Shown: positions 1 through 64,000, counted from the stretch's first letter. The stretch: DNA of 64,000 nt from Actinomycetota bacterium (GCA_048498775.1 JBEHXI010000001.1:48485-112484); one strand, 5' to 3'. Translations and numbers: made by a program. The notes: a model not told the origin generated them from the letters alone.

Positions 1-111
1 GCTGGCGCCCCCTCGCGTGCTCGGCAGCGCCCGGTATTCCGTCGCTCCGGGCCCAGTTGGCGCGGGGTCGTGATGGGCGGTTTCCGGCGGCACTTCGATT
101 GAGGGGTTTCC

Positions 112-732
112 TTGAGCGACGATCTGACAGTTCTCGCACTCCTCGCCCTTGTGCTCGCCGGCCCCGTACTCCTGGTGGCCAACATCTTCACGCTGGCCGA
201 GGTGCTCTCCGTCCCGCCCCATGCCTGGACGGCGGCCGACGTCAACCGCGGGCGCTGGACGGCTCTGGCCGGTGCGAGCGTCCTTCTCCTCCCGCTCGGC
301 CTGGTGACCAGCACATGGTGGGGGCTGCGGATCAGAGCCCGGCTCGAGCAAGCCGCCCCCGGCAGTACCCGGACGGTCTTCCGCCGACGGGCGACGGTCT
401 TCGAAGCGGCGACCACCTGGCCCGCACGCCTCAGCCGCGTGGTCCTCGTCACCCTGGCGGCGATCGGCCTGGCACTCGGCATGCCCAAGCTCCTCCACGC
501 CGCCGTCGGCGACCCCAGCCACGTGAGCGTCGGCAACATGAACCACGACATCGCCCCCAAGACCTGGATCGAGCAGCACTGCACCGGCTCGGTCGTCCGC
601 GCGCTCCACCTCGACAACCCCGCCGTGGAGGAGAACGGGCACGACTACCAGCGCTGGACCGTCCTTCCGAAGCCCGGACACGTGGACCGTGTCCTTCTCG
701 ACCTGGACAGCGGCACCGTCATCTGCCCGTAG
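112..732 (+). CDS. hypothetical membrane protein
   Basis: TTG start 5 nt after a GAGGGG RBS-like motif, with an in-frame TGA just upstream. High GC3. Hydrophobic segments LTVLALLALVLAGPVLLVANIF and WTALAGASVLLLPLGLV. No family recognised. Confidence 0.5.
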   Translation: MSDDLTVLALLALVLAGPVLLVANIFTLAEVLSVPPHAWTAADVNRGRWTALAGASVLLLPLGLVTSTWWGLRIRARLEQAAPGSTRTVFRRRATVFEAATTWPARLSRVVLVTLAAIGLALGMPKLLHAAVGDPSHVSVGNMNHDIAPKTWIEQHCTGSVVRALHLDNPAVEENGHDYQRWTVLPKPGHVDRVLLDLDSGTVICP

Positions 733-785
733 ACCCGCCGGACCGGCCCGACTTCGGGCCCGGCCGGGAGATTCCGACGCCGCCG

Positions 786-1877
786 ATGCGGAATGATCTG
801 CGCATGGTTTTCACACGATCCGATTGGCGCCTGACCGGCCTCAGCGGTGCCGCGGTAATCGCCGCCGCCGTCACCACCTACGGCGGCGTCGGAGGAACGA
901 TCACCCCGTTCGTCTTCTCCGCCGTCGCACTCGCCCTGCTGGCCAGCCTGGTGGGGCGCAGCGTCGAGGCACTGGGCGACCGGCTCGGGGCGGGCGCGAC
1001 CGGCGTGGTGCAGAGCGCGCTGGGCAACCTGCCCGAGCTGTTCGTGGTGCTGTTCGCACTCAAGAGCCACCTGTACCAGGTGGCGACGGCCACGATCGTC
1101 GGGTCCATCCTCGCCAACGTCCTGCTGGTGCTGGGACTGGCCTTCCTGGTCGGCGGGTTCAAGCACGGCACGCAGCACTTCGAGAAGACCGCCGCGCGCC
1201 GGATCTCCATGCTGCTGGTGCTCTCGGTCGCGGCCCTCGTCGTCCCGGCCCTCACCGCGGAACTGCACACTCCGGCCGCCGGGCACGAGCGGGCGCTGTC
1301 GGTCGCCGTCTCGATCCTGCTGCTCGCCCTGTTCGCCGCGTCGCTGCCCGCCTCGATGAAGCGCGAGTCCGGCGAGCAGGAGCCGCAGGCGGAGGCGGGG
1401 GGTCACGGGGACGGGCCGGCGTGGCCGCTGTGGCTGGCCGGCACCATGCTGGCGGTCACCGGTGTGGGGGCCGCGTTCGTCTCCGACTGGTTCGTGGCCG
1501 GGCTGACCCCGGCGATGGACGCCCTGCACATCTCGCAGACGTTCGCGGGTCTGGTGATCGTCGCCATCGCCGGCAACGCCGTGGAGAACGTGGTCGGCAT
1601 CCAGCTGGCCCACCGCAACCAGGCCGACTTCGCCCTGTCCGTGATCCTGCAGAGCCCGCTGCAGATCGCCCTGATGGTGGCGCCCGCGCTGGTGCTGCTC
1701 TCCCCGCTGGTCGGTGCCTCGTTCACCCTGGTGCTGCCGCCGCTGCTCCTCGTCGCCCTCCTGCTGGCCGTCATCGTGACGGTCGTCGTGGTCCTGGACG
1801 GCGACTCGAACTGGCTTGAGGGCGCGGCGCTGATCGTCCTGTACGCGATCATCGCCACGGCCTTCTGGTGGGGTTAG
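786..1877 (+). CDS. chaA: Ca2+/H+ antiporter, CaCA (ChaA/CAX) family
   Basis: C-terminal 363 aa of ORF 57..1877, from MRNDLRMVF. About 11 TM segments. Both alpha-repeat signatures are present (ALGNLPELF and IAGNAVENVVG). The upstream part of the ORF is Arg/Pro-rich shadow sequence. Confidence 0.85.
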   Translation: MRNDLRMVFTRSDWRLTGLSGAAVIAAAVTTYGGVGGTITPFVFSAVALALLASLVGRSVEALGDRLGAGATGVVQSALGNLPELFVVLFALKSHLYQVATATIVGSILANVLLVLGLAFLVGGFKHGTQHFEKTAARRISMLLVLSVAALVVPALTAELHTPAAGHERALSVAVSILLLALFAASLPASMKRESGEQEPQAEAGGHGDGPAWPLWLAGTMLAVTGVGAAFVSDWFVAGLTPAMDALHISQTFAGLVIVAIAGNAVENVVGIQLAHRNQADFALSVILQSPLQIALMVAPALVLLSPLVGASFTLVLPPLLLVALLLAVIVTVVVVLDGDSNWLEGAALIVLYAIIATAFWWG

Positions 1878-1892
1878 GACCGGACAGCACGG

Positions 1893-1936
1893 CGCCCCCG
1901 TGTCCGGCTGCCGGGAAGCGGCCTGACACGGGGGCG
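1893..1936. terminator. bidirectional stem-loop between convergent chaA and pntB
   Basis: Perfect 12-bp stem CGCCCCCGTGTC / GACACGGGGGCG with a 20-nt loop, lying between the two stop codons (1877 and 1950). Confidence 0.5.
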
Positions 1937-1949
1937 GTCCGTTCCGGGA

Positions 1950-3401
1950 CTAGGCGTACTGGCGTGCCTTGTCGGTGCTGGTGGCACCGCTCGCGGCCAG
2001 GGCGCGCAGGATGTCCTCGACGCGTTCCTTGGCGTCGCCGAAGAGCATCTGGCTGTTGTCGCGGAAGAACAGCGGGTTCTGCACGCCCGCGTAGCCGGTG
2101 GCCATGGAGCGCTTGAAGACCACGACGTTCTCCGCCTCCCACACCCGCAGCACCGGCATGCCGGCGATGGGGCTGCCCGGGTCCTCGGCGGCGGCCGGGT
2201 TGACCGTGTCGTTGGCGCCGATGACCAGGACCACCGAGGTGCCGGCGAGGTCGTCGTTGATCTCGTCCATCTCCAGCACGATGTCGTAGGGCACCTTCGC
2301 CTCGGCCAGCAGCACGTTCATGTGCCCCGGCAGACGGCCCGCGACCGGGTGGATGCCGAACCGCACGTTCACTCCGGCCTCGCGCAGCTTGCGGGTCAGC
2401 TCGGCGACCGGGTACTGCGCCTGCGCCACCGCCATGCCGTAGCCGGGGGTGATGACCACCGAGGAGGCGCCGCGCAGCAGTTCGGCGGTCTCCTCCGCGG
2501 TGATCTCCCGGTGCTCGCCGTAGTCGGTGTCCGAGGACGTCGGCGCCTCGATGCCGAAGCCGCCGGCGATGACGGAGATGAACGAGCGGTTCATCGCCGT
2601 GCACATGATGTACGACAGGTAGGCACCGGAGGAGCCGACCAGCGCGCCGGTGACGATCAGCAGGTTGTTGTCCAGCAGGAAGCCGGAGGCGGCCGCGGCC
2701 CAGCCCGAGTAGCTGTTGAGCATCGAGACGACCACGGGCATGTCGCCGCCGCCGATGGAGGCGACCAGGTGCCAGCCCAGCGCCAGCGCGATCACGGTGA
2801 CCGCGATCAGCAGGCCCAGGTTCGGGGCGATGACGAACAGCACCGTCAGCACCAGGAACGCGGCCACCGCGCCGAGGTTCAGGACGTTCTTGCCCGGCAG
2901 CATCAGCGGGCTGGACTTGATCCGCGCCGACAGCTTCAGGTAGGCGACGATCGAACCGGTGAAGGTCACCGCGCCGATGAACACCCCGATGAACAGCTCG
3001 GCGTGGTGGATGGACAGCAGGGAGCCGACGATCTCGCTCTGCCCGCTGCCCTTCGCCTCGACGTCGAAGTAGCCGTTCCACCCCACCAGGGCGGCGGCCA
3101 GGCCGACGAAGCTGTGCAGCAGGGCGATCAGCTCCGGCATGCCGGTCATCTGCACGACCTTCGCCCGCCACAGCCCGATCCCGGCGCCTATCAGCATGGC
3201 GACGGCCAGCAGGGCCAGGCCCGCGCCGGCGATGTCCCGCGCGGCGGTGGCGATGGTGGCACCCAGCGCGATCACCATGCCGGCGATGCCGGCCACGATG
3301 CCCGAACGGGACGTCTGGTGCTTGGACAGGCCCGCGAGGCTGACGATGAACAGCAACGCGGCGACAATGTAGGCGGCCTGTGCGGCCGTTGCGGCTGTCA
3401 T
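1950..3401 (-). CDS. pntB: NAD(P) transhydrogenase subunit beta
   Basis: 483 aa. Polytopic N-terminal domain followed by a soluble NADP(H)-binding dIII domain ([45 protein letters not shown]). Confidence 0.95.
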
Positions 3402-3407
3402 AACAGG

Positions 3408-4952
3408 TCAGCCCTTCGAGAACATGCCGAGCATGCGGCGCGTGACGGCGAATCCGCCGAAGATGTTGATACTGGCCAGCAGAATCGCCACGAACGACAG
3501 CGCGGTCACCACCGACTGCCCGTGCCCGATCTGCAACAGCGCGCCGACCACCACGATGCCGGAGATCGCGTTGGTCACCGACATCAGCGGAGTGTGCAGC
3601 GCGTGGTGCACATTGCCGATCACGTAGTAACCGATCACGATCGCCAGGAAGAACACCGTGAAGTTGCCGATCAGCTGACTCGGCGAGAACGCCGTCACCA
3701 AGAACAGCGCGGCGGCGCCACTGCCCGCGAGCAGGTACGTCGACAGCGCGGAACGCGGCTTCTTCTCCTTGACCGCCGGGGCCTCGGCGGGCTTGGCCGC
3801 GGCGGGGGCCGGCGCGGCGGAGACCTGCACGGGCGGCGGCGGCCAGGTCTTCTCGCCCTCGCGCACCACCGTGATCGACCGCTGGACGACGTCGTCGAAG
3901 TCCAGCGTCAGCTGCCCGTCCTTGCCCGGGGTCAGCAGCTTCATCAGGTTCAGCACGTTGGTGCCGTACAGCTGCGAGGCCTGCGCCGGCAGCCGCCCGG
4001 GCAGATCCGTGTAGCCGATGATCGTCACACCGTTGTCGGTGACGACCGCCTTGCCCGCCACCGACCCGTGCACGTTGCCGCCCTGCGCCGCCGCCATGTC
4101 GACGATCACGCTGCCCGGCTTCATGCTCGCCACGTGCTCCGCGGTCAGCAGCTTCGGTGCCGGCTTGCCCGGGATCAGCGCCGTGGTGATGACGATGTCG
4201 ACATCCGCCGCCTGCTCGGCGTAGATCTCCGCCGCGCGCCGGTTGTAGTCCTCCGAGGTGGCCTTGGCGTAGCCGTCGGTGCTGACCTGCTGCTCCACCT
4301 CCACCGCGAGGAACTCGCCGCCCAGGGAGCGCACCTGCTCGGCCACCTCAGGGCGCGGGTCGGTCGCCCGCACGATCGCGCCCAGGCTGCTCGCCGCGCC
4401 GATCGCCGCGAGACCCGCGACGCCCGCGCCCGCCACCAGCACCTTCGCCGGGGGAACCTTGCCGGCGGCCGTCACCTGACCGGTGAAGAACCGGCCGAAG
4501 ACATGCGCGGCCTCGATCACGGCCCGGTACCCGGCGATGTTCGCCATCGAGCTGAGCACGTCCATCGACTGCGCACGCGAGATCCGCGGTACCGCGTCCA
4601 TCGACAGCACCGTCACCGGCCGCTTGGCCAGCTCCTCGACCAGCTCCGGCCGCAGCCCGGGCGCGATCTGCCCGATCAGCGTCGTCCCGTCCCGCAGCTG
4701 CCGCACCTCCTCCCCGGAGGGCGCGTTGACCTTCAACACGATGTCGGCCTGCCACGGGTCGCCGATCCGGGCACCTTCCGCGGCGTAGGCGTCATCGGTG
4801 AAGCTCGACGCCGCCCCCGCCCCGGACTCGACGACGACCTCATAGCCCAGCGCGCGCAACCCGCGCACGGTGGAGGGTGTCGCGGCAACCCGGGACTCGC
4901 CCGCGGCTGCCTCCGACACCACACCGATCCGCTGAGGTTCAGCTTGTTCCAT
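3408..4952 (-). CDS. pntA: NAD(P) transhydrogenase subunit alpha (fused dI plus membrane dII part)
   Basis: Starts at [12 protein letters not shown]. Alanine-dehydrogenase-like dI with Rossmann motif [13 protein letters not shown], and C-terminal TM helices. Its stop is 6 nt upstream of the pntB start. Confidence 0.92.
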
Positions 4953-5377
4953 CAGCTTCCTTTCTCGACGACACACAGCGACCACTTGAGGGGACCAGGC
5001 CCCTGCGACCCGTGACGACGCAGGCGGACATCGTCACGGCACCCCCGCGTTACGAGCGTTCGGGCATTCCCACCGCGCCGGCACCACGCCTCGGCCGGTC
5101 GCCGGCACCGGTCACCGAAGACCGGTCCCGTGACGGCTTGTGGCCCTGGGTCCAGCCGGCTCTGCCCACGGCACACCCGCGCAGACCGGCAGGACGGTGG
5201 TGATCCCTCCCCGGCTAGGTGGCGTGCACACGTCCATCGTTGCGTCCCGAGGGCCGCTTCACCACCCCCGGCGACGCAGAGTGGCCGAAGCCACCTTGAT
5301 CTCGGTCCGCGACGAAGCGGCACGTCACGCCGATCACGCGGCTCGCGGCACCCGCGCGGTCCCCCCGGTGCGGGCCG

Positions 5378-6502
5378 TCAGACCGCGCCGCGGGACCTGG
5401 AGAACCAGGTGCGCTCGACGGCGACGACGGCCGCGTCGTCGCCCAGCCGGCCGTCGGCGAAGGCGAGCAGGTCGTCGCGGAGGTGGTGGACGAGGGCGTG
5501 CGGGCTCTGCCGCGCCCACTGCGCGGCCCGCTCCTGGAGCGGGTAGAAGGCGCCGCCCGGGTCGCGTGCCTCGGTGACGCCGTCGGTGTACAGCAGCAGC
5601 ACGTCGCCGACCTCGAAGGAGAAGGTGAGTCCGGCCGGGCGCGCGACGGCCAGGTCGCCCAGGCCGAGCGGACAGGACGGTTCGGCCTCCAGCAGGCTGA
5701 CCCGGCCGCCGCGCACCAGCAGCGGCGGCGGATGCCCGGAGCCGATGATCTCGGCCGTGGTCCGGTCGTCGGGGACGTCGACGACCAGAGCGGTGATGAA
5801 GGACTCGGCGACCCGGTCGGGCACCGCGGCCATGGCCGCGCCGGCCCGGACGCTCGCTTCCAGGGCGGTCATCAGGTCGGGAAGGGCCATGACACGGTGG
5901 CCCGCCTCCCGGAACGCGCCGAGCAGCAGCGCGCTGTCGCCGATGGCCTCCACGCCCTTGCCCATCACGTCCCCGATGATCAGCCGGGTCCGGCCACCGG
6001 TGCGCACGGCCGCGTACAGATCGCCGCCGATCTGCGCGTGGTCCTCGGCGGCCAGGTAGAAGCAGGCGGTGCGCAACGGGCCGATATGGCGCGGCAGGGG
6101 CCGCACCACGGCCTGCTGCGCGGCGAGCGCCACCCTGCGCACCTGGGCGAGCTCACCGGCCCGCCGCTGCCGCAGCAGGCAGAAGAGGGTCACCAGCGCG
6201 GAGACGACCACGATCGCGGCGATCTGCACCTGGAGGTTGTCCGTATCCAGCACGCCGCGCAGCAGTCCGATGCCCACCAGGGCGGCCACCGCCAGCGCGC
6301 CCACCACCGCGGTGAGCACCGGCCCGGCGAACGACGCGGTGAGGGCCGGCGCCACGATCAGCAGCGGGCCGAGGTGGATCTGGGCCGGCAGCAGGGCGTC
6401 GACGGTCACGATCACGGCGAGCAGCAGGATCGGCACCGCCAGCAGGGCATGGCGGGGGCGCCACGCCCTGCGGAGCTCTTCCGTGCGCCGCCGAGGCCCC
6501 AT
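5378..6502 (-). CDS. membrane-anchored PP2C-family (SpoIIE-like) serine phosphatase
   Basis: C-terminal 374 aa of ORF 5378..7561. Three N-terminal TM helices, then PP2C motifs (GGDLYAA, IIGDVMGKG, LLLYTDGVTEA). The start is uncertain: ATG at 6502 has GGAGG only 1 nt upstream. Confidence 0.8.
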   Translation of the reverse strand: MGPRRRTEELRRAWRPRHALLAVPILLLAVIVTVDALLPAQIHLGPLLIVAPALTASFAGPVLTAVVGALAVAALVGIGLLRGVLDTDNLQVQIAAIVVVSALVTLFCLLRQRRAGELAQVRRVALAAQQAVVRPLPRHIGPLRTACFYLAAEDHAQIGGDLYAAVRTGGRTRLIIGDVMGKGVEAIGDSALLLGAFREAGHRVMALPDLMTALEASVRAGAAMAAVPDRVAESFITALVVDVPDDRTTAEIIGSGHPPPLLVRGGRVSLLEAEPSCPLGLGDLAVARPAGLTFSFEVGDVLLLYTDGVTEARDPGGAFYPLQERAAQWARQSPHALVHHLRDDLLAFADGRLGDDAAVVAVERTWFSRSRGAV

Positions 6503-6562
6503 GCCTCCTTCGTACACCTCCCGGGCCCGCCGCGCGCCCGGGGACCGCCATAGTCTGGGAGA

Positions 6563-7672
6563 GTGCCCGGTGACACCGTCACGGTGTTCCTCTGCGGCGA
6601 CGTCATGCTCGGCCGCGGGGTCGACCAGATCCTGCCGCACCCCGGCGACCCGGAGCTGCGCGAGCCGTGGATCCGGGACGCCCGCACCTATGTGGAGCTG
6701 GCCGAGGAGGCCAACGGCCCGATCCCGCGCCCGGTGGACTTCCGCTGGCCGTGGGGCGAGGCCCTGCCGGTGCTGGACGCGGCGGCGCCCGCGGCCCGGG
6801 TGATCAACCTGGAGACCAGCGTGACGCGCGGCGGCCGGTTCGCCCCGGGGAAGGGCATCCACTACCGGATGCACCCCGCCAACCTGCCCTGCCTGGCCGC
6901 CGTCCGCCCCGATGTCTGCGTGCTCGCCAACAACCATGTGCTGGACTTCGGGCGGGCCGGGCTGGAGGAGACCCTGGGCACGCTGGCCGGTGCCGGGCTT
7001 GGCACCGCCGGAGCCGGCCGGGACGCCGACGCGGCGCGGCGGCCCGCGGCCGTCCCCCTCGCCGGGGGCGGGCGGCTCCTGGTGTTCTCCCTCGGCTCGG
7101 CGTGCAGCGGCATCCCGGCCGGCTGGGCCGCGGGCGCCGGCCGGCCCGGCGTGAACTTCGCGGCGCGGCCCTCGGAGTCCGTCGCCGCCGAGACGGTGGC
7201 CCGGGCACGGCGGGCCAGACGCCCGGGCGACATCGTCGTCGTGTCCGTCCACTGGGGGTCCAACTGGGGATACGACGTCCCGTCCGGCATGGTCCGCTTC
7301 ACGCACACGCTCGTCGACGGCGGCGTGGACCTCGTCCACGGGCACTCCTCGCACCACCCGCGCCCGGTGGAGGTGTACCGGGGCAGGCTGATCCTGTACG
7401 GCTGCGGTGACCTGGTCGACGACTACGAGGGCATCGGCGGGTACCGGCAGTACCGGGACGACCTGCGGCTGCTGTTCCTGGCGACGCTGGAGTCCGGCAC
7501 CGGCGCCCTCACCGGCCTGCGCATGGTGCCGCTCCAGGCCCACCGAATGCGGCTGCGGCACGCCGCATCCGAGGACGGCGAGTGGCTGCGGGCCGTCCTG
7601 GAGCGGGTCAGCGCCGGCTTCGGCTCACGGTTCGGCCGCGACCCGGACGGCGCACTCGGCCTGCGGCTGTGA
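6563..7672 (+). CDS. CapA family (PGA_cap metallophosphatase-like) protein
   Basis: 369 aa with motifs FLCGDVMLGRG, NLETS, ANNHVLDFG, VSVHWGSNW, HGHSSHH. Divergent from the phosphatase gene across a 60-bp gap. Confidence 0.85.
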   Translation: MPGDTVTVFLCGDVMLGRGVDQILPHPGDPELREPWIRDARTYVELAEEANGPIPRPVDFRWPWGEALPVLDAAAPAARVINLETSVTRGGRFAPGKGIHYRMHPANLPCLAAVRPDVCVLANNHVLDFGRAGLEETLGTLAGAGLGTAGAGRDADAARRPAAVPLAGGGRLLVFSLGSACSGIPAGWAAGAGRPGVNFAARPSESVAAETVARARRARRPGDIVVVSVHWGSNWGYDVPSGMVRFTHTLVDGGVDLVHGHSSHHPRPVEVYRGRLILYGCGDLVDDYEGIGGYRQYRDDLRLLFLATLESGTGALTGLRMVPLQAHRMRLRHAASEDGEWLRAVLERVSAGFGSRFGRDPDGALGLRL

Positions 7673-7775
7673 CCGTCGCGCCGCCGACGGGCGAAGCGCC
7701 GCCCGATGTGCTCGGATGGACACGGCGGTCGCCGGGCCGGACGGACGGCGGCGACCGGCACGAAGGAGCGGCCCC

Positions 7776-8000
7776 ATGCGCGCGCACGTCGGAGACTGGA
7801 TCGTGGTGGAGGCGGTGCACCTGGGCGGGCCGCGGCGGCGCGGCCTGATCGTCCGCCTGGAGCACCCGGACGGCACGCCGCCCTATGTGGTCCGCTGGAC
7901 CGAGGACGACCGGGAGACCCTCTTCTTCCCCGGCCCTGAGGCCCATCTGGAACCCGCCGAGGAGCACGCCGCGCACCGGCGGCCGGCCACGGACGCCTGA
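7776..8000 (+). CDS. DUF1918 domain protein
   Basis: 74 aa, MRAHVGDWIVV...PPYVVRW...FPGP. GAAGGAG RBS 7 nt upstream of the ATG. Confidence 0.7.
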   Translation: MRAHVGDWIVVEAVHLGGPRRRGLIVRLEHPDGTPPYVVRWTEDDRETLFFPGPEAHLEPAEEHAAHRRPATDA

Positions 8001-8140
8001 CGGCCGCGGTCCGCTCCGGCCGGGCGGCGGGGCCTGTCGGCCCAAGCGGTGCGCGGCCGCCGGGCCCGACAGTGGAAGAGGGCCGGCGGCGCCGACGCCG
8101 GGCGGAGGCCGCGGGCACGCAGGGAGAAAGGGGCCGCACC

Positions 8141-8848
8141 ATGACCGGTCCGCACAGCACCGTCGCCGAGGTGATGACCCGCGATGTCGTCACCGTCGGC
8201 CCGGACACCCCGTTCAAGGCGATCGCGGCCCTGCTGGCCGAGTACGACATCAGTTCGGTTCCCGTGGCGGACCCGGGCGGGGTGCTCGTCGGCCTGGTGT
8301 CCGAGGCGGACCTGCTGCGCAAGCAGGCCGAGCGGCCCCTCGGGCCCGAAGGGCAGACGGCCTCGCCGGCCTGGTCCGCCGAGCGGGCCAAGGCGCGGGC
8401 GGAGACCGCCGCCGGGCTGATGACGACCGCGGTGTGCACGGCCCGCCCCGGCTGGTCGGTGCCGGAGGCGGCGCGTGCCATGGACCGCCACCGGGTCAAG
8501 CGGCTGGTGGTGGTGGACGAGGCGGACCGCGTCGTCGGCATCGTCAGCCGCTCGGACCTGCTCGGCGTCTTCCTGCGGCCCGACGAGGAGATCGGCGAGG
8601 AGATCCTGGACGAGATCCTCGACCGGGTGCTGCGGCTGGACGAGCGCCAGGTGCAGGTCCACGTGCGGGACGGGGTCGTCACCCTGCGCGGCGCCGTCGA
8701 GTTCCGGTCCACCGCCAGGATCGCCGAGCGCCTCGCGCTGGGCGTGGACGGTGTCGTGGCGGTCCGGCCGCTGATCGACTACGCGGTGGACGACACTCCC
8801 GCGCACGCCGGTGCCCGGGAGGATGGTCCCGGGCACCGGCACGCCTGA
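8141..8848 (+). CDS. CBS-pair plus BON domain protein
   Basis: Starts at MTGPHSTVAEVMTRDVVTV after an AGGGAGAAAGGGG motif. Two CBS repeats, then a BON-like C-terminus (VHVRDGVVTLRGAVE...GVDGVVAV). Confidence 0.8.
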   Translation: MTGPHSTVAEVMTRDVVTVGPDTPFKAIAALLAEYDISSVPVADPGGVLVGLVSEADLLRKQAERPLGPEGQTASPAWSAERAKARAETAAGLMTTAVCTARPGWSVPEAARAMDRHRVKRLVVVDEADRVVGIVSRSDLLGVFLRPDEEIGEEILDEILDRVLRLDERQVQVHVRDGVVTLRGAVEFRSTARIAERLALGVDGVVAVRPLIDYAVDDTPAHAGAREDGPGHRHA

Positions 8849-8860
8849 CGCGCCCCCGGA

Positions 8861-10336
8861 TCAGGCGGCGCGGTCCTCCGGCGCGATGTGCTCGCTGGGG
8901 CGCGCGATCAGCAGGTAGGCGAGTCCCAGGGCGGCGACGATCGCCACCGACAGCGGCACCAGCCAGCGGTCGAAGAACGAGTCGCCGTTCGGCGGGGTCT
9001 TGACGGACAGCACCACGATCGCGGTCACGCCGTAGGCCAGGGCCGCGATGTTGACCGGCCAGCCCCAGCGGCCGAGGCGGAAGGTGCCCTCGGGCCGCCA
9101 GCCGCGCCTGCGGCCGATGATCGAGGCGAGCACCACCGACTGGAAGCCGACGTAGATGCCGACCACCGAGAAGGTGATGATGCGGGTGACGGTGGCCGAG
9201 GGGAGGAAGGCGAGGGCGGCCGGGACGATCGCGGTGACGGCGGTGGCCGCCGGAGGCATGTGGAACGTCGGGTGGATCCGGGACAGCCGCTTCGATCCGA
9301 CGATCACCCCGTCCCGGGCGTAGGAGTACACCAGCCGGGTCGCGGCGGCCTGGATCGCCAGGGTGCACGAGACGAACCCGACGACGATCAGCGCCAGGGC
9401 GAACTTGCTGCCGACGGTGCCCAGCGAGGCGGCCAGCACATCGCCCAGCGGGTCGGCGGACTTCCCGCTGATCACCGCGCCGAAGTCGGGGACCGCCAGG
9501 ATCAGGCCGAGGGTGAGCACCACGGTCGCCGCGGCACCGACGGCGAGGGTCATGCCCATCGCGCGCGGCACCTTGCGGGAGGGGTCCTTGACCTCCTCGG
9601 CGATGTCGCCGCACGCCTCGAACCCGTAGAAGATCCACACCGCGAACAGGCAGGACGCGAGGAACGCGCCGAGGTAGCCGCCGGACGCGCCCGCGCCCGA
9701 GGTGTGCAGGACGACGCCGAGTCCGTGCTTGTGGTGGAAGGCCAGCAGGTACACGCCCAGCACCACGGTGCCCACGACCTCGGCGAACACCCCGATGTTG
9801 GCGACGAAGGCCAGGCGCCGCACCCCCAGCAGGTTGATCGCCGCGCAGAACAGGATCACCACCACCGTCGTCGCGACGGTGCTGGCGGTGGTGACGGGAT
9901 AGCCCAGCAGCGGCCCGGCGTAGTGGGAGATCGGGTACGCCACCGAGGTGATCGTCACCAGCAGCGCCCAGGTGTACATCCAGCCCGACATCCAGGCGTA
10001 CCGCGGGCCGACCAGGTGCTTGGCCCACTGGTAGATGCCGCCCGCCAGCGGATACTGCGAGGCGACCTCGGCGAAGGTCAGCATCACCAGGCCCTGGCCG
10101 ACGAGCACCAGCGGGATGGTCCAGAAGAACGACGGTCCACCGGTGGCGAGCCCGTAGTCGAAGACCGAGTACACACCGACCAGCGGCGAGAGGTAGGTGA
10201 AGCCGACGGCGAAGTTCGACCACAGGCCGAGGGCGCGGGTCAGGCGCTGGCTGTAGCCCAGTTCGGCGAGCCGTGCCGCGTCTGCGGTGTCCTGGGCGTC
10301 CTCGGTGGCCTGGGCATCGGGTGGGGCGAGTGACAT
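8861..10336 (-). CDS. APC-superfamily amino acid permease
   Basis: 491 aa from MSLAPPDAQ; 12 TM-like segments. Typical permease blocks: LWSNFAVGFTYLSP, AEVASQYPLAGGIYQW, FYGFEACGDIAEEVKDP. Confidence 0.9.
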   Translation of the reverse strand: MSLAPPDAQATEDAQDTADAARLAELGYSQRLTRALGLWSNFAVGFTYLSPLVGVYSVFDYGLATGGPSFFWTIPLVLVGQGLVMLTFAEVASQYPLAGGIYQWAKHLVGPRYAWMSGWMYTWALLVTITSVAYPISHYAGPLLGYPVTTASTVATTVVVILFCAAINLLGVRRLAFVANIGVFAEVVGTVVLGVYLLAFHHKHGLGVVLHTSGAGASGGYLGAFLASCLFAVWIFYGFEACGDIAEEVKDPSRKVPRAMGMTLAVGAAATVVLTLGLILAVPDFGAVISGKSADPLGDVLAASLGTVGSKFALALIVVGFVSCTLAIQAAATRLVYSYARDGVIVGSKRLSRIHPTFHMPPAATAVTAIVPAALAFLPSATVTRIITFSVVGIYVGFQSVVLASIIGRRRGWRPEGTFRLGRWGWPVNIAALAYGVTAIVVLSVKTPPNGDSFFDRWLVPLSVAIVAALGLAYLLIARPSEHIAPEDRAA

Positions 10337-10429
10337 CGGCGGCCCTTTCGGCGGAAGGGGAGGGCGGGGGTCGGTACGGGCGGCACGGCGCGGGACCGTT
10401 GCCGGACGGCTCGCCGTCCGGACGCGAAA

Positions 10430-10453
10430 CATATGAAGCCATAGGTCATATGG
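10430..10453. promoter_or_regulatory. candidate GntR operator (overlapping palindromes) in the permease/GntR divergent region
   Basis: CATATGA-N9-TCATATG (10430-10452) overlaps CCATA-GGTCA-TATGG (10439-10453), in a locally AT-rich patch. Confidence 0.35.
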
Positions 10454-10507
10454 CAATGGCGTGTCGGCTGTGAAACCGTTCTGTAATGTGATGGCCCGCG
10501 GCCGGCT

Positions 10508-11281
10508 GTGAAGCGGAAGGAGACCGGAGCAGACGTGAACCCCCTCTCCAGCGCCGCCCGCCGCGCGGTCTTCGCCCCCCTGGACACCGAGGCCCGGGTC
10601 GAGGCGGTCGTCCGGCGCCTGGGCGACGCGATCGTGCTCGGCCTGCTGACCGACGGGGAGCAACTGCCCGGCGAGAGCGACCTCGCCGACCGGCTCGGCG
10701 TCTCGACCGTCAGCCTGCGCGAGGCACTCGCCGCCCTGCGCCAGCAGGGACTCGTCACCACCCGACGCGGCCGCGGCGGCGGGACCTTCGTCCACACCCC
10801 CGGCGAGCCCCTCGGGCACCGCCTGCGCCAGCGGCTCCTCGACCACACCATCGAGGACCTGCGGGACCTCGGCGACCACTACGCCGCCGTCGCCGGAGGC
10901 ACCGCCCGGCTCGCCGCGGAGCGGGCCGACCCGCACGACCTGCAGGCCCCGCGGCGCTCCCTGCAGGACTTCGCGGACGCCGCCGACGCCGCCGCGCGCG
11001 CCCGCATCGACGGCCGGTTCCACGTCGAGATCGCCGCGGCCGCCCAGTCCGCCCGGCTCACCCGTGAGGAGATCCGTTTCCAGACGGAGATCGGGCCACT
11101 ACTGTGTCTGCCGTATCTGGACGCGGAAGCCCACCGCGACGCCGACGCGGAGCACCGGTCCCTGGTGGACGCCATCGCGGCCGGTGACGGCCCGGCGGCC
11201 CGCACGGTGGCCGAGGAGCACGTCCGCCACGTGGTGCGGCACCTGATCGAACTGCGACTGGACGGATCATGGCAGCAGTGA
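10508..11281 (+). CDS. GntR/FadR-family transcriptional regulator
   Basis: Winged-HTH block LPGESDLADRLGVSTVSLREALAALRQQGLVTTRRGRGGGTFV, then an all-helical FCD-like C-terminal domain. An alternative GTG start at 10535 has GGAG 5 nt upstream. Confidence 0.85.
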   Translation: MKRKETGADVNPLSSAARRAVFAPLDTEARVEAVVRRLGDAIVLGLLTDGEQLPGESDLADRLGVSTVSLREALAALRQQGLVTTRRGRGGGTFVHTPGEPLGHRLRQRLLDHTIEDLRDLGDHYAAVAGGTARLAAERADPHDLQAPRRSLQDFADAADAAARARIDGRFHVEIAAAAQSARLTREEIRFQTEIGPLLCLPYLDAEAHRDADAEHRSLVDAIAAGDGPAARTVAEEHVRHVVRHLIELRLDGSWQQ

Positions 11282-12000
11282 GTGCCGGCGACGGGACCGT
11301 CGCCGAGGCGGTCGAACGGGTCGGCGGAATGCTCGAAGCCGTCTTCGCCACCGTCCAGGAGACCCGCCAGGCGGCCACCGCCCTGCTCGCGGACCTGCGG
11401 GCGCGCGACCGCCGCCCCGCCACCGCCGATCTGAGGCGCCTTCAGCCGCTGCTGCGCGAGCAACTCGGCAGGCAGCACGGGCTGGTCTCCGGCACCGGTT
11501 TCGTCGCCCGGCCCGGCCTGCTCGGCGACGTGCCCGCCTGGCTGGAGTGGTGGCAGACCCGCGCCGACGGCACCGTCCAGCCCATGCTGCTCGACCTCGA
11601 CCCGGCCACCTCCGCCTACTCGGACTACACCCACTGGGACTGGTTCGCGCTGCCGCGCGACACCGGCCGCCGCGCCGTCGCCGGACCGTACGTGGACTAC
11701 CTGTGCACCGACGAGTACAGCCTCACCCTGTCGGCACCGGTGACGGTGGCCGGGGAGTTCGCGGGCGTCGCCGCGGCCGACGTCTACCTGCGGCACTTCG
11801 AGGCGACCATCGGACCGGCGCTGCGCCGCATCCACGGCCCCGCCTACCTGGTCAACCCGCGCGGGCGGATCGCCGCGTCCAACACCGCCTCCCGGCTGGC
11901 CGGCTCCCTCGTCCGGGACATCGACGCGGCCTCGGCCCGCGGCGAGGTCGTGCTGCACCCGTGCGGCACGATCCCGCTGACGCTGGTGACCGGTGCCTGA
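11269..12000 (+). CDS. cytoplasmic Cache/PDC-like domain protein (no TM, no output domain)
   Basis: 243 aa. Its ATG overlaps the GntR stop by 13 nt. High GC3. The Cache-like assignment rests on recollection of the family (YVDYLCTDEYSLTLSAPV...AGVAAADVYL) and is tentative. Confidence 0.6.
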   Translation: MAAVSAGDGTVAEAVERVGGMLEAVFATVQETRQAATALLADLRARDRRPATADLRRLQPLLREQLGRQHGLVSGTGFVARPGLLGDVPAWLEWWQTRADGTVQPMLLDLDPATSAYSDYTHWDWFALPRDTGRRAVAGPYVDYLCTDEYSLTLSAPVTVAGEFAGVAAADVYLRHFEATIGPALRRIHGPAYLVNPRGRIAASNTASRLAGSLVRDIDAASARGEVVLHPCGTIPLTLVTGA

Positions 12001-12003
12001 GAC

Positions 12004-13476
12004 CTAGTAGGCCAGGCCGCTCGCCCGCAGCGCCAGCCAGAGGTGGGCGGCGACGTCCGGGTCGTCGAGGTCGGCGCCCAGCACCCGGGTGGCGGTGGCG
12101 ATGCGGTTCCGCAGGGTGTTGCGGTGCACCCCGAGGTCGGCCGCCGCCCGCTCCCACTGGCCGCGGTGCCGCAGATGGGCGGCGACGGCGGCCACCAGGT
12201 CCGCGCGGCGGTACTCCAGCAGCGGCCCCAGGCCGGGCCCGCCCGCCGCGTCGCCGGCCGCGGCGTCCCGGACCGTCCCCGCCGCGACGGCCGCCAGCGC
12301 GCCGCGCACCGCCGGCAGATGCAGGTGCGTCTCGGCGGCGCCGGTCTCGGTCCACAGCACCCCGCGGGCCCCGGGCGAGCGCTCGGTGACGAACCGCCGG
12401 GCTTCCGCGAGCACGGCGCCGGCGTCCCGGGCGTCGGCCAGCAGCCAGGTCACGTCCTCCGCCGCGACGGCCGGCATCCGCCGCCGGCCGGTGGGGACCG
12501 CGGCCTCCACCGCGTCCAGCAGGTCCTCGCCGTCCGGCCCGGAGAGCCCGGCCACGCCCAGCACCCGCGCGCGGGCCGCCGGGCCGGGCAGGTCCAGCTC
12601 GGCGGCCAGCGCCCGGGCCGCGTCCACGAAGCCGCCCATCACCAGCCGGGCCAGGCACGCCCGGGAGGCCCGCGCCGCGGCGACCCCGCGCCGCTGCTGC
12701 TCGCTGTGCAGCGCCAGCAGGGCGCACGCGGTCAGCACCAGTTGGCGGTCGGGCGCGCTCATCGGGCGACGGCAGCCGGTGGCCAGGAAGCCGCTGAGCC
12801 GGCCGCCGGTGGCCAGCGGATGCAGCACCACGTCCTCCTCGCCCAGCGGGAACGTCGCCGCGGAGTGCAGCCCGGCCACCCGCAGCCGGGCGACCTCGGC
12901 GGCGGTCCGGCGGGCGCTGCCCCGGCGGCCCCGCGGCCAGACCTCCACCACCTCACCGCCCGGGGTCAGCCGGGCCGCCCATCCCTCGACGGCCCCGGCC
13001 AGGGTCCGCACGACGGCCCGCACCGGGTCGGGCCCGGCCGCGGCCCGCACCAGTTCGCGGTGCGCGCCCAGCGCCGAGCTCAGCTCCTGCCGCCCGGCCG
13101 CGGCGACCAGCGACCAGTAGGTGCGGGTGATGGCCAGGAACGGGGTGGGCTCGGGCACGGCGAGCAGCGGCAGCCCGGCGGCCGCGCACGCCGCGGCGAG
13201 CACCTCGGGCACCGCCTGGTGGACCGGGCCGAGCCCGATGCCGAGCGCCGCGACCCCGTGCCCCGCCAGGCGCGCCGCGTAGGCCCGCGCCTGCGCGGTG
13301 CGTTCGGTGACGCCCATGCCGGTGGTCAGCAGCAGTTCCCCGCCGGACAGGTAGGGCGTGGGGTCGGCCAGCTCGCTGACGTGGACGCCGGTGATCTCCC
13401 GGGGCGGGGGCGCGGCGGGTGCGACGGGTACCAGGTCCTCGCCCATGGCCCGGGCGAGGACGTCGAGTGTGGGCAT
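12004..13476 (-). CDS. PucR-family transcriptional regulator
   Basis: Starts at MPTLDVLARAMG (AAGAGGA RBS). N-terminal PucR-type signature (ELADPTPYLSGGELLLTTG). C-terminal HTH: GVHRNTLRNRIATATRVLG. Confidence 0.85.
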   Translation of the reverse strand: MPTLDVLARAMGEDLVPVAPAAPPPREITGVHVSELADPTPYLSGGELLLTTGMGVTERTAQARAYAARLAGHGVAALGIGLGPVHQAVPEVLAAACAAAGLPLLAVPEPTPFLAITRTYWSLVAAAGRQELSSALGAHRELVRAAAGPDPVRAVVRTLAGAVEGWAARLTPGGEVVEVWPRGRRGSARRTAAEVARLRVAGLHSAATFPLGEEDVVLHPLATGGRLSGFLATGCRRPMSAPDRQLVLTACALLALHSEQQRRGVAAARASRACLARLVMGGFVDAARALAAELDLPGPAARARVLGVAGLSGPDGEDLLDAVEAAVPTGRRRMPAVAAEDVTWLLADARDAGAVLAEARRFVTERSPGARGVLWTETGAAETHLHLPAVRGALAAVAAGTVRDAAAGDAAGGPGLGPLLEYRRADLVAAVAAHLRHRGQWERAAADLGVHRNTLRNRIATATRVLGADLDDPDVAAHLWLALRASGLAY

Positions 13477-13669
13477 GCGGTCCTCTTCTCGGCGGCGCGG
13501 ACCGGGCGCCTGTTGTGCGATCCGCTGCGGCTGCACGGATTGTGGTGCGAAACGTCCAGGGAATTCCAGTCCCTCCTGCCCGTAGCTTTGCCGCCGTCCG
13601 TTTCTCGGTCGCTGGGAGAAGCATGCACGTCACCACCTATGCCGCCCGCCGTCCCGCCCCGCGGGGCGC

Positions 13670-14875
13670 GTGGTGAGCGGCCCCCTGGAGGGCGTCCTCG
13701 TCGCCGACTTCAGCCGGGTGCTCGCCGGGCCGCTGTGCACCATGACACTCGCCGACCTGGGCGCCACGGTCGTGAAGGTGGAGCGCCCGGGTGTGGGCGA
13801 CGACACCCGGTCGTGGGGGCCGCCCTGGTCCGCGACGTCGACCACCTACTTCGAGAGCGTCAACCGGTCCAAGCTCAGCGTCGCCCTGGATCTGGCCGAC
13901 CCCGCCGACCTGGCGCTCGCCGGTGAACTGGCGCGGCGGGCCGACGTGTTGGTGGAGAACTTCAAACCCGGTTCGCTGGACGGGCTGGGCCTCGGCTACG
14001 AGCAGGTCAGCGCGGCGAACCCCGGGATCGTCTACTGCTCGGTCACCGGGTTCGGCGGCGGAGCCGGGGCCGGGCTGCTCGGTTACGACTTCGTGGTGCA
14101 GGCGGTCGGTGGGCTGATGAGCGTCACCGGTGAGGCCGGTGGCGAACCGCTCAAGGCCGGTGTGGCGCTGGTCGACGTGCTGACCGGCAAGGACGCCGCC
14201 GTCGGGGTGCTGGCCGCGCTGGCCGACCGGGCCCGCACCGGACGCGGCTGCCGGGTGGAGGTCAACCTGCTCTCCAGCCTGCTGGGGGCGCTGGTCAACC
14301 AGGCCCAGGGCTACCTCGAGACCGGCCGCCCACCGGGCCGGATGGGCAACCGCCACCCGTCGATCGCCCCCTACGAGACCCTGCGCTGCCGGGACGGGCT
14401 GCTGGCGGTCGCGTGCGGGAACGACGGGCAGTTCACGCGGCTCGCGGCCGTCCTGGGCCGCCCCGGGCTCGCCGGCGACCCGCGGTTCGCGACCAACGCC
14501 GCCCGGGTCGCGCACCGCGACGAACTGGTGGCGGCCCTGGAGGACCTGCTCGCCGCCCGCGGCTGCGCCGCCTGGCAGGAGGACCTGACCGCCGCCGGGG
14601 TGCCGGCCGGGAAGGTCGGCACGGTGGCCGACGGCTTCGCCCTCGCCGAGCGTCTCGGGCTGCACCCCACCGTCTCCCCCGCCGACGGCGGCACACCGAC
14701 CCCGCGGCATCCGGCCGTCTACTCCACCGGCCTGGTCCGGCCGCCCGCGCCGCCGCCCCGCCTGGGCGGCCACGACGCCCGGGTACGGGCCTGGCTGTCC
14801 GATCCGGAGCGTCCCCCGCTCCCCCATCCCGCCGATCAGTCCGGTCCGTCCGGCGAAGAAGAGGTGACCCCATGA
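13670..14875 (+). CDS. family III (CaiB/BaiF) CoA-transferase
   Basis: 401 aa. N-terminal signature LEGVLVADFSRVLAGPLCTMTLADLGATVVKVERP...GDDTR.WGP, and GLMSVTGE. Confidence 0.9.
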   Translation: MVSGPLEGVLVADFSRVLAGPLCTMTLADLGATVVKVERPGVGDDTRSWGPPWSATSTTYFESVNRSKLSVALDLADPADLALAGELARRADVLVENFKPGSLDGLGLGYEQVSAANPGIVYCSVTGFGGGAGAGLLGYDFVVQAVGGLMSVTGEAGGEPLKAGVALVDVLTGKDAAVGVLAALADRARTGRGCRVEVNLLSSLLGALVNQAQGYLETGRPPGRMGNRHPSIAPYETLRCRDGLLAVACGNDGQFTRLAAVLGRPGLAGDPRFATNAARVAHRDELVAALEDLLAARGCAAWQEDLTAAGVPAGKVGTVADGFALAERLGLHPTVSPADGGTPTPRHPAVYSTGLVRPPAPPPRLGGHDARVRAWLSDPERPPLPHPADQSGPSGEEEVTP

Positions 14876-16068
14876 CCGCGCACAGCGCCGCCCCGCGCCC
14901 CACGGCCGACCCGTTCGACCTGGCCGGCATCGACGACCTGCTCAGCCCCGAGGAGAAGGCGGTGCGGGCCGCGGTCCGGCAGGTCTGCGACACCGCCATC
15001 GACCCGCACATCGCGGAGTGGTTCGAGGCCGGTGAGCTGCCGGCCGTCCGGGAACTGGCCAAGGAGCTGGGCACCCTGGGCCTGCTCGGCATGCACCTGG
15101 AGGGCTACGGCTGCGCCGGGATGAGCGCGGTGGACTACGGCCTGGCCTGCCTGGAGCTGGAGGCGAGCGACTCGGGGATCCGTTCGCTGGTCAGCGTGCA
15201 GGGCTCACTGGCGATGTACGCGATCTGGCGGCACGGCAGCGAGGAGCACAAGCGGGAGTGGCTGCCGCGGATGGCCGCCGGCGAGGCCATCGGCTGCTTC
15301 GGCCTGACCGAGCCCGACCACGGTTCCGACCCGGCCGCCATGCGCACCCGGGCCCGCCGCGACGGCGGTGACTGGGTGCTCGACGGCGGCAAGATGTGGA
15401 TCACCAACGGGTCGGTGGCGGACGTGGCCGTGGTGTGGGCGCGCACCGACGAGGGCGTGCGCGGCTTCGTGGTGCCCACCGACACCCCCGGGTTCACGGC
15501 GCACACCATCAAGCACAAGATGTCCCTGCGCGCCTCGGTGACCAGTGAACTGGTGCTGGACGGCGTGCGGTTGCCGGCCGACGCCGTCCTCCCCGGGGCG
15601 CGTGGCCTCGCCGGGCCGCTGTCCTGCCTCAACGAGGCCCGGTACGGCATCGTGTGGGGCGCCATGGGAGCGGCGCGCAGCGCCTTCCGCACGGCGGTGC
15701 GCTACGCCGGGGAGCGGGTGCAGTTCGGCCGCCCGATCGGCGGTTTCCAGCTCACCCAGGCCAAGCTCGCGCAGATGGCGGTGGAACTCACCAACGGCAC
15801 GCTGCTGGCCCTGCATCTGGGGCGCCGCAAGGACGCGGTCGGGCTGCGCCCCGAGCAGGTGAGCCTGGGCAAGCTCAACAACGTCACCAAGGCCCTGGAG
15901 ATCTGCCGCTCCGCGCGCACCGTCCTGGGCGCCAACGGCATCTCGCTGGAGTTCCCGGTGATCCGGCACATGAACAACCTGGAGTCGGTGCTCACCTACG
16001 AGGGCACCCCGGAGATGCACACCCTGGTCATCGGCCAGGCGCTGACCGGGCAGAGCGCCTTCCGCTGA
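14872..16068 (+). CDS. gcdH: glutaryl-CoA dehydrogenase-like acyl-CoA dehydrogenase
   Basis: ATGA overlap with the CoA-transferase stop. Motifs GCFGLTEPDHGSDPAAMRTRA, GGKMWITNG, LNEARYGIVWGAMGAA, and C-terminal LTYEGTPEMHTLVIGQALTG, which is typical of GCDH. Confidence 0.85.
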   Translation: MTAHSAAPRPTADPFDLAGIDDLLSPEEKAVRAAVRQVCDTAIDPHIAEWFEAGELPAVRELAKELGTLGLLGMHLEGYGCAGMSAVDYGLACLELEASDSGIRSLVSVQGSLAMYAIWRHGSEEHKREWLPRMAAGEAIGCFGLTEPDHGSDPAAMRTRARRDGGDWVLDGGKMWITNGSVADVAVVWARTDEGVRGFVVPTDTPGFTAHTIKHKMSLRASVTSELVLDGVRLPADAVLPGARGLAGPLSCLNEARYGIVWGAMGAARSAFRTAVRYAGERVQFGRPIGGFQLTQAKLAQMAVELTNGTLLALHLGRRKDAVGLRPEQVSLGKLNNVTKALEICRSARTVLGANGISLEFPVIRHMNNLESVLTYEGTPEMHTLVIGQALTGQSAFR

Positions 16069-16101
16069 GCGGCGCCGGCGAACGGCGGGCGGGAAAGCCG
16101 C

Positions 16102-16147
16102 GGTGCCGTCCTGAGGCCGGGGTTCCGGCGGGCCTCAGGACGGCACC
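16102..16147. terminator. bidirectional stem-loop between gcdH and the NlpC/P60 gene
   Basis: Perfect 17-bp stem GGTGCCGTCCTGAGGCC / GGCCTCAGGACGGCACC with a 12-nt loop. Confidence 0.6.
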
Positions 16148-16162
16148 GAGTACGGCGGTGGT

Positions 16163-17188
16163 TCAGACGCGGACGCCGAACTCGACCGGGCCTATGGTGC
16201 TGATCGACTCGTAGCGGACGCTGGCGCCGGTGTGCGGCGCGTGCAGGACCATGCCGTTGCCCGCGTACAGGCCGACGTGGTGCAGGTCGCCGAAGAAGAA
16301 GACCAGGTCGCCCGGCTGGAGCTGGCTCTCCGAGATGCGCGTGCCGACATCGGCCTGCTCGTAGGTGGTGCGCGGCAGCGACACACCGGCCTGCGAGTAC
16401 GCCCACTGGGTCAGGCCGGAGCAGTCGAAGGAGCTCGGCCCGGTCGCGCCCCACACATACGGGTCGCCTATGCGGCTCTGGGCGGCGGAGAACGCGGCGG
16501 CGGCGCGCTGCGAGGCGGCGGCGCCGGCGCCCAGGATCGACCGGAGGCTGTCGCGGCTGGCGCGGTCCTGCGCCGCGGCGAGCGCCGCGCGCTGCTGGGC
16601 GGTGAGCGAGTTCAGCAGGTCCTGGGCCTTGGCGAGCTTGTCCTGGACCTCCTTCTTCTTCTCCGCGAGGTCCTTGCGGGTGTTCTGGAGCTCGGCGAGC
16701 TTGGCCGCCGCCTCGGTGCGCTGCTGGTCCAGCAGCCGCTTCTGCTCCTCGACCTGGCGCAGCGCGTCGGCCTGCTTGCTGCTCATCTGGTCGAGCATCG
16801 AGGCCTTCTGCAGGTAGTCACCCGGATTGGAGGAGAGGAAGAGCTGCACGGAGGGGTCGATGCCGCCGCTGCGGTACTGGGCCGCCGCGAGACCGCCGAG
16901 ACCGTCGAGCAGCCGGTTGAGCTGTGCCTGCTCCCGGGCCACCTGGTTCTCCAGGTCGTCGACCTGCTGCTGGAGCTTCTTCTGCTGCTCCTGGGCGCCG
17001 TCATACTGCTCGGTCGCCTGCTCGGCCTGCTGGTTGAGCTGGTCCACCTGCGCCTTGACGTCGGAAGCGCTGGGCTTGGGAGCGGCGTTCGCGGCCTGGC
17101 TGGACAGGGCGACGGCCGCGGCAGCGGTGGCGGTCAGAACGGTGACCCGCGTACGACTCGCGGGTTTGGCACGACGGTGGGACGCCAC
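16163..17188 (-). CDS. secreted NlpC/P60 peptidoglycan endopeptidase with coiled-coil N-terminal domain
   Basis: GTG start (VASHRRAKP) after GAAGGAG. Signal peptide ending AANA, then a Gln/Leu/Glu-rich coiled coil. C-terminal NlpC/P60 core YVWGATGPSSFDCSGLTQWAY ... HHVGLYAGNGMVLHAP. Confidence 0.85.
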   Translation of the reverse strand: MASHRRAKPASRTRVTVLTATAAAAVALSSQAANAAPKPSASDVKAQVDQLNQQAEQATEQYDGAQEQQKKLQQQVDDLENQVAREQAQLNRLLDGLGGLAAAQYRSGGIDPSVQLFLSSNPGDYLQKASMLDQMSSKQADALRQVEEQKRLLDQQRTEAAAKLAELQNTRKDLAEKKKEVQDKLAKAQDLLNSLTAQQRAALAAAQDRASRDSLRSILGAGAAASQRAAAAFSAAQSRIGDPYVWGATGPSSFDCSGLTQWAYSQAGVSLPRTTYEQADVGTRISESQLQPGDLVFFFGDLHHVGLYAGNGMVLHAPHTGASVRYESISTIGPVEFGVRV

Positions 17189-17214
17189 GGGAGACGGGCA
17201 CTCCTTCTTCCTAC

Positions 17215-17372
17215 GGCCGCCTACCGGGTGAGCTGTCGGGTTCGGGCCGGAAGCAGCCCTACGGAGCCTCACCGCATCGGTCAATGCGGCCCGGACCCCG
17301 ATTCACCCCGGGAAGGTTGGTTCCCCGGCTCCGTGCGTCGGCGTCCCCCCTCGTACGCGATCCGACGCGTCG
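17215..17372 (-). promoter_or_regulatory. ydaO/yuaA-type cyclic-di-AMP riboswitch in the NlpC/P60 5' leader
   Basis: The minus strand reads ...ACGGAGCCGGGGAACCA...CCCGGGGUGAAUCGGGG...CCCGAACCCGACAGCUCACCCGGUAGGCG. This matches my recollection of the ydaO consensus blocks (GGGGUGAAUC; CCGAAxCCGACAGCUxACCxxGUAxGCG). It ends about 10 nt before the RBS. Confidence 0.7.
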
Positions 17373-17697
17373 AACTCGGCGGTGCCCCCACTGCCACCCG
17401 GTCGGATGGTCGACTGCGCGGAGGCTGGCGCTGACACTACTAAGCAGATGAGATGACCTCAAACCCGCTGGGGAAAAATCTGCCCTGCCAGCGGACTTTT
17501 TCCTTCCGATTGCCGGGGAGAACCTCCCCAGGAGCGAGCAATCGAGCTTCAAGCGCTACGGAAACCGCGATTGGGCGTAATCGGCGGTGGTGCACACCGA
17601 CCACCCATGACGCATACGGATGCGAAATATCCGGCGAAACCCGTCATCGCCATGGGCGGCGCCACACTGACGACACGTCACGACCGTCCGGTGTCCG

Positions 17698-19032
17698 TCA
17701 CCGCGCCCCGGCGTCCGGCAGCCAGGTGCCGTGGAAGCCGGCCGGCACGCGCCGGGGCAGGCGGACGGAGGCGACGGGCGCCAGGTCCGCGGCGTCCAGG
17801 ACCACGAGGTCCGATCCGGTTCCGGCGCGGTCGGAGACGATGGTCAGCAGCCAGCCGGCGTCCTCACCGTCCCCGCCCCCGTTCCCGTCCGCGGCGGGCA
17901 CGAACACCGCCTCCCCGGGCGCCTGTCCGGCCCCGGCCGAGTGCCGCCGGACGGTTCCCGAGGCCAGGTCGTACTTGACGATCCCGTCCCGGTGCACGGC
18001 GTACCGGTACCGGCTCGCGCGCCCGACCAAGCCCTCGTTGAGGGTGGGGAACTCGATGTCCCGGTCGTCCAGGCCGCCCTCGGACACCCGCCCGGTGGCC
18101 GGATCGAGCACCCACCGGTACAGCCGCGGGCCGGTGCCCGCCGGTGCGTCGCCGGCCTGGCCGCCGACGCGTCCCCAGGTGCCCGCGAACGCGTCGCGGT
18201 CATAGCGGACCGCGTCCAGGACGATCCGGCCCGCCGCGTCCTCACGGGCGTTGCCGACATGGAAGACATATCCGGGCTCGACCTCGAACCAGCGGACCGC
18301 TCCGGTGCCCCGCTGCGGCATCACGCCGATCCGGGCGCCGTATCCGTCGTCCCAGCGGTAGGGCATGCCCCTGCCGAGCAGTCGCGCGTCGAAGGTGACG
18401 GGAAGGTCCAGCCAGACCACATGCCGTTCGGTGATGGCGAAGTCGTGCATCATCGTCGGCCCGGGCACCGGGATCTCCCGGCTTTCGGCCAGTTCCCCGG
18501 CGGCGGTCGCCCGGTGATAGGTCAGGAACGGCGGCACCGCCCCGTAGCCGAAGAAGTGCAGCTCCCCGGTGGCGGGGTCCTCCTTGGGGTGCGCGGTCAT
18601 CGCGGTGGTCAGGCGGCCGCCGAAGTCGTAGGGGCCGAGGGTGTCCAGTTCGTCGGAGACCTGATGGGGCAGGCCGCTCTCGACCAGCGCCAGGATGCGT
18701 CCGGCATGGCGGATGACGCTGGTGTTCGCGGTGACCGCGGTCAGGTCGGGCCGCCCGTCCGGGCCGATGTAGGAGGCGCCGTCCCGCGCCGCGGTGCGGA
18801 CCCAGCGGTTGCGGTACCAGCGGGCGCGGCCGTTCTCCAGGCGGACGCCGTGCAGCATGCCGTCGCCGATGAACCAGTGGCGGGGGTCCTGGCCGGGCCG
18901 CGGGTTGGGGCCGTTGCGGACGTAACGGCCGCTGAGTTCGGGGGGCAGGGCTCCGGTGACCGGGAGGTCGTGCCCTTCGGTCTCGTCGGCCACCGGCGCC
19001 AGATGCCCCTGCAGATACAGCGGTGCGGTCAT
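17698..19032 (-). CDS. carotenoid/apocarotenoid cleavage oxygenase family (RPE65/CCD) dioxygenase
   Basis: 444 aa. Signatures LSGRYVRNGPNP, WFIGDGMLHGVR, ANTSVIRHAG, AHPK.DP.TGEL, MMHDFAITE, and conserved His positions. Confidence 0.9.
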   Translation of the reverse strand: MTAPLYLQGHLAPVADETEGHDLPVTGALPPELSGRYVRNGPNPRPGQDPRHWFIGDGMLHGVRLENGRARWYRNRWVRTAARDGASYIGPDGRPDLTAVTANTSVIRHAGRILALVESGLPHQVSDELDTLGPYDFGGRLTTAMTAHPKEDPATGELHFFGYGAVPPFLTYHRATAAGELAESREIPVPGPTMMHDFAITERHVVWLDLPVTFDARLLGRGMPYRWDDGYGARIGVMPQRGTGAVRWFEVEPGYVFHVGNAREDAAGRIVLDAVRYDRDAFAGTWGRVGGQAGDAPAGTGPRLYRWVLDPATGRVSEGGLDDRDIEFPTLNEGLVGRASRYRYAVHRDGIVKYDLASGTVRRHSAGAGQAPGEAVFVPAADGNGGGDGEDAGWLLTIVSDRAGTGSDLVVLDAADLAPVASVRLPRRVPAGFHGTWLPDAGAR

Positions 19033-19041
19033 GAAACGCCT

Positions 19042-19108
19042 CCATATTCCTGTATTGACATGTCAAAACTAGAAGCCGCTGACGTGACATGTCAAGAGTG
19101 GAATATGG
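19042..19108. promoter_or_regulatory. 67-bp composite inverted repeat / dual operator in the oxygenase-hemerythrin divergent region
   Basis: Left arm CCATATTCC-TGTA-TTGACATGTCA (19042-19065). The right arm's reverse complement is CCATATTCC-ACTC-TTGACATGTCA (19085-19108), 20 of 24 identical. Each arm contains the self-palindrome TGACATGTCA. Confidence 0.5.
19066..19095 (-). promoter_or_regulatory. candidate sigma-70-type promoter of the oxygenase gene
   Basis: On the minus strand: TTGACA (19095-19090), 18-nt spacer, TAGTTT (19071-19066). The predicted TSS falls inside the left palindrome, and the -35 lies inside the right palindrome. Confidence 0.4.
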
Positions 19109-19204
19109 ATCGCCCATACCGGTTCTCGCAGGAATCACCGCGGCATCCGGGGGCAGAGCCTCCACCAGGGCAAAAACAGCCCAACCGACCGGGAAAGGAC
19201 AACC

Positions 19205-19777
19205 ATGGCCGCCGATGTCATCACGATGATCACCACCGACCACCGCGAGCTTGAGCGGCTGTTCGATCTGATGCGCAAGGACCCCGGGTCCCGCCCGCTG
19301 GCACTGCCCCTGGCCGTCGCGATGCTCACCGCGCACAGCAGGGCCGAGGAGGAACACGTCTACCCGGTGGTGGCGAAGGAGGCGGGCGAGAAGGACGAGG
19401 CGCGGCACGGCACCGAGGAACACCACGAGGCGGAGGAACTCGGCCGCGCGCTGCTGGCGGAGGACCCCGAGTCCGATGCCTTCGCCAAGGGCCTGGAGAA
19501 GTTCATCGACGCCGTCCTCCACCACGTGAAGGAGGAGGAGGACGACATCCTGCCCGCGCTCAGGGACGCCGCCGGTCCCGACCGGCTGCGGCGACTCGGC
19601 GCTGACTTCGCCGAGCGCCGCGCGCGTGAGCTGACCGGCCGGGACCGGGCCGCGGGCAACGGCGGCAGGACCCGCGACGAGCTGTACGAACAGGCCCGGG
19701 AACTGGACGTGCCGGGCCGCTCGGCCATGACCAAGGAGGAACTCGCCCGCGAGGTGCGCAGGGCCGGCGCCAACTGA
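19205..19777 (+). CDS. hemerythrin HHE cation-binding domain protein with C-terminal Rho_N-like domain
   Basis: GGAAAGGA RBS. H/E-rich hemerythrin helices (TDHRELERLF, HSRAEEEHVYP, HHEAEEL, HHVKEEEDDILP). Terminal RTRDELYEQARELDVPGRSAMTKEELAREV resembles the Rho N-terminal/SAP-like motif. Confidence 0.8.
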   Translation: MAADVITMITTDHRELERLFDLMRKDPGSRPLALPLAVAMLTAHSRAEEEHVYPVVAKEAGEKDEARHGTEEHHEAEELGRALLAEDPESDAFAKGLEKFIDAVLHHVKEEEDDILPALRDAAGPDRLRRLGADFAERRARELTGRDRAAGNGGRTRDELYEQARELDVPGRSAMTKEELAREVRRAGAN

Positions 19778-19826
19778 CCCGCAGCGCGCCGCCGTTGCCC
19801 GCCGCGCGGCCCGGACCCGGAAGCCG

Positions 19827-20459
19827 TCAGGCGGCGGGCACCGCCCGGATGACAGCGATATCGAACTGCAGGCGGACCTTCTCGCTGACCAGCGCGCCGC
19901 CGGTGGCCAGCCTGGCGTCGTAGGTCAGGCCCCAGTCCGAGCGGTTGATGGTGGTGGTGCCGTCGAAGCCGATCCGGTCGAAGCCGAACGGGTCGATGAC
20001 GTGGCCGATGTAGGTGAGGTCCAGGACGACGGGCCGGGTCACCCCCTTGATGGTCAGCCCGCCCGACATGCGGTACAGGTCCCGGCTGACGACCTCGACC
20101 CCGGTGCTGCGGAAGGACATCCGGGGATGTCTTGCCGCGTCGAAGAAGTCGGGACTGACCAGGTGGGCGTCGCGCTGCTGGACACCGGTGTCGACACTGC
20201 CGACGTTGATCACTATGTGGGCCTGGGAGCGCTCGGGCTGGTGCCCGTCCAGGTACAGCCGGCTGTCGTACTCGGTGAAGGCGCCTCGCACCGTGGTGAC
20301 CATCGCGTGCCGGACGGAGAAGCCGATCCTGCTGTGTGCGGGGTCGATGGCCCACTCTCCGGTCAGCTCCGTGAGGGCCGGATCGAACGCGGCGACGGCG
20401 GTGGCGGCCGGCGCGGCGTCGGTGTGGCGGTCCAGGGAACGGCGGTTGAACAGATTCAT
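19827..20459 (-). CDS. YceI-family polyisoprenoid-binding protein
   Basis: 210 aa. Motifs WAIDPAHSRIGFSVRHAMVTTVRGAF, DTGVQQRDAHL.SPDFFD, GLTIKGVTRPV. Confidence 0.88.
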   Translation of the reverse strand: MNLFNRRSLDRHTDAAPAATAVAAFDPALTELTGEWAIDPAHSRIGFSVRHAMVTTVRGAFTEYDSRLYLDGHQPERSQAHIVINVGSVDTGVQQRDAHLVSPDFFDAARHPRMSFRSTGVEVVSRDLYRMSGGLTIKGVTRPVVLDLTYIGHVIDPFGFDRIGFDGTTTINRSDWGLTYDARLATGGALVSEKVRLQFDIAVIRAVPAA

Positions 20460-20763
20460 GGCCGCGCTACTACCCCTTCGTAGGTGTCATACGTCCGCGA
20501 CGCGACGGTGGTCTTCCGACGCGTGTGTCCTCGGGCGACCGCGTCCGCGGTCGCCGCGGTGCCCGCGTGCCGCGGCGAACCGCCCGCGGTCCCACCGCGA
20601 CGGCCTGCGGCACCGGCGGGCGCTGTCCCGACCCGCCGTGCACCTGGTACGTACGGCACCGGCATGAGCCGGGCGCCGGGAGGGAGCCTAGCCGCAGTCG
20701 GCATCGGCGTCCCGTCCCCCGGCGCCCCGCGGCAGCTCAGGGTGGGTGCGATTCCCTTGCGGA

Positions 20764-21981
20764 TCAGGCGCGTTGCGGCACGGGGGCATCCTGGCACACC
20801 GGCCGGGCGGTGCGTTCCAGGCCGTGCGAGACGGCCGTCAGGACAAGACCCACCAGGGTCACCAGGGCGCCCACCCACGGGGTGGCGCCCAGGCCCAGCG
20901 GACTGTCCACGACGATCCCGCCGAGGACGGCGCCGCCGGCGATGCCGAGGTTGAAGGCGCTGATGTTCAGGGCGGAGGCGACGTTCGGGGCGCCCTCCGC
21001 CTGCTGGACGACCCGCAGTTGCAGACCGGGGACGGCGCCGAAGCCGGCGGCGCCGAGCAGGAAGACGGTGACGGCCGCGGCGACGCGGTCCCGGTCGGTG
21101 ACGGAGAGCACCGCCAGCACCGCGGCGAGCGCGGCGAGGGTGCCGAGCAGGGCACGGGTCACATGGCGGTCGGCGAGCCGGCCGCCGAGGGTGTTGCCCA
21201 CCACCAGCCCCAGGCCGAAGACGACGAGCAGCACGGTCACCATGGCCGGTCCGAAGCCGGTGATGTCCCGCAGGATCGGCGCGATGAAGGTGAAGGCGAC
21301 GAAGATGCCGCCGTAGCCGAAGAGGGTCATGGCCAGCGCGAGGAGGACCTGCGGGCGGCGCAGGACGCCGATCTCCCGGCGGATGCTCGGCGGCTGGGCC
21401 ACCGGCAGGCGCGGTACCAGGGCGGCGATCAGCGCGGCCGCCACGAGCCCCAGCACGGTGATGATCCGGAAGGTGGCCCGCCAGCCGAAGGCCTGGCCGA
21501 TCAGGGTCCCGGCCGGCACCCCGACGACGTTGGCGAGGGTCAGGCCGGTGAACATCATCGCGATGGCCGCCGCGGCGCGCCCCGGCGGGACGACCTCGGT
21601 GGCGACGACGGCCCCCACGGCGAAGAAGGTGCCGTGGGCCAGGGCGGCCACCACCCGCGACAGCATCAGCACCTCGTACGTCGGCGCGACGGCGCTGATC
21701 AGGTTGCCGACGACGAAGATCCCCATCAGCCCGAGCAGCAGCGTCTTGCGGTCGACGCGCCCGGTCAGGCCGGTCAGCAGCGGGGCGCCGACCGCGACCC
21801 CGGCGGCATAGCCGCTGACCAGCAGGCCGGCCCGGGACAGGGAGACATGCAGGTCGCGGCCGATCTCCGGCAGCAGCCCGGCGACGATGAACTCGGTCAT
21901 GCCGATGCCGAACGCGCCGACCATCAGGGCCGGCAGCGCCGCGGGCACCCGGCGGGCGGTGGGTGGGGACGACGTTCCCAT
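20764..21981 (-). CDS. MFS transporter (DHA1-like efflux family)
   Basis: 405 aa from MGTSSPPTARR, with GGAGG RBS at 6-nt spacing. 12 TM segments; MFS motif GRVDRKTLLL. Divergent from a MarR gene. Confidence 0.88.
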   Translation of the reverse strand: MGTSSPPTARRVPAALPALMVGAFGIGMTEFIVAGLLPEIGRDLHVSLSRAGLLVSGYAAGVAVGAPLLTGLTGRVDRKTLLLGLMGIFVVGNLISAVAPTYEVLMLSRVVAALAHGTFFAVGAVVATEVVPPGRAAAAIAMMFTGLTLANVVGVPAGTLIGQAFGWRATFRIITVLGLVAAALIAALVPRLPVAQPPSIRREIGVLRRPQVLLALAMTLFGYGGIFVAFTFIAPILRDITGFGPAMVTVLLVVFGLGLVVGNTLGGRLADRHVTRALLGTLAALAAVLAVLSVTDRDRVAAAVTVFLLGAAGFGAVPGLQLRVVQQAEGAPNVASALNISAFNLGIAGGAVLGGIVVDSPLGLGATPWVGALVTLVGLVLTAVSHGLERTARPVCQDAPVPQRA

Positions 21982-22147
21982 GAGGTACCTCCGGAATGAG
22001 ATATGCCGCGCATACAATGAGCGGCGCGCGCAATCAGAAGCGCGCGCAACCAAAAGTAGTTGCACACGCGCTTTATTACAAGCCGGTGGTAGAGTGGCCC
22101 CTGAGGCTGCGGAACGCGCGCGAGGGCACACGGCAAGGGGGCCGGAG

Positions 22148-22612
22148 ATGGGGATCACCGACGACGCCGTACAGATCCGCGCGCAGGGCTGGCGCACCCT
22201 GGCCGCGCTGCACGGGCTCATCGAGAACGCGCTGGAGCGCGAGTTGCAGGCCCGGCACCGGCTCTCCGTCGTGGAGTACACCGTGCTGGACGCCCTGTCC
22301 CGGCAGGACGGGTGGCACATGCGCATGCAGCAGCTGGCCCGCGCCGCCGCGCTCTCCCCCAGCGCCGCGACCCGGCTGGTGAACCGTCTTGAGGACCGCG
22401 CCCTGCTGACCCGGGTGCTGTGCAAGGAGGACCGGCGCGGCATCTACACCGAGCTGACCGAGGCGGGCCGCGTCCTGCTCACCGAGGCCCGCCCGACCCA
22501 CGACGAGGTCCTGGCCGCCGTGCTCGACCAGGCCCAGCGGACCCCGGAACTCGCCCCGATCGCCGACGTCCTCCAGCGCGTCCCGCGGGCCGCACCGGTC
22601 GGCGACCGGTAG
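22148..22612 (+). CDS. MarR-family transcriptional regulator
   Basis: 154 aa. Winged-HTH block LSVVEYTVLDALSRQDGWHMRMQQLARAAALSPSAATRLVNRLEDRALLTR...DRRGIYTELT. Confidence 0.88.
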   Translation: MGITDDAVQIRAQGWRTLAALHGLIENALERELQARHRLSVVEYTVLDALSRQDGWHMRMQQLARAAALSPSAATRLVNRLEDRALLTRVLCKEDRRGIYTELTEAGRVLLTEARPTHDEVLAAVLDQAQRTPELAPIADVLQRVPRAAPVGDR

Positions 22613-22641
22613 GGCGCGCGAAGCCGCAGGCTCCGCGCGCC
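22613..22641. terminator. stem-loop between convergent MarR and pectinase genes
   Basis: GGCGCGCG-A-AGCC-GCA-GGCT-C-CGCGCGCC, starting directly after the MarR stop. Confidence 0.45.
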
Positions 22642-22649
22642 CCGGTGGT

Positions 22650-25073
22650 TCAGCAGCCCGCCGGGAACGGGGACGGCGCCCCGCCCCAGGGGCCGCCGTC
22701 CGTCCGCGTGACGGTGGTGTCGGTGCCGGACGGGTCCAGATCGGTGTGGCTCAGCGTGATGTCGGCGTACTGCGCCTGCGTCGCGGTGGCGTCGAAGTGG
22801 ACGTCCCGCAGGGTCAGTCCGAGCCGGTGGGCGGTGTCGTAGCCGTTGAGGACGGACACCGCCGACGGGGCCGAGTCGGTGGCCCGGGCGCCGGTGACGG
22901 TGATGGACCGGAAGTCGGGGACGGGCCCGCCGGTCGGCGTCGCGTAGGAGTAGTTCGGGTCGATGTCGATCAGGTACCGCACGTCGCGCATGCAGGTGCC
23001 GGCGTAGGTGACGTGGGTGACGGGCCCGCCGGCGCCGGGGTAGCTCTTGACGCGGATGCCGTTGTTCAGCGTGCTGTAGGTGCCGGTGGCGTCCTTGCCG
23101 TCCACGAGGTTGCCGGTGAAGAGGATCGAGTCCAGTCCGTAGGTGGTGCCGCTGCCGATGGACAGGCCGTGGGTGCCGTAGCAGCGCAGCCCGCGCACGG
23201 TGACGGCGGACTCGGCCGAGGAGTTGGTGGTCAGGGCCACGCAGTCGTCGCCGTCGTGGATCCAGGAGTCGGCGATGGTGGACTCGGTGGAGGAGTCCAG
23301 GTCGACGCCGTCGGTGTTGAGGGTGGTGTCCGGGGTGTCGACCCGCAGCCCCCACACGGTGGCGCCGATGGACTGCGAGATGAACAGGTGCTGCTTGGGC
23401 GAGTTGACCAGGGTCAGGTCGTAGGCGGTGAAGCCGTCGGCCCGGTTCGCCTGGACCAGGCGCGGGTTGACCTGCTTGAGCCCCTCCTTCTTCGCGGTGA
23501 CCGCCTGGTCCCACCAGGAGGCGGTGGTTCCGAGGACGGGCAGGTCACCGCGGCCGTCGATGGTGCCCTGACGGCCGTGGGCGCGGACCCCCTCGACGCC
23601 GGAGCCGCGGCCGGTGACGGTGACGAACGCGGCGCACCCGCTGCTGCTCGTCCCGATCGAGCCGCAGACGGCCTTGCCCGGCTGCTGGTAGCGGGCGGCA
23701 TCCCGGCTCGCGTAGAGGGTGACGTCGGCGTCGAGCACCAGGTGTTCGCCGGCGTGCACGGTCAGCGGCGCGGACAGGAAGGCGGTGCGCGATCCGCCGC
23801 CGGTCAGCCGCACCGCCTGCCCGGTGCCCGCGCAGGCGTCGAGCGCGGCCTGGATCCTCGCGGTGTCCGGCGGGGCGGCCTCGTCGGCGGCGCTGAACGT
23901 CCGGGTGCCCGACGGCAGTTCGGCCGCCACGCTGTCGCATGTGGCGGGAAGGGACGGCGCGTGGACCGGCCGCCGGTCGCCGAGGGACGGCGGGGCGGCG
24001 GTGGGCGGCGCGACGGGGTTCCAGGAGTCGCTGCCCGCCAGGTAGGCCGTCGCGGTGTACCGGGCGGCGGTGGCGCCGTCCAGCTGCGGGCGGGCGGCCG
24101 AGGCCGTGGTGGCGGCACCGGGACCGGAGTCGCCGTACTCGCCGTAGCGGCCGGCCGTCCAGCCGGCGCCGGAGATGCCGAGCCAGGGCGTGGTGGTGCT
24201 GACGGCCTGCGGCAGCACGGTGTCGCGGATGACGACCTGCGGGTCCGCCGAGGTGTTCGGCCGCCAGGCCCTGCCGAGGTACAGCGTGCCGTTGCCGAGC
24301 GTGGTGTTGACGGTGGAGCCGGTGAGCAGGATGCCGTAGGCGTGGGTGGACCAGGTGGCGGGCGCGGTCAGGTAGGCGGCGCTGTAGATGCCGTCGTTCA
24401 ACGCGTTGACGGCCGAGCGGTCCACCACCAGGGTGCCGTTGCCGAAGATGAAGTCCACGTCGCCGTCGATCTCGGAGCCGTAGACGTACTGGCGCGTCTG
24501 GGCGCCGGGGTCGCGGCTCCAGGTGAGCAGGGTGTCCTGGTGCCCGTGGAAGACGTCGTCGCGGTAGACCTGCCGGTCGCCCTCCATGGCGATGGCGACG
24601 GCCTGGGTGTGGGTGGAGCCGACCTCCGGGTGCCGGGTCTTGTCGAAGGTGTTGGCGAAGGTGACGTGCTCGGCGGTGAAGTCGCTCGCCAGGGCGTGGA
24701 CGGTGGCGGAGCCCTCGGTGCCGTAGGGCTGCCCGGTCGACGGGTCGGTCTCGCCGTTGTAGTGCCCGGCGGTGATGGTGACGTCGGCGGGGTTGCCGGT
24801 GGCGCCTTCGAGGGTCAGGTGGGTCTTGGCCGCCGGGATGGTGAGCGTCTCCTGGTAGGTGCCGGCGGCCACCGAGATGACGTACGGCCGGGCCGGGTTG
24901 TCGGGCACGGCGTTCACCGCCGCCTGGACGCTGGTGTACTCCGCGCCGCCGTGGGCGACGGTCAGCACGACCGGGACGTGCGGGCCCGCGTCGGCGAGGG
25001 CGGTGGGCAGGGGACCGCACAGCACGAGTGCGGGGATGCCGAGGAGTCCGGCGAGTATCCGGCGTGGTCGCAT
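22650..25073 (-). CDS. secreted bifunctional pectinesterase (CE8) / polygalacturonase (GH28)
   Basis: 807 aa from MRPRRILAGLLG, with GAGGA RBS and a signal peptide. CE8 motifs QAVAIA, HGHQDTL, GDVDFIFG, LGRAW. GH28 motifs NTDGVDL, HDGDDCVA, GTHGLSIGS, GIRVKS. Confidence 0.85.
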   Translation of the reverse strand: MRPRRILAGLLGIPALVLCGPLPTALADAGPHVPVVLTVAHGGAEYTSVQAAVNAVPDNPARPYVISVAAGTYQETLTIPAAKTHLTLEGATGNPADVTITAGHYNGETDPSTGQPYGTEGSATVHALASDFTAEHVTFANTFDKTRHPEVGSTHTQAVAIAMEGDRQVYRDDVFHGHQDTLLTWSRDPGAQTRQYVYGSEIDGDVDFIFGNGTLVVDRSAVNALNDGIYSAAYLTAPATWSTHAYGILLTGSTVNTTLGNGTLYLGRAWRPNTSADPQVVIRDTVLPQAVSTTTPWLGISGAGWTAGRYGEYGDSGPGAATTASAARPQLDGATAARYTATAYLAGSDSWNPVAPPTAAPPSLGDRRPVHAPSLPATCDSVAAELPSGTRTFSAADEAAPPDTARIQAALDACAGTGQAVRLTGGGSRTAFLSAPLTVHAGEHLVLDADVTLYASRDAARYQQPGKAVCGSIGTSSSGCAAFVTVTGRGSGVEGVRAHGRQGTIDGRGDLPVLGTTASWWDQAVTAKKEGLKQVNPRLVQANRADGFTAYDLTLVNSPKQHLFISQSIGATVWGLRVDTPDTTLNTDGVDLDSSTESTIADSWIHDGDDCVALTTNSSAESAVTVRGLRCYGTHGLSIGSGTTYGLDSILFTGNLVDGKDATGTYSTLNNGIRVKSYPGAGGPVTHVTYAGTCMRDVRYLIDIDPNYSYATPTGGPVPDFRSITVTGARATDSAPSAVSVLNGYDTAHRLGLTLRDVHFDATATQAQYADITLSHTDLDPSGTDTTVTRTDGGPWGGAPSPFPAGC

Positions 25074-25104
25074 GGGTTTCCTCACCCTGGCATTGATATG
25101 ACAT

Positions 25105-25120
25105 ACGTCAGGTCTGACGT
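25105..25120. promoter_or_regulatory. 16-bp palindrome ACGTCAGGTCTGACGT upstream of the pectinase gene
   Basis: Perfect 7+7 palindrome inside a locally AT-rich patch (about 25090-25132), 32 nt upstream of the pectinase start codon. No cognate regulator identified. Confidence 0.3.
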
Positions 25121-25285
25121 CTGATATACGATCGCGGCCGGGCCATGGGCCGTCAATAGGTGTGCAGCCGCCGACCTCCGGCCCGCGCGCCGGGGCCCTT
25201 CGGCACGTATCCGCGCGGCGCGCACCGGCGTTTGCTGGAGTCCGCCGCACACCGGGAGGGGCGGCACGACCGGCTGGAGGACGCC

Positions 25286-26218
25286 ATGCCCGCACCCCGC
25301 ACCACCCGCCTGGCGGCACTCGCCGCCGCGTTGCTGCTGCCGGCCGCCATCTCCGCCTGCGGGGGCGGCGGTTCACCGGCCGGACCGGCGTCCGGTTCCC
25401 CCACCGTCAGCGGCACGGCCGGGCCGTCCTCGGCCGCACCCGGCGCCACCGCATCGGGCGGTACCTCGGGCGGCGCGTCCGGCGGCCCCGCGGCGACCAC
25501 CCCGGCCACCGTGCAGGCGTCGGTGTACTTCCTGGACGGCGAGCACCTGTCCCCCGCGCACCGCCGGGTGGTGCCGCCCGGCACCGCCGCCGGAGCGGTG
25601 CGCGCCCTGCTCACCGGCCCCAGCGCCGCCGAGCGGGCGGCGGGCCGCGGCACCGCGATCCCGCCCGGCACCGCCCTGCGCGGCCTGTCGGTGCACGCGG
25701 CGACAGCCACCGTGGACCTCTCCGGCCGCTTCGACGACGGCGGCGGCAGCGCCTCCCTGCGGGCCCGCCTCGCCCAGGTCGTCTTCACCGTCACCCAGTA
25801 CCCGGCCATCCAGCGGGTGTCGTTCGCCCTGGACGGCAAGCCGGTGAAGGTCTTCGGCGGGGAAGGCCTGATCCTGGACCACCCGGTGAACCGCGCCGAC
25901 TTCGAGGACGTCACCCCCGCGGTGCTGGTGGAGTCCCCCGCACTCGGCGACACGGTGCGCAGCCCGCTGCGGGTGCGGGGCACCGCGAACGTCTTCGAGG
26001 CCCGGTTCCGGCTGCGGCTGACCGACGCCTCCGGGCACACGGTGGCCGACGTCCCCGTACAGGCCACCTCAGGCACCGGGACCCGCGGCTCCTTCGACGT
26101 GACGCTGCGCTTCCCGGGCGCCCGGACCGGCCGTGGCCTGCTGACCGCCTACTACTCCTCCCCCAAGGACGGCAGCCCGGTCACCGTGGCCCGCGTTCCG
26201 GTCGAGCTGACCCGGTGA
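25286..26218 (+). CDS. lipoprotein with GerMN and Gmad2 (Ig-like) domains
   Basis: GGAGG RBS. Lipobox LLLPAAISAC followed by a Gly/Ser/Ala/Pro linker. GerMN-like block (VYFLDGEHL...ALLTGPSAAERAAG...TVDLSGRF...VVFTVTQYP), then a Gmad2-like C-terminus. Confidence 0.75.
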   Translation: MPAPRTTRLAALAAALLLPAAISACGGGGSPAGPASGSPTVSGTAGPSSAAPGATASGGTSGGASGGPAATTPATVQASVYFLDGEHLSPAHRRVVPPGTAAGAVRALLTGPSAAERAAGRGTAIPPGTALRGLSVHAATATVDLSGRFDDGGGSASLRARLAQVVFTVTQYPAIQRVSFALDGKPVKVFGGEGLILDHPVNRADFEDVTPAVLVESPALGDTVRSPLRVRGTANVFEARFRLRLTDASGHTVADVPVQATSGTGTRGSFDVTLRFPGARTGRGLLTAYYSSPKDGSPVTVARVPVELTR

Positions 26219-26254
26219 GACGAGGCCCTGCCGCGCGCGGGAGGCCGTACGGGG

Positions 26255-27211
26255 TCAGACCCGGGCGAGCAGTTCCTCCTCCTCCCGCTCGGACAGCCCC
26301 GCCCGCAACGGCGGTTCACCCCGCTCCCGGTCCCAGGCCAGCACGTCGGCCGCGGTGACCGCCGGCGGGGTCGCGGGCAGTCCGGCGGCCCGGGCGCGCG
26401 CCGGACTGCGCTGCTGGGCGGCCCAGTCCTTCCGCACCAGCGGGAACATCGGCGGTACGGACTCGGGCGGCACCGGCACGATCTCCACGGCGCTGCCCGC
26501 CACCCGCGCGCAGGTCTCGATCAGCCCGCCGAGCGTGACCGGCTCGGCCGGGCCCACGGCGTGGAACGCGCCCGGCCGGTCGTCGGCCAGCAGCCGCACC
26601 ACGAGGGCGGCCAGGTCCCGTGAGTCGACGACCTGCACCGGCTGCTCGGGGCGGCCGGGCAGGGCCACCCGGCCGCCGCGGGCCGCCCGGCGCACCCAGT
26701 AGGTGAACATGTCCGACGGGTCGTGCGGCCCGGCGACCTTCCCCGGCCGCACGATCGTGGCGCGCTGCCCGTACCGGGCGACGACGTCGTCCTCGCAGGC
26801 CACCTTCAAAGGCCCGTAGGTGGCCTCGCTGAGCTCCTCGGTGTCGCGCACCGCGGGCCGGCGCGGGGTGTCCTCGTCCGAGCCCGGCCCGACGCCCTCG
26901 CGGACGTAGACCGCGTGGCTGGAGACGAACAGATACCGCCCGGCCCGGTCGCCCAGCGCGTCCATCGCCTGCCCGACGTGCCGTGGGACGAATCCGCTGA
27001 CGTCGACGACCGCGTCCCACCTGCCGCCGCGCAGCGCCGAGTAGTCCCCGGTGGCCCGGTCGCCGGTCAGCCGCGGCACCTCGGGGAACAGCTCCGGGCC
27101 GGTCCTGCCGCGGTGGAAACACGTCACCTCGTTGCCCTGGCGCAGCGCCTCCGCCACGATCTCCCGGCCCACGAACGACGTCCCGCCCAACACCAGGATG
27201 CGCACGGTCAC
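26255..27211 (-). CDS. NAD-dependent epimerase/dehydratase (extended SDR) family protein
   Basis: 318 aa with N-terminal Rossmann motif ILVLGGTSFVGREIV. Its GTG start overlaps the stop of the upstream Lrp gene (GTGA). Confidence 0.85.
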   Translation of the reverse strand: MTVRILVLGGTSFVGREIVAEALRQGNEVTCFHRGRTGPELFPEVPRLTGDRATGDYSALRGGRWDAVVDVSGFVPRHVGQAMDALGDRAGRYLFVSSHAVYVREGVGPGSDEDTPRRPAVRDTEELSEATYGPLKVACEDDVVARYGQRATIVRPGKVAGPHDPSDMFTYWVRRAARGGRVALPGRPEQPVQVVDSRDLAALVVRLLADDRPGAFHAVGPAEPVTLGGLIETCARVAGSAVEIVPVPPESVPPMFPLVRKDWAAQQRSPARARAAGLPATPPAVTAADVLAWDRERGEPPLRAGLSEREEEELLARV

Positions 27212-28251
27212 CGACCCTGGCCGGGCTCGGACCAGATGTCGGGCGGAACGACGCCGGTGGACCGCCCGTGCGGGTCCAGCAGGTGGCCCAGGAGCTTGTC
27301 GTGCCGCAGCACGATGGTGCGGTCCACGACGTCCAGACTCGGGTGGGCGCCCGCGATCTGGGTCTCGAAGCGCAGCACGTCGGAGACGGAGTGCAGGCTC
27401 GCCTCCAGGATGAGGTTGTGCGGACCGCTGACCGCCGCGCAGTTGCGGGTCTCCGGCCGCCGCACCAGGGCGTGCCCGACCTCGGGCAGGTCCGCGGGCG
27501 GCACCCGCGCCCAGATGGTCGCGGCGACCGGCCAGCCGCCGAGCGGGCGGGCGAAGTCGCAGCGGAATCCCAGCAGTCCGGCGTGCGTGAGCCGGCCGAC
27601 GCGCCGCTTGACGGTGGAGGCGCCGGCGCCCAGCTCGGCGGCCAGCGACTGGTAGGAGGCCCGGCCGTCGCGCACCAGCAGGCCGAGGAGCGCCCGGTCG
27701 GACGCGGTGATCTCACCCGGCCCCCGTCCGGCGGGCGTCCGGTCCGGCGCCGCGGTCAGCTGGGCGCGCTGCCCCGGGTCGAGCGCGGCGACCCGCCAGC
27801 GGCCGCCCTCGGTGAACATGTGCGTCACGATCCGCGCGCGGACCGCGGTCACCCCGGGGATCGCCGGAAGGCGGTCGAGGGTGTAGCGGGACATGGCGGG
27901 CAGATCACGGGTCGCGACGGTGGCGAGGATGTCGTGGCCGCCGGCCATCCGCGCGAGGGTGAGCACATGGGGATGGCCGCCCAGGGTCCCGGCCACGGCC
28001 GTGGCGCTGCCGAGCGCGCAGTCGATCTCGATGAACGCGGCACAGACCTGCTCGAACAGCCGGGGTCCCGGCGAGACGCCCACCCATGCCTCACCGCGCC
28101 GGGTCAGACGGCTCCAGCGCCTGGCCACCGTGACCGGATCCACCCCCAGGGCGCGGCCGAGGACGCTCCACGAGGCGCGCGGCTGCAACTGGAGCGCGTG
28201 GATGAGCGCCAGGTCGTCCTCGCTCAGCGGATGGACCGTATCCTGCACCAC
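27208..28251 (-). CDS. tandem-fused Lrp/AsnC-family transcriptional regulator (two HTH plus RAM units)
   Basis: About 347 aa. Two successive AsnC-type HTH blocks ([33 protein letters not shown] and [33 protein letters not shown]), each followed by a RAM-like domain. The start (GTG 28251 or 28248) is uncertain. Confidence 0.8.
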
Positions 28252-28391
28252 GCCCGCCTTTCCTGCGGGATTCCTGCGATCGAAGCGTCGGCAGCGGCCA
28301 GTATCGCACTGTGGTCGGCGGCACCGGGGGTGCCCGGCGCGCGGTGCGCGGTTCACAGCGGTATGCGGTTCACAACGGAAGAGGGCTGTCG

Positions 28392-29558
28392 ATGAGTCAG
28401 GCGTTCGGCAACTACCAGAACGAGATCTACCTTGAGGGGCTCGCGGGCGTCGTGCCCCGTTTCCCCCTGACCTACGCCGAGCTGGAGTCCGGGGCGCAGG
28501 CCGCGCTGCCGCCCTCGGTGTGTTCCTACGTCGCCGGGGGTGCCGGCGACGAGCACACCCAGCGGGCCAACGTCACCGCCTTCGAGCGCTGGGGGCTCAT
28601 CCCCCGGATGTTCGTCGGGGCCGCCCAGCGCGACCTGACCGTCGAGATGTTCGGGATGACGCTGCCGTCTCCGCTGTTCATGGCGCCGATCGGGGTGATC
28701 GGGCTGTGCGCCCAGGACGGGCACGGCGACCTGGCCACCGCGCGGGCCGCCGCCCGCACCGGCGTCCCGATGGTCGCCTCCACTCTGTCCGCCGATCCGC
28801 TGGAGGCCGTCGTCCCGGAACTCGGCGAGACCCCGGGGTTCTTCCAGCTGTACACGCCCACCGACCGGGAACTGGCCGAGAGCCTGGTGCGCCGCGCCGA
28901 GCAGGCCGGCTTCAAGGCCATCGTGGTCACCCTGGACACCTGGGTCACCGGCTGGCGTCCCCGCGACCTGGCGGCGGGCAACTTCCCCCAGCTGCGCGGG
29001 CACTGCCTGGCCAACTACACCAGTGACCCGGTCTTCCGCGCCGGGCTCCAGCGCACCCCCGAGGAGGACCCGCAGTCCGCGATACTGCGCTGGGTGCAGG
29101 TCTTCGGCAACCCGCTCACCTGGGACGACCTGCCGTGGCTGCGTTCGATCACCAGCCTGCCGCTGATCGTGAAGGGCCTGTGCCACCCGGAGGACGTCCG
29201 GCGCGCGAAGGACGGCGGCGTCGACGGGATCTACTGCTCCAACCACGGCGGCCGGCAGGCCAACGGCGGCCTTCCCGCGCTGGACGCCCTGCCCGGTGTG
29301 GTGGAGGCGGCCGACGGGCTTCCCGTGCTGTTCGACTCGGGCGTCCGCAGCGGCGCCGACATCGCCAAGGCGATCGCCCTGGGCGCCACCGCCGTCGGCG
29401 TCGGCCGCCCCTACGCGTACGGCCTGGCGCTCGGCGGCACGGACGGCGTCGTGCACGTCCTGCGGTCCCTGCTGGCCGAGTTCGACCTGCTCATGGCCGT
29501 CGACGGCTACCCCACCCTGGCGGACCTGACGGCGGAGGCGCTGCGCCGCGTGGGCTGA
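28392..29558 (+). CDS. FMN-dependent alpha-hydroxy-acid oxidase family (lactate 2-monooxygenase-like)
   Basis: 388 aa from [17 protein letters not shown] (GGAAGAGGG RBS). Motifs [46 protein letters not shown]. Confidence 0.88.
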
Positions 29559-29565
29559 GACGGCG

Positions 29566-29604
29566 ACCGCCCGGCCCGGCGCGCGAGGCGCCGGACCGGG
29601 CGGT
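29566..29604. terminator. bidirectional stem-loop between the FMN oxidase and lysin-lectin genes
   Basis: 17-bp stem ACCGCCCGGCCCGGCGC / GCGCCGGACCGGGCGGT with one mismatch and a 5-nt loop, 8 nt after the stop at 29558. Confidence 0.6.
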
Positions 29605-29611
29605 GCTCTTC

Positions 29612-29635
29612 AGTGCGGGAGTGCGGGAGTGCGGG
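29612..29635. repeat. octamer tandem repeat (AGTGCGGG)x3
   Basis: Three perfect head-to-tail copies, read directly, between the terminator hairpin and the stop codon of the lysin-lectin gene. Confidence 0.9.
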
Positions 29636-29641
29636 TCCGGT

Positions 29642-32470
29642 TCAGGGCACCTGGGTGTAGGTGCCGCTGGCCCACAGGTAGCCGCCGAGGCCGGGGCCGC
29701 CACCGCTCTTGTAGACCACCAGGTTCCCGTCGTCCTGCATGATCGCGTACGCGCCGGAGTGTCCGTAGGTGCCGGTGGACCACAGGGCGCCGCCGCTGCC
29801 GGGGCCGCCACCGCTCTTGTACACCACGAAGTTGCCGTCGCTCTGCATGTACGCGTACGCGCCCGAGTGGCCCGAGGTGCCGGACGACCAGATGGCCTTG
29901 CCGTCGCTGTTGCGGTACATCACCAGGTTGCCGTCGAGCTGGACCACCAGCCGGGTGTACTTCGCCTGCGTCCACCAACCGGCCCGCAGCCTGGTGCCCG
30001 AGCCGATGGTCTTCGACCGCGCGTAGGTGCCGCTGGACCACAGGCCGCCGCCGACGCCGGGGCCGCCACCGCTCTTGTAGACCACCAGGTTCCCGTCGTC
30101 CTGCACGGTGGCGTAGGCGCCGGAGTTGCCCCAGGTGCCGCTGGACCACAGCGCGCCGCCGCTGCCCGGCCCGCCCCCGCCGGCGTACACCACGAGGTTG
30201 CCGTCGCTCTGCATGTACGCGTACGCGCCCGAGTGGCCCGAGGTGTTGCTCGCCCAGATCGCGGGGCCCCGGCCGGTGCCGCCGGTCTTCAGGTACGCCA
30301 CCAGGTTGCCGTCGGTCTGCATGGTGAGCGTCACGGCCGAACTGCTCAGGCTGCGCCCGGGGATGAGGAACTGGCCGGACTGCATGGTGGTGCCGGACGC
30401 GGACGGCGCCACCGAGGCGACCACGTTCACATCGGCCGCGTTGACGTACGCCAGGCGGTGGTTGAAGCGGATCGGGTAGTACACCGTGTTGCCGCTGACC
30501 AGCGTGCGGTCGCCCGGCGCGCTGCCGTCGATGTTGACGGAGTTGTAGAAGTCGCCGTTCTCGGCGGTCCCGGCGGCGTACGACTGCCCGGCCGCGATGG
30601 TGTACTTCGACAGCGGGGTGACCGGCTGCGCGGTGATCGTGCTCGGGTAGGCGCTCGCCTCCGGGTAGGCCCGGCCGTAGACGGGGACCGACGACACGCC
30701 GTCCGGGACGGTGACGAGTGGCCGCGTACCGCGCTCGAGGGGGACGGTCCACCGCCCGCCCGGGTTGTTGAACCACGCCTTCTGGCCGCCGTACCAGATC
30801 GCCGTCCAGTCACCCTGCTGGGCGGCCACCACGAACTCCTGGCCGGCGGAGGCCTTGTCGCCCCAGTCGGCGCCGGCGGTGGTGCCCGCGCCGGAGGACC
30901 GCAGATACGGGTCGGACAGCAGCGCGTCGCTCGTCGACGGGCCGGTGCGCAGGTAGACGAAGTTCGCGGCCTGCGCGGTGGCGTTGTCGACGGGCGGCTC
31001 GTAGGAGGAGCTGAACGGCGGCGCGATGCGGACGAGTTCGCCCGCCTGGAGCGGCGCGCCGGCCGGGTTGCTGCCGATCGGGGCGCCGGCCAGCGCCATC
31101 AGGTGCGTCCAGTCCCAGAACGGCCCCGGGTCCCAGTGCATCCCGGCCACGTACGCGTCCAGCGGGCCGGGCACGTCGTCGTGGCCGATGACGTGCTCGC
31201 GGTCCAGCGGGATGCCGTACTTCGCGGCCAGGTACTTCACCAGCGCGGCCGACGACTCGTACTCCGACTCGGTGTACCAGCTCGCCCCGGATATCGCGTA
31301 GCCCTCGTGCTCGATGCCGATCGAGTGCATGTTGAGGAACTTGTTGCCCGCGTGCCAGGCGGTGTCCTTGTCCTGCACCATCTGCGTGACCAGCCCGTCG
31401 GAGGAGCGGATCACGTAGTGGGCGCTGGAGTAGGCGGTGGGGTCCTTGAACTGGTTGAGGGTGGCGTCGTAGCCGCTCTCGGTGTCGTGGATGACGATGT
31501 ACCGGATCGCCTCGCCGTCGGCGGGGCGGTCGGTGACGTCGTAGTTCCCGTACGAGCTCAGGTCGTTGGGATCCGTCTGGGCGTAGGCGGCGGGAACGAA
31601 GTCGCAGGTCAGGCCGGTCGGGCACTCGGGCGTCGGGGTCGTGGTGCCGGCCGCGGGGACGGCGTAGGCGGCCGGTGTGGCGGTGGCGAATCCGGCGGCC
31701 GCGGCCGTGGGCGACGCGCTCGCCGTCGTGGCCTTCGGCCGCAGCCCGGGCTGGGCGGGCAGCGTGACCTGCTGGCCGTCGGCGGTGGTGCGGCTGAGGC
31801 CGGTGCGCAGGTGCGCGAAGACACGCTGGGCGAACATCGCCGCGCCCCGGCCGTCGGGCGACTGGCTGAAGCGCTCGACGGCCGGGAACCACTGCGCCGG
31901 GTCCGCCGGCAGCGTCCCGGTCGCCTCACGCTCGTACTGCGCCAGCAGCGCGGCGCCGCCCCGGACGCTCTGCCTGTCCTGACCGCGCAGGTCGCTCGCC
32001 GGAGCGCCGATCAGCTTCGCCGCGGCCTCCAGGGTGTGCAGGGCGGGCGTGTCGGTCCGGACGGTGCCGACATCGGAGAGCACCCGCTGCGACGGGTGGA
32101 ACGATCCCCTGCGGTCGTCGCCGCGCAGGTTCAGCTCCGCCATGCGGTCCTTGAGCGAGGGCTTGCGCACATCGGCGGCGGAGACCTGGGTCAGGCCCAT
32201 GACGTTGTAGTTGCCGGTGGTGCTGGGCTGCCCGTCGTGGGTGTCCCAGCGGCTCTCCTGGTACGCCACCGCGAGCAGCACGCTCGCCGGGACGTGGAAC
32301 TCGTGGGCGGCCGCGGTGAACTCGCCCTGCAGCGCGTCCGATCGCGGCCCGTCCGGCTGCCCCGCCTCCGCCACCGCGGCGATCCCGGCGGCCACCACGG
32401 CAAGCGCGCCCGCGATCCCCAGTGACACCCGCAGATGCGATCTGCGGTGTTTGCGCTCTTTTCGGTTCAC
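29642..32470 (-). CDS. secreted multidomain cell-wall hydrolase: SLT-like, N-acetylmuramoyl-L-alanine amidase (amidase_2), SH3b-like region, two bulb-type (MMBL) lectin domains
   Basis: GTG start after GGAGGACGGGGAGCA. Signal/anchor LGIAGALAVVAAGIAAVAEA; AVAYQESRW. Amidase_2 blocks IRYIVIHDTES, AHYVI, WHAGN, IGIEHEG, HVIGHDDV. Six QxDxNxVxY motifs in the last 245 aa or so. Confidence 0.85.
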   Translation of the reverse strand: MNRKERKHRRSHLRVSLGIAGALAVVAAGIAAVAEAGQPDGPRSDALQGEFTAAAHEFHVPASVLLAVAYQESRWDTHDGQPSTTGNYNVMGLTQVSAADVRKPSLKDRMAELNLRGDDRRGSFHPSQRVLSDVGTVRTDTPALHTLEAAAKLIGAPASDLRGQDRQSVRGGAALLAQYEREATGTLPADPAQWFPAVERFSQSPDGRGAAMFAQRVFAHLRTGLSRTTADGQQVTLPAQPGLRPKATTASASPTAAAAGFATATPAAYAVPAAGTTTPTPECPTGLTCDFVPAAYAQTDPNDLSSYGNYDVTDRPADGEAIRYIVIHDTESGYDATLNQFKDPTAYSSAHYVIRSSDGLVTQMVQDKDTAWHAGNKFLNMHSIGIEHEGYAISGASWYTESEYESSAALVKYLAAKYGIPLDREHVIGHDDVPGPLDAYVAGMHWDPGPFWDWTHLMALAGAPIGSNPAGAPLQAGELVRIAPPFSSSYEPPVDNATAQAANFVYLRTGPSTSDALLSDPYLRSSGAGTTAGADWGDKASAGQEFVVAAQQGDWTAIWYGGQKAWFNNPGGRWTVPLERGTRPLVTVPDGVSSVPVYGRAYPEASAYPSTITAQPVTPLSKYTIAAGQSYAAGTAENGDFYNSVNIDGSAPGDRTLVSGNTVYYPIRFNHRLAYVNAADVNVVASVAPSASGTTMQSGQFLIPGRSLSSSAVTLTMQTDGNLVAYLKTGGTGRGPAIWASNTSGHSGAYAYMQSDGNLVVYAGGGGPGSGGALWSSGTWGNSGAYATVQDDGNLVVYKSGGGPGVGGGLWSSGTYARSKTIGSGTRLRAGWWTQAKYTRLVVQLDGNLVMYRNSDGKAIWSSGTSGHSGAYAYMQSDGNFVVYKSGGGPGSGGALWSTGTYGHSGAYAIMQDDGNLVVYKSGGGPGLGGYLWASGTYTQVP
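29657..30388 (-). repeat. two tandem 366-bp units (one MMBL lectin domain each) inside the lysin-lectin gene
   Basis: 29691-29739 is identical to 30057-30105, and 29831-29879 is identical to 30197-30245 (49 nt each, offset exactly 366 nt). Flanking sequence is similar but diverged. Confidence 0.85.
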
Positions 32471-32587
32471 TGCTCCCCGTCCTCCATGGCAGGTGCTCTG
32501 GATCACCCGGTGGGGGACGGGCAGGGGGACGCTAGCAGACGGTTGGGCACTGCACGGAACGGGTATCGGGTTCCGGCCGCACGGCAC

Positions 32588-32635
32588 GCCACGGGCGGTG
32601 GCGGCCACCGTGAAGGTGCCGCCACCGCCCGTGGC
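32588..32635 (-). terminator. strong stem-loop downstream of the hypothetical secreted-protein gene
   Basis: Perfect 18-bp stem GCCACGGGCGGTGGCGGC / GCCGCCACCGCCCGTGGC with a 12-nt loop, about 45 nt after the stop at 32680 and 118 nt before the lysin start. Confidence 0.6.
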
Positions 32636-32679
32636 GCGTCGCCGGTGCGGGTCTGCCCGAGGTCAGGGCCCCGCGCCGG

Positions 32680-33366
32680 TCACGGCTCGCTGAGCACGCG
32701 GACCGAGCCGACGGGGCTGCCGGTGGTGCGGGCCGCTTCGTCGCGTACCGCGGCCAGCGCCTGCGGGGTGAGCCTGGACGTCTCGATATGGATGTAGACG
32801 GTGCCGGCCTGCGGTTCGACGAACGCCTGCCCGCCGAACAGCCCGGACACCTCACGCGTCAGCGCCGACACATCACCCCGGGCCGCCGGCGAACCGGCCG
32901 CCACCGGGGCGAGGAGGGCCGCGCTGTACACCTCACGCGGCGCGAGGGCCGCACGCAGTTGGTGGGCCGTCGCGTCACGGGCGGCGCGGGCCCGGGCCGC
33001 GTCGGTGTTCCACAGCCGCAGCACGATGTGCGAGCGGTGCGGATCCTCCGCGCCGACCACCGTCCAGTTCCGGACGCCGGCCGCCTCCAGCGCGCGGTAG
33101 GCGGCGAACAGACGCCGCTGTCCCACGGCGGAGTGGTCGGCCGTGCCGAGGGTGAGGTCGTAGACGCGGTGCCGCAGCACCGCGGTATCCGGCGGATGGG
33201 TCCGGTCGGGTGACGGCGCGGCCGGCCGCGGGGCGCTCGCCGCGGAGGCGGGCATCGCCACGCTCGCCGTCGCGCCGGTGAGCAGTACCGAACCGGCCGC
33301 GGCCGACAGCGCCGTGCGCCTCATCAGGGAGGCGGTCCTGCGGGGTGCCTTGTGCCGGGGAGCCAT
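32680..33366 (-). CDS. hypothetical secreted protein
   Basis: ATG after GAAAGGGA. Signal-like N-terminus MRRTALSAAAGSVLLTGATASVAMPASA. High GC3. No family recognised. Confidence 0.6.
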   Translation of the reverse strand: MAPRHKAPRRTASLMRRTALSAAAGSVLLTGATASVAMPASAASAPRPAAPSPDRTHPPDTAVLRHRVYDLTLGTADHSAVGQRRLFAAYRALEAAGVRNWTVVGAEDPHRSHIVLRLWNTDAARARAARDATAHQLRAALAPREVYSAALLAPVAAGSPAARGDVSALTREVSGLFGGQAFVEPQAGTVYIHIETSRLTPQALAAVRDEAARTTGSPVGSVRVLSEP

Positions 33367-33582
33367 GCTGATCCCTTTCTCGAGTCGCCGGCGGGTGAAC
33401 CTCGCTCCTACCCGGGAACACCGGCCCCACACAAGGACATATCGTGATGAACACCTCAACCATCAGGGGCGGTTTTCGGCCATCGCAGGCTGTTACCGCA
33501 TTGTCGCCATGAGCGGACGCACGACGGGGCACCAGGCGGGCAGGGGGGCACCGCTCCCCGCCGATGGGAGGTTCCACCAAGC

Positions 33583-34266
33583 ATGACGCCCCGCTCCACG
33601 GACACCGCCGGTGCTCCGGCCCGGCCGACGCGCCGGGTGCCCTGGTACGTCGCCGTGCCGGTCACGCTCGCCGTCATCGCCGCCCTGTTCCTGGCGGCGG
33701 CCCGGTTCGACTGGCTGCCCGGGCTGCCGAACCCCTTCGCCGAGACGACACACGACCGCAGCGGCCCCGCCGTGCTGCGCTCCGTCCAGGACCTCAGCCG
33801 CTACGACGCGGCCGACGGCGATTTCCAGGTCGTCGTCGACCTCGACAAGGAAGCGCGTTTCCTGCCGTCGTTCCTGCTCGGCAACCGCACGCTCTACGTG
33901 GGGACCGGCACCGTCGAGTCGTATGTGGACCTCGGGCACCTCGACGCCCGCGGTGTCACCGTCTCCGCCGACCGCCGCTCGGCGACCCTGCGGCTGCCGC
34001 ACGCCCGGCTGGACCGCACCTCACTGGACCCGGCGCACTCCTATGTCTTCGCCCAGCAGCGCGGGTTCTTCGACCGCGTCGGATCCTTCTTCTCCGACAA
34101 TCCCGGTTCGCAACAGCAGTTGGAGGAACTGGCCGCGCAGCGGATCCAGGACGCGGCGCGGGCCGCGAAGCTCCAGCAGCGGGCCGAGCAGAACACCCGC
34201 GGCATGCTCCAGGGAATGCTGCACGCCCTGGGCTTCTCCACGGTGACCGTGGTGTTCTCCGGCTGA
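33583..34266 (+). CDS. DUF4230-like membrane-anchored protein
   Basis: 227 aa with a single N-terminal TM (WYVAVPVTLAVIAALFLAAA). The remainder resembles my recollection of DUF4230 (SVQDLSRY.AADGDFQVVVDL...GTGTVESYVDL). Confidence 0.7.
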   Translation: MTPRSTDTAGAPARPTRRVPWYVAVPVTLAVIAALFLAAARFDWLPGLPNPFAETTHDRSGPAVLRSVQDLSRYDAADGDFQVVVDLDKEARFLPSFLLGNRTLYVGTGTVESYVDLGHLDARGVTVSADRRSATLRLPHARLDRTSLDPAHSYVFAQQRGFFDRVGSFFSDNPGSQQQLEELAAQRIQDAARAAKLQQRAEQNTRGMLQGMLHALGFSTVTVVFSG

Positions 34267-34289
34267 ACACCTGACTTGGCAGCGGGAGT

Positions 34290-35195
34290 TCAGGCAGCGC
34301 GCGCCCTGGCGAGCTCCACGTTGAACTGCGCGCCCAGCAGCAGCGCCAGGTTGGACATCCACAACCACACCAGGAAGACCACGACACCCGACAGGGAACC
34401 GTACAGGCGCTGGTAGGTGCCGACATGGGCGGCGTAGACGGAGAAGCCGGCGGACGCGGCCAGCCACAGCAGCGCAGCCAGCGCACCGCCCGGCGCCATC
34501 CGGCGCAACCGCCGGGTCGGCGCCGGCCCGGTGCGGAACAGCACCAGGGCCAGCGCCACGGCCACCGCCAGCAGCGCCGGCCAGCGCAGCGCCTCCCAGG
34601 CCGCCGGCAGCGCACCGCCCAGATGCAGCAGCCGCCCCAGGACACGGGCGACCCCGCCGGTGGTGACCAGCACGAACGCGCTGGTCACCAGCAGGACGAT
34701 CACCACCAGCGCGGTCAGCACGATGCGCGGGGCGGTGCGCCACACCGGGCGGTGAGCGCTGACGCCGTTCATCGCGTGCAGGGCTCGCCGGAAGACACTC
34801 AGATAGCTGGAGCCGGACCACAGCGCCCCGGCCGTGCCGAAGGCCACGAGCACCCAGGCGTCGCTGCGCTGCCGGTCCATGTCCCGCAGGGTCTCGCCCA
34901 GCAGACCGCGCGAGGCGGCCGGGACGAGTCCGGTGATGTGCCCGATGGCGCTGGAGGCCGCGCCGGGCGCCGACAGGCCGAGCACCGACAGCAGCACCAG
35001 CAGCACCGGGAACAGCGCCAGGACCGCGTAGTACGTCAGGGCCGCGGCCCAGTCGGTGAGGTCCTCGTTCCAGGCGGTGACCGGGGTCTGCCGCAGCGCG
35101 GCCAGCCAGGTGCCCGCGGCGGCCGAAGGCCCGCCGGCTGTCTCGGACGCGGTCGGTGCGGCCAACGGCGGTACCTTTCGACTGAGTGCCTGCAC
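34290..35195 (-). CDS. YihY/BrkB (virulence factor BrkB / RNase BN-like) family membrane protein
   Basis: Motifs DLTDWAAALTYYAVLALFP, YGSLSGVVVFLVWLWMSNLALLLGAQFN; 6 TM segments. The start is uncertain (GTG 35195, or GTG/TTG 35174/35165). Confidence 0.78.
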   Translation of the reverse strand: MQALSRKVPPLAAPTASETAGGPSAAAGTWLAALRQTPVTAWNEDLTDWAAALTYYAVLALFPVLLVLLSVLGLSAPGAASSAIGHITGLVPAASRGLLGETLRDMDRQRSDAWVLVAFGTAGALWSGSSYLSVFRRALHAMNGVSAHRPVWRTAPRIVLTALVVIVLLVTSAFVLVTTGGVARVLGRLLHLGGALPAAWEALRWPALLAVAVALALVLFRTGPAPTRRLRRMAPGGALAALLWLAASAGFSVYAAHVGTYQRLYGSLSGVVVFLVWLWMSNLALLLGAQFNVELARARAA

Positions 35196-35289
35196 AGGTG
35201 AGTACCTGCACAGGGCCGTTACCCGGCCTTCCCCCGTCCACACCGGCGGTGCCGGCGGGGCGGCGGCGTGGGAAGGCCGGCCGCGGCGG

Positions 35290-35463
35290 TCAGTGCCGGA
35301 AGGCGTCCTTGACCTTCTCGACGGCCTGCTTGGCGTCACCCTTGACCTGGTCGGCCTTGCCCTCGGCGGTCAGGCGCTCGTTGCCGACCGTGCGGCCGGC
35401 GGCCTCCTTGGCCTTGCCCTTGAGCGACTCGCCGGTGTTCTTCGCCTTCTTCTCGGTGCTCAT
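35290..35463 (-). CDS. CsbD-family stress-response protein
   Basis: 57 aa, MSTEKKAKNTGESLKGKAKEAAGRTVGNERLTAEGKADQVKGDAKQAVEKVKDAF. AAGGAG RBS 6 nt upstream of the ATG. Confidence 0.85.
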   Translation of the reverse strand: MSTEKKAKNTGESLKGKAKEAAGRTVGNERLTAEGKADQVKGDAKQAVEKVKDAFRH

Positions 35464-35672
35464 CGTGTGCTCCTTGTCATCCTCGTGGTCATCCCCGTGG
35501 TCCTCGTGGTCCTGAAGTCCTCCGGAAGGGGTGTTGTGCGCCTGCCCCGCCACGGGGGCGCGATGCTCCTCCATCGGGATGAGTTCGCCGCCACCCCGCC
35601 AGGGGATCTCTGACACCATGAGTGCCCGGCCGGGGTGTTGACCGGTCCTGGGCAGACGGCGAGGGAGACCGG

Positions 35673-36452
35673 GTGGCCGAGCAGGTACGCGTCGAGGACA
35701 GCGGAGCCGTCCGCACCGTCATCCTGTCCCGCCCGGCGGCCCGCAACGCCGTCGACGGCCCGACCGCGGCGGCCCTCGCCGAGGCGTTCGCGGACTTCGA
35801 CGCCGACGACAGCGCCGCGGTGGCCGTGCTGTGGGGTGAGGGCGGCACCTTCTGCGCCGGAGCGGACCTCAAGGCCGTCGGCACCGGGCGCGGCAACCGG
35901 CTCGACGCGACGGGCGACGGCCCGATGGGGCCGACCCGCATGCGGCTCGGCAAACCCGTCATCGCCGCGATCGCCGGGCACGCGGTCGCCGGCGGACTGG
36001 AACTCGCGCTCTGGTGCGACCTGCGGGTCGCCGCTGAGGACGCGGTGTTCGGCGTCTTCTGCCGCCGCTGGGGCGTGCCGCTCATCGACGGCGGCACGGT
36101 GCGGCTGCCCCGGCTGGTGGGCACCAGCGTGGCCATGGACATGGTCCTCACCGGGCGCCCGGTGGACGCCGCCGAGGCCCACCGCGTCGGCCTGGTCAAC
36201 CGTCTGGTCTCGGTGGGCACCGAACGCGAGGCCGCCGAGGAACTGGCCGCCGGCCTGACCCGCTTCCCGCAGACCTGCCTGCGCAACGACCGGCTCTCGC
36301 TGCTGGAGCAGGACGGCCTGGGCGAGGCCGAGGCGATGGCCGGCGAATGGCGGCACGGCCAGGTCTCCCTCGCCGCCGACACCCGGGCGGGCGCCGCCCG
36401 GTTCGCCACCGGGGCCGGCCGCGGCGGCTCCTTCGACGACCTGGGTGAATAG
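35673..36452 (+). CDS. enoyl-CoA hydratase/isomerase (crotonase) family protein
   Basis: GTG after GAGGGAG. Motifs RNAVD, FCAGADLKA, AIAGHAVAGGLELALWCDLRVA. Confidence 0.88.
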   Translation: MAEQVRVEDSGAVRTVILSRPAARNAVDGPTAAALAEAFADFDADDSAAVAVLWGEGGTFCAGADLKAVGTGRGNRLDATGDGPMGPTRMRLGKPVIAAIAGHAVAGGLELALWCDLRVAAEDAVFGVFCRRWGVPLIDGGTVRLPRLVGTSVAMDMVLTGRPVDAAEAHRVGLVNRLVSVGTEREAAEELAAGLTRFPQTCLRNDRLSLLEQDGLGEAEAMAGEWRHGQVSLAADTRAGAARFATGAGRGGSFDDLGE

Positions 36453-36494
36453 CGGGGTCCCACGGCCGCCGTGGATCGGGCAGACTCTGCGGCC

Positions 36495-36677
36495 ATGACC
36501 TCCTCTTCCCGCCGCCCGCTGGGTCAGGGGCCGACGCCCGTCCCCGTCACCGCGCCTCGTGGGCCGCGCCCGTTGCCGGCCGAGCTGGCCGCCGCGGTCA
36601 CCCGCGACCCTTCCCTCCCCGACCAGGAGCCCGACGAGGCGCCGCAGCGGCGCCAGTTGGGCACCGGCATCGGCTGA
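36495..36677 (+). CDS. possible small Pro-rich hypothetical protein
   Basis: 60 codons with GC3 of about 92% by hand count. No convincing RBS, no homology recognised. Alternative GTG start at 36471. Confidence 0.3.
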   Translation: MTSSSRRPLGQGPTPVPVTAPRGPRPLPAELAAAVTRDPSLPDQEPDEAPQRRQLGTGIG

Positions 36678-36684
36678 CGGGCCG

Positions 36685-37494
36685 TCAGGCCCCAGTGGGC
36701 GCCGCGGCGGTCGGCGTGGCGGGCGGCGCCGAGGGAGTGCCCTGGGCCGGGGCGGTGCCCGTGGTCGCGGGGCCCGTCGCCGGGGCGGTCGGGGTGTCCC
36801 CGCCCGCGCCGGGGCTCGCGGTGGTGCCGGCCGGTGTGGGCGTGGCGCCGCCGGTCGGGGCGCCGGGCGCTTGCGAACCGGCCGGGGCGGTGCCCGTCGT
36901 CGCGGGGGCCGCGGGCGTGGCCGGGCCGGTGGGCCGCGGCGCGGGACCGGTGCCGCCGCCGAGGACCTGGGAGATGCTGGGCGCGCTCCCGCCGGCCTTG
37001 CCGAACCACCCGGCGATGGGCCCGGTGACCAGCTCGATCCCGGTGATCACCAGCAGGGCCGTCGCGAAGACCACCGCCGCGGCCGGCAGCAGGCGGCGGC
37101 GCCCCCGCCACCGGGTGCCGTGCACGGTGCCCGGGCTGTAGGGCGCGGCGGCGTCCAGGCGTACCGCGGCGGCCTCGTCGCGGAATCCGGCCCGGTCGTA
37201 GCTCGGTACGGCCCCGGGCACCCCGGCCGTCGCGGCCGGCACGTCGGCCGGGTGGGCGCGGCGGCGCGGGCGGGTGAGGACGCCCACCTCGCGCAGCTGC
37301 TCGCCGGTGCGCCGGAAGAGATGCTGGTAGACGGCGCCGACGCTGGTCGCCACCACGCTCATCACGGCGGCGCCGATGACCGTTCCGTACACGCCGAGGA
37401 ACGAGGCCAGCACCGCGGCCGTCACGGTGGCCGCCGCGCTGCCGGCGACCTGGGCGAGGCTGATCTCGATCCGCCTGCCGCGGGGCTTCACCAT
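36685..37494 (-). CDS. hypothetical membrane protein with Pro/Thr/Ala/Gly low-complexity C-terminal tail
   Basis: ATG after GAAGGAGGGG with 6-nt spacing. Two or three TM helices. The last 100 aa or so are PTAG-rich. Confidence 0.6.
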   Translation of the reverse strand: MVKPRGRRIEISLAQVAGSAAATVTAAVLASFLGVYGTVIGAAVMSVVATSVGAVYQHLFRRTGEQLREVGVLTRPRRRAHPADVPAATAGVPGAVPSYDRAGFRDEAAAVRLDAAAPYSPGTVHGTRWRGRRRLLPAAAVVFATALLVITGIELVTGPIAGWFGKAGGSAPSISQVLGGGTGPAPRPTGPATPAAPATTGTAPAGSQAPGAPTGGATPTPAGTTASPGAGGDTPTAPATGPATTGTAPAQGTPSAPPATPTAAAPTGA

Positions 37495-37675
37495 GCTCGG
37501 CCCCTCCTTCGCGCTCTCGGCCATCGCCGCCCTTCGTCGTTGCCTGACCGGTGTGTTTCCCATGTCTTCCCCCACACCAGACATCTGGACTACACCAAAG
37601 GTTCCGATTCGGGCGAAGTTGTGAACATCGCCACGCTTCCTCATGAGCCGTCCCGCCGAACCGGGCACCGCGTCC

Positions 37676-37700
37676 GTTTCCCCTCCCGGGGCCGGGGTAG
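37676..37700 (+). promoter_or_regulatory. possible SigB-type stress promoter (GTTT-N15-GGGTAG) upstream of the SDR gene
   Basis: GTTT at 37676-37679 and GGGTAG at 37695-37700, 47 nt upstream of the ATG. Matches the GNNTN-N14-16-GGGTAY pattern I recall for actinobacterial SigB-like sigma factors. Confidence 0.3.
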
Positions 37701-37746
37701 GTCCCTGAGCTGTCCCGACAGTCCGGTACATATCAGGAGGATCCTC

Positions 37747-38586
37747 ATGAGCCAGCCCGCCCAGCAGCAGGAGCCCCCGGGCACCGAGCCGGCGATGCGG
37801 CCCCGGCCGGACCACGGGGAGCACAGCTACCGGGGATCGGGCCGGCTGGCCGGGAAGGCCGCCGTGATCACCGGCGCGGACAGCGGCATCGGCAAGGCGG
37901 TCGCCATCGCCTACGCCCGGGAGGGCGCGGACGTCCTGATCTCGTACCTGGACGAGCATGAGGACGCCCAGGACACGGCGCGCTGGGTGGAGGAGGCGGG
38001 CCGCAAGGCGGTGCTCGTCCCGGGGGACCTGACCGACCCGGCGCACTGCCGGGAGGTGATCGACCAGGCGGTCGCCGCGTTCGGCCGGATCGACGTCCTG
38101 GTCAGCAACGCCGCCTACCAGATGACCCACGAGTCGCTGGAGGAGATCACCGACGAGGAGTGGGACCACACCCTGGCGCTCAACCTCAGCGCGATGTTCC
38201 GGCTGTGCAAGGCGGCGCTGCCCCACATGGGGCCGGGATCGTCGATCATCGGGACGACGTCGGTCAACTCCGACACCCCGAAGCCGACACTGCTGCCCTA
38301 TGACGTGACGAAGGCGGGCATCGCCAACATGGTCGCGGCGATGGCCCAGTTGCTCGGCGAGCGGGGCATCCGCGTCAACAGCGTGGCGCCCGGGCCGATC
38401 TGGACGCCGCTGATCCCCTCGACGATGCCGCCCGAGCAGGTCGAGGAGTTCGGGCGGCAGGTGCCGCTGGGCCGCCCCGGGCAGCCCGCCGAGGTCGCCC
38501 CGGTCTATGTGCTGCTCGCCTCGGACGAGGGCTCCTACGTCTCCGGGGCCCGGGTGGCCGTCACCGGCGGCCGGCCGATCCTCTGA
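37747..38586 (+). CDS. SDR-family oxidoreductase (YghA / general stress protein 39-like)
   Basis: GGAGGA RBS. Motifs GKAAVITGADSGIGKA, NAAYQ, YDVTKAGI, VNSVAPGPIWTPL. Confidence 0.9.
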   Translation: MSQPAQQQEPPGTEPAMRPRPDHGEHSYRGSGRLAGKAAVITGADSGIGKAVAIAYAREGADVLISYLDEHEDAQDTARWVEEAGRKAVLVPGDLTDPAHCREVIDQAVAAFGRIDVLVSNAAYQMTHESLEEITDEEWDHTLALNLSAMFRLCKAALPHMGPGSSIIGTTSVNSDTPKPTLLPYDVTKAGIANMVAAMAQLLGERGIRVNSVAPGPIWTPLIPSTMPPEQVEEFGRQVPLGRPGQPAEVAPVYVLLASDEGSYVSGARVAVTGGRPIL

Positions 38587-38614
38587 CGGGTCCGGCCGGC
38601 CGCGGGACGCGCGC

Positions 38615-39487
38615 TCAGACCGCCTTGGTGAGCGCCTCGAAGGCGTCGTCGGACAACTCGATCCCGGCGGCGCCGACGTTCTCCTCCAGGTGCGCCACCG
38701 AGGAGGTGCCCGGGATCGGCAGCATCACCGGGGAGCGGCGCAGCAGCCACGCCAGGGCGAGCTGGGCGGGTGTGGCCCCGTGCTCGCGGGCGGCCACGTC
38801 CAGCGGGCCGCCCGGCCGGGCCAGCTCTCCGGTGGCCACCGGGAACCACGGGATGAAGGCGACGCCGTTGCGCTCGGCGTACTCCAGGACGTCCTCGGAC
38901 CTGCGCTCGGCGAGGTTGTAGAGGTTCTGCACGGAGACGATCCCGGTGATCGCCCGGGCCTCCTCCAGCTCCGCCACCGACACCTCGGACAGGCCGATGT
39001 GGCGGATCTTCCCCTCATGCCGCAGCTCGGCCAGCACGCCGAGCTGGTCGGCGAGCGGCACCTGCGGGTCGATCCGGTGCAGCTGGTAGAGGTCGATGCG
39101 TTCGACGCCCAGGTGCCGCAGGCTCAGTTCGGCCTGCTGGCGCAGGTACTCGGGGCGGCCGACGGGCGTCCAGATGTCGGGGCCCTGCCGGGTCAGGCCG
39201 CCCTTGGTGGCGATGACCAGGTCGTCGGCGTAGGGGTGCAGTGCCTCGCGGATGATCTGCTCGCTGACGAACGGGCCGTAGGAGTCCGCGGTGTCGATGA
39301 AGTTCACGCCGAGCTCGACCGCGCGGCGCAGCACCCGGACGGCCTCGGCGCGGTCGCGGGGCTCGCCCCAGATGCCCGGGCCGGTCAGGCGCATGGCGCC
39401 GTAGCCGAGCCGGTGGACGGGCAGGTCGCCGCCGATGGCGAAGGTGCCGCTCGCGGCGGCGGGGCGCCCGGCGGAAGTGGTGCTCAC
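38615..39487 (-). CDS. aldo/keto reductase
   Basis: 290 aa from GTG (VSTTSAG). Motifs [47 protein letters not shown]. Confidence 0.9.
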
Positions 39488-39816
39488 GGTGGTCGCGTCC
39501 TCTCGTGGGGGTTGCGTCGCGGTTGCGGACAACCGGGCCGGGCGGAGATCCATTCCCGCTCCGGCGCGCGGGTCGCCTGCCCGCGACCCGCCACCCCACG
39601 CGCCAAGAGCTCCTGACAGAGTGAGCGCCCGGCCCGCGACGCCTGGCACCGCACCTCGCCGTGTTGTCGGGATCGTCCGAGTACGCCCAGTACGAGGACG
39701 ACCCTCCGCCTTGCGATGCACGGCACCAGCTTCGCTGCGCTCCGCCTCTGCTCTGATGACGTCCTGCGGATGCAGAGCCCCCGCGGGCTGATCGACCGCC
39801 TACTCTGCCGGGAGCT

Positions 39817-40383
39817 CTACTGGCCCACCCGCCCGTCGATCCGCTCGCGCAGCAGGTCGGCGTGGCCGTTGTGCCGGGCGTACTCCTCCACCATGTGCAC
39901 CAGCAGTTCGCGCAGCGACATCGGCCCGTGGCCGGGGATGTCGACGGTGGCGCCGAGATCGGGCGACTGCGCCACGAAGCGGTCCGCGAACGCGATCTCG
40001 GCGCGCCACTTCTCCCACGCGTCGGCGACGACGTCCGGGTCGGGCACCGCGCCGTCGAACTCCCCGTCCGGTTCGCTCGGCGAGCAGAACAGCGGCGGGA
40101 CGTCCTGCCCGGCGAACCTGCGCCGGAACCAGATCCGCTCCACCTCGGCCATGTGCCGTACCAGTCCCAGCAGGGACAGCGTGGAGGGTTCCACCGAGCG
40201 GCGCGCGAGGGCCGCGGCGTCCAGCCCGGCGCACTTCAGCTCCAGCGTGAGGCGCTGGTAGCGCAGGAACTCCATGAGCGTGGCGCGTTCGTCGCCCAGT
40301 GAGGGCCCGTTCTCCCGGGGGTCGTCCTCGGCGGGCAGGAACATGTCGGCTCTGGGGCGGGGGTCACTCATGGCGGCCATCAT
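39817..40383 (-). CDS. DinB/DUF664-family (mycothiol-dependent-enzyme-like) protein
   Basis: Motifs RATLMEFLRYQRLTLELKCAGL, LLGLVRHMAEVE, LLVHMVEEYARHNGHADLLRE. The start (ATG 40383 or 40371) is uncertain. Confidence 0.8.
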   Translation of the reverse strand: MMAAMSDPRPRADMFLPAEDDPRENGPSLGDERATLMEFLRYQRLTLELKCAGLDAAALARRSVEPSTLSLLGLVRHMAEVERIWFRRRFAGQDVPPLFCSPSEPDGEFDGAVPDPDVVADAWEKWRAEIAFADRFVAQSPDLGATVDIPGHGPMSLRELLVHMVEEYARHNGHADLLRERIDGRVGQ

Positions 40384-40502
40384 GGGTGCCGTGCCCGCCG
40401 GACCGCCACGGGTTTTCCCGGGGCCCCGGCAATCGCCGGGCGCCCCGGTCCTGGGATCAGCGGACCCTGGATAGGCCACGCGCCGCCGCGCATCCTGGGC
40501 GG

Positions 40503-41348
40503 GTGGACCGCACCGGACTCGCCGACTTCCTGCGCCGCGCCCGCGAACGGCTCGCGCCCGCCGACGTCGGACTCCCCTCGGGCGCGCGCCGCCGCACCCC
40601 GGGGCTGCGCCGCGAGGAGGTGGCCTGGCTCGCGGGGATGTCCGCGGACTACTACCGGCGGCTGGAGCAGGCCCGCGGGCCGCGCCCGTCCGGGCGGATC
40701 CTGTCCGCGATCGCCCGCGGGCTGCGGCTGACCGGCGAGGAGCGGGACCATCTGTTCCGCCTCGCCGGCGAGGAACCGCCGCGTGACCGGTGGCTGGACG
40801 CCCATGTGCGGCCCGGGCTGCTGCTGATCCTGGACCGGCTGGACGACACCCCCGCCCAGGTGATCGGCTACGCGGGGGACGTGCTGGCGCAGAACCCGAT
40901 GTCCGCGGCCCTGTTCGGGGACCTCACGGCGCGGCCGCCGGAGGAGCGCAACATCGCGGTGCGGTTCTTCACCGACCCCGCGGCGCGCGCCCTGTTTCCT
41001 CCGGAGGACCTCGCCGGGCACGCCCGGCGGCACGTCGGCGATCTGCGGGCGGTGCTCGCCGCCCGGCCCGGCGACGCCCATGTGGCCCGGATCGTGCGCC
41101 GGCTGCGCGGCGGCAGCGCCGAGTTCGAGCGGCTGTGGTCCGGGCCCGGGCCGGGGGTGTGCCGCCAGGACACCGTGCGCGTCCGGCATCCGGTGGTCGG
41201 GCCGCTGGAGCTGCGGCGGGAGGTGCTGCTCAGCGGGGAGGACGAGCAGCGGCTGGTCGTGCTCACGGCGCGGCCCGGCGGCGAGTCCCACGAGCGGCTG
41301 CGGCTGCTGCGGGTGGTCGGTCTGCAGGACTTCGGCGGCGGTGGCTGA
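40503..41348 (+). CDS. MmyB-like XRE-family transcriptional regulator
   Basis: GTG start. HTH block LADFLRRARERL.PADVGLPSG.RRRTPGLRREEVAWLAGMSADYYRRLEQ, then an MmyB-type ligand-binding-like C-terminal domain. Confidence 0.85.
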   Translation: MDRTGLADFLRRARERLAPADVGLPSGARRRTPGLRREEVAWLAGMSADYYRRLEQARGPRPSGRILSAIARGLRLTGEERDHLFRLAGEEPPRDRWLDAHVRPGLLLILDRLDDTPAQVIGYAGDVLAQNPMSAALFGDLTARPPEERNIAVRFFTDPAARALFPPEDLAGHARRHVGDLRAVLAARPGDAHVARIVRRLRGGSAEFERLWSGPGPGVCRQDTVRVRHPVVGPLELRREVLLSGEDEQRLVVLTARPGGESHERLRLLRVVGLQDFGGGG

Positions 41349-41374
41349 GCGGCCGGTGCGGCGGCCCGGCCGCT
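41348..41374. terminator. stem-loop between convergent MmyB-like and integrase-like genes
   Basis: 9-bp stem AGCGGCCGG / CCGGCCGCT with a 9-nt loop, overlapping the TGA at 41346-41348. Confidence 0.4.
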
Positions 41375-41390
41375 CGGTCGCCGGACCGGG

Positions 41391-41792
41391 TCAGCCGCTC
41401 GCGGCGCGGTGGCGTTTGCCGCCGGTGCGGAAGGCGTGGATCGGGTGGCCCTGGTCCTCGGCGGCCTGGACCACGACCTCCCAGCTGAGCGTCCGGCCGC
41501 CGATGGCGAAGACCGGTCCGGCCGTGCGGTCGCCGACCACCTCGTGCAGCAGGGCGGCGGCCCGTTCGCTCAACGGCACCCGGACGCCCGGCCCCGCACC
41601 GCCCTGGGTGATGACCAGTTCCGCCGCGTCGAAGCGGACGTCCCGCACGTCGAGCGCCAGCAGGTCGAGGACCCGCACGCCGTCCTCCCACAGCAGCAGC
41701 CACAGCGCCCGGTGCACGACGGGGATGGCCTCGTCGGCGAGGAGTTCCTCCAGCCGGGCGCTGGTGATGATCGGATCGGCCGTGAGTGACAT
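41391..41792 (-). CDS. hypothetical protein resembling a fragment of a tyrosine-recombinase (phage integrase) catalytic domain
   Basis: 133 aa with very high GC3. LWLLLWEDGVRVLDLLALDVRDVRFD...VPLSERAAALL...GPVF resembles the arm around the catalytic Arg. It lacks the N-terminal core-binding domain and the C-terminal His/Tyr region. Confidence 0.5.
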   Translation of the reverse strand: MSLTADPIITSARLEELLADEAIPVVHRALWLLLWEDGVRVLDLLALDVRDVRFDAAELVITQGGAGPGVRVPLSERAAALLHEVVGDRTAGPVFAIGGRTLSWEVVVQAAEDQGHPIHAFRTGGKRHRAASG

Positions 41793-41939
41793 GGCCCCGC
41801 AGCATGCCGCCCGGATCACCTGAGTGAACAGGCCTGGAGACGAACGCAACCAATTCGTGACCATTTCCGCGGCCGATTCTCGCCCTGGAGGACTCCAGGC
41901 GTTCGCTCTTTTCGCTGCCTTGACGCTCGTTTCAGGTGT

Positions 41940-41989
41940 AATTGATTGCCAGGACAATCGATTCGCGCGTAGCGTCTGCATAATCGATT
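41940..41989. promoter_or_regulatory. three AAT(C/T)GATT palindromic boxes in the aminotransferase promoter region
   Basis: AATTGATT at 41940-41947, AATCGATT at 41956-41963, AATCGATT at 41982-41989. Possible promoter TTGCCA (41946-51)-N18-TAGCGT (41970-75). AGGAGG RBS at 41995-42000. Confidence 0.4.
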
Positions 41990-42005
41990 CCCTCAGGAGG
42001 TAGGC

Positions 42006-43370
42006 ATGGCCATCGACCGGGACCGGCTGCGGCACCTGCTCGCCCGCGAGACGTCACAGGCCGCCGCGCGCAACCCCCGCTCCCACGCCGCCTACCAGGC
42101 GGCCGGCCACCTCTTCGGCCGGGTGCCGATGACGTGGATGAACAAGAACGCCGCGGCCTTCCCGCTCTACCTGCGCGGAGCGCGCGGGGCCCGGGTGGAG
42201 GACATCGACGGGCACGCGTACGTGGACTTCTGCCTCGGCGACACCGGCGCCATGGCGGGCCACTCCCCCGCGCCGGTCGCCGCGGCCGTGGACCGCCGCT
42301 ACCGGGAGCAGGGCGGCGCCACCGCGATGCTGCCGACCGAGGACGCCGAGTGGGTCGGCGCCGAGCTCACCCGCCGCTTCGGGCTGCCCCGCTGGTCGTT
42401 CTCCCTGACGGCCACCGACGCCAACCGCTGGGCCATCCGGCTGGCCCGCGCCGTCACCGGCCGCCCGAAGATCCTGGTGAACAGCTACTGCTACCACGGC
42501 AGCGTGGACGAGTCGCTGATCGTCACCGGCCCCGACGGCCGCGGCACCGCCCGCCCGGGCAACGTCGGCGCGCCCTGCGACGTGACGCTGACCAGCCGGG
42601 TCGCCGAGTTCAACGACCTGGCCGGGCTGGAGCGGGAGCTGGCGCACGGCGACGTGGCGGCGGTGCTGATGGAGCCCGCGCTGACCAACATCGGGATCGT
42701 GCTGCCGGAGCCCGGCTACCTCGACGGCGTCCGGGAGCTGACCCGCGCGCACGGCACGCTGCTGATCAACGACGAGACCCACACCTTCTCGGCCGGCCCG
42801 GGCGGCTGCACGGCCGCGTGGGGCCTGAGCCCGGACATCCTCACCATCGGCAAGGCGATCGGCGGCGGCATCCCGGCCGGCGCCTACGGGCTGTCCGCCG
42901 AACTCGCCGACCGGCTGCTGGGCCGCGACGACCTGGACCTCGTCGACATGGGCGGCGTCGGCGGCACCCTGGCCGGCAACGCCCTGTCCGTCGCCGCCAT
43001 GCGCGCCACCCTGGAGGAGGTCCTGACCGACGAGGCGTTCACCGCCATGGACGCGCTGTCGGCGCGTTTCGAGGCGGGCGTGCGCGGCGCCCTGGACGCC
43101 TTCGGACTGCCCTGGTCGGTCAGCCGCCTGGGGGCCCGCACCGAGTACCGCTTCACCTCCCCGGCGCCCCGCGACGGCACCGCGTCCGCCGCGAGCGCCG
43201 ACGCCGAACTGGAGGACTTCCTGCACCTGTGGATGGCCAACCGCGGCGTCCTGCTGACCCCGTTCCACAACATGGCGCTGATGTGCCCGGCCACCACCGA
43301 GGCGGACGTCGACACCCACACCGCCCTGTTCACCGCGGCCCTGGCCGAGCTCACCGGCGCGCAGGACTGA
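42006..43370 (+). CDS. class-III PLP-dependent aminotransferase / aminomutase (GSA-aminomutase-like)
   Basis: 454 aa. Motifs YVDFCLGDTGAMAGHSP, YHGS, LINDETHT, ILTIGKAIGGGIPAGAYG (the PLP lysine lies in TIGKAIGGG). Confidence 0.9.
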   Translation: MAIDRDRLRHLLARETSQAAARNPRSHAAYQAAGHLFGRVPMTWMNKNAAAFPLYLRGARGARVEDIDGHAYVDFCLGDTGAMAGHSPAPVAAAVDRRYREQGGATAMLPTEDAEWVGAELTRRFGLPRWSFSLTATDANRWAIRLARAVTGRPKILVNSYCYHGSVDESLIVTGPDGRGTARPGNVGAPCDVTLTSRVAEFNDLAGLERELAHGDVAAVLMEPALTNIGIVLPEPGYLDGVRELTRAHGTLLINDETHTFSAGPGGCTAAWGLSPDILTIGKAIGGGIPAGAYGLSAELADRLLGRDDLDLVDMGGVGGTLAGNALSVAAMRATLEEVLTDEAFTAMDALSARFEAGVRGALDAFGLPWSVSRLGARTEYRFTSPAPRDGTASAASADAELEDFLHLWMANRGVLLTPFHNMALMCPATTEADVDTHTALFTAALAELTGAQD

Positions 43371-43382
43371 CAAGCTGGGCCC

Positions 43383-43823
43383 GTGGACGACATCGACCGC
43401 GCGATCCTGCGCGAACTCCAGACCGACGGCCGCATCCCGTACGCCGAACTCGGCCCGCGGGTGGGCCTGTCCGCCTCCGCGGCCCGGCAGCGCCTGCAAC
43501 GCCTCATCGACAGCAAGGTCGTGCAGGTCGTCGGCGTCACCGATCCCATGGCGATGGGCGGGCAGGCCATGGCGCTGCTCGGCGTCACCGTCGACGGCGA
43601 TCCGCGGGCCGTCGCCGACGCGCTGGCCCGCTGCGAGGAGGTCATCTACACCGTCCTGACCGCGGGGATCTTCCACCTGTTCACGGAGGTCGTCTGCCCC
43701 TCCCCGGCCGCGCTGCTGGACTTCGTCAACGACGTGGTCCGGCCGATCGACGGGGTGGCCGCGGTGCAGCAGTTCCCCTACTTCGCCATCCACACCCACC
43801 GCTTCCTGTGGAACGTGGGGTGA
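43383..43823 (+). CDS. Lrp/AsnC-family transcriptional regulator
   Basis: 146 aa. DDIDRAILRELQTDGRIPYAELGPRVGLSASAARQRLQRL plus a RAM domain. Starts 12 nt after the aminotransferase stop. Confidence 0.9.
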   Translation: MDDIDRAILRELQTDGRIPYAELGPRVGLSASAARQRLQRLIDSKVVQVVGVTDPMAMGGQAMALLGVTVDGDPRAVADALARCEEVIYTVLTAGIFHLFTEVVCPSPAALLDFVNDVVRPIDGVAAVQQFPYFAIHTHRFLWNVG

Positions 43824-43938
43824 CGCCCGCCCCGGTGACGGCACCCTGACCGGGGGCGGGCGGGTGCGCGGCCCGCGCCGGTGCCACCGATACTTGCCCG
43901 AGGACGGCAGCGGGCCGTCCCGGGTATGGAGGTGGGCG

Positions 43939-45072
43939 GTGGGTTTCGCGACGCTCGCGGTGGTCTCGCTGGTGGCGCTGCTGGGCCCGCTGCTCGCGCT
44001 GCCGCGGCGCTGGCACCTGCCCGTCGTGGTGGGTGAGCTGGCCGCCGGGGTGCTGCTCGGGCCGAGCGCGGCGGGCCTGCTGCACGCGGGTGACCCGGCG
44101 TTCGCCTTCCTGGCCGACCTCGGCTTCGCGTTGATCATGTTCGTGGCGGGCTCGCACGTGCCGGTGCGCAACGCCAATCTGCGGTCGGGGCTGCGCGCGG
44201 GCGCCTGGCGCGCCCTGGCGGTGGCGGTGGTCGCGGTGCCGGCCGCCTACGCGGTGGCGCGGCTGTTCGGCACCGGGCACGGCGCGCTGTACGCGGTGCT
44301 GATGGCCTCCTCGTCCGCCGCCCTGGTGCTGTCGATCACCGGGCCGCTGGGACTGGGCGGCCCGAAGGTCCTCCAGATGCTGCCGCAGGTCGCCCTCGCG
44401 GACACGGCGTGCATCGTGGCGCTGCCACTGGCCATCGACCCGGGCCGGGCGGGGCCGGCCGCGCTCGGCACCCTGGCGGTGCTCGGCAGCGCGGCGGTGC
44501 TCTTCGTGGTGCTGCGGCACTTCGAGCGCAACGGGGTGCGGCGGCGGCTGCACCAGGTCTCCGAGCAGCGCGGGTTCGCCCTGGAACTGCGCATCAGCCT
44601 GGCGATCCTGTTCGCGCTCGCCGCGCTCGCGGTGCGCACCCAGGTGTCGATCATGCTGGCCGGGTTCTGCTTCGGCCTGGTGGTGGCCGCGATCGGTGAA
44701 CCCAGGCGGCTGGCACGGCAGTTGTTCGCGGTGACCGAGGGCTTCCTCGGCCCGCTGTTCTTCGTCTGGCTGGGTGCCTCACTGGACCTGAGCGGGCTGG
44801 CCCGGCGGCCCTCGTTCATCCTGCTCGGGCTGGCGCTGGGCGCCGGCGCGGTGCTGGTGCACGTCACGATGCGGCTGACCGGTCAGCCGCTGCCGCTGGG
44901 CGCGCTGGCCGCCGCGCAGGTCGGGGTGCCGGTGGCGGCCGCCACGCTCGGCACCCAGCGGGGGCTGCTGCTGCCGGGCGAGGCGGCGGCGCTGATGCTG
45001 GGGGCGCTCGTGACGATGGCGGTCGCGGCGCTGGCCGGGGGATGGGCCGTCCGGGCCGGGCTGAGGTCGTGA
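43939..45072 (+). CDS. cation:proton antiporter (Na+/H+ exchanger, CPA family)
   Basis: GTG after GGAGG with 6-nt spacing. Motifs VVGELAAGVLLGPS, LGFALIMFVAGSH; about 11 TM segments. Confidence 0.85.
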   Translation: MGFATLAVVSLVALLGPLLALPRRWHLPVVVGELAAGVLLGPSAAGLLHAGDPAFAFLADLGFALIMFVAGSHVPVRNANLRSGLRAGAWRALAVAVVAVPAAYAVARLFGTGHGALYAVLMASSSAALVLSITGPLGLGGPKVLQMLPQVALADTACIVALPLAIDPGRAGPAALGTLAVLGSAAVLFVVLRHFERNGVRRRLHQVSEQRGFALELRISLAILFALAALAVRTQVSIMLAGFCFGLVVAAIGEPRRLARQLFAVTEGFLGPLFFVWLGASLDLSGLARRPSFILLGLALGAGAVLVHVTMRLTGQPLPLGALAAAQVGVPVAAATLGTQRGLLLPGEAAALMLGALVTMAVAALAGGWAVRAGLRS

Positions 45073-45087
45073 ACCGGCGGGCGTCCT

Positions 45088-45882
45088 TCACCAGCGCGGT
45101 GGCGTGCGCGGGAAGCGGGCCATCGGGCCGAACGGCCGGTCGGTGATCGCGGCACGGTGGGTGAGCCAGCCGAGCAGCGCCAGGCTCCCGGCGGCGATGA
45201 CCAGGTAGCCGGCGAAGGTGCCGGCGCTGTCCCACAGCGCGTGCAGCACCACCACGGCCGCGAACACCGCCACGAACCGCCGCACCCCGCGCCCGCTCCA
45301 GCCCTCGGCGTGCGCGGTCCACAGCGCGGCGGCCGCCGCGCCCGTCCACGCCATGTGGCCGGCCGGGCTCAGCAGCCCGCGCAGCACCAGCAGATCCTCC
45401 ACCGCGACGATGTCACCGCGGCTGCGGACCAGCGCGACGAACGCGTACCCCATCGTCTCCAGCGCGGCGAACCCCGCCCCGGAGGCGACGCCGATGAGTA
45501 TGCCGTCCGACGGCCGCCGGTAGCGCGTCAGCAGCAGCACACCCAGCGGCACCGCCAGCTTGGCGGCCTCCTCGATGAGCGCGACGGCGGTCATCGGCAG
45601 GACGCCCAGCCGCAGCAGGGTGTGGAACTCCAGCACCCCCGCCACCACGGTGCCGATCACCCCGCCGAGCAGCGCGGTACCGAACACCACACCGGCCGGA
45701 ACGTCGTACGGCAGCCGCCGTCCCGCGACGAACAGCACGAACGCGAACGGCACCACGGACGCGCCGAGCAGGATCACCGAGGGCAGGAAGTTCGGGTCGG
45801 CGGTGTCCACCAGCGCCTGCTGGTCGACGAAGAACAGCACCAGACCCAGCACGAGCGCTCCGGCCCAGGCATGACGGCGCAT
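45088..45882 (-). CDS. PrsW-family intramembrane metalloprotease
   Basis: 264 aa from MRRHAWAG. Motifs LIEEAAKL, GAGFAALE and HALWD in a polytopic membrane protein. Confidence 0.85.
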   Translation of the reverse strand: MRRHAWAGALVLGLVLFFVDQQALVDTADPNFLPSVILLGASVVPFAFVLFVAGRRLPYDVPAGVVFGTALLGGVIGTVVAGVLEFHTLLRLGVLPMTAVALIEEAAKLAVPLGVLLLTRYRRPSDGILIGVASGAGFAALETMGYAFVALVRSRGDIVAVEDLLVLRGLLSPAGHMAWTGAAAAALWTAHAEGWSGRGVRRFVAVFAAVVVLHALWDSAGTFAGYLVIAAGSLALLGWLTHRAAITDRPFGPMARFPRTPPRW

Positions 45883-45970
45883 CGGCTCCCCTTGTCCCCT
45901 TGTCCTCTTGCCCTCGTCGAACGGCCCGCCGCTGTCCGTGACACGGACCGGCCGGGCATCCGGCGGCCGT

Positions 45971-46921
45971 CTACCCGGTGTGCCGTCCGCGCACACCGTG
46001 CGGCCCCCGGCGCGCCCCCTCCGCCTCCGCGACGAACTCCCGCACCAGCGCGGCGACCTCGGCGCCGTGGCGCAGCAGCGCCGACCAGTGGGTGGCGTCC
46101 ATGGTGCGCCGCCGCAGCGCGGGCGCCCACCGCTCCAGGCCCTCGGCCAGGGCCGGGCGCACATAGTGATCCCGCGTCAGGGACACCAGGAGCACCGGGA
46201 CGGTGGTGGCGCGGTGCCGGGGGCGCAGCGCCCGGGGCAGCATGTTGGCGCGGTACAGGCGGATCCCGCGGATCGCGTCGGTCCGCAGGGTGGGCTGCGG
46301 GTGGCCGGGCCGTCGGGGGACGTCCTCCAGGCGCCGCAGCAGGCTTCCCCAGCGCCGGGCGAGGCCGAACCGCCAGGCGGCGGGCGCCAGGAACGGCAGC
46401 TGGAAGACGGCGATGTACCAGGAGTGTGCCGTCTGGGTCAGGAGTTGGGCGAGGTGCCGCGGGGTGGGCCGGGCGAGGCGCTGCCGGCTCCAGTGCCCGA
46501 CGTGGTCCAGGCAGGGGCCGGAGATCGTGGTGAAGGAGGCGATCCGGTCGGCCGCCCGCGGGTCGGTGACCGCCTCCCAGGACTGGATGGACCCCCAGTC
46601 GTGGCCCACGACGTGCACGGGCCGGTCCGGACTGACCGCGTCGGCCACCGCGAACAGGTCGTCGGCGAGCTGTTCCAGGCGCCAGCCGCCGGGGCCGGCG
46701 GGGGTCCCGGAGGCGCCGGCGCCGCGGACGTCGTAGCGGACCAGGTGGTGGCCGGGGGCGAGCGCGGCGCACACGTCGTCCCACACGCGGTGGGTGTCCG
46801 GGTAGCCGTGGACGAGCAGCACGGCCGGGTCGGCCGGGTCGCCCTGCTCGTAGACCGCCAGCGGGACGCCGCCGGAGGTCACCGTGCGCCGCTGCTCGCG
46901 GGTGCCGGAGCCGTGGGACAT
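45971..46921 (-). CDS. alpha/beta-fold hydrolase
   Basis: ATG (MSHGSGT) after GAGAGGA. Motifs LLVHGYPD, nucleophile elbow VVGHDWGS, C-terminal HW. Confidence 0.85.
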   Translation of the reverse strand: MSHGSGTREQRRTVTSGGVPLAVYEQGDPADPAVLLVHGYPDTHRVWDDVCAALAPGHHLVRYDVRGAGASGTPAGPGGWRLEQLADDLFAVADAVSPDRPVHVVGHDWGSIQSWEAVTDPRAADRIASFTTISGPCLDHVGHWSRQRLARPTPRHLAQLLTQTAHSWYIAVFQLPFLAPAAWRFGLARRWGSLLRRLEDVPRRPGHPQPTLRTDAIRGIRLYRANMLPRALRPRHRATTVPVLLVSLTRDHYVRPALAEGLERWAPALRRRTMDATHWSALLRHGAEVAALVREFVAEAEGARRGPHGVRGRHTG

Positions 46922-46992
46922 GCCGGTCCTCTCGTCGTGTGCCACCTCCTCTTACCGAGGGTTACTCAACAGTAGGGACTCTGGCCGCCACG

Positions 46993-47751
46993 TCAATGAC
47001 TTGCCGGGGGCCCGTCCGCCGGCGAGGGCCGCGGGCCGAACTCGCGCATCGCGTCCGACACGATCGCGTCCAGCCGGGCGTGGTGGGCGCCGCGCCAGTA
47101 CACCTGGCCGCACTCGGCGCACTGCGCGAAGGCGTCGTAGGAGCGCGCGGTGCCGCCGTGCAACTCCCCGTGCACCGCGTCCTTCCCGGTCTCCCGGAGC
47201 GTTCCGTTGCAGGCCGTGCAGCGGGTCCACGGGGCGAGCGGGGGCGCGAACCGGGACAGCACGTCCCGGAGTTGCTCGGCGGGGCGGTGACTGTAGACAT
47301 AGGCGCCGGCCCACAGTTCGCGGCGGCGCAGCAGTCCGCGGTCCCGGGAGAGCATCACCCGCCGCTCGGCCGCCGAGCGCGCGGCCAGCGCCGCGTCGCC
47401 GATGTCCGGGCTCTCGTACGCGGCGTCGACGCCCAGCAGCCGCAACCGCCGCGCCAGGGTGCCCAGATGGATGTCGAGCAGGAACCGGGGCGGCCCCGGC
47501 AGCCGCTGCGGCCGGGCCACCGGGTGCACCGCGATCCGTTCGCCGGGCCCGGGCAGATGGGAGGCGGGCACCCGCCTTCCGTCCGCCAGCAGCGCCCCGA
47601 CCTCGGTGAGCGGGACCCCGAGTGACTCCACCACGTGGCCGAGCGTCGAGACGCCGTCGGCGCGTACCGCCGCCTGTCCGGCCCGCAGCCGCGCGGCGAC
47701 GAAGACGTGCAGTTCGGGGGCGAAACCGACCGTGATCTCCGGGGTGTCCAC
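46993..47751 (-). CDS. Mut7-C RNase domain protein (beta-grasp, PIN-like nuclease, Zn-ribbon)
   Basis: GTG start VDTPEITVGF. FLLDIHLGTLARRLRLLGVDA and MLSRDRGLL. Two Cys pairs: CTACNG and CAECGQVYWRGAH. Confidence 0.8.
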   Translation of the reverse strand: MDTPEITVGFAPELHVFVAARLRAGQAAVRADGVSTLGHVVESLGVPLTEVGALLADGRRVPASHLPGPGERIAVHPVARPQRLPGPPRFLLDIHLGTLARRLRLLGVDAAYESPDIGDAALAARSAAERRVMLSRDRGLLRRRELWAGAYVYSHRPAEQLRDVLSRFAPPLAPWTRCTACNGTLRETGKDAVHGELHGGTARSYDAFAQCAECGQVYWRGAHHARLDAIVSDAMREFGPRPSPADGPPASH

Positions 47752-47813
47752 GCGCTCAGCATGCCAGCGCGGGACAGGCCCCGGCCAGCGCTTTCCCCGC
47801 CGCCGGGTACGGG

Positions 47814-49451
47814 TCAGACGGTGTCCGCGTCCGGCAGCCAGCGCAGCGCGAACCACAGCTCCATGCGCACGTCGGCGTCGGCGAGGTCGGCGTCCAGCAG
47901 GCCGGCGATGCGGGTGATGCGCTGGCGGACGGTGTTGCGGTGCAGTTGGAGCGCCGTGGCGGTGCGGTCCCAGCTGCCGTGCAGGGCGAGCCAGACCCGC
48001 AGGGTCTCCAGCAGGACCGGCCCGCCGGGCGGCCCGGCGTCGGCAAGCGGCGCGAACCGGGCGCGGGCCAGGCTCTCCGCGTCGGCGGGACGGACCAGGC
48101 CGTGCAGACTCAGGCTCCGGCCCGGGTGGCGGGCCACCGGGGCACCGGTGGCCAGGGCACGGGCCAGTTCCCGTGCCGCCTGCGCGTCGGCCAGCGGCAG
48201 GTCGGCAGCCGGGAGGGGCGCGCTCAGGCCCAGCGTCCAGCCGAGCCGGGCGACGGCCGGCGACGGCTCCCCCGGCCCGTCCGGTCCGCACGGGATCAGG
48301 GCCCGCAGCGTGGTGTCCTGGACGTCCAGATGCCCGGTGCCCAGCGCGGTGCCGAGCGCGGCAAGGTGGACCTGCGGTTCGGCGGTGGCCGGCGTGCCGG
48401 TCGCCGGGCCGGTGCGGTGCCCATGGACGACGGTCCAGCGGCGCTCGGCCGCCTCGGCCGGGGCGTCCGGGGTGTCCGGGGTGTCCGGCTGGAGCAGCGG
48501 GGTGACGTCCTCGGCGGTGGCGCCGAGCATCAGCCGGACCAGCGCAGCCGCGCTGCGGAAGTCCCCGCCGAGGGCGTGCCGCGGATCGGTGAGCAGGGCG
48601 AGCAGGACGGCGGCGACCGAGGTGACGGAGCGTTCCACCGCGCCGAGCGGGCTGCCGGTGGCCAGGCCGAGGGCGAGGGGGGTGCGGGTGGTGTCGCCGG
48701 ACGGTACGGCGTGCACCACCAGGTGGATGCCCGCCAGGTGCTCGGCGGCGGCCGCCGGCGCCCGGCCGGCGGGGGCGGTGCCGTCCGCGGGCTGCCGGCG
48801 CGCCACGGTGCGGGCGGCCAGGGCGCGCAGCCGCTCCCCGGCGGGTTCTGCGGGGCGGCCGCCGGCGGCGAACAGCTCCTCGCCATGGGCGTCCAGCAGC
48901 ACCACCCAGGCGCCGAGCCGCACGGCGACCTGCCGCAGCACGGCCTCGACGGCGTCCGGGCGGGCGGCGGCCGTGGCCAGCGCGGCCTGGGCCTCCGAGA
49001 CGCGCCGCAGATCGCGGTTGCGGGACTCGACGAGGGCGAGATGGGCGGCGCGGGCCACGGCGACGAACGGGGTGTGCGGCGGGACCCGCAGCAGCGGCAT
49101 GCCCCGCCGGTCGCAGGCGGCGACGAGCGCGGGCGGCACCTCGGTGTGCACCGGTGCGACGCCGAAGGCCAGCGCGGCGACCCCGGCCTCGGAGATGCGG
49201 CGCACATAGGCGTCGATGCCCTCGTCGGTGCCGGGGAAGTGGACGCCGGCGGTGAGCAGCAGTTCGCCGCCGAGCAGGTAGCGTGCCGGGTCGTCGAGCT
49301 CGCTGGCCTGGACCATACCGATGGGCCGGTCCTCCGCGGGGCCCGCGATGTGCCGCAGGCCGAGGCCGGGGCGGTGCAGCAGGGTGCTGAGCGGGATGGT
49401 GGCGGTCCCGGGCACGGGTGCGTACGGCACCGGCCGGTTCGGCTCGGTCAT
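47814..49451 (-). CDS. PucR-family transcriptional regulator
   Basis: ATG after GGAGGGGCAGTG. SELDDPARYLLGGELLLTAG. C-terminal HTH LQLHRNTVRQRITRIAGLL. Divergent from the NCS1 permease gene. Confidence 0.85.
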   Translation of the reverse strand: MTEPNRPVPYAPVPGTATIPLSTLLHRPGLGLRHIAGPAEDRPIGMVQASELDDPARYLLGGELLLTAGVHFPGTDEGIDAYVRRISEAGVAALAFGVAPVHTEVPPALVAACDRRGMPLLRVPPHTPFVAVARAAHLALVESRNRDLRRVSEAQAALATAAARPDAVEAVLRQVAVRLGAWVVLLDAHGEELFAAGGRPAEPAGERLRALAARTVARRQPADGTAPAGRAPAAAAEHLAGIHLVVHAVPSGDTTRTPLALGLATGSPLGAVERSVTSVAAVLLALLTDPRHALGGDFRSAAALVRLMLGATAEDVTPLLQPDTPDTPDAPAEAAERRWTVVHGHRTGPATGTPATAEPQVHLAALGTALGTGHLDVQDTTLRALIPCGPDGPGEPSPAVARLGWTLGLSAPLPAADLPLADAQAARELARALATGAPVARHPGRSLSLHGLVRPADAESLARARFAPLADAGPPGGPVLLETLRVWLALHGSWDRTATALQLHRNTVRQRITRIAGLLDADLADADVRMELWFALRWLPDADTV

Positions 49452-49761
49452 CACTGCCCCTCCACTCCTGCGCGATCACCCCCTTACCCGCCACGACCCA
49501 TGGTTTCGTCCATCGGCGTTCAGCAGATTCAGCGAAACCTACACTTCTACGTCACTTTTCAGCTAGCTACTGTCACGCCATGCCCAGCACCGGTCCGCGT
49601 GGTCCATCCGTTTTCCGCCACGCGCTCCGCTGGGGGCCTCGCCGCGTTCCCCCGCGCGGGGCCACCGCCGCACCAGAAGTTGATCCGCGGCGACCGAGCT
49701 TGTAACGAGCGGCATCGACAGTCGATCCGTGCAGTGCACAGCGGCCAAGGAGGCACCGGAG

Positions 49762-51228
49762 ATGGTCCAGGCAGACGACACGGCGACCGCGGGAACGGAT
49801 CGGTCGGGCGGACCTCCACGGGTGGAGACCCGGTCGATCGACTGGGTGCCCGACGACGAACGGCACGGCAGGGTGTGGCACCAGGCACCGCTGTGGTTCC
49901 TCGGCAACTTCCAGTACTTCACGGTGGCGCTCGGCTTCATCGGCCCCTCGCTGGGGCTGCCGCTGGGGCCGACCGTGCTCGCCGGGGTGCTCGGCATCGC
50001 GGTGGGCACGCTGTTCATGGCCTTCCACGCCTCGCAGGGCCCGGTGCTCGGCCTGCCGCAGATGATCCAGTCGCGGGCCCAGTTCGGCTACCGCGGTGTG
50101 GTGGTCGTCCTGATCGCCACCCTCTTCACCTACCTCGGCTTCAACGTCGCCGACCAGGTCCTGCTCTCCCAGGGGCTGTCCGGCGTCTTCTCCCTGAACG
50201 CGACGGCCGTCGCGGTCGGCTGCGCCCTCGTCGCCGTGGTCCTGGCGATCTACGGCCACGACTGGCTGCACCGGGTCTTCCGGATCCTGCTGTACGTCTC
50301 GCTGCCCCTGGTCGTGGTCCTCACCGCCGGGGTCCTCACCGGGCACGCCGGCGGGCACCCCTCCCACCAGCACCTGGCCTTCACCTGGACGGCGTTCTTC
50401 GCCCAGTTCTCCGCGGCGGCGGCCTACAACATCACCTACGCGCCCTACGTCTCGGACTACTCGCGCTACCTGCCCCGCACCGCCTCGGCCCGCGCGCTGA
50501 TCGCCTCGGTGTTCTTCGGCGCCTCCGGTTCGGCGGTGTGGCTGATCGCCCTCGGCGGCTGGCTGGCCATCCGGCTCGGCGTCAGCGACGGGCTGGTGGG
50601 CCTGCGTCAGGCCGGCGACGCCGTGGTGCCGGGCCTGGGCGCCGCGGTCGCCGCCCTGTCCGCCCTCAGCCTGATCGCCACCATGGGCATGAACGCCTAC
50701 GGCGGCATGCTCAGCGTCCTGACCGCCGTCGACTCCCTGCGCCCCCTCACCCCCACGCCGCGCGCCCGCATCGTCACCATCTGCGCGCTGGGCGTGGTGT
50801 GGTACACCGCCGCCTCGCTGATCTCCGCGGACGCCGTCACCACCGTCTTCACCGCGCTGACGCTGATGCTGTACCTGCTGGTGCCGTGGACCGCGACCAA
50901 CCTGGTGGACTTCTTCCTGGTGCGGCGCGGGCACTACGCGGTGGCCGACCTGTTCACCCCGTCCGGCATCTACGGGGCCTGGGCGTGGCGCGGCCTGACC
51001 GCGTACGCGATCGGCATCGTCACCGAGATCCCGTTCATGGTCCTGCCCGACCTGGGCGGCTGGTCCTACACCGGGCCCCTGGCCGGGCAGCTCGGCGGGA
51101 CCGACATCGCCTGGCTCGTCGGACTGGCCACCACCTCGCTGGCGTACCTGCTGCTGGCCCGCTCCCGCGACACGGCCCACGAACACGCGGCCGTGGCCCG
51201 CAGCGAACAGCAGCTGGCCGCCTCCTGA
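49762..51228 (+). CDS. NCS1-family purine-cytosine/allantoin-type permease
   Basis: ATG after AAGGAGG. Motifs SIDWVPDDERHG, WFLGNFQY, QMIQSRAQFGY; 12 TM segments. Confidence 0.9.
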   Translation: MVQADDTATAGTDRSGGPPRVETRSIDWVPDDERHGRVWHQAPLWFLGNFQYFTVALGFIGPSLGLPLGPTVLAGVLGIAVGTLFMAFHASQGPVLGLPQMIQSRAQFGYRGVVVVLIATLFTYLGFNVADQVLLSQGLSGVFSLNATAVAVGCALVAVVLAIYGHDWLHRVFRILLYVSLPLVVVLTAGVLTGHAGGHPSHQHLAFTWTAFFAQFSAAAAYNITYAPYVSDYSRYLPRTASARALIASVFFGASGSAVWLIALGGWLAIRLGVSDGLVGLRQAGDAVVPGLGAAVAALSALSLIATMGMNAYGGMLSVLTAVDSLRPLTPTPRARIVTICALGVVWYTAASLISADAVTTVFTALTLMLYLLVPWTATNLVDFFLVRRGHYAVADLFTPSGIYGAWAWRGLTAYAIGIVTEIPFMVLPDLGGWSYTGPLAGQLGGTDIAWLVGLATTSLAYLLLARSRDTAHEHAAVARSEQQLAAS

Positions 51229-51232
51229 CCCT

Positions 51233-51282
51233 CCGGCGTGCCCGGCCCGGACCGTGCGAGCGGACCGCGCCGGGCACGCCGG
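51233..51282. terminator. bidirectional stem-loop between the permease and the GAF-ANTAR gene
   Basis: Perfect 14-bp stem CCGGCGTGCCCGGC / GCCGGGCACGCCGG with a 22-nt loop. Confidence 0.6.
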
Positions 51283-52011
51283 TCAGTGGTGTTCCAGCAC
51301 CTCGGCGGGGCTCAGGGACCGGCGGGTCAGCGCCCGGGCCACGTCGGTGGGGCGGACCCGGTGCAGATCGGTGTAGGCGCGCAGCACCGCGGCCGCCTCC
51401 GGGATCCCGATGCCCGCGTACTGGGCGATCATGCCCTTGGCCATCTCCAGCTCCGCCTTGGCCGACACCATGCTCTGCACCCGGGTGAGGATCTCCTCGG
51501 TCCGCGCCGGCTGCTCCGTCCACTGCAGCAGGGCGACCGCCGTCACGTCGGCAAGCGCCTGGCCGAGCTGCCGGTCGACCTCCGGCAGCTCGCCGGCGGA
51601 CGCGCGGAAGAAGTTCACCGCGCCGAGAGTCCGCTCGTGCAGCCGCAACGGGACGGCGTGCAGCGATCGGTACCCGGCCCGCAGCACGGGATCGACCAGC
51701 CGCGGCCACCGCTCCCGCTCCGCGGCGATGTCGGCGACGGCCACCTGGCTCCCGGTGCGGTGGCAGTCCAGGCACGGCCCGCTGCCGCTCTGCAACTGCA
51801 GCAGTTCCAGGAACGCCGCCTCCTCCGTGGAGGCCGCCATGGTCCGCAGCATGCCGCGGGCGTCGGTCACCATGACGGCGGCCGCGTCGATGTCCAGCAG
51901 GGACACGCAGTGCCCGACGAGGCGCTGGAACAGGCCGAGGGGGTCGAAGTCCTCGGAGAACGTGTCAGCCAGGCCCACGAACGCCGTGGCCAGCCGCTGT
52001 TCGCGGGTCAT
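51283..52011 (-). CDS. GAF plus ANTAR domain RNA-binding regulator
   Basis: 242 aa with AGGAGG RBS. GAF-like N-terminal domain. ANTAR block AELEMAKGMIAQYAGIGIPEAAAVLRAYTDLHRVRPTDVARAL. Confidence 0.85.
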   Translation of the reverse strand: MTREQRLATAFVGLADTFSEDFDPLGLFQRLVGHCVSLLDIDAAAVMVTDARGMLRTMAASTEEAAFLELLQLQSGSGPCLDCHRTGSQVAVADIAAERERWPRLVDPVLRAGYRSLHAVPLRLHERTLGAVNFFRASAGELPEVDRQLGQALADVTAVALLQWTEQPARTEEILTRVQSMVSAKAELEMAKGMIAQYAGIGIPEAAAVLRAYTDLHRVRPTDVARALTRRSLSPAEVLEHH

Positions 52012-52089
52012 ACTCGCCTCCTGCGTGCCGCGCTGGTGTCTGTTGTACCGGAATCGTGGTGGCCGGGAACCGGCTCTGCCCGGCGACGG

Positions 52090-52854
52090 TCAGTCACCGC
52101 AGCCGAAGTCGATCGTGCGGTCGACGACCTGCCGGGCGACCTCCGTCGCCGTACGGCCCAGGGCGAAGGCGCGGGCCCGCAGACGGGCCAGGGCCTCCTC
52201 GGCGTCGACATCCAGCTGCATCATGATCATCCCGGTGGCCTGGTAGACCTCCTCGTGGTCCGCCTCGGCCTCCTCCAGCCAGGGCAGCACGCCGTCCGCC
52301 TGGTCCGACTCCCGGTGCAGGGCCGTCACCGCGAGCGTCACCGCGTCGGCCACCAGCAGGGCGGTGCGGATCTGCCGGCCGTTCAGAGCGCCGGCCGTCG
52401 CCCGGTACAGGTCCAGTGTGCCAAGCGAGGTGACGGCACCCCCGAGCGGGATCGAGAAGACCGCCCGGGCACCGGCCGCCAGCGCCTGCACGGCGAACAG
52501 CGGCCACCGCCGCGCGTCCGGGCCGTCGGTGAGGTCGGAGGCCAGCACCGGGGCCCGGGCCGCGCCGGCCTGCACACCCGGCCCCTCCCCCAGGGTGTAC
52601 TGGATCTCCGCCAGCCGGGCGGCCGTACGGTCGCTGGCGCACAGCGTGGCCCCCACCCCGGACCCGTCGCCCAGCACGGACACCGAGGCTCCGTCGATCG
52701 GCAGCAGCGTCGGGCAGACCTCGCACAGGCGGCCGGGCACCTGGGCGGGAGGCACTCCCCTCGCCCGCGCGGCCAGTTCGCCGGCCACCCGCCGGGCGTG
52801 GCGCGTCTCCTCGCCGGGGTCGCCCTCGTGGCCACCGGCACCTTCCCGGGCCAC
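52090..52854 (-). CDS. GAF plus ANTAR domain RNA-binding regulator (paralogue)
   Basis: ANTAR block EVYQATGMIMMQLDVDAEEALARLRARAFALGRTATEVARQVV. The start is uncertain (GTG at 52854, 52860 or 52863). Confidence 0.8.
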   Translation of the reverse strand: MAREGAGGHEGDPGEETRHARRVAGELAARARGVPPAQVPGRLCEVCPTLLPIDGASVSVLGDGSGVGATLCASDRTAARLAEIQYTLGEGPGVQAGAARAPVLASDLTDGPDARRWPLFAVQALAAGARAVFSIPLGGAVTSLGTLDLYRATAGALNGRQIRTALLVADAVTLAVTALHRESDQADGVLPWLEEAEADHEEVYQATGMIMMQLDVDAEEALARLRARAFALGRTATEVARQVVDRTIDFGCGD

Positions 52855-52987
52855 ACACACCACCTTCTGTTCAGCTCGGCTCCCACCGCTCCCCCCGCGC
52901 ACCGGAGCGGGCCGCGTTGAAGCGCTTCCGAGCGGACCGGTAACCGGCGGGCCGCCGGGTCAAACACCGTATCCCGGCCGCCGGTAC

Positions 52988-53016
52988 GGTCCCGCCGGCG
53001 CACGGACGGCGGGACC
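52988..53016 (-). terminator. stem-loop after the Cys-rich secreted-protein gene
   Basis: 10-bp stem GGTCCCGCCG / CGGCGGGACC with a 9-nt loop, 12 nt beyond the stop at 53028. Confidence 0.5.
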
Positions 53017-53027
53017 GCGGGCGTCCG

Positions 53028-54440
53028 TCACGGCTGGGCGAGGATGTCCCCGATCCGGTGCGCGTAGACCACCCGCCCGCAGGGAGTGGGATCCGTGGCC
53101 GCGCACGAGGAGTTGTCGGTGTCGGAGCGGTGCTCGGACAGGGACCACAGCAGCGGGGGGTTGCCGGTGGCCTGGCCGTGCTCGACGTACAGGTCCTCCG
53201 CCCCGACCGCGGTGCGGATCTCGCCGCCGGTCAGGGTGAGCGTGCCGTCCGAAGCGGCGGTGGCGCGCCACAGGCCGGCGTCGCTGTACCCGTGGCTCTC
53301 ATCGAAGTACCAGTGGCCCTGGTAGCGCGCCGCGCCCTGGGTCTGGTGCTGCGGCAGGGCGTAGGCGCTCAGGGCGGTCACGGTGCCGCCCGTGGACTGC
53401 AGCAGGCCGTCGGTGTCGTCGATGGGCAACGTCCCGACCCGGCCGTTGACGGTGTGGGTGGCGTCGGTGGTGCAGTACTCGCCCATGACCAACTGGGGCG
53501 GGGTGCTGCTGCGGTCGACCGACAGATACGACGCCTTGGGCGCGCCGGTGGCGACGCAGGTGCTCTCCGAGGAGCTGTTGGACTGCGTGGCGGCGAAGTC
53601 GTAGGACGTCACCTGCGGCAGGACGTAGCGGTAGCCGTAGCTGTACCAGACGTTGTTCTGCCGGCCGATCTGGCTGCCGTCCTGGATGTCGCTGGTCAGC
53701 CCGTCGGGGGTGGGGTCGTTGGTGGCGGGGTTCTGGTCCGGGTCGAGGTCCAGGATGTGCCGCAGGTCGAAGACGCGCACCCCGTGGAAGGTGTCGGCGA
53801 CGTAGAGGTAGTACTTGTACCAGGCGATGCCGCCGGCGTGGATGTTGATCGCCTCGTACGAGATGTGGTTGTACGAGTTGTAGTACGGATACACCAGCAG
53901 GACGTGGCGGTACTTGCCGGTGTCCGGGTCGAGGAAGGACAGCCGGACGCCCTTCTCGTTGCAGGCGTTGGACGTCGGCGTCGGGCAGTAGGTGTTGTCG
54001 TCGTACCAGGCGGTCACGACGGGGCGCTTGGTGCCCCAGTACTCGTCGGCCTGGGCGTCGGAGACCCCGGTGATGGCCTGGGGGATCCACTCCTGGCTGA
54101 CCGAGTCGCCGGAGTCCCAGCAGTACTTCACGGCGGGCGCGAGCGGAGCGACGCCGCCGTCGCCGCTGCCGAACGGGTCGGTGGTGCAGGCCGAACCGGT
54201 GGTGAAGGTGCGGTTGGCCTGATCCAGCAGGTTCTGCACGCCCTGGCTGGGCAGCGCGGCGCTCAGGTCGGAGACCCGGCCGCCGAGGTCCGTACCGGTC
54301 GTCAGATCGAAGCCGGAGGCGGCGACCGCGTCGGCCGCGGCCCGCGCGGGCGGGCCGAGCACCAGGGCGGCCAGCACGGCCGTGACGAGCGCGCCGGCCC
54401 AGCCGGCCCGCCGGAAGATCGATGACAGGGAGGTCTTCAT
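53028..54440 (-). CDS. Cys-rich secreted protein of unknown function
   Basis: 470 aa from MKTSLSSIF. Signal peptide ending ARAAADA. About 10 Cys. One NHL-repeat-like stretch (YLYVADTFHGVRVFDL). No confident family call. Confidence 0.7.
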   Translation of the reverse strand: MKTSLSSIFRRAGWAGALVTAVLAALVLGPPARAAADAVAASGFDLTTGTDLGGRVSDLSAALPSQGVQNLLDQANRTFTTGSACTTDPFGSGDGGVAPLAPAVKYCWDSGDSVSQEWIPQAITGVSDAQADEYWGTKRPVVTAWYDDNTYCPTPTSNACNEKGVRLSFLDPDTGKYRHVLLVYPYYNSYNHISYEAINIHAGGIAWYKYYLYVADTFHGVRVFDLRHILDLDPDQNPATNDPTPDGLTSDIQDGSQIGRQNNVWYSYGYRYVLPQVTSYDFAATQSNSSSESTCVATGAPKASYLSVDRSSTPPQLVMGEYCTTDATHTVNGRVGTLPIDDTDGLLQSTGGTVTALSAYALPQHQTQGAARYQGHWYFDESHGYSDAGLWRATAASDGTLTLTGGEIRTAVGAEDLYVEHGQATGNPPLLWSLSEHRSDTDNSSCAATDPTPCGRVVYAHRIGDILAQP

Positions 54441-54566
54441 CCTGGCCCTTTGGTCGGTGAGATGTCCGAGATCGTTCCTGGCGGGGGTGCGCCCCCACAT
54501 GATCCCGTGGCCACCGGGCCGGCACCAGGGCGAGTCAAGCCACCGCCGGGCCGGCCGCCGGCCTCG

Positions 54567-56033
54567 TCACGCCCTGAGGTTCCGGGTCGACGTCGCCATG
54601 AGCCGGCGGCCGGACGGCTCTGCCGGCACCGCCCCCGTGTTCCCGGGCCGCCGGCGCAGGAGTCCGGCGGTCTCCCACGCCAGGGTGGCGGCGGCCACCA
54701 GCGACAGAAGCGTGTAGAAGACGAACAGCTTGCGCAGGTCGTCGAGGAAGTACCAGATCGACGCGGTGGCGGTGAACCAGAAGCCGACCAGTGCGCCGGC
54801 ACGGCGCTCCCGGCCGCGTACCGCGCTGGTGAGGCAGCCGGCGGCGGCCAGTGCCAACAGCACGGCGATGGCGACGTACGAGCTGTCCCAGCCGGCGTCG
54901 GCGCGCCGCAGTGCGGAGTTGACCGCCACCGCCTCGGCCACCGGTCCCCAGCCCAGCGCGCACGACAGGCGGGCCGACCACGGCAGCGCCACCACGCCCA
55001 ACAGGCCCGCAGCGGTGGCCACTTGGCCGAAGTGCGCGGTGTCCACCAGCTGGCCGCGTGCGCACAGCAGCGACAGCAGGCAGCCGAGCAGCGCCAGAGC
55101 GCGGTCGGCGGAAGGGCGCAGCGAGACGCGGAGCGCGTCCCGCGCGGCGGTCCGGCCGCGGGGCGGTGCGGCCGCGGGCCGGGGCATGTCCCGCACGGTC
55201 GGCGCGGATGCCTGTGCCAGGGCGTCGGCGAGTGCGGCGCGCATCTCTCCCGCGCCGGCGAACCGTTCCGCCGGGTCCTTGCGCAGGGCGCGCAGGATCA
55301 CCGCCTCCACCGCCGGCGGTACCCCGGGGTGAAGCCGGGAGACCGGTTCGGGGTCGGCGTACAGGTGCTGGTGCATGACGGCGAAGGGCGAGTCGCCACC
55401 GAACGGGGGCCGCCCGGTCAGCAGTTCGTGCAGCAGGCACCCCATCGCGTACAGGTCGGCACGGTGGTCGATCTCCGCGCCGTTGATCTGCTCGGGCGAG
55501 AGGTAGGCGGGGGTGCCTATGGTGGCGCCGCTCCCGGTGATGCGGGTGGCGGTCTCGGTGAACGCCTTGGCGATGCCGAAGTCGAGGACCTTCACGGTGC
55601 CGGGTCCGGTGAGCATGATGTTGGAGGGCTTGACGTCCCGGTGCACGATTCCGCGTTCGTGGCTGTGCTGCAACGCGTCCAGTACCGCGCAGGCCGTGCC
55701 GATGGCGTCGGCGACGGGGAGCGGCCCCGGGCGCAGGGCCTCCGCGAGCGTGGTGCCCTGCACGTACTCCATGACCAGGTAGGGCCGCGGGCCGTCGGAA
55801 TGCGATTCCTCGCCGACGTCGTGGACGGTGGCCACGGCCGGGTGGTTCAGCGCGGCGGCCGCGTGAGCCTCACGCCGGAAGCGTGCTCGCGCCTGCGGGT
55901 CGTGGGCCAGCTCCGAGGAGAGCAGTTTGACGGCGACGGTGCGGCGCAACTGCCGGTCCACCGCCCGGTGGACTGTTCCCATGCCGCCCCGCCCGAGTCT
56001 CTCGACCAGCTCGTACCGGCCGCCGAGGACCAT
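54567..56033 (-). CDS. Ser/Thr protein kinase with polytopic C-terminal membrane domain
   Basis: Hanks motifs GRGGMGTV, AVK, HRDVKPSN, DFG, GTPAYLSPE. The C-terminal 200 aa or so contain about 5 hydrophobic helices. No PASTA repeats. Confidence 0.9.
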   Translation of the reverse strand: MVLGGRYELVERLGRGGMGTVHRAVDRQLRRTVAVKLLSSELAHDPQARARFRREAHAAAALNHPAVATVHDVGEESHSDGPRPYLVMEYVQGTTLAEALRPGPLPVADAIGTACAVLDALQHSHERGIVHRDVKPSNIMLTGPGTVKVLDFGIAKAFTETATRITGSGATIGTPAYLSPEQINGAEIDHRADLYAMGCLLHELLTGRPPFGGDSPFAVMHQHLYADPEPVSRLHPGVPPAVEAVILRALRKDPAERFAGAGEMRAALADALAQASAPTVRDMPRPAAAPPRGRTAARDALRVSLRPSADRALALLGCLLSLLCARGQLVDTAHFGQVATAAGLLGVVALPWSARLSCALGWGPVAEAVAVNSALRRADAGWDSSYVAIAVLLALAAAGCLTSAVRGRERRAGALVGFWFTATASIWYFLDDLRKLFVFYTLLSLVAAATLAWETAGLLRRRPGNTGAVPAEPSGRRLMATSTRNLRA

Positions 56034-56286
56034 GTCCCGCCCCACTTGACGCCTCCCCCGTGCATCGGAATCCCGGCGCAGCATACGGTGCGGCCCGGCG
56101 GGTCTCCCGAGCGGGCGGGTGAGCGCGGTGCCGGTCGTGGCCCGCGGCCGGTGCCGCCCCGCCCGGCCATGCCTGGCATACCGGTCCGCGATGCCGATCC
56201 GCCCGGCAATGCCTTGTCCGGGCCGCGGCGGCCTTTCTACGCTGCTGGCCGCCGCAGCATGGCGGCAGGGAACGAAAGGCGCACCC

Positions 56287-57057
56287 ATGGGGCGATTGGC
56301 CGGGAAGGTCGCGTTCATCAGCGGCACCGGGGCGGGAATCGGCCGGGCCGCGGCCCAGGTGTTCGCGGCCGAGGGCGCGGCGGTCTTCGGCTGCGACATC
56401 GACGCGGACGCCGACGCGGAGACAGTGGACCTGGTCACGAGGGCCGGGGGCCGGATGCGGTCGGTGGCACCGGTGGACCTGTCCACCCAGGAGGGCGCCG
56501 CGGCCTGGATCGCGGCGGGCATCGAGGCGTTCGGGGGCCTCGACATCCTCTACAACAACGCCTCCGCGCTGCGGAACGGGCCGTTCGAGACCATGCCCGC
56601 CGAGGACTGGTACTTCACCCTCCGCAACGAGCTGGACATCCCGTACTTCTGCACGCAGGCGGCCTGGCCCCACCTGATCGCCCGGGGCGGCGGCGCCGTG
56701 CTCAACGTGGCGTCGGTGGCCGCGGTGCGCGGCGCGCCGTTCATGCCGATGGTGCCGCACGGCGCGGCCAAGGGCGGGGTGCTGGCGATGAGCCGGCATC
56801 TGTGCGCGGCCGGGGCACCCCACCGCATCCGGGTCAACACCGTCGCCCCGGGCATGACCCGCACCTCGGCGACCGCCCCGTTCCTGGACGACCCGGACGG
56901 GCCGCGGGCCGCGCTGGAGGCCCGCATCCCGGCCGGCCGGATCGGCGAGCCGGAGGACATCGCGCGGGTCGCGGCGTTCCTGTGCTCGGACGAGGCCGCG
57001 TTCGTCAACGGTGCCAACGTCATGGTCGACGGCGGCGACAGCGCGATGGCGGGCTGA
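56287..57057 (+). CDS. SDR-family oxidoreductase
   Basis: Motifs GKVAFISGTGAGIGRA, NNAS, and VNTVAPG; ends in VDGG. Confidence 0.9.
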   Translation: MGRLAGKVAFISGTGAGIGRAAAQVFAAEGAAVFGCDIDADADAETVDLVTRAGGRMRSVAPVDLSTQEGAAAWIAAGIEAFGGLDILYNNASALRNGPFETMPAEDWYFTLRNELDIPYFCTQAAWPHLIARGGGAVLNVASVAAVRGAPFMPMVPHGAAKGGVLAMSRHLCAAGAPHRIRVNTVAPGMTRTSATAPFLDDPDGPRAALEARIPAGRIGEPEDIARVAAFLCSDEAAFVNGANVMVDGGDSAMAG

Positions 57058-57060
57058 GCC

Positions 57061-57486
57061 GTGACCGACCCGCGCACCCGCCTGGACCATGTCGGCGTCA
57101 ACGTCCGCGACCTGACCGCCGCCACCGCCTGGTACACCGCCGCCTTCGGGCTCGACGGCGTCTTCGAGTTCCACCTGGAGGGCCCGGGACTGACCGGGGT
57201 GGTGCTGGAGCACCCGCGCGGCTGGCGGATCGAGCTGCTGCACCGCACCGGCTCCCGGCCCGGCCCCCGCGGCGCGGACCCCCTGGCCGCCGCGCTGCAC
57301 GAGGGCTACGGGCACTTCGCGGTGACCGTGCCCCGGCTGCGCCCGCTCTACGACGCCCTGGTCGCCCACGGCGCCGGCGAGGTGATGGCGCCCGGCCCGT
57401 CCCCGGAACCGGGCGTGGACATGGCCTGGGTCAGCGACCCGGAGGGCAACCTCATCGAACTCATCGAACGCGACGACCAGGGGTGA
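57061..57486 (+). CDS. VOC (glyoxalase/bleomycin-resistance/dioxygenase) family protein
   Basis: 141 aa. LDHVGVNVRDL...A.AWY...FG, HFAV, DPEGNLIELIE. Starts 3 nt after the SDR stop. Confidence 0.88.
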   Translation: MTDPRTRLDHVGVNVRDLTAATAWYTAAFGLDGVFEFHLEGPGLTGVVLEHPRGWRIELLHRTGSRPGPRGADPLAAALHEGYGHFAVTVPRLRPLYDALVAHGAGEVMAPGPSPEPGVDMAWVSDPEGNLIELIERDDQG

Positions 57487-57503
57487 CGCCGGGACGTCGC
57501 CGT

Positions 57504-57521
57504 GCGGCCGTGCACGGCCGC
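57504..57521. terminator. 18-bp palindrome GCGGCCGTGCACGGCCGC between convergent genes
   Basis: Read directly. Lies between stops at 57486 and 57529. Can form only a short-loop hairpin. Confidence 0.3.
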
Positions 57522-57528
57522 GGGCGCG

Positions 57529-58428
57529 TCAGTCGTGCCGTGCGGGTGGCCGTGCGATGGATCCGGGATCTGGGCGAAGGAACTCGGTGAGCGCGGCGGT
57601 CAGGGCTTCGGGTGCCTGTTCGGCGACATGGTGCCCGGAGTCGATGCCGTGCCCGCGGACGTCGGTGGCCCACCGGCGCCAGATCGCGACGGGATCGCCG
57701 TACAGGTCTTCCAGGTCGTCCCGGAGCGACCAGAGGACCAGCGTCGGGCACGAGATGCGCCGGCCGGCGTCCCGGTCCGCCTCCTCGTGCCGCCGGTCGA
57801 CGGTGAGGCCGGCGCGGTAGTCCTCGAGCATCCCCCGCACCACGTCTGGGTCGCGGGTGGCCTGGCGCCATTCCGCGTGGTTCTCCGGTCCCATGACGTC
57901 CGGATCACCGCGGTACCAGCTGTCGGGATCGGCGGTGATGACCCGTTCGGGGATGCCGGGTTGCGCGAAGAAGAACCAGTGCCACCACTGGGTGGCGAAC
58001 TCGGCGGTGATCCGCGACAGATGCTCGGTCAGGGGCAGGCAGTCGGCGAACACCACCCGGGAGACGGCCTCGGGGTGGTCGAGGGTGAGGCGCAGCGCCA
58101 CGCCGCCCCCGCGGTCGTGCCCGACGAGCGCGAACCGCCGGTGTCCGAGGTGCCGCAGCACGGCCACGACGTCACCGGCCACGGCACGCTTGGAATAGCC
58201 CGAGTGGTCCGCGGTGAACGCCGGCCCTCGGGAGCGCCCGTAGCCGCGCAGGTCCGGGCAGACCACCGTGTGACCGGCCGCCACGAGCCGCGGAGCGACC
58301 CGATGCCAGGTGGCCGACGTGCGGGGATGACCATGCAGCAGCACCACCGGTGGCCCCTGACCGCCGAAGCGGACGAAGAGGGACGCCTCACCGACATCGA
58401 CCTGCGCCTCCTGGAATCCCTCGAACAC
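57529..58428 (-). CDS. alpha/beta-fold hydrolase (haloacetate dehalogenase / epoxide hydrolase-like)
   Basis: GTG after GAAGGAGG with 6-nt spacing. Motifs VLLHGHPRTS, LVGHDRGG, WWHWFFFAQP, GHHVAE. Confidence 0.88.
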   Translation of the reverse strand: MFEGFQEAQVDVGEASLFVRFGGQGPPVVLLHGHPRTSATWHRVAPRLVAAGHTVVCPDLRGYGRSRGPAFTADHSGYSKRAVAGDVVAVLRHLGHRRFALVGHDRGGGVALRLTLDHPEAVSRVVFADCLPLTEHLSRITAEFATQWWHWFFFAQPGIPERVITADPDSWYRGDPDVMGPENHAEWRQATRDPDVVRGMLEDYRAGLTVDRRHEEADRDAGRRISCPTLVLWSLRDDLEDLYGDPVAIWRRWATDVRGHGIDSGHHVAEQAPEALTAALTEFLRPDPGSIARPPARHD

Positions 58429-58591
58429 CCAAGACCTCCTTCGGACCCGGCTCGCGCGTCGCTTCCCGCCGGCGGCGCGACGCCGGCACTTCCTCCTGCC
58501 CCGGCCCGCAACGGACATGCGCGTGGCGGAGGGAGAGGGGCACGAGGCCCCGGCCGTCCGGCGCACCGCCGGGGACACCGCACGCGCGCGA

Positions 58592-59395
58592 TCAGAGCTC
58601 CGCGCCGGTGCCGGCCGCCGCGGCCAGGGCGTCGGTGATGGCCTTGACCCCGCCGTGCGCGGCGTAGCCGCCGTCCACGGTGATCTCGGCGCCGGTGGTG
58701 TAGCCGGACTCGTCGGAGATCAGGTGGACGACCAGCGGGGCCACGTCCTGCGGGCGGCCGGCCCGGCCCAGCGGGGTCATCTGCAGGTGGGCGCGCCGGA
58801 AGACCGGGTTGGCGTCCGCCATCAGCGGCGTCTCGATCAGCCCGGGATGGACGATGTTGACGCGGATGCCGCGCGGCGCCAGTTCCAGGGCCGCCACCCG
58901 CGTCAGGCCGCGCAGCGCCCACTTGCTCGCGGTGTACGGGAGCGCGTGGTGGGCGGTCAGGCCCGCCACCGAGCCGATGTTGACGATGGAGCCGCCGTCC
59001 GTCATCAGCGGGGCGATCGCCTGGATGCCGAGCAGCGGCCCGGTGGTGTTGACGGCCCAGGCGCGGTCCCAGTCGGCCAGCTCCACCTCGCCCAGGCGGG
59101 CGCGTACCGGGATGCCGGCGTTGTTGACCAGGCCGTGGACGGGGGCGTGGTGCCCCTCCAGCCAGGCGGCGAGGGACGCCCACTGCTCGGGGCTGGTGAC
59201 GTCGAGGTGGCGGTAGTCGACCGTCAGGCCCTCGGCGCGCAGCGCGGCGGCGAGGCGCTCGCCGGCCTCGTCCCGCACGTCCGTGGCGACGACGGTGGCG
59301 CCCTCCCGGGCCAGCGCCTCGGTCTCGGCCGCTCCCTGGCCCTGCGACGCGCCGGTGACGACGACGGTGCGGCCGGCGACACGCTTGCGGCTCAC
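58592..59395 (-). CDS. SDR-family oxidoreductase
   Basis: GTG after AGGAGGAAAC. Motifs GRTVVVTGASQGQGAA, NNAG, YTASKWAL, VNIVHPG. Confidence 0.9.
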   Translation of the reverse strand: MSRKRVAGRTVVVTGASQGQGAAETEALAREGATVVATDVRDEAGERLAAALRAEGLTVDYRHLDVTSPEQWASLAAWLEGHHAPVHGLVNNAGIPVRARLGEVELADWDRAWAVNTTGPLLGIQAIAPLMTDGGSIVNIGSVAGLTAHHALPYTASKWALRGLTRVAALELAPRGIRVNIVHPGLIETPLMADANPVFRRAHLQMTPLGRAGRPQDVAPLVVHLISDESGYTTGAEITVDGGYAAHGGVKAITDALAAAAGTGAEL

Positions 59396-59459
59396 GTTTC
59401 CTCCTGCGGGTTCCGGGCGGGGGCCGTCCGACTGGTCCTCCTGCGCCCCCGCACCGAAC

Positions 59460-60428
59460 CTAGGAGGCGCGGACCAGCGCCGGAAATTCACAGTCCGGAT
59501 GGCTGCCATCCGCCGAGGGGGCCGCGTCCAGGTCGGCGCCCACCCGGCGGATGGTCTCGCGCAGCCAGGCGTGCCCGGGGTCGGCGTGCCGGTTGTGGTG
59601 CCAGTACAGCGCCTCGACCAGCGGCACGTCGGGGAACGGTGTGGGGACGACGACGCAGCGGGTGAAGTGCTCGAAGCGGCGGGCGAGGCGCTCGGGCACC
59701 ACGGCGACCATGTCGGTGCCGGGCACCAGGAACGGCAGCACGCTGAAGCCGGGGGCGCTGACCTGGACCTTGGGGGTGATGCCCAGGGTCTCCAGCTGGC
59801 GGGCGGCCGGGGTCGGGCTCTTGCCGAACGAGGCGGTGGCGTGCGGCATGTCCGCCAGGTCGCGCAGGCTCAGCCCGCCGTCCCGCAGCCGCGGGTTGTC
59901 GCGGTCGAGGATGCAGACGAACCGGTCGTGCATCACCGCCTCGCTCACCCCGGGCAGCTGGTAGCCCAGCGGGGCCAGCATCAGGTCGTGGCGGCGCAGA
60001 TGGGTCTCGTTCTCCGGCTGGCCGTGCACCAGGGGGTGGAAGTCGATCCGCACCCCGGGCGCCTCCTCGGAGATCACCCGCAGCAGCGGCTGGACGAGCA
60101 CCGTCATCATGTAGTCCGACATGACCACCGAGAAGCGCTGCAGGCTGCGCGCCGGCTCGAACTGCTTGGTCAGGGAGAGCGCCTCGGCCGCCTTCTGCAG
60201 CGTCTCGCGCACCAGCGGCAGCAGGCGCTCGGCCAGCGGCGTCAGCTCGTACTCGCGGCCCACCCGGACCAGCAGCTCATCGTTGAAGTGGCGCCGCAGC
60301 CGGGCCAGCGAGCCGCTCATCGCCGACTGGCTGGTGCACAGCCGCAGACCGGCGTGGGTGACGTTGCGGTCCTCCAGGAGCGCTTCGAGCGCCACCAGCA
60401 GGTTGAGGTCGATCGCTCCCAGCCCCAT
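59460..60428 (-). CDS. LysR-family transcriptional regulator
   Basis: IDLNLLVALEALLEDRNVTHAGLRLCTSQSAMSGSLARLR, plus a substrate-binding domain. ATG at 60428 is preferred over GTG at 60434 on RBS spacing. Confidence 0.9.
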   Translation of the reverse strand: MGLGAIDLNLLVALEALLEDRNVTHAGLRLCTSQSAMSGSLARLRRHFNDELLVRVGREYELTPLAERLLPLVRETLQKAAEALSLTKQFEPARSLQRFSVVMSDYMMTVLVQPLLRVISEEAPGVRIDFHPLVHGQPENETHLRRHDLMLAPLGYQLPGVSEAVMHDRFVCILDRDNPRLRDGGLSLRDLADMPHATASFGKSPTPAARQLETLGITPKVQVSAPGFSVLPFLVPGTDMVAVVPERLARRFEHFTRCVVVPTPFPDVPLVEALYWHHNRHADPGHAWLRETIRRVGADLDAAPSADGSHPDCEFPALVRAS

Positions 60429-60587
60429 GGGCACGTTCCTTCCGGCAGGGGTGTCCGATGACGTCGGCGATGTGGTGAAACGCGACTGTAACCAGGGCCT
60501 TCGGTGCTGGGAAGGCTTGTGGTGTCACGGAGCGGAACGCCTCGGCCCGCGCGATGGCAGGCATCGCGCGGGCCGATGGCGCTCCGG

Positions 60588-61547
60588 TCACGGGCGGGGG
60601 GTGCGGCCCCGGGCGCGGGCGCGCGGCAGGTAGGCGTCCGCCCGCCCCGGCAGCACCCGGTTGCTGACGGTGCCGATGCCCTCCACCGCCAGGGTCACCT
60701 CGTCGCCGGGGCGCAGCGGCGCGGGGACGCGGCGCCCGGCCCGGCCCCAGTGCTCGGCGAGCGCGCCCCAGCCGCAGGTGCCGGAGCCGAGGATGTCGCC
60801 GGGGCGCACCCAGGCGTCGCGGGAGGCGTAGGCGATCATCTCCTCGAACGTCCAGGAGGCGTTGGCGAGGGTGTCGCGGCCGATGAGCTCGCCGTTGAGG
60901 GTGACCGTCATCTCCAGGTCGAGGTAGCCGTCCGGGCCGCGCCGGTGCTCCACCTCGTCGGCGGTGACCAGCCAGGGGCCGAGGGTGTTGGCGAAGTCCT
61001 TGCCCTTGCTGAAGCCCAGGCCCAGTTCGCGTTCCGGTTTCTGCAGGTCGCGCGCGGACCAGTCGTTGAAGACCAGGTAGCCGAGGATGTGGGCGCCGGC
61101 CTGCCCGGGGGCCAGGTCGCGGCCGGAGCGGCCGATGACACAGCCCACCTCCAGCTCGAAGTCCAGCACCTGGCAGCCGGCCGGGACCGGGACGCCGTCG
61201 TGGGCGCCGTAGCAGGCGTGCGGGTTGGTGAAGTAGAAGGCGGGTGCCCGGTACCAGACGTCCGGGACGTGCTCCAGGCCGTCCAGGCTCCTGGAGACGC
61301 CCTCGATGTGCGCCTCGAAGCCGACGAAGTCGCGGATGCTGGGCGGCTGGAACGGTGGCAGCAGCCGCACCTGGTCCACCGCGGGGCCGGGCGGCCCGGC
61401 CAGCGCCCGCTCGCCGGCCGCCCGCAGGGCCTCCGGCTCACCGCGCACCACCAGCGCCGTCAACGGCTCGTCCAGCGGGTGGAGCCGGGCGGTGTGGACG
61501 ACACCGGAGTGCTCGGCGCCACCGTGCTCGTAGGTCGCGAAACGCAT
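60588..61547 (-). CDS. fumarylacetoacetate hydrolase (FAH) family protein
   Basis: 319 aa. Motifs DFELEVG, GYLVFNDWSARD, KGKDF, GD.LGSGT. Confidence 0.9.
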   Translation of the reverse strand: MRFATYEHGGAEHSGVVHTARLHPLDEPLTALVVRGEPEALRAAGERALAGPPGPAVDQVRLLPPFQPPSIRDFVGFEAHIEGVSRSLDGLEHVPDVWYRAPAFYFTNPHACYGAHDGVPVPAGCQVLDFELEVGCVIGRSGRDLAPGQAGAHILGYLVFNDWSARDLQKPERELGLGFSKGKDFANTLGPWLVTADEVEHRRGPDGYLDLEMTVTLNGELIGRDTLANASWTFEEMIAYASRDAWVRPGDILGSGTCGWGALAEHWGRAGRRVPAPLRPGDEVTLAVEGIGTVSNRVLPGRADAYLPRARARGRTPRP

Positions 61548-61548
61548 C

Positions 61549-62943
61549 TCACGGCTCCCAGTGGTTGCGGTTGTCGGGGGCTTGCCCGTCGGCGGTGAGG
61601 TATCCGGCGAACAGCGCGCCGGGGTCGCGCCCGGCGCGGATCCGCTCCAGCCGCCGCCACTGGCTCTCGCCCATGAAGCGCATCCGGCGGCGGGTGAAGT
61701 CCGAGTCGCCGAGGTACTGGCCGACGGTGACGGGCTCCAGGTCGGCCATGGCCGCGGCCAGCCAGCCGCGCAGTTCCGCGTCGCGCGACGGGTCGTCGTA
61801 GACGACGTAGGTGGCGCAGTAGATCTCCGACTGGAGGCTGAAGGCCATGTCGGGCAGTTCGCGCAGCGGGGCCATGGAGAACCAGATGGTGAACGCGCCC
61901 GGCACCGGATGAGTGGTGAAGGCCCTGCGCATCGCGGGCACCACGGCGGCGGCGCTGCCGCTGAGCCAGGCGTTGTCCACCAGGTAGCGGTGCCCCTCCG
62001 GGTTGGCGGTGCGCTGGCCCTCCAACTGCTCGGCGAGGGTGGTGGGTTCGGCGTCGACGCGCCACAGGGTGCGGTCCGCGTGCGGGTTGGCGCTCAGCGG
62101 CGCCAGGGCCGCGGCGCCCTGCCCGGTGGTGTCGGTCAGCGCCACACCGGTGACCAGCAGCACCGGGGTGTCATGTCCCGGCGGGGTCTGGGTGAGCGCG
62201 ACGATCTCGACGGTGTCGGCGACGGTGTGGTGCGTCCCGTGCAGCCAGGTCATCACCTCGTCGAACAGGTCCAGCGGGTAGGCGTGCACGGTGTGGGTGA
62301 CCGCCTTCGGCAGCGGCCGGGTCCGCAGGTGGAAGCGGGTGACCACGCCGGGGAAGCCGGGGCCCGCGCCGCGTGCGGCCCAGTACAGGTCGCTGTGGCT
62401 TCGCGCGTCGGCCCGCACCGGTTCGCCCTCGGCGGTGACCACGTCGACCGCGACGACGCTCTCGGCGGCCCAGCCCCAGCCGCGGGCGTTCCAGCCCTGC
62501 CCGCCCTGGAGCAGGAAACCGCCGATGCCGACGGACGGGCAGTGGCCGCCGTTGAAGAAGCGGCCGCGCTCGGCGAGGTAGGGGCCGAGCTCGTCACCGC
62601 CCTTGATCGCGGGCGTCGCCGTGACGATGCCGGTCGCGGCGTCGAAGCCGAGTTCGCGGAACGAGCCGAGGTCGATCAGCAGCGCCCCCTCCCGCACGCT
62701 CCAGGCCGCCCAGCTGTGGCCGCCGGAGCGCACGGCGACCTGCCAGCCGCGTTCGCGGGCCAGCCGCACGCCTTCGACGACGTCCCGCTCGGTGGCCGCG
62801 GCGAGCACGGCGGCCGGGCGGCGCTCGGCGGGGGCGGGGCGGCGGGCGTTGAAGACGCGGCCGACGCACGCCTCCTCGAATCCGTCGTCGCCGGGCAGGT
62901 GCAGGGTGCCGGTGAAGCGGGACCGGTCGGTGGTGGCCGTCAT
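61549..62943 (-). CDS. FAD-binding (FAD_binding_4 / BBE-like) oxidoreductase
   Basis: 464 aa from MTATTDRSR (GAGG RBS). PAAVLAAATERDVVEGVRLARERGWQVAVRSGGHSW and GHCPSVGIGGFLLQGG. Its stop lies 1 nt before the FAH start. Confidence 0.88.
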   Translation of the reverse strand: MTATTDRSRFTGTLHLPGDDGFEEACVGRVFNARRPAPAERRPAAVLAAATERDVVEGVRLARERGWQVAVRSGGHSWAAWSVREGALLIDLGSFRELGFDAATGIVTATPAIKGGDELGPYLAERGRFFNGGHCPSVGIGGFLLQGGQGWNARGWGWAAESVVAVDVVTAEGEPVRADARSHSDLYWAARGAGPGFPGVVTRFHLRTRPLPKAVTHTVHAYPLDLFDEVMTWLHGTHHTVADTVEIVALTQTPPGHDTPVLLVTGVALTDTTGQGAAALAPLSANPHADRTLWRVDAEPTTLAEQLEGQRTANPEGHRYLVDNAWLSGSAAAVVPAMRRAFTTHPVPGAFTIWFSMAPLRELPDMAFSLQSEIYCATYVVYDDPSRDAELRGWLAAAMADLEPVTVGQYLGDSDFTRRRMRFMGESQWRRLERIRAGRDPGALFAGYLTADGQAPDNRNHWEP

Positions 62944-62951
62944 GGCGTACC

Positions 62952-63920
62952 TCACTTCACGGCGATCGGGTTGACCGGGGCGCCGACCGCGCCGGTGACC
63001 GGCAGCGGCGGCGCGACCAGCAGGAACTCGTACACCCCGTCGGCCGCGCAGTCCGCGGCCAGCTCCTCCAGGTCGAACATCTCGCCCAGCGTCAGGCCCA
63101 TGTTGGGGATGGCGATCTGGTGCAGCGGCGACATGCACGGCCCGTCGAACTCGTACGGGCGCACCTCGATGCCCCAGGTGTCGGAGGCGATGGCGGCGAT
63201 CTCGGTGCGGTGCAGCCAGCCGAGGGTGGTGAACGACAGGCCGGGCGCGTCGCCGGCGGCGTAGGTGCCCCAGTCGCCCCGGCGGCGCACCCGGTGCAGC
63301 TGGCCGGTGCGGACCAGCACGATGTCGCCGCGGCGGACGCTGGAGGTGGGGCCCTGGGCGTCGATGGTGGCCCGCAGGTGCTCCTCGGTGATGGCGAAAC
63401 CGTCCGGCAGCTCCATGCCGTCCTCGCCGACGACCCGGCCGACGTCCAGCAGCACACCGCGGCCGACGATGGTGTCCTTCAGGTGCTCGATGCCGGTGAC
63501 GGAGTCGCCCTCGCCGTTGACGATGGTGCACGGGCGCCCGTTCCAGGCCCGCTTGGTGTCGTAGATGTGGCCCAGGCCGTCCCACTGGGTGCCGGCCTGG
63601 AGCGGCATGACGATGTGGTCGTCGGCGCCGCCGAAGCCGTGCGGGAAGCCCTGGCGCTCGGCCGCGGCGTCGGTGCCGGTGTCGCGCATGTAGTGGACGG
63701 GGTTGATGCGGCCGCGGAAACCGCGTTGCGGGCCGTCCTCGTTGAACTCCAGGGCCAGCGAGATCGCCCGGCCGCGCCGCACGAGGCCGGCGGCGTGGGC
63801 GCGTCTGGCGTCGTCGATGAAGTTGAGGGTGCCGAGCACGTCGTCCTCCCCCCAGCGGCCCCAGTTGCGGTAGGCGGCGCGGGCCGCGGCCAGCTCCTCC
63901 TCGATGGGTCCGAGTGTCAT
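62952..63920 (-). CDS. cyclase-family protein (kynurenine formamidase / isatin hydrolase-like fold)
   Basis: 322 aa. Motifs GTLNFI, GTQWDGLGH, GVLLDV, GDIVLVRTG. Its stop is 8 nt before the FAD oxidase start. Confidence 0.85.
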   Translation of the reverse strand: MTLGPIEEELAAARAAYRNWGRWGEDDVLGTLNFIDDARRAHAAGLVRRGRAISLALEFNEDGPQRGFRGRINPVHYMRDTGTDAAAERQGFPHGFGGADDHIVMPLQAGTQWDGLGHIYDTKRAWNGRPCTIVNGEGDSVTGIEHLKDTIVGRGVLLDVGRVVGEDGMELPDGFAITEEHLRATIDAQGPTSSVRRGDIVLVRTGQLHRVRRRGDWGTYAAGDAPGLSFTTLGWLHRTEIAAIASDTWGIEVRPYEFDGPCMSPLHQIAIPNMGLTLGEMFDLEELAADCAADGVYEFLLVAPPLPVTGAVGAPVNPIAVK

Positions 63921-63921
63921 G

Positions 63922-64000
63922 TCACGTCCTCGTGGTGAGCAGGTGGTGGGCGGTGCCCCCGGCGATCGCGGCGCGGACCCGCGGGGGCAGCCCGGCCGCG
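63922..64000 (-). CDS. 3' end of an upstream gene (partial, unidentified)
   Basis: Open frame reading ...LPPRVRAAIAGGTAHHLLTTRT, with TGA at 63922-63924, 1 nt before the cyclase ATG. It runs off the window. Confidence 0.4.
   Translation of the reverse strand, partial: AAGLPPRVRAAIAGGTAHHLLTTRT

Follow-up and report, generated by a model that had tools for sequence, protein, structure and literature searches.

The window, a stretch of 64,000 nucleotides from an Actinomycetota bacterium, encodes on its minus strand (29642-32470) a 942-aa protein, whose gene is convergent with that of an FMN-dependent dehydrogenase ending at 29558. The product is best explained as a modular, Sec-exported peptidoglycan hydrolase of about 97 kDa, with the following features:

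32480..32485, minus strand: ribosome-binding site GGAGGA, 9 nt upstream of the GTG start, read from the sequence
32363..32470, minus strand: GTG start codon (32468-32470) and Sec-type signal peptide, aa 1-36 (MNRKERKHRRSHLRVSLGIAGALAVVAAGIAAVAEA, followed by GQ), from the sequence, with the cleavage site inferred from AxA
31751..32338, minus strand: lytic-transglycosylase/lysozyme-like domain, aa ~45-240, with motifs E72-S73 and G92-L-T-Q95, from sub-threshold Pfam matches, a model, and Foldseek
31571..31750, minus strand: Pro/Ala/Thr-rich linker, aa 241-300, ending in an invariant ECPxGLxC pair (C283, C289), from the family alignment and a model
31091..31516, minus strand: predicted zinc N-acetylmuramoyl-L-alanine amidase (Amidase_2) domain, aa 319-460, from Pfam, PDB alignment, and invariant residues
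30401..31048, minus strand: two SH3b-like beta domains, aa ~475-690, kept across the whole family, from a model and Foldseek
30023..30388, minus strand: bulb-type (MMBL) lectin domain 1, aa 695-816; its three QxDxNxVxY sites, at aa 718, 754, and 790, are intact; from Pfam, NCBIfam, and PDB alignment
29645..30022, minus strand: bulb-type (MMBL) lectin domain 2, aa 817-942; its three QxDxNxVxY sites, at aa 844, 876, and 912, are intact; from Pfam, NCBIfam, and PDB alignment
29642..29644, minus strand: stop codon, from the sequence

All the motifs that an initial annotation had quoted for this reading frame are present, including AVAYQESRW (67-75), IRYIVIHDTES (322-332), AHYVI, WHAGN, IGIEHEG, and HVIGHDDV, and its domain inventory, viz., SLT-like, Amidase_2, SH3b-like, and two bulb-type lectins, is right, with the SLT and SH3b assignments drawing mainly on models. 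Direct reading of the N-terminus finds a basic n-region, a 20-aa hydrophobic core, and AEA immediately followed by G, which predicts Sec-type export in line with the earlier description of the protein as exported. The product is identical to, and of the same length as, a database protein (P0001), and this exact 942-aa sequence is found only in ENA and NCBI contigs. As the corresponding 90% cluster comprises six member sequences from these two sources, five of them full length, the domain fusion is not an assembly artefact, and the full-length database copies rule out an assembly chimera. The closest orthologues are from Streptomyces isolates (74% identical), and the GC3 of the gene (0.95) is typical of the host.

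The catalytic engine is predicted to be an intact, zinc-type Amidase_2 domain of the AmpDh2/AmiD kind. The suggested Pfam search recovers it (PF01510, NALAA-2) at aa 319-450 with E=1.2e-33 and 116.6 bits against a curated cut-off of 26, and H328, E387, H430, and D447 are invariant in an alignment of 13 relatives, bearing out the view that the amidase core is complete. The domain aligns to AmpDh2 (4bj4; 3.4e-10), and also to AmiD and AmpD, over the IVxH, IGIE, IGHxD, and DPGP motifs, with H328, H430, D447, and E387 lining up with the IVLH, IGHSD, DPGP, and IGIE motifs of AmpDh2. From our knowledge of AmpD and AmiD, we take H328, H430, and D447 to be the zinc ligands and E387 the catalytic glutamate. 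An amidase of this type would cleave the MurNAc-L-Ala amide bond, removing stem peptides from the glycan strands.

Structure prediction points to a distant lytic-transglycosylase-like domain at the N-terminus. Three sub-threshold Pfam matches (SLT, Glucosaminidase, and SLT_4) fall at aa 49-104, and a PDB sequence search with this domain gave chance matches only. The AlphaFold model (pLDDT 87.6) retrieves through Foldseek mainly lytic transglycosylases (MltF, Slt, MltE, and MltC) along with a few other lysozyme-like wall hydrolases, at a probability of 1.0 but with E of 0.03 and TM-scores of 0.41-0.46. The label SLT-like has tentative backing from the predicted fold (TM 0.44) and is weaker at sequence level, the domain reaching 16.9 bits in the Pfam SLT search (PF01464), below the cut-off of 21.3. 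The window protein possesses the Glu-Ser dyad (E72-S73) followed by GLTQ, a GLMQ-like motif. The E72 position, equated with that of the catalytic glutamate from the order of the motifs and the range of the Pfam match rather than by residue-level structural alignment, holds Gln, Met, Ser, or Leu in 82 of 102 relatives; 64 have Gln and 18 keep Glu, while Met, Ser, or Leu accounts for most of the remainder. The residue flips even inside the lectin-tailed clade discussed below. Glu-to-Gln is a classic inactivating change in such enzymes, and entries for Slt E503Q and MltE E64Q are among the Foldseek matches. Because the expected catalytic glutamate is Gln in most relatives, a second lytic activity is doubtful, and the initial claim of two cell-wall-cleaving activities was overstated. 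The linker that follows is modeled with pLDDT <50 from model residue 214 on, and C283 and C289 probably form a disulfide.

The region between the amidase and the lectins has no match to the Pfam SH3 families, and the SH3b-like stretches noted earlier are supported at fold level by similarity to SH3b-bearing wall hydrolases. The model of aa 455-700 (pLDDT 88.2) has as its best Foldseek match the phage phiSM101 (Psm) endolysin (4krt; E=5e-4, probability 1.0), with a low TM-score (0.25) because the domain orientation differs; other matches include Trichomonas NlpC1/2, Bacteroides DPP-VI, B. cereus 3h41, and the isolated SH3b domains 2krs and 2kt8. Together with the transglycosylase-like domain, the SH3b-like pair is best explained as the peptidoglycan-recognition part common to the whole family. 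The combination of catalytic and wall-binding domains follows the logic of endolysins and autolysins with SH3b domains (Psm; AmpDh2/AmiD), from which the window protein differs in its additional lectin pair and lysozyme-like domain and in being exported and chromosomal. A remnant prophage endolysin would account for this layout and for the phage enzyme as best fold match, but is extremely improbable given the signal peptide, the length of 942 aa, a chromosomal family with thousands of members, the host-typical GC3, and surroundings free of phage genes.

The last ~250 aa are predicted to form a tandem MMBL lectin with six mannose-type sugar-binding sites. In agreement with the two consecutive bulb-type lectin domains originally described, the B_lectin profile (PF01453) significantly matches the C-terminal 245 aa in two stretches (E=4e-11; 43.9 bits, cut-off 32.4), and the QxDxNxVxY sugar-site motif is intact in all six subdomains, kept in orthologues, and found in a six-frame scan of the 64-kb window only at these six places. 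Twenty-five PDB lectins match the tail at E<1e-3, and it aligns across both domains with SCAfet (1dlp; 2e-15), pyocin L2 (2e-13), pyocin L1 (2e-12), and putidacin L1 (1.6e-10). The module is truly homologous over both domains to that of the lectin-like bacteriocins (LlpA, pyocin L, and putidacin L1), and the proposed LlpA likeness stops at this module. The NCBIfam model LLB_putidacin (NF033557) matches the tail with E=7e-41 and 140.5 bits, well under its cut-off of 275; 690 aa of other domains precede the tail, the last strand has only ~5 residues after it and no C-terminal extension, and a Sec-type N-terminus is present, whereas LlpAs consist of the lectin pair and a C-terminal extension alone, with no signal peptide. 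In published accounts, LlpA binds D-rhamnose-containing LPS and acts on BamA of Gram-negative cells, to which its C-terminal peptide is delivered; all its parts, the C-terminal region included, are described as needed for activity. A true LlpA-type bacteriocin, with the tandem lectin as the killing moiety and the hydrolase as an accessory, would fit the LLB_putidacin match and the alignments with pyocins L1/L2 and putidacin L1. It is nonetheless very unlikely in view of the low score, the signal peptide, the missing extension that those accounts tie to BamA and activity, and Gram-positive targets that have no BamA. Specialized LlpA domains, moreover, presumably do not keep all their sugar sites, unlike the six of six seen here.

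The first ~685 aa of the window protein belong to a very large, unnamed Streptomycetaceae amidase family (3464 matches), with a core of transglycosylase-like, Amidase_2, and two SH3b-like domains and mostly FG-GAP/VCBS tails. The window protein shares with this family the domain order, the invariant catalytic residues, and the Cys pair, and is 46-75% identical to its relatives over the first ~685 aa; the listed relatives cover 68-77% of it, collinearly and at 49-75% identity. Conservation extends to about aa 685, beyond which the sequences diverge into tails of several types, viz., MMBLx2, FG-GAP/VCBS (the commonest), a triple ~100-aa repeat, LAQTG with a membrane anchor, or none; one relative from Kitasatospora (P0243) bears two ricin-B domains on the same core. 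From these comparisons, the last ~260 aa are evidently an exchangeable module on a constant core. We found in the literature no functional study of any member of the core family and no papers on the FG-GAP amidase family in Streptomyces. Unlike most of the family, the window protein carries the tandem MMBL tail, which is restricted to five 90% clusters; in a neighbor-joining tree of the core these form one small clade next to an FG-GAP clade. The lectin-tailed protein is hence a rare, uncharacterized variant of a very common enzyme family, and its novelty as a "welded" architecture was overstated, the core being abundant and its tail routinely swapped, even for another type of lectin.

P0006, the closest relative with no lectin, branches inside the lectin clade and ends in LAQTG, a hydrophobic stretch, and basic residues, a predicted sortase-type signal that would attach it to the producer's own wall. 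Its occurrence at the same tail position as the lectins means that this position may serve self-retention. This counts against a foreign target and brings in a realistic, if lesser, possibility, viz., a self-directed autolysin or surface-retained remodeling enzyme whose tail binds the producer's glycopolymer or an O-mannosylated protein, so that the amidase and the other enzymes with lectin tails would stay bound to the cell and serve in turnover of the wall, branching, cleavage of septa, or maturation of spores. The near-ubiquity and conservation of the core in Streptomycetaceae, with two members in several species, suits such a housekeeping role, as do the invariant SH3b-like and transglycosylase-like wall-recognition parts. 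A self ligand would be available through protein O-mannosylation in Streptomyces. The mycobacterial proteins MSMEG_3662 and MUL_3720, described as having wall-associated partners, likewise favor it: they too are actinobacterial and join an MMBL lectin with QxDxNxVxY to a peptidoglycan-binding module (LysM), differing from the window protein in their single lectin domain and the absence of a catalytic domain.

The same lectin tail recurs on other enzymes. In related genomes it is found at 57-79% identity on S53-like proteases and also on a 660-aa domain or protein of unassigned fold and function, and fusions of more distant tandem MMBLs involve GH25, NlpC/P60, M23, CHAP, Rv2525c-like, trypsin, and patatin phospholipase domains. 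By sequence comparison, the MMBL tail is a cassette shared among degradative enzymes, and this set of partners leans toward a foreign target; patatin phospholipase and protease partners would make little sense on the producer's own surface. One wall-binding module on several exoenzymes of one genome is, on the other side, a self-anchoring pattern, as with SLH, CWB2, and choline-binding repeats, and counts against a foreign target. Myxococcales/Myxococcaceae, described in papers as predators, are the source of all three GH25-MMBL fusions and of the one Amidase_2-MMBLx2 fusion that is independent; the presence of comparable fusions there again leans toward foreign cells and speaks against a self-directed enzyme. 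Myxococcus xanthus LlpM, considered as a further lectin-lysozyme fusion, was wrongly placed in this set, as papers call it a GH19 lysozyme-like protein. Recent gene conversion between adjacent lectin tails in S. humicola was excluded, these tails being only 64% identical.

The concept of a lectin joined to a wall hydrolase is accordingly not unprecedented: tandem MMBLs with other wall hydrolases are recurrent in databases, and albusin B of Ruminococcus albus 7 is a characterized precedent, with a B-lectin and a peptidase M15 domain, demonstrated bacteriocin activity, and domain roles that are unstudied. Like the window protein, it is secreted, Gram-positive, and made up of an MMBL lectin joined to a domain predicted to cleave peptidoglycan. 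It differs in having a single N-terminal lectin and M15, as against two C-terminal lectins with Amidase_2, transglycosylase-like, and SH3b-like domains in the window protein, which has no Pfam match to M15 and so falls outside the albusin B-type definition. The narrower statement that no characterized member has this very architecture holds, as we found none, and a review of wall-hydrolase architectures gives no lectin partner for Amidase_2.

The distribution of the gene marks it as accessory. It is one of the best 79 tail loci in 185,579 species genomes, a rarity figure to be read as at least that many, and its position differs among the window and four other genomes, being common to only two of them, with transposase remnants close by in two of these contexts. 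A giant RHS/YD polymorphic toxin gene adjoins it in two of the four isolates examined. The patchy distribution and shifting position, as well as the transposase remnants and the adjoining toxin gene, lean toward a foreign target and are unlike a core developmental gene. The RHS neighborhood is missing in the window itself and in L001, and no immunity gene is evident among the neighbors; these count against a foreign target, the latter also in favor of self-direction. In the window, the neighbors encode the convergent FMN dehydrogenase, an AsnC regulator, an epimerase, a secreted Ala-rich protein with no Pfam match, a DUF4230 protein, and BrkB; no neighbor is conserved beside the orthologues, and an operon or immunity partner was discarded as a candidate. 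Riboswitch control was likewise set aside, the leader having no match in an Rfam scan; the window's single Rfam match, a c-di-AMP riboswitch, precedes another hydrolase gene, of the NlpC/P60 type. The difference between the two leaders hints, weakly, at a foreign rather than a self-directed role. The window also encodes a secreted pectinesterase-GH28 fusion, and a GH46 chitosanase adjoins the orthologue in L001.

We propose that the lectin pair is not itself the toxin and would serve as an address label, multivalent and of high avidity, by which the enzyme docks on surfaces bearing mannose- or D-rhamnose-type glycans, where the amidase would weaken or lyse the wall, perhaps aided by a still-active transglycosylase domain. 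The surface addressed would be that of other Gram-positive (actinobacterial) cells, i.e., competitors, prey, or dead biomass, more probably than the producer's own hyphae, and the bacterial MMBL proteins of demonstrated function in the cited papers (LlpA, LlpB, and albusin B) are all antagonistic. As a whole, this lectin-targeted exolysin, analogous in principle to albusin B, is the best explanation and leans foreign, and we hold its chances to be about even. A scavenging or niche-localizing role appears improbable; here the lectin would hold the enzyme on necromass by binding mannans of fungi, plants, or microbes in soil debris, and the amidase would free peptides from dead bacterial walls as nutrients without killing. 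The pectinesterase-GH28 fusion, typical of a saprophyte, the chitosanase beside the L001 orthologue, and the lectin-tailed proteases and deacetylases would fit such a polymer-degrading secretome, but fungal and plant mannans carry no amidase substrate, and the enzyme already has two peptidoglycan-binding parts; mechanistically this role is hard to tell from the targeted exolysin, since both act on foreign walls. More speculatively, the amidase, the S53-like protease, and the 660-aa protein that share the cassette in a small Streptomyces clade might constitute a secreted kit that recognizes a glycan of mannose or rhamnose type on the walls of competing actinobacteria and lyses these cells. Such enzymes, an undescribed class addressed by lectins and aimed at Gram-positive cells, would parallel the lectin-like bacteriocins on the Gram-positive side, the lectin giving specificity only, with the GH25- and amidase-lectin fusions of Myxococcales as prey lysins of the same kind, a tentative idea that we consider possible but not probable.

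If the lectin pair sets the target range, the family would represent a natural plug-and-play system, with one muralytic core and swappable address modules (MMBL, ricin-B, FG-GAP, and sortase anchor). It would then be useful for narrow-spectrum enzybiotics against actinobacteria, including those with mycobacteria-like envelopes. Antagonism between bacteria by way of lectins would no longer be confined to the Gram-negative LlpA/BamA case. The very large Streptomycetaceae amidase family itself appears to be without experimental characterization, and most of its members possess a natural Glu-to-Gln version of the transglycosylase-like domain. If the tail instead binds the producer's own surface, it would be a new non-covalent wall-anchoring module in Streptomyces.

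The gene lies at 29642–32470 on the minus strand of the window, with its stop codon at 29642–29644 and several candidate starts; the GTG at 32470, with a GGAGGA 9 nt upstream, yields a 942-aa product identical to the database protein P0001. The P0001 90% cluster has six members, five of them full length, each drawn from a separate contig in ENA or NCBI, the longest being 124 kb. Three Streptomyces isolates and one JGI metagenome carry orthologs with 72–75% identity, indicating that the amidase-lectin fusion is real. The GC3 of the gene (0.95) is as in its neighbors. All motifs quoted in the initial annotation are found in the translation, with the Q.D.N.V.Y lectin motif starting at aa 718, 754, 790, 844, 876, and 912 and having no further copies in any frame of the whole 64-kb window. 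The protein is organized as follows:

Aa 1–36: Sec-type signal peptide, inferred from the sequence
Aa ~45–240: lytic-transglycosylase/lysozyme-like domain (sub-threshold Pfam; model and Foldseek)
Aa 241–300: Pro/Ala/Thr linker with a Cys pair (alignment)
Aa 319–460: Amidase_2 domain (Pfam, 1.2e-33; AmpDh2, 3.4e-10)
Aa ~475–690: two SH3b-like domains (model and Foldseek)
Aa 695–816 and 817–942: tandem MMBL (bulb-type) lectin (Pfam, NCBIfam, PDB)

The amidase domain aligns to Pseudomonas aeruginosa AmpDh2, and also to AmpDh3, AmiD, and AmpD, with the AmpDh2, AmiD, and AmpD alignments spanning the IVxH, IGIE, IGHxD, and DPGP motifs. Its H328, E387, H430, and D447 are unchanged in an alignment of 13 diverse relatives, and the domain looks catalytically competent. 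The model of the middle region (aa 455–700, pLDDT 88.2) matches SH3b-bearing wall hydrolases such as the phiSM101 endolysin (E=5e-4) and Trichomonas NlpC1/2, along with Bacteroides DPP-VI, Bacillus cereus 3h41, and isolated SH3b domains; the SH3b-like stretches initially noted find some support at the level of the fold. The C-terminal tail, likewise proposed to be a lectin pair, matches the Pfam B_lectin model above its cut-off in two stretches and NCBIfam LLB_putidacin at 140.5 bits against a cut-off of 275. Aa 694–921 align over both domains of the two-domain lectin SCAfet (2e-15), pyocin L2, pyocin L1, and putidacin L1, and either half alone aligns to single-domain plant lectins and the Mycobacterium smegmatis lectin 4oit.

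The N-terminal region is more divergent: its Pfam matches, all sub-threshold, fall in aa 49–104 (SLT at 16.9 against 21.3, Glucosaminidase, and SLT_4). Foldseek searches with an AlphaFold model of aa 38–262 (pLDDT 87.6) recover mostly lytic transglycosylases (MltF, Slt, MltE, MltC) and a few lysozyme-like wall hydrolases, with probabilities up to 1.0, yet E-values of ~0.03 and TM-scores of 0.41–0.46; judged from this model, the region is probably a distant version of the lysozyme-like fold. E72, the Glu of 'YQES', sits where family-1 lytic transglycosylases should have their catalytic Glu, as inferred from the motif order and the Pfam match range, and the protein has GLTQ ~20 residues past the E-S, where the expected pattern has GLMQ. 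Among 102 relatives, the position of aa 72 is occupied by Q in 64, E in 18, M in 7, S in 6, and L in 5, and across the lectin-tailed clade it reads E, E, Q, E, E. An E-to-Q change is a standard inactivating mutation, and the PDB matches themselves include the 'Slt inactive mutant E503Q' and 'MltE-E64Q'. Given the replacement of this Glu by Gln, or else by Met, Ser, or Leu, the lysozyme-like domain seems to have been inactivated in the majority of this large amidase family. Hence, of the two wall-cleaving activities originally proposed, the amidase stands with its site intact, whereas a conserved second enzyme is improbable; the conserved role of the transglycosylase-like domain is more likely the binding of glycan strands, and the target itself may retain lytic activity.

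A full-length search with the target yielded 3464 matches, and nearly all the source-named ones carry the annotation N-acetylmuramoyl-L-alanine amidase and come from Streptomyces, Kitasatospora, Actinacidiphila, or Streptacidiphilus. The core-family matches span only ~70% of the target: the alignment reveals a core conserved up to ~aa 685, with an invariant ECPxGLxC pair, beyond which the tails are unrelated. The commonest tail type is FG-GAP/VCBS; proteins of 640–700 aa have none, those of 1045–1100 aa have three ~100-aa repeats, and searching 1.84 billion representatives exhaustively uncovered a Kitasatospora sp. NPDC058965 protein (P0243) in which this core bears a pair of ricin-B lectin domains. 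Another relative, P0006 (L005/L006:8001–10961), has a tail domain that terminates in LAQTG followed by a hydrophobic stretch and RRIK, which, on the pattern of LAxTG sorting in Streptomyces, we take to be a class-E sortase signal. A neighbor-joining tree built on the amidase-SH3b region groups the five MMBL-tailed proteins in a single clade that has P0006 nested within it and an FG-GAP clade as its sister, indicating that the tail was gained once, in one sub-lineage, by module replacement. The nesting of this sortase-signal relative and the ubiquity of the core family would fit an autolysin directed at the producer's own wall, a reading that we hold as a serious but lesser possibility. On the other hand, the distribution of the amidase-lectin form is accessory and mostly non-syntenic, which would rather suit an exolysin aimed at foreign walls.

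The tail is also a cassette on other enzymes. A tail-only search recovered 5035 proteins, many of them stand-alone versions of ~290 aa from Kitasatospora and Streptomyces, and others fusions to CHAP, NlpC/P60, trypsin, or Rv2525c-like domains. We further scanned 185,579 species genomes and inspected the best 79 loci, such that the counts below are lower bounds. The fusion to the amidase occurs in at least one of these, Streptomyces humicola RB6PN25. At least eight Streptomyces species (L008, L010–L012, L014–L016, L020) couple a 57–79% identical tail to a ~455-aa protease domain, assigned as S53/sedolisin-like because it shares 33% identity with a Pro-kumamolisin-domain protein of Burkholderia. 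In at least seven species (L009, L013, L017–L019, L074, L003:13370–16141), a secreted ~660-aa N-terminal domain, with no match in Pfam, always precedes the same lectin tail; S. humicola holds all three of these tail carriers. Pfam partners among the best 79 include GH25 muramidase (3; L047, L049, and L061, all Myxococcales MAGs), Rv2525c-like (3), polysaccharide deacetylase (2), trypsin (2), and single instances of NlpC/P60, M23, patatin, Pro-kumamolisin, and Amidase_2. A Myxococcaceae MAG supplies the only independent Amidase_2-MMBLx2 protein (P0370/P0390, 614–639 aa). Such parallel fusions in predatory Myxococcales favor a foreign target, as does the fact that the other partners, a phospholipase among them, are lytic or degradative; conversely, a wall-binding module common to several exoenzymes is, as a general pattern, usually self-anchoring.

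The patatin-like phospholipase bearing the tandem lectin is from Microlunatus ginsengisoli (L039:8252–10690). At least five Candidatus Saccharibacteria genomes (L051, L060, L064, L073, L081) code for 480–665-aa proteins with a C-terminal tandem MMBL, whose N-terminal parts are not recognized by Pfam; they are notable given the attached lifestyle of Saccharibacteria on actinobacterial hosts.

S. humicola (L003:1–16141) and Streptomyces sp. NPDC001093 (L004:1–15012) share a local gene order: an RHS/YD polymorphic toxin gene on the opposite strand (3300–3400 aa), a 176-aa membrane-anchored protein (65% identity between the two), the amidase-lectin, and a gene for a secreted protein of 923 aa that bears a six-site tandem MMBL tail of its own. 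In NPDC001093 this last gene is split (310 + 399 aa) and the tail is gone. The RHS toxin neighbors in these two genomes again point to a foreign wall, and the absence of an immunity gene to the producer's own. This context is absent from the window and from a further amidase-lectin locus (L001), which has a transposase and a GH46 gene nearby. In the window, the upstream neighbor (32680–33369, minus strand, as the target, across a 210-nt gap) codes for an Ala-rich product of 229–259 aa whose N-terminus resembles a signal peptide and which matches nothing in Pfam; this neighbor is not seen beside the target's orthologs. A c-di-AMP (ydaO-type) riboswitch (RF00379, 63 bits; 17202–17353, minus strand) directly precedes a secreted NlpC/P60 gene (~16163–17200, minus strand), a riboswitch-controlled wall hydrolase; no leader of this kind precedes the target gene. 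At 22650–25406 (minus strand), a 918-aa plant-cell-wall-degrading enzyme fuses pectinesterase (aa 150–458) and GH28 polygalacturonase (aa 601–882) domains, a pointer to a saprophytic source associated with plants or soil.

The target belongs to Amidase_2, B_lectin, and an unnamed Streptomycetaceae amidase family; a literature search on the FG-GAP amidases of this family found no paper. A broad review of wall-hydrolase architectures gives PGB1, SPOR, SH3, LysM, SLH, CWB1, CWB2, and the like as Amidase_2 partners, and no lectin, ricin, or FG-GAP domain. Reviews of lectin-like bacteriocins note that MMBL domains are commonly embedded in larger bacterial proteins and that actinobacteria hold tandem-MMBL genes; the function of the mycobacterial B-lectin-LysM proteins is unknown. 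We tested three defining features of the LlpA family and found none in the target, which is therefore not a member. Albusin B, a B-lectin-peptidase fusion with demonstrated bacteriocin activity, though with domain contributions not studied, is alike in principle, unlike in domain content, and serves as a precedent for action on a foreign wall.

The target is a wall hydrolase of modular build whose targeting module is unusual and uncharacterized. By its predicted features, it is exported, with an intact amidase site, two family-wide wall-recognition parts, a six-site tandem lectin, and an exchangeable tail. The lectin pair would dock multivalently on mannose- or D-rhamnose-type glycans and thereby concentrate the amidase on one particular wall. 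We consider the chances evenly balanced that this is a foreign-directed exolysin; an enzyme scavenging necromass is unlikely, and the remaining readings together are highly improbable. Another fusion of a hydrolase and a binding module would not startle a specialist; the testable questions lie in the family with its swappable tails, the sharing of one lectin cassette, and the naturally occurring E/Q polymorphism.
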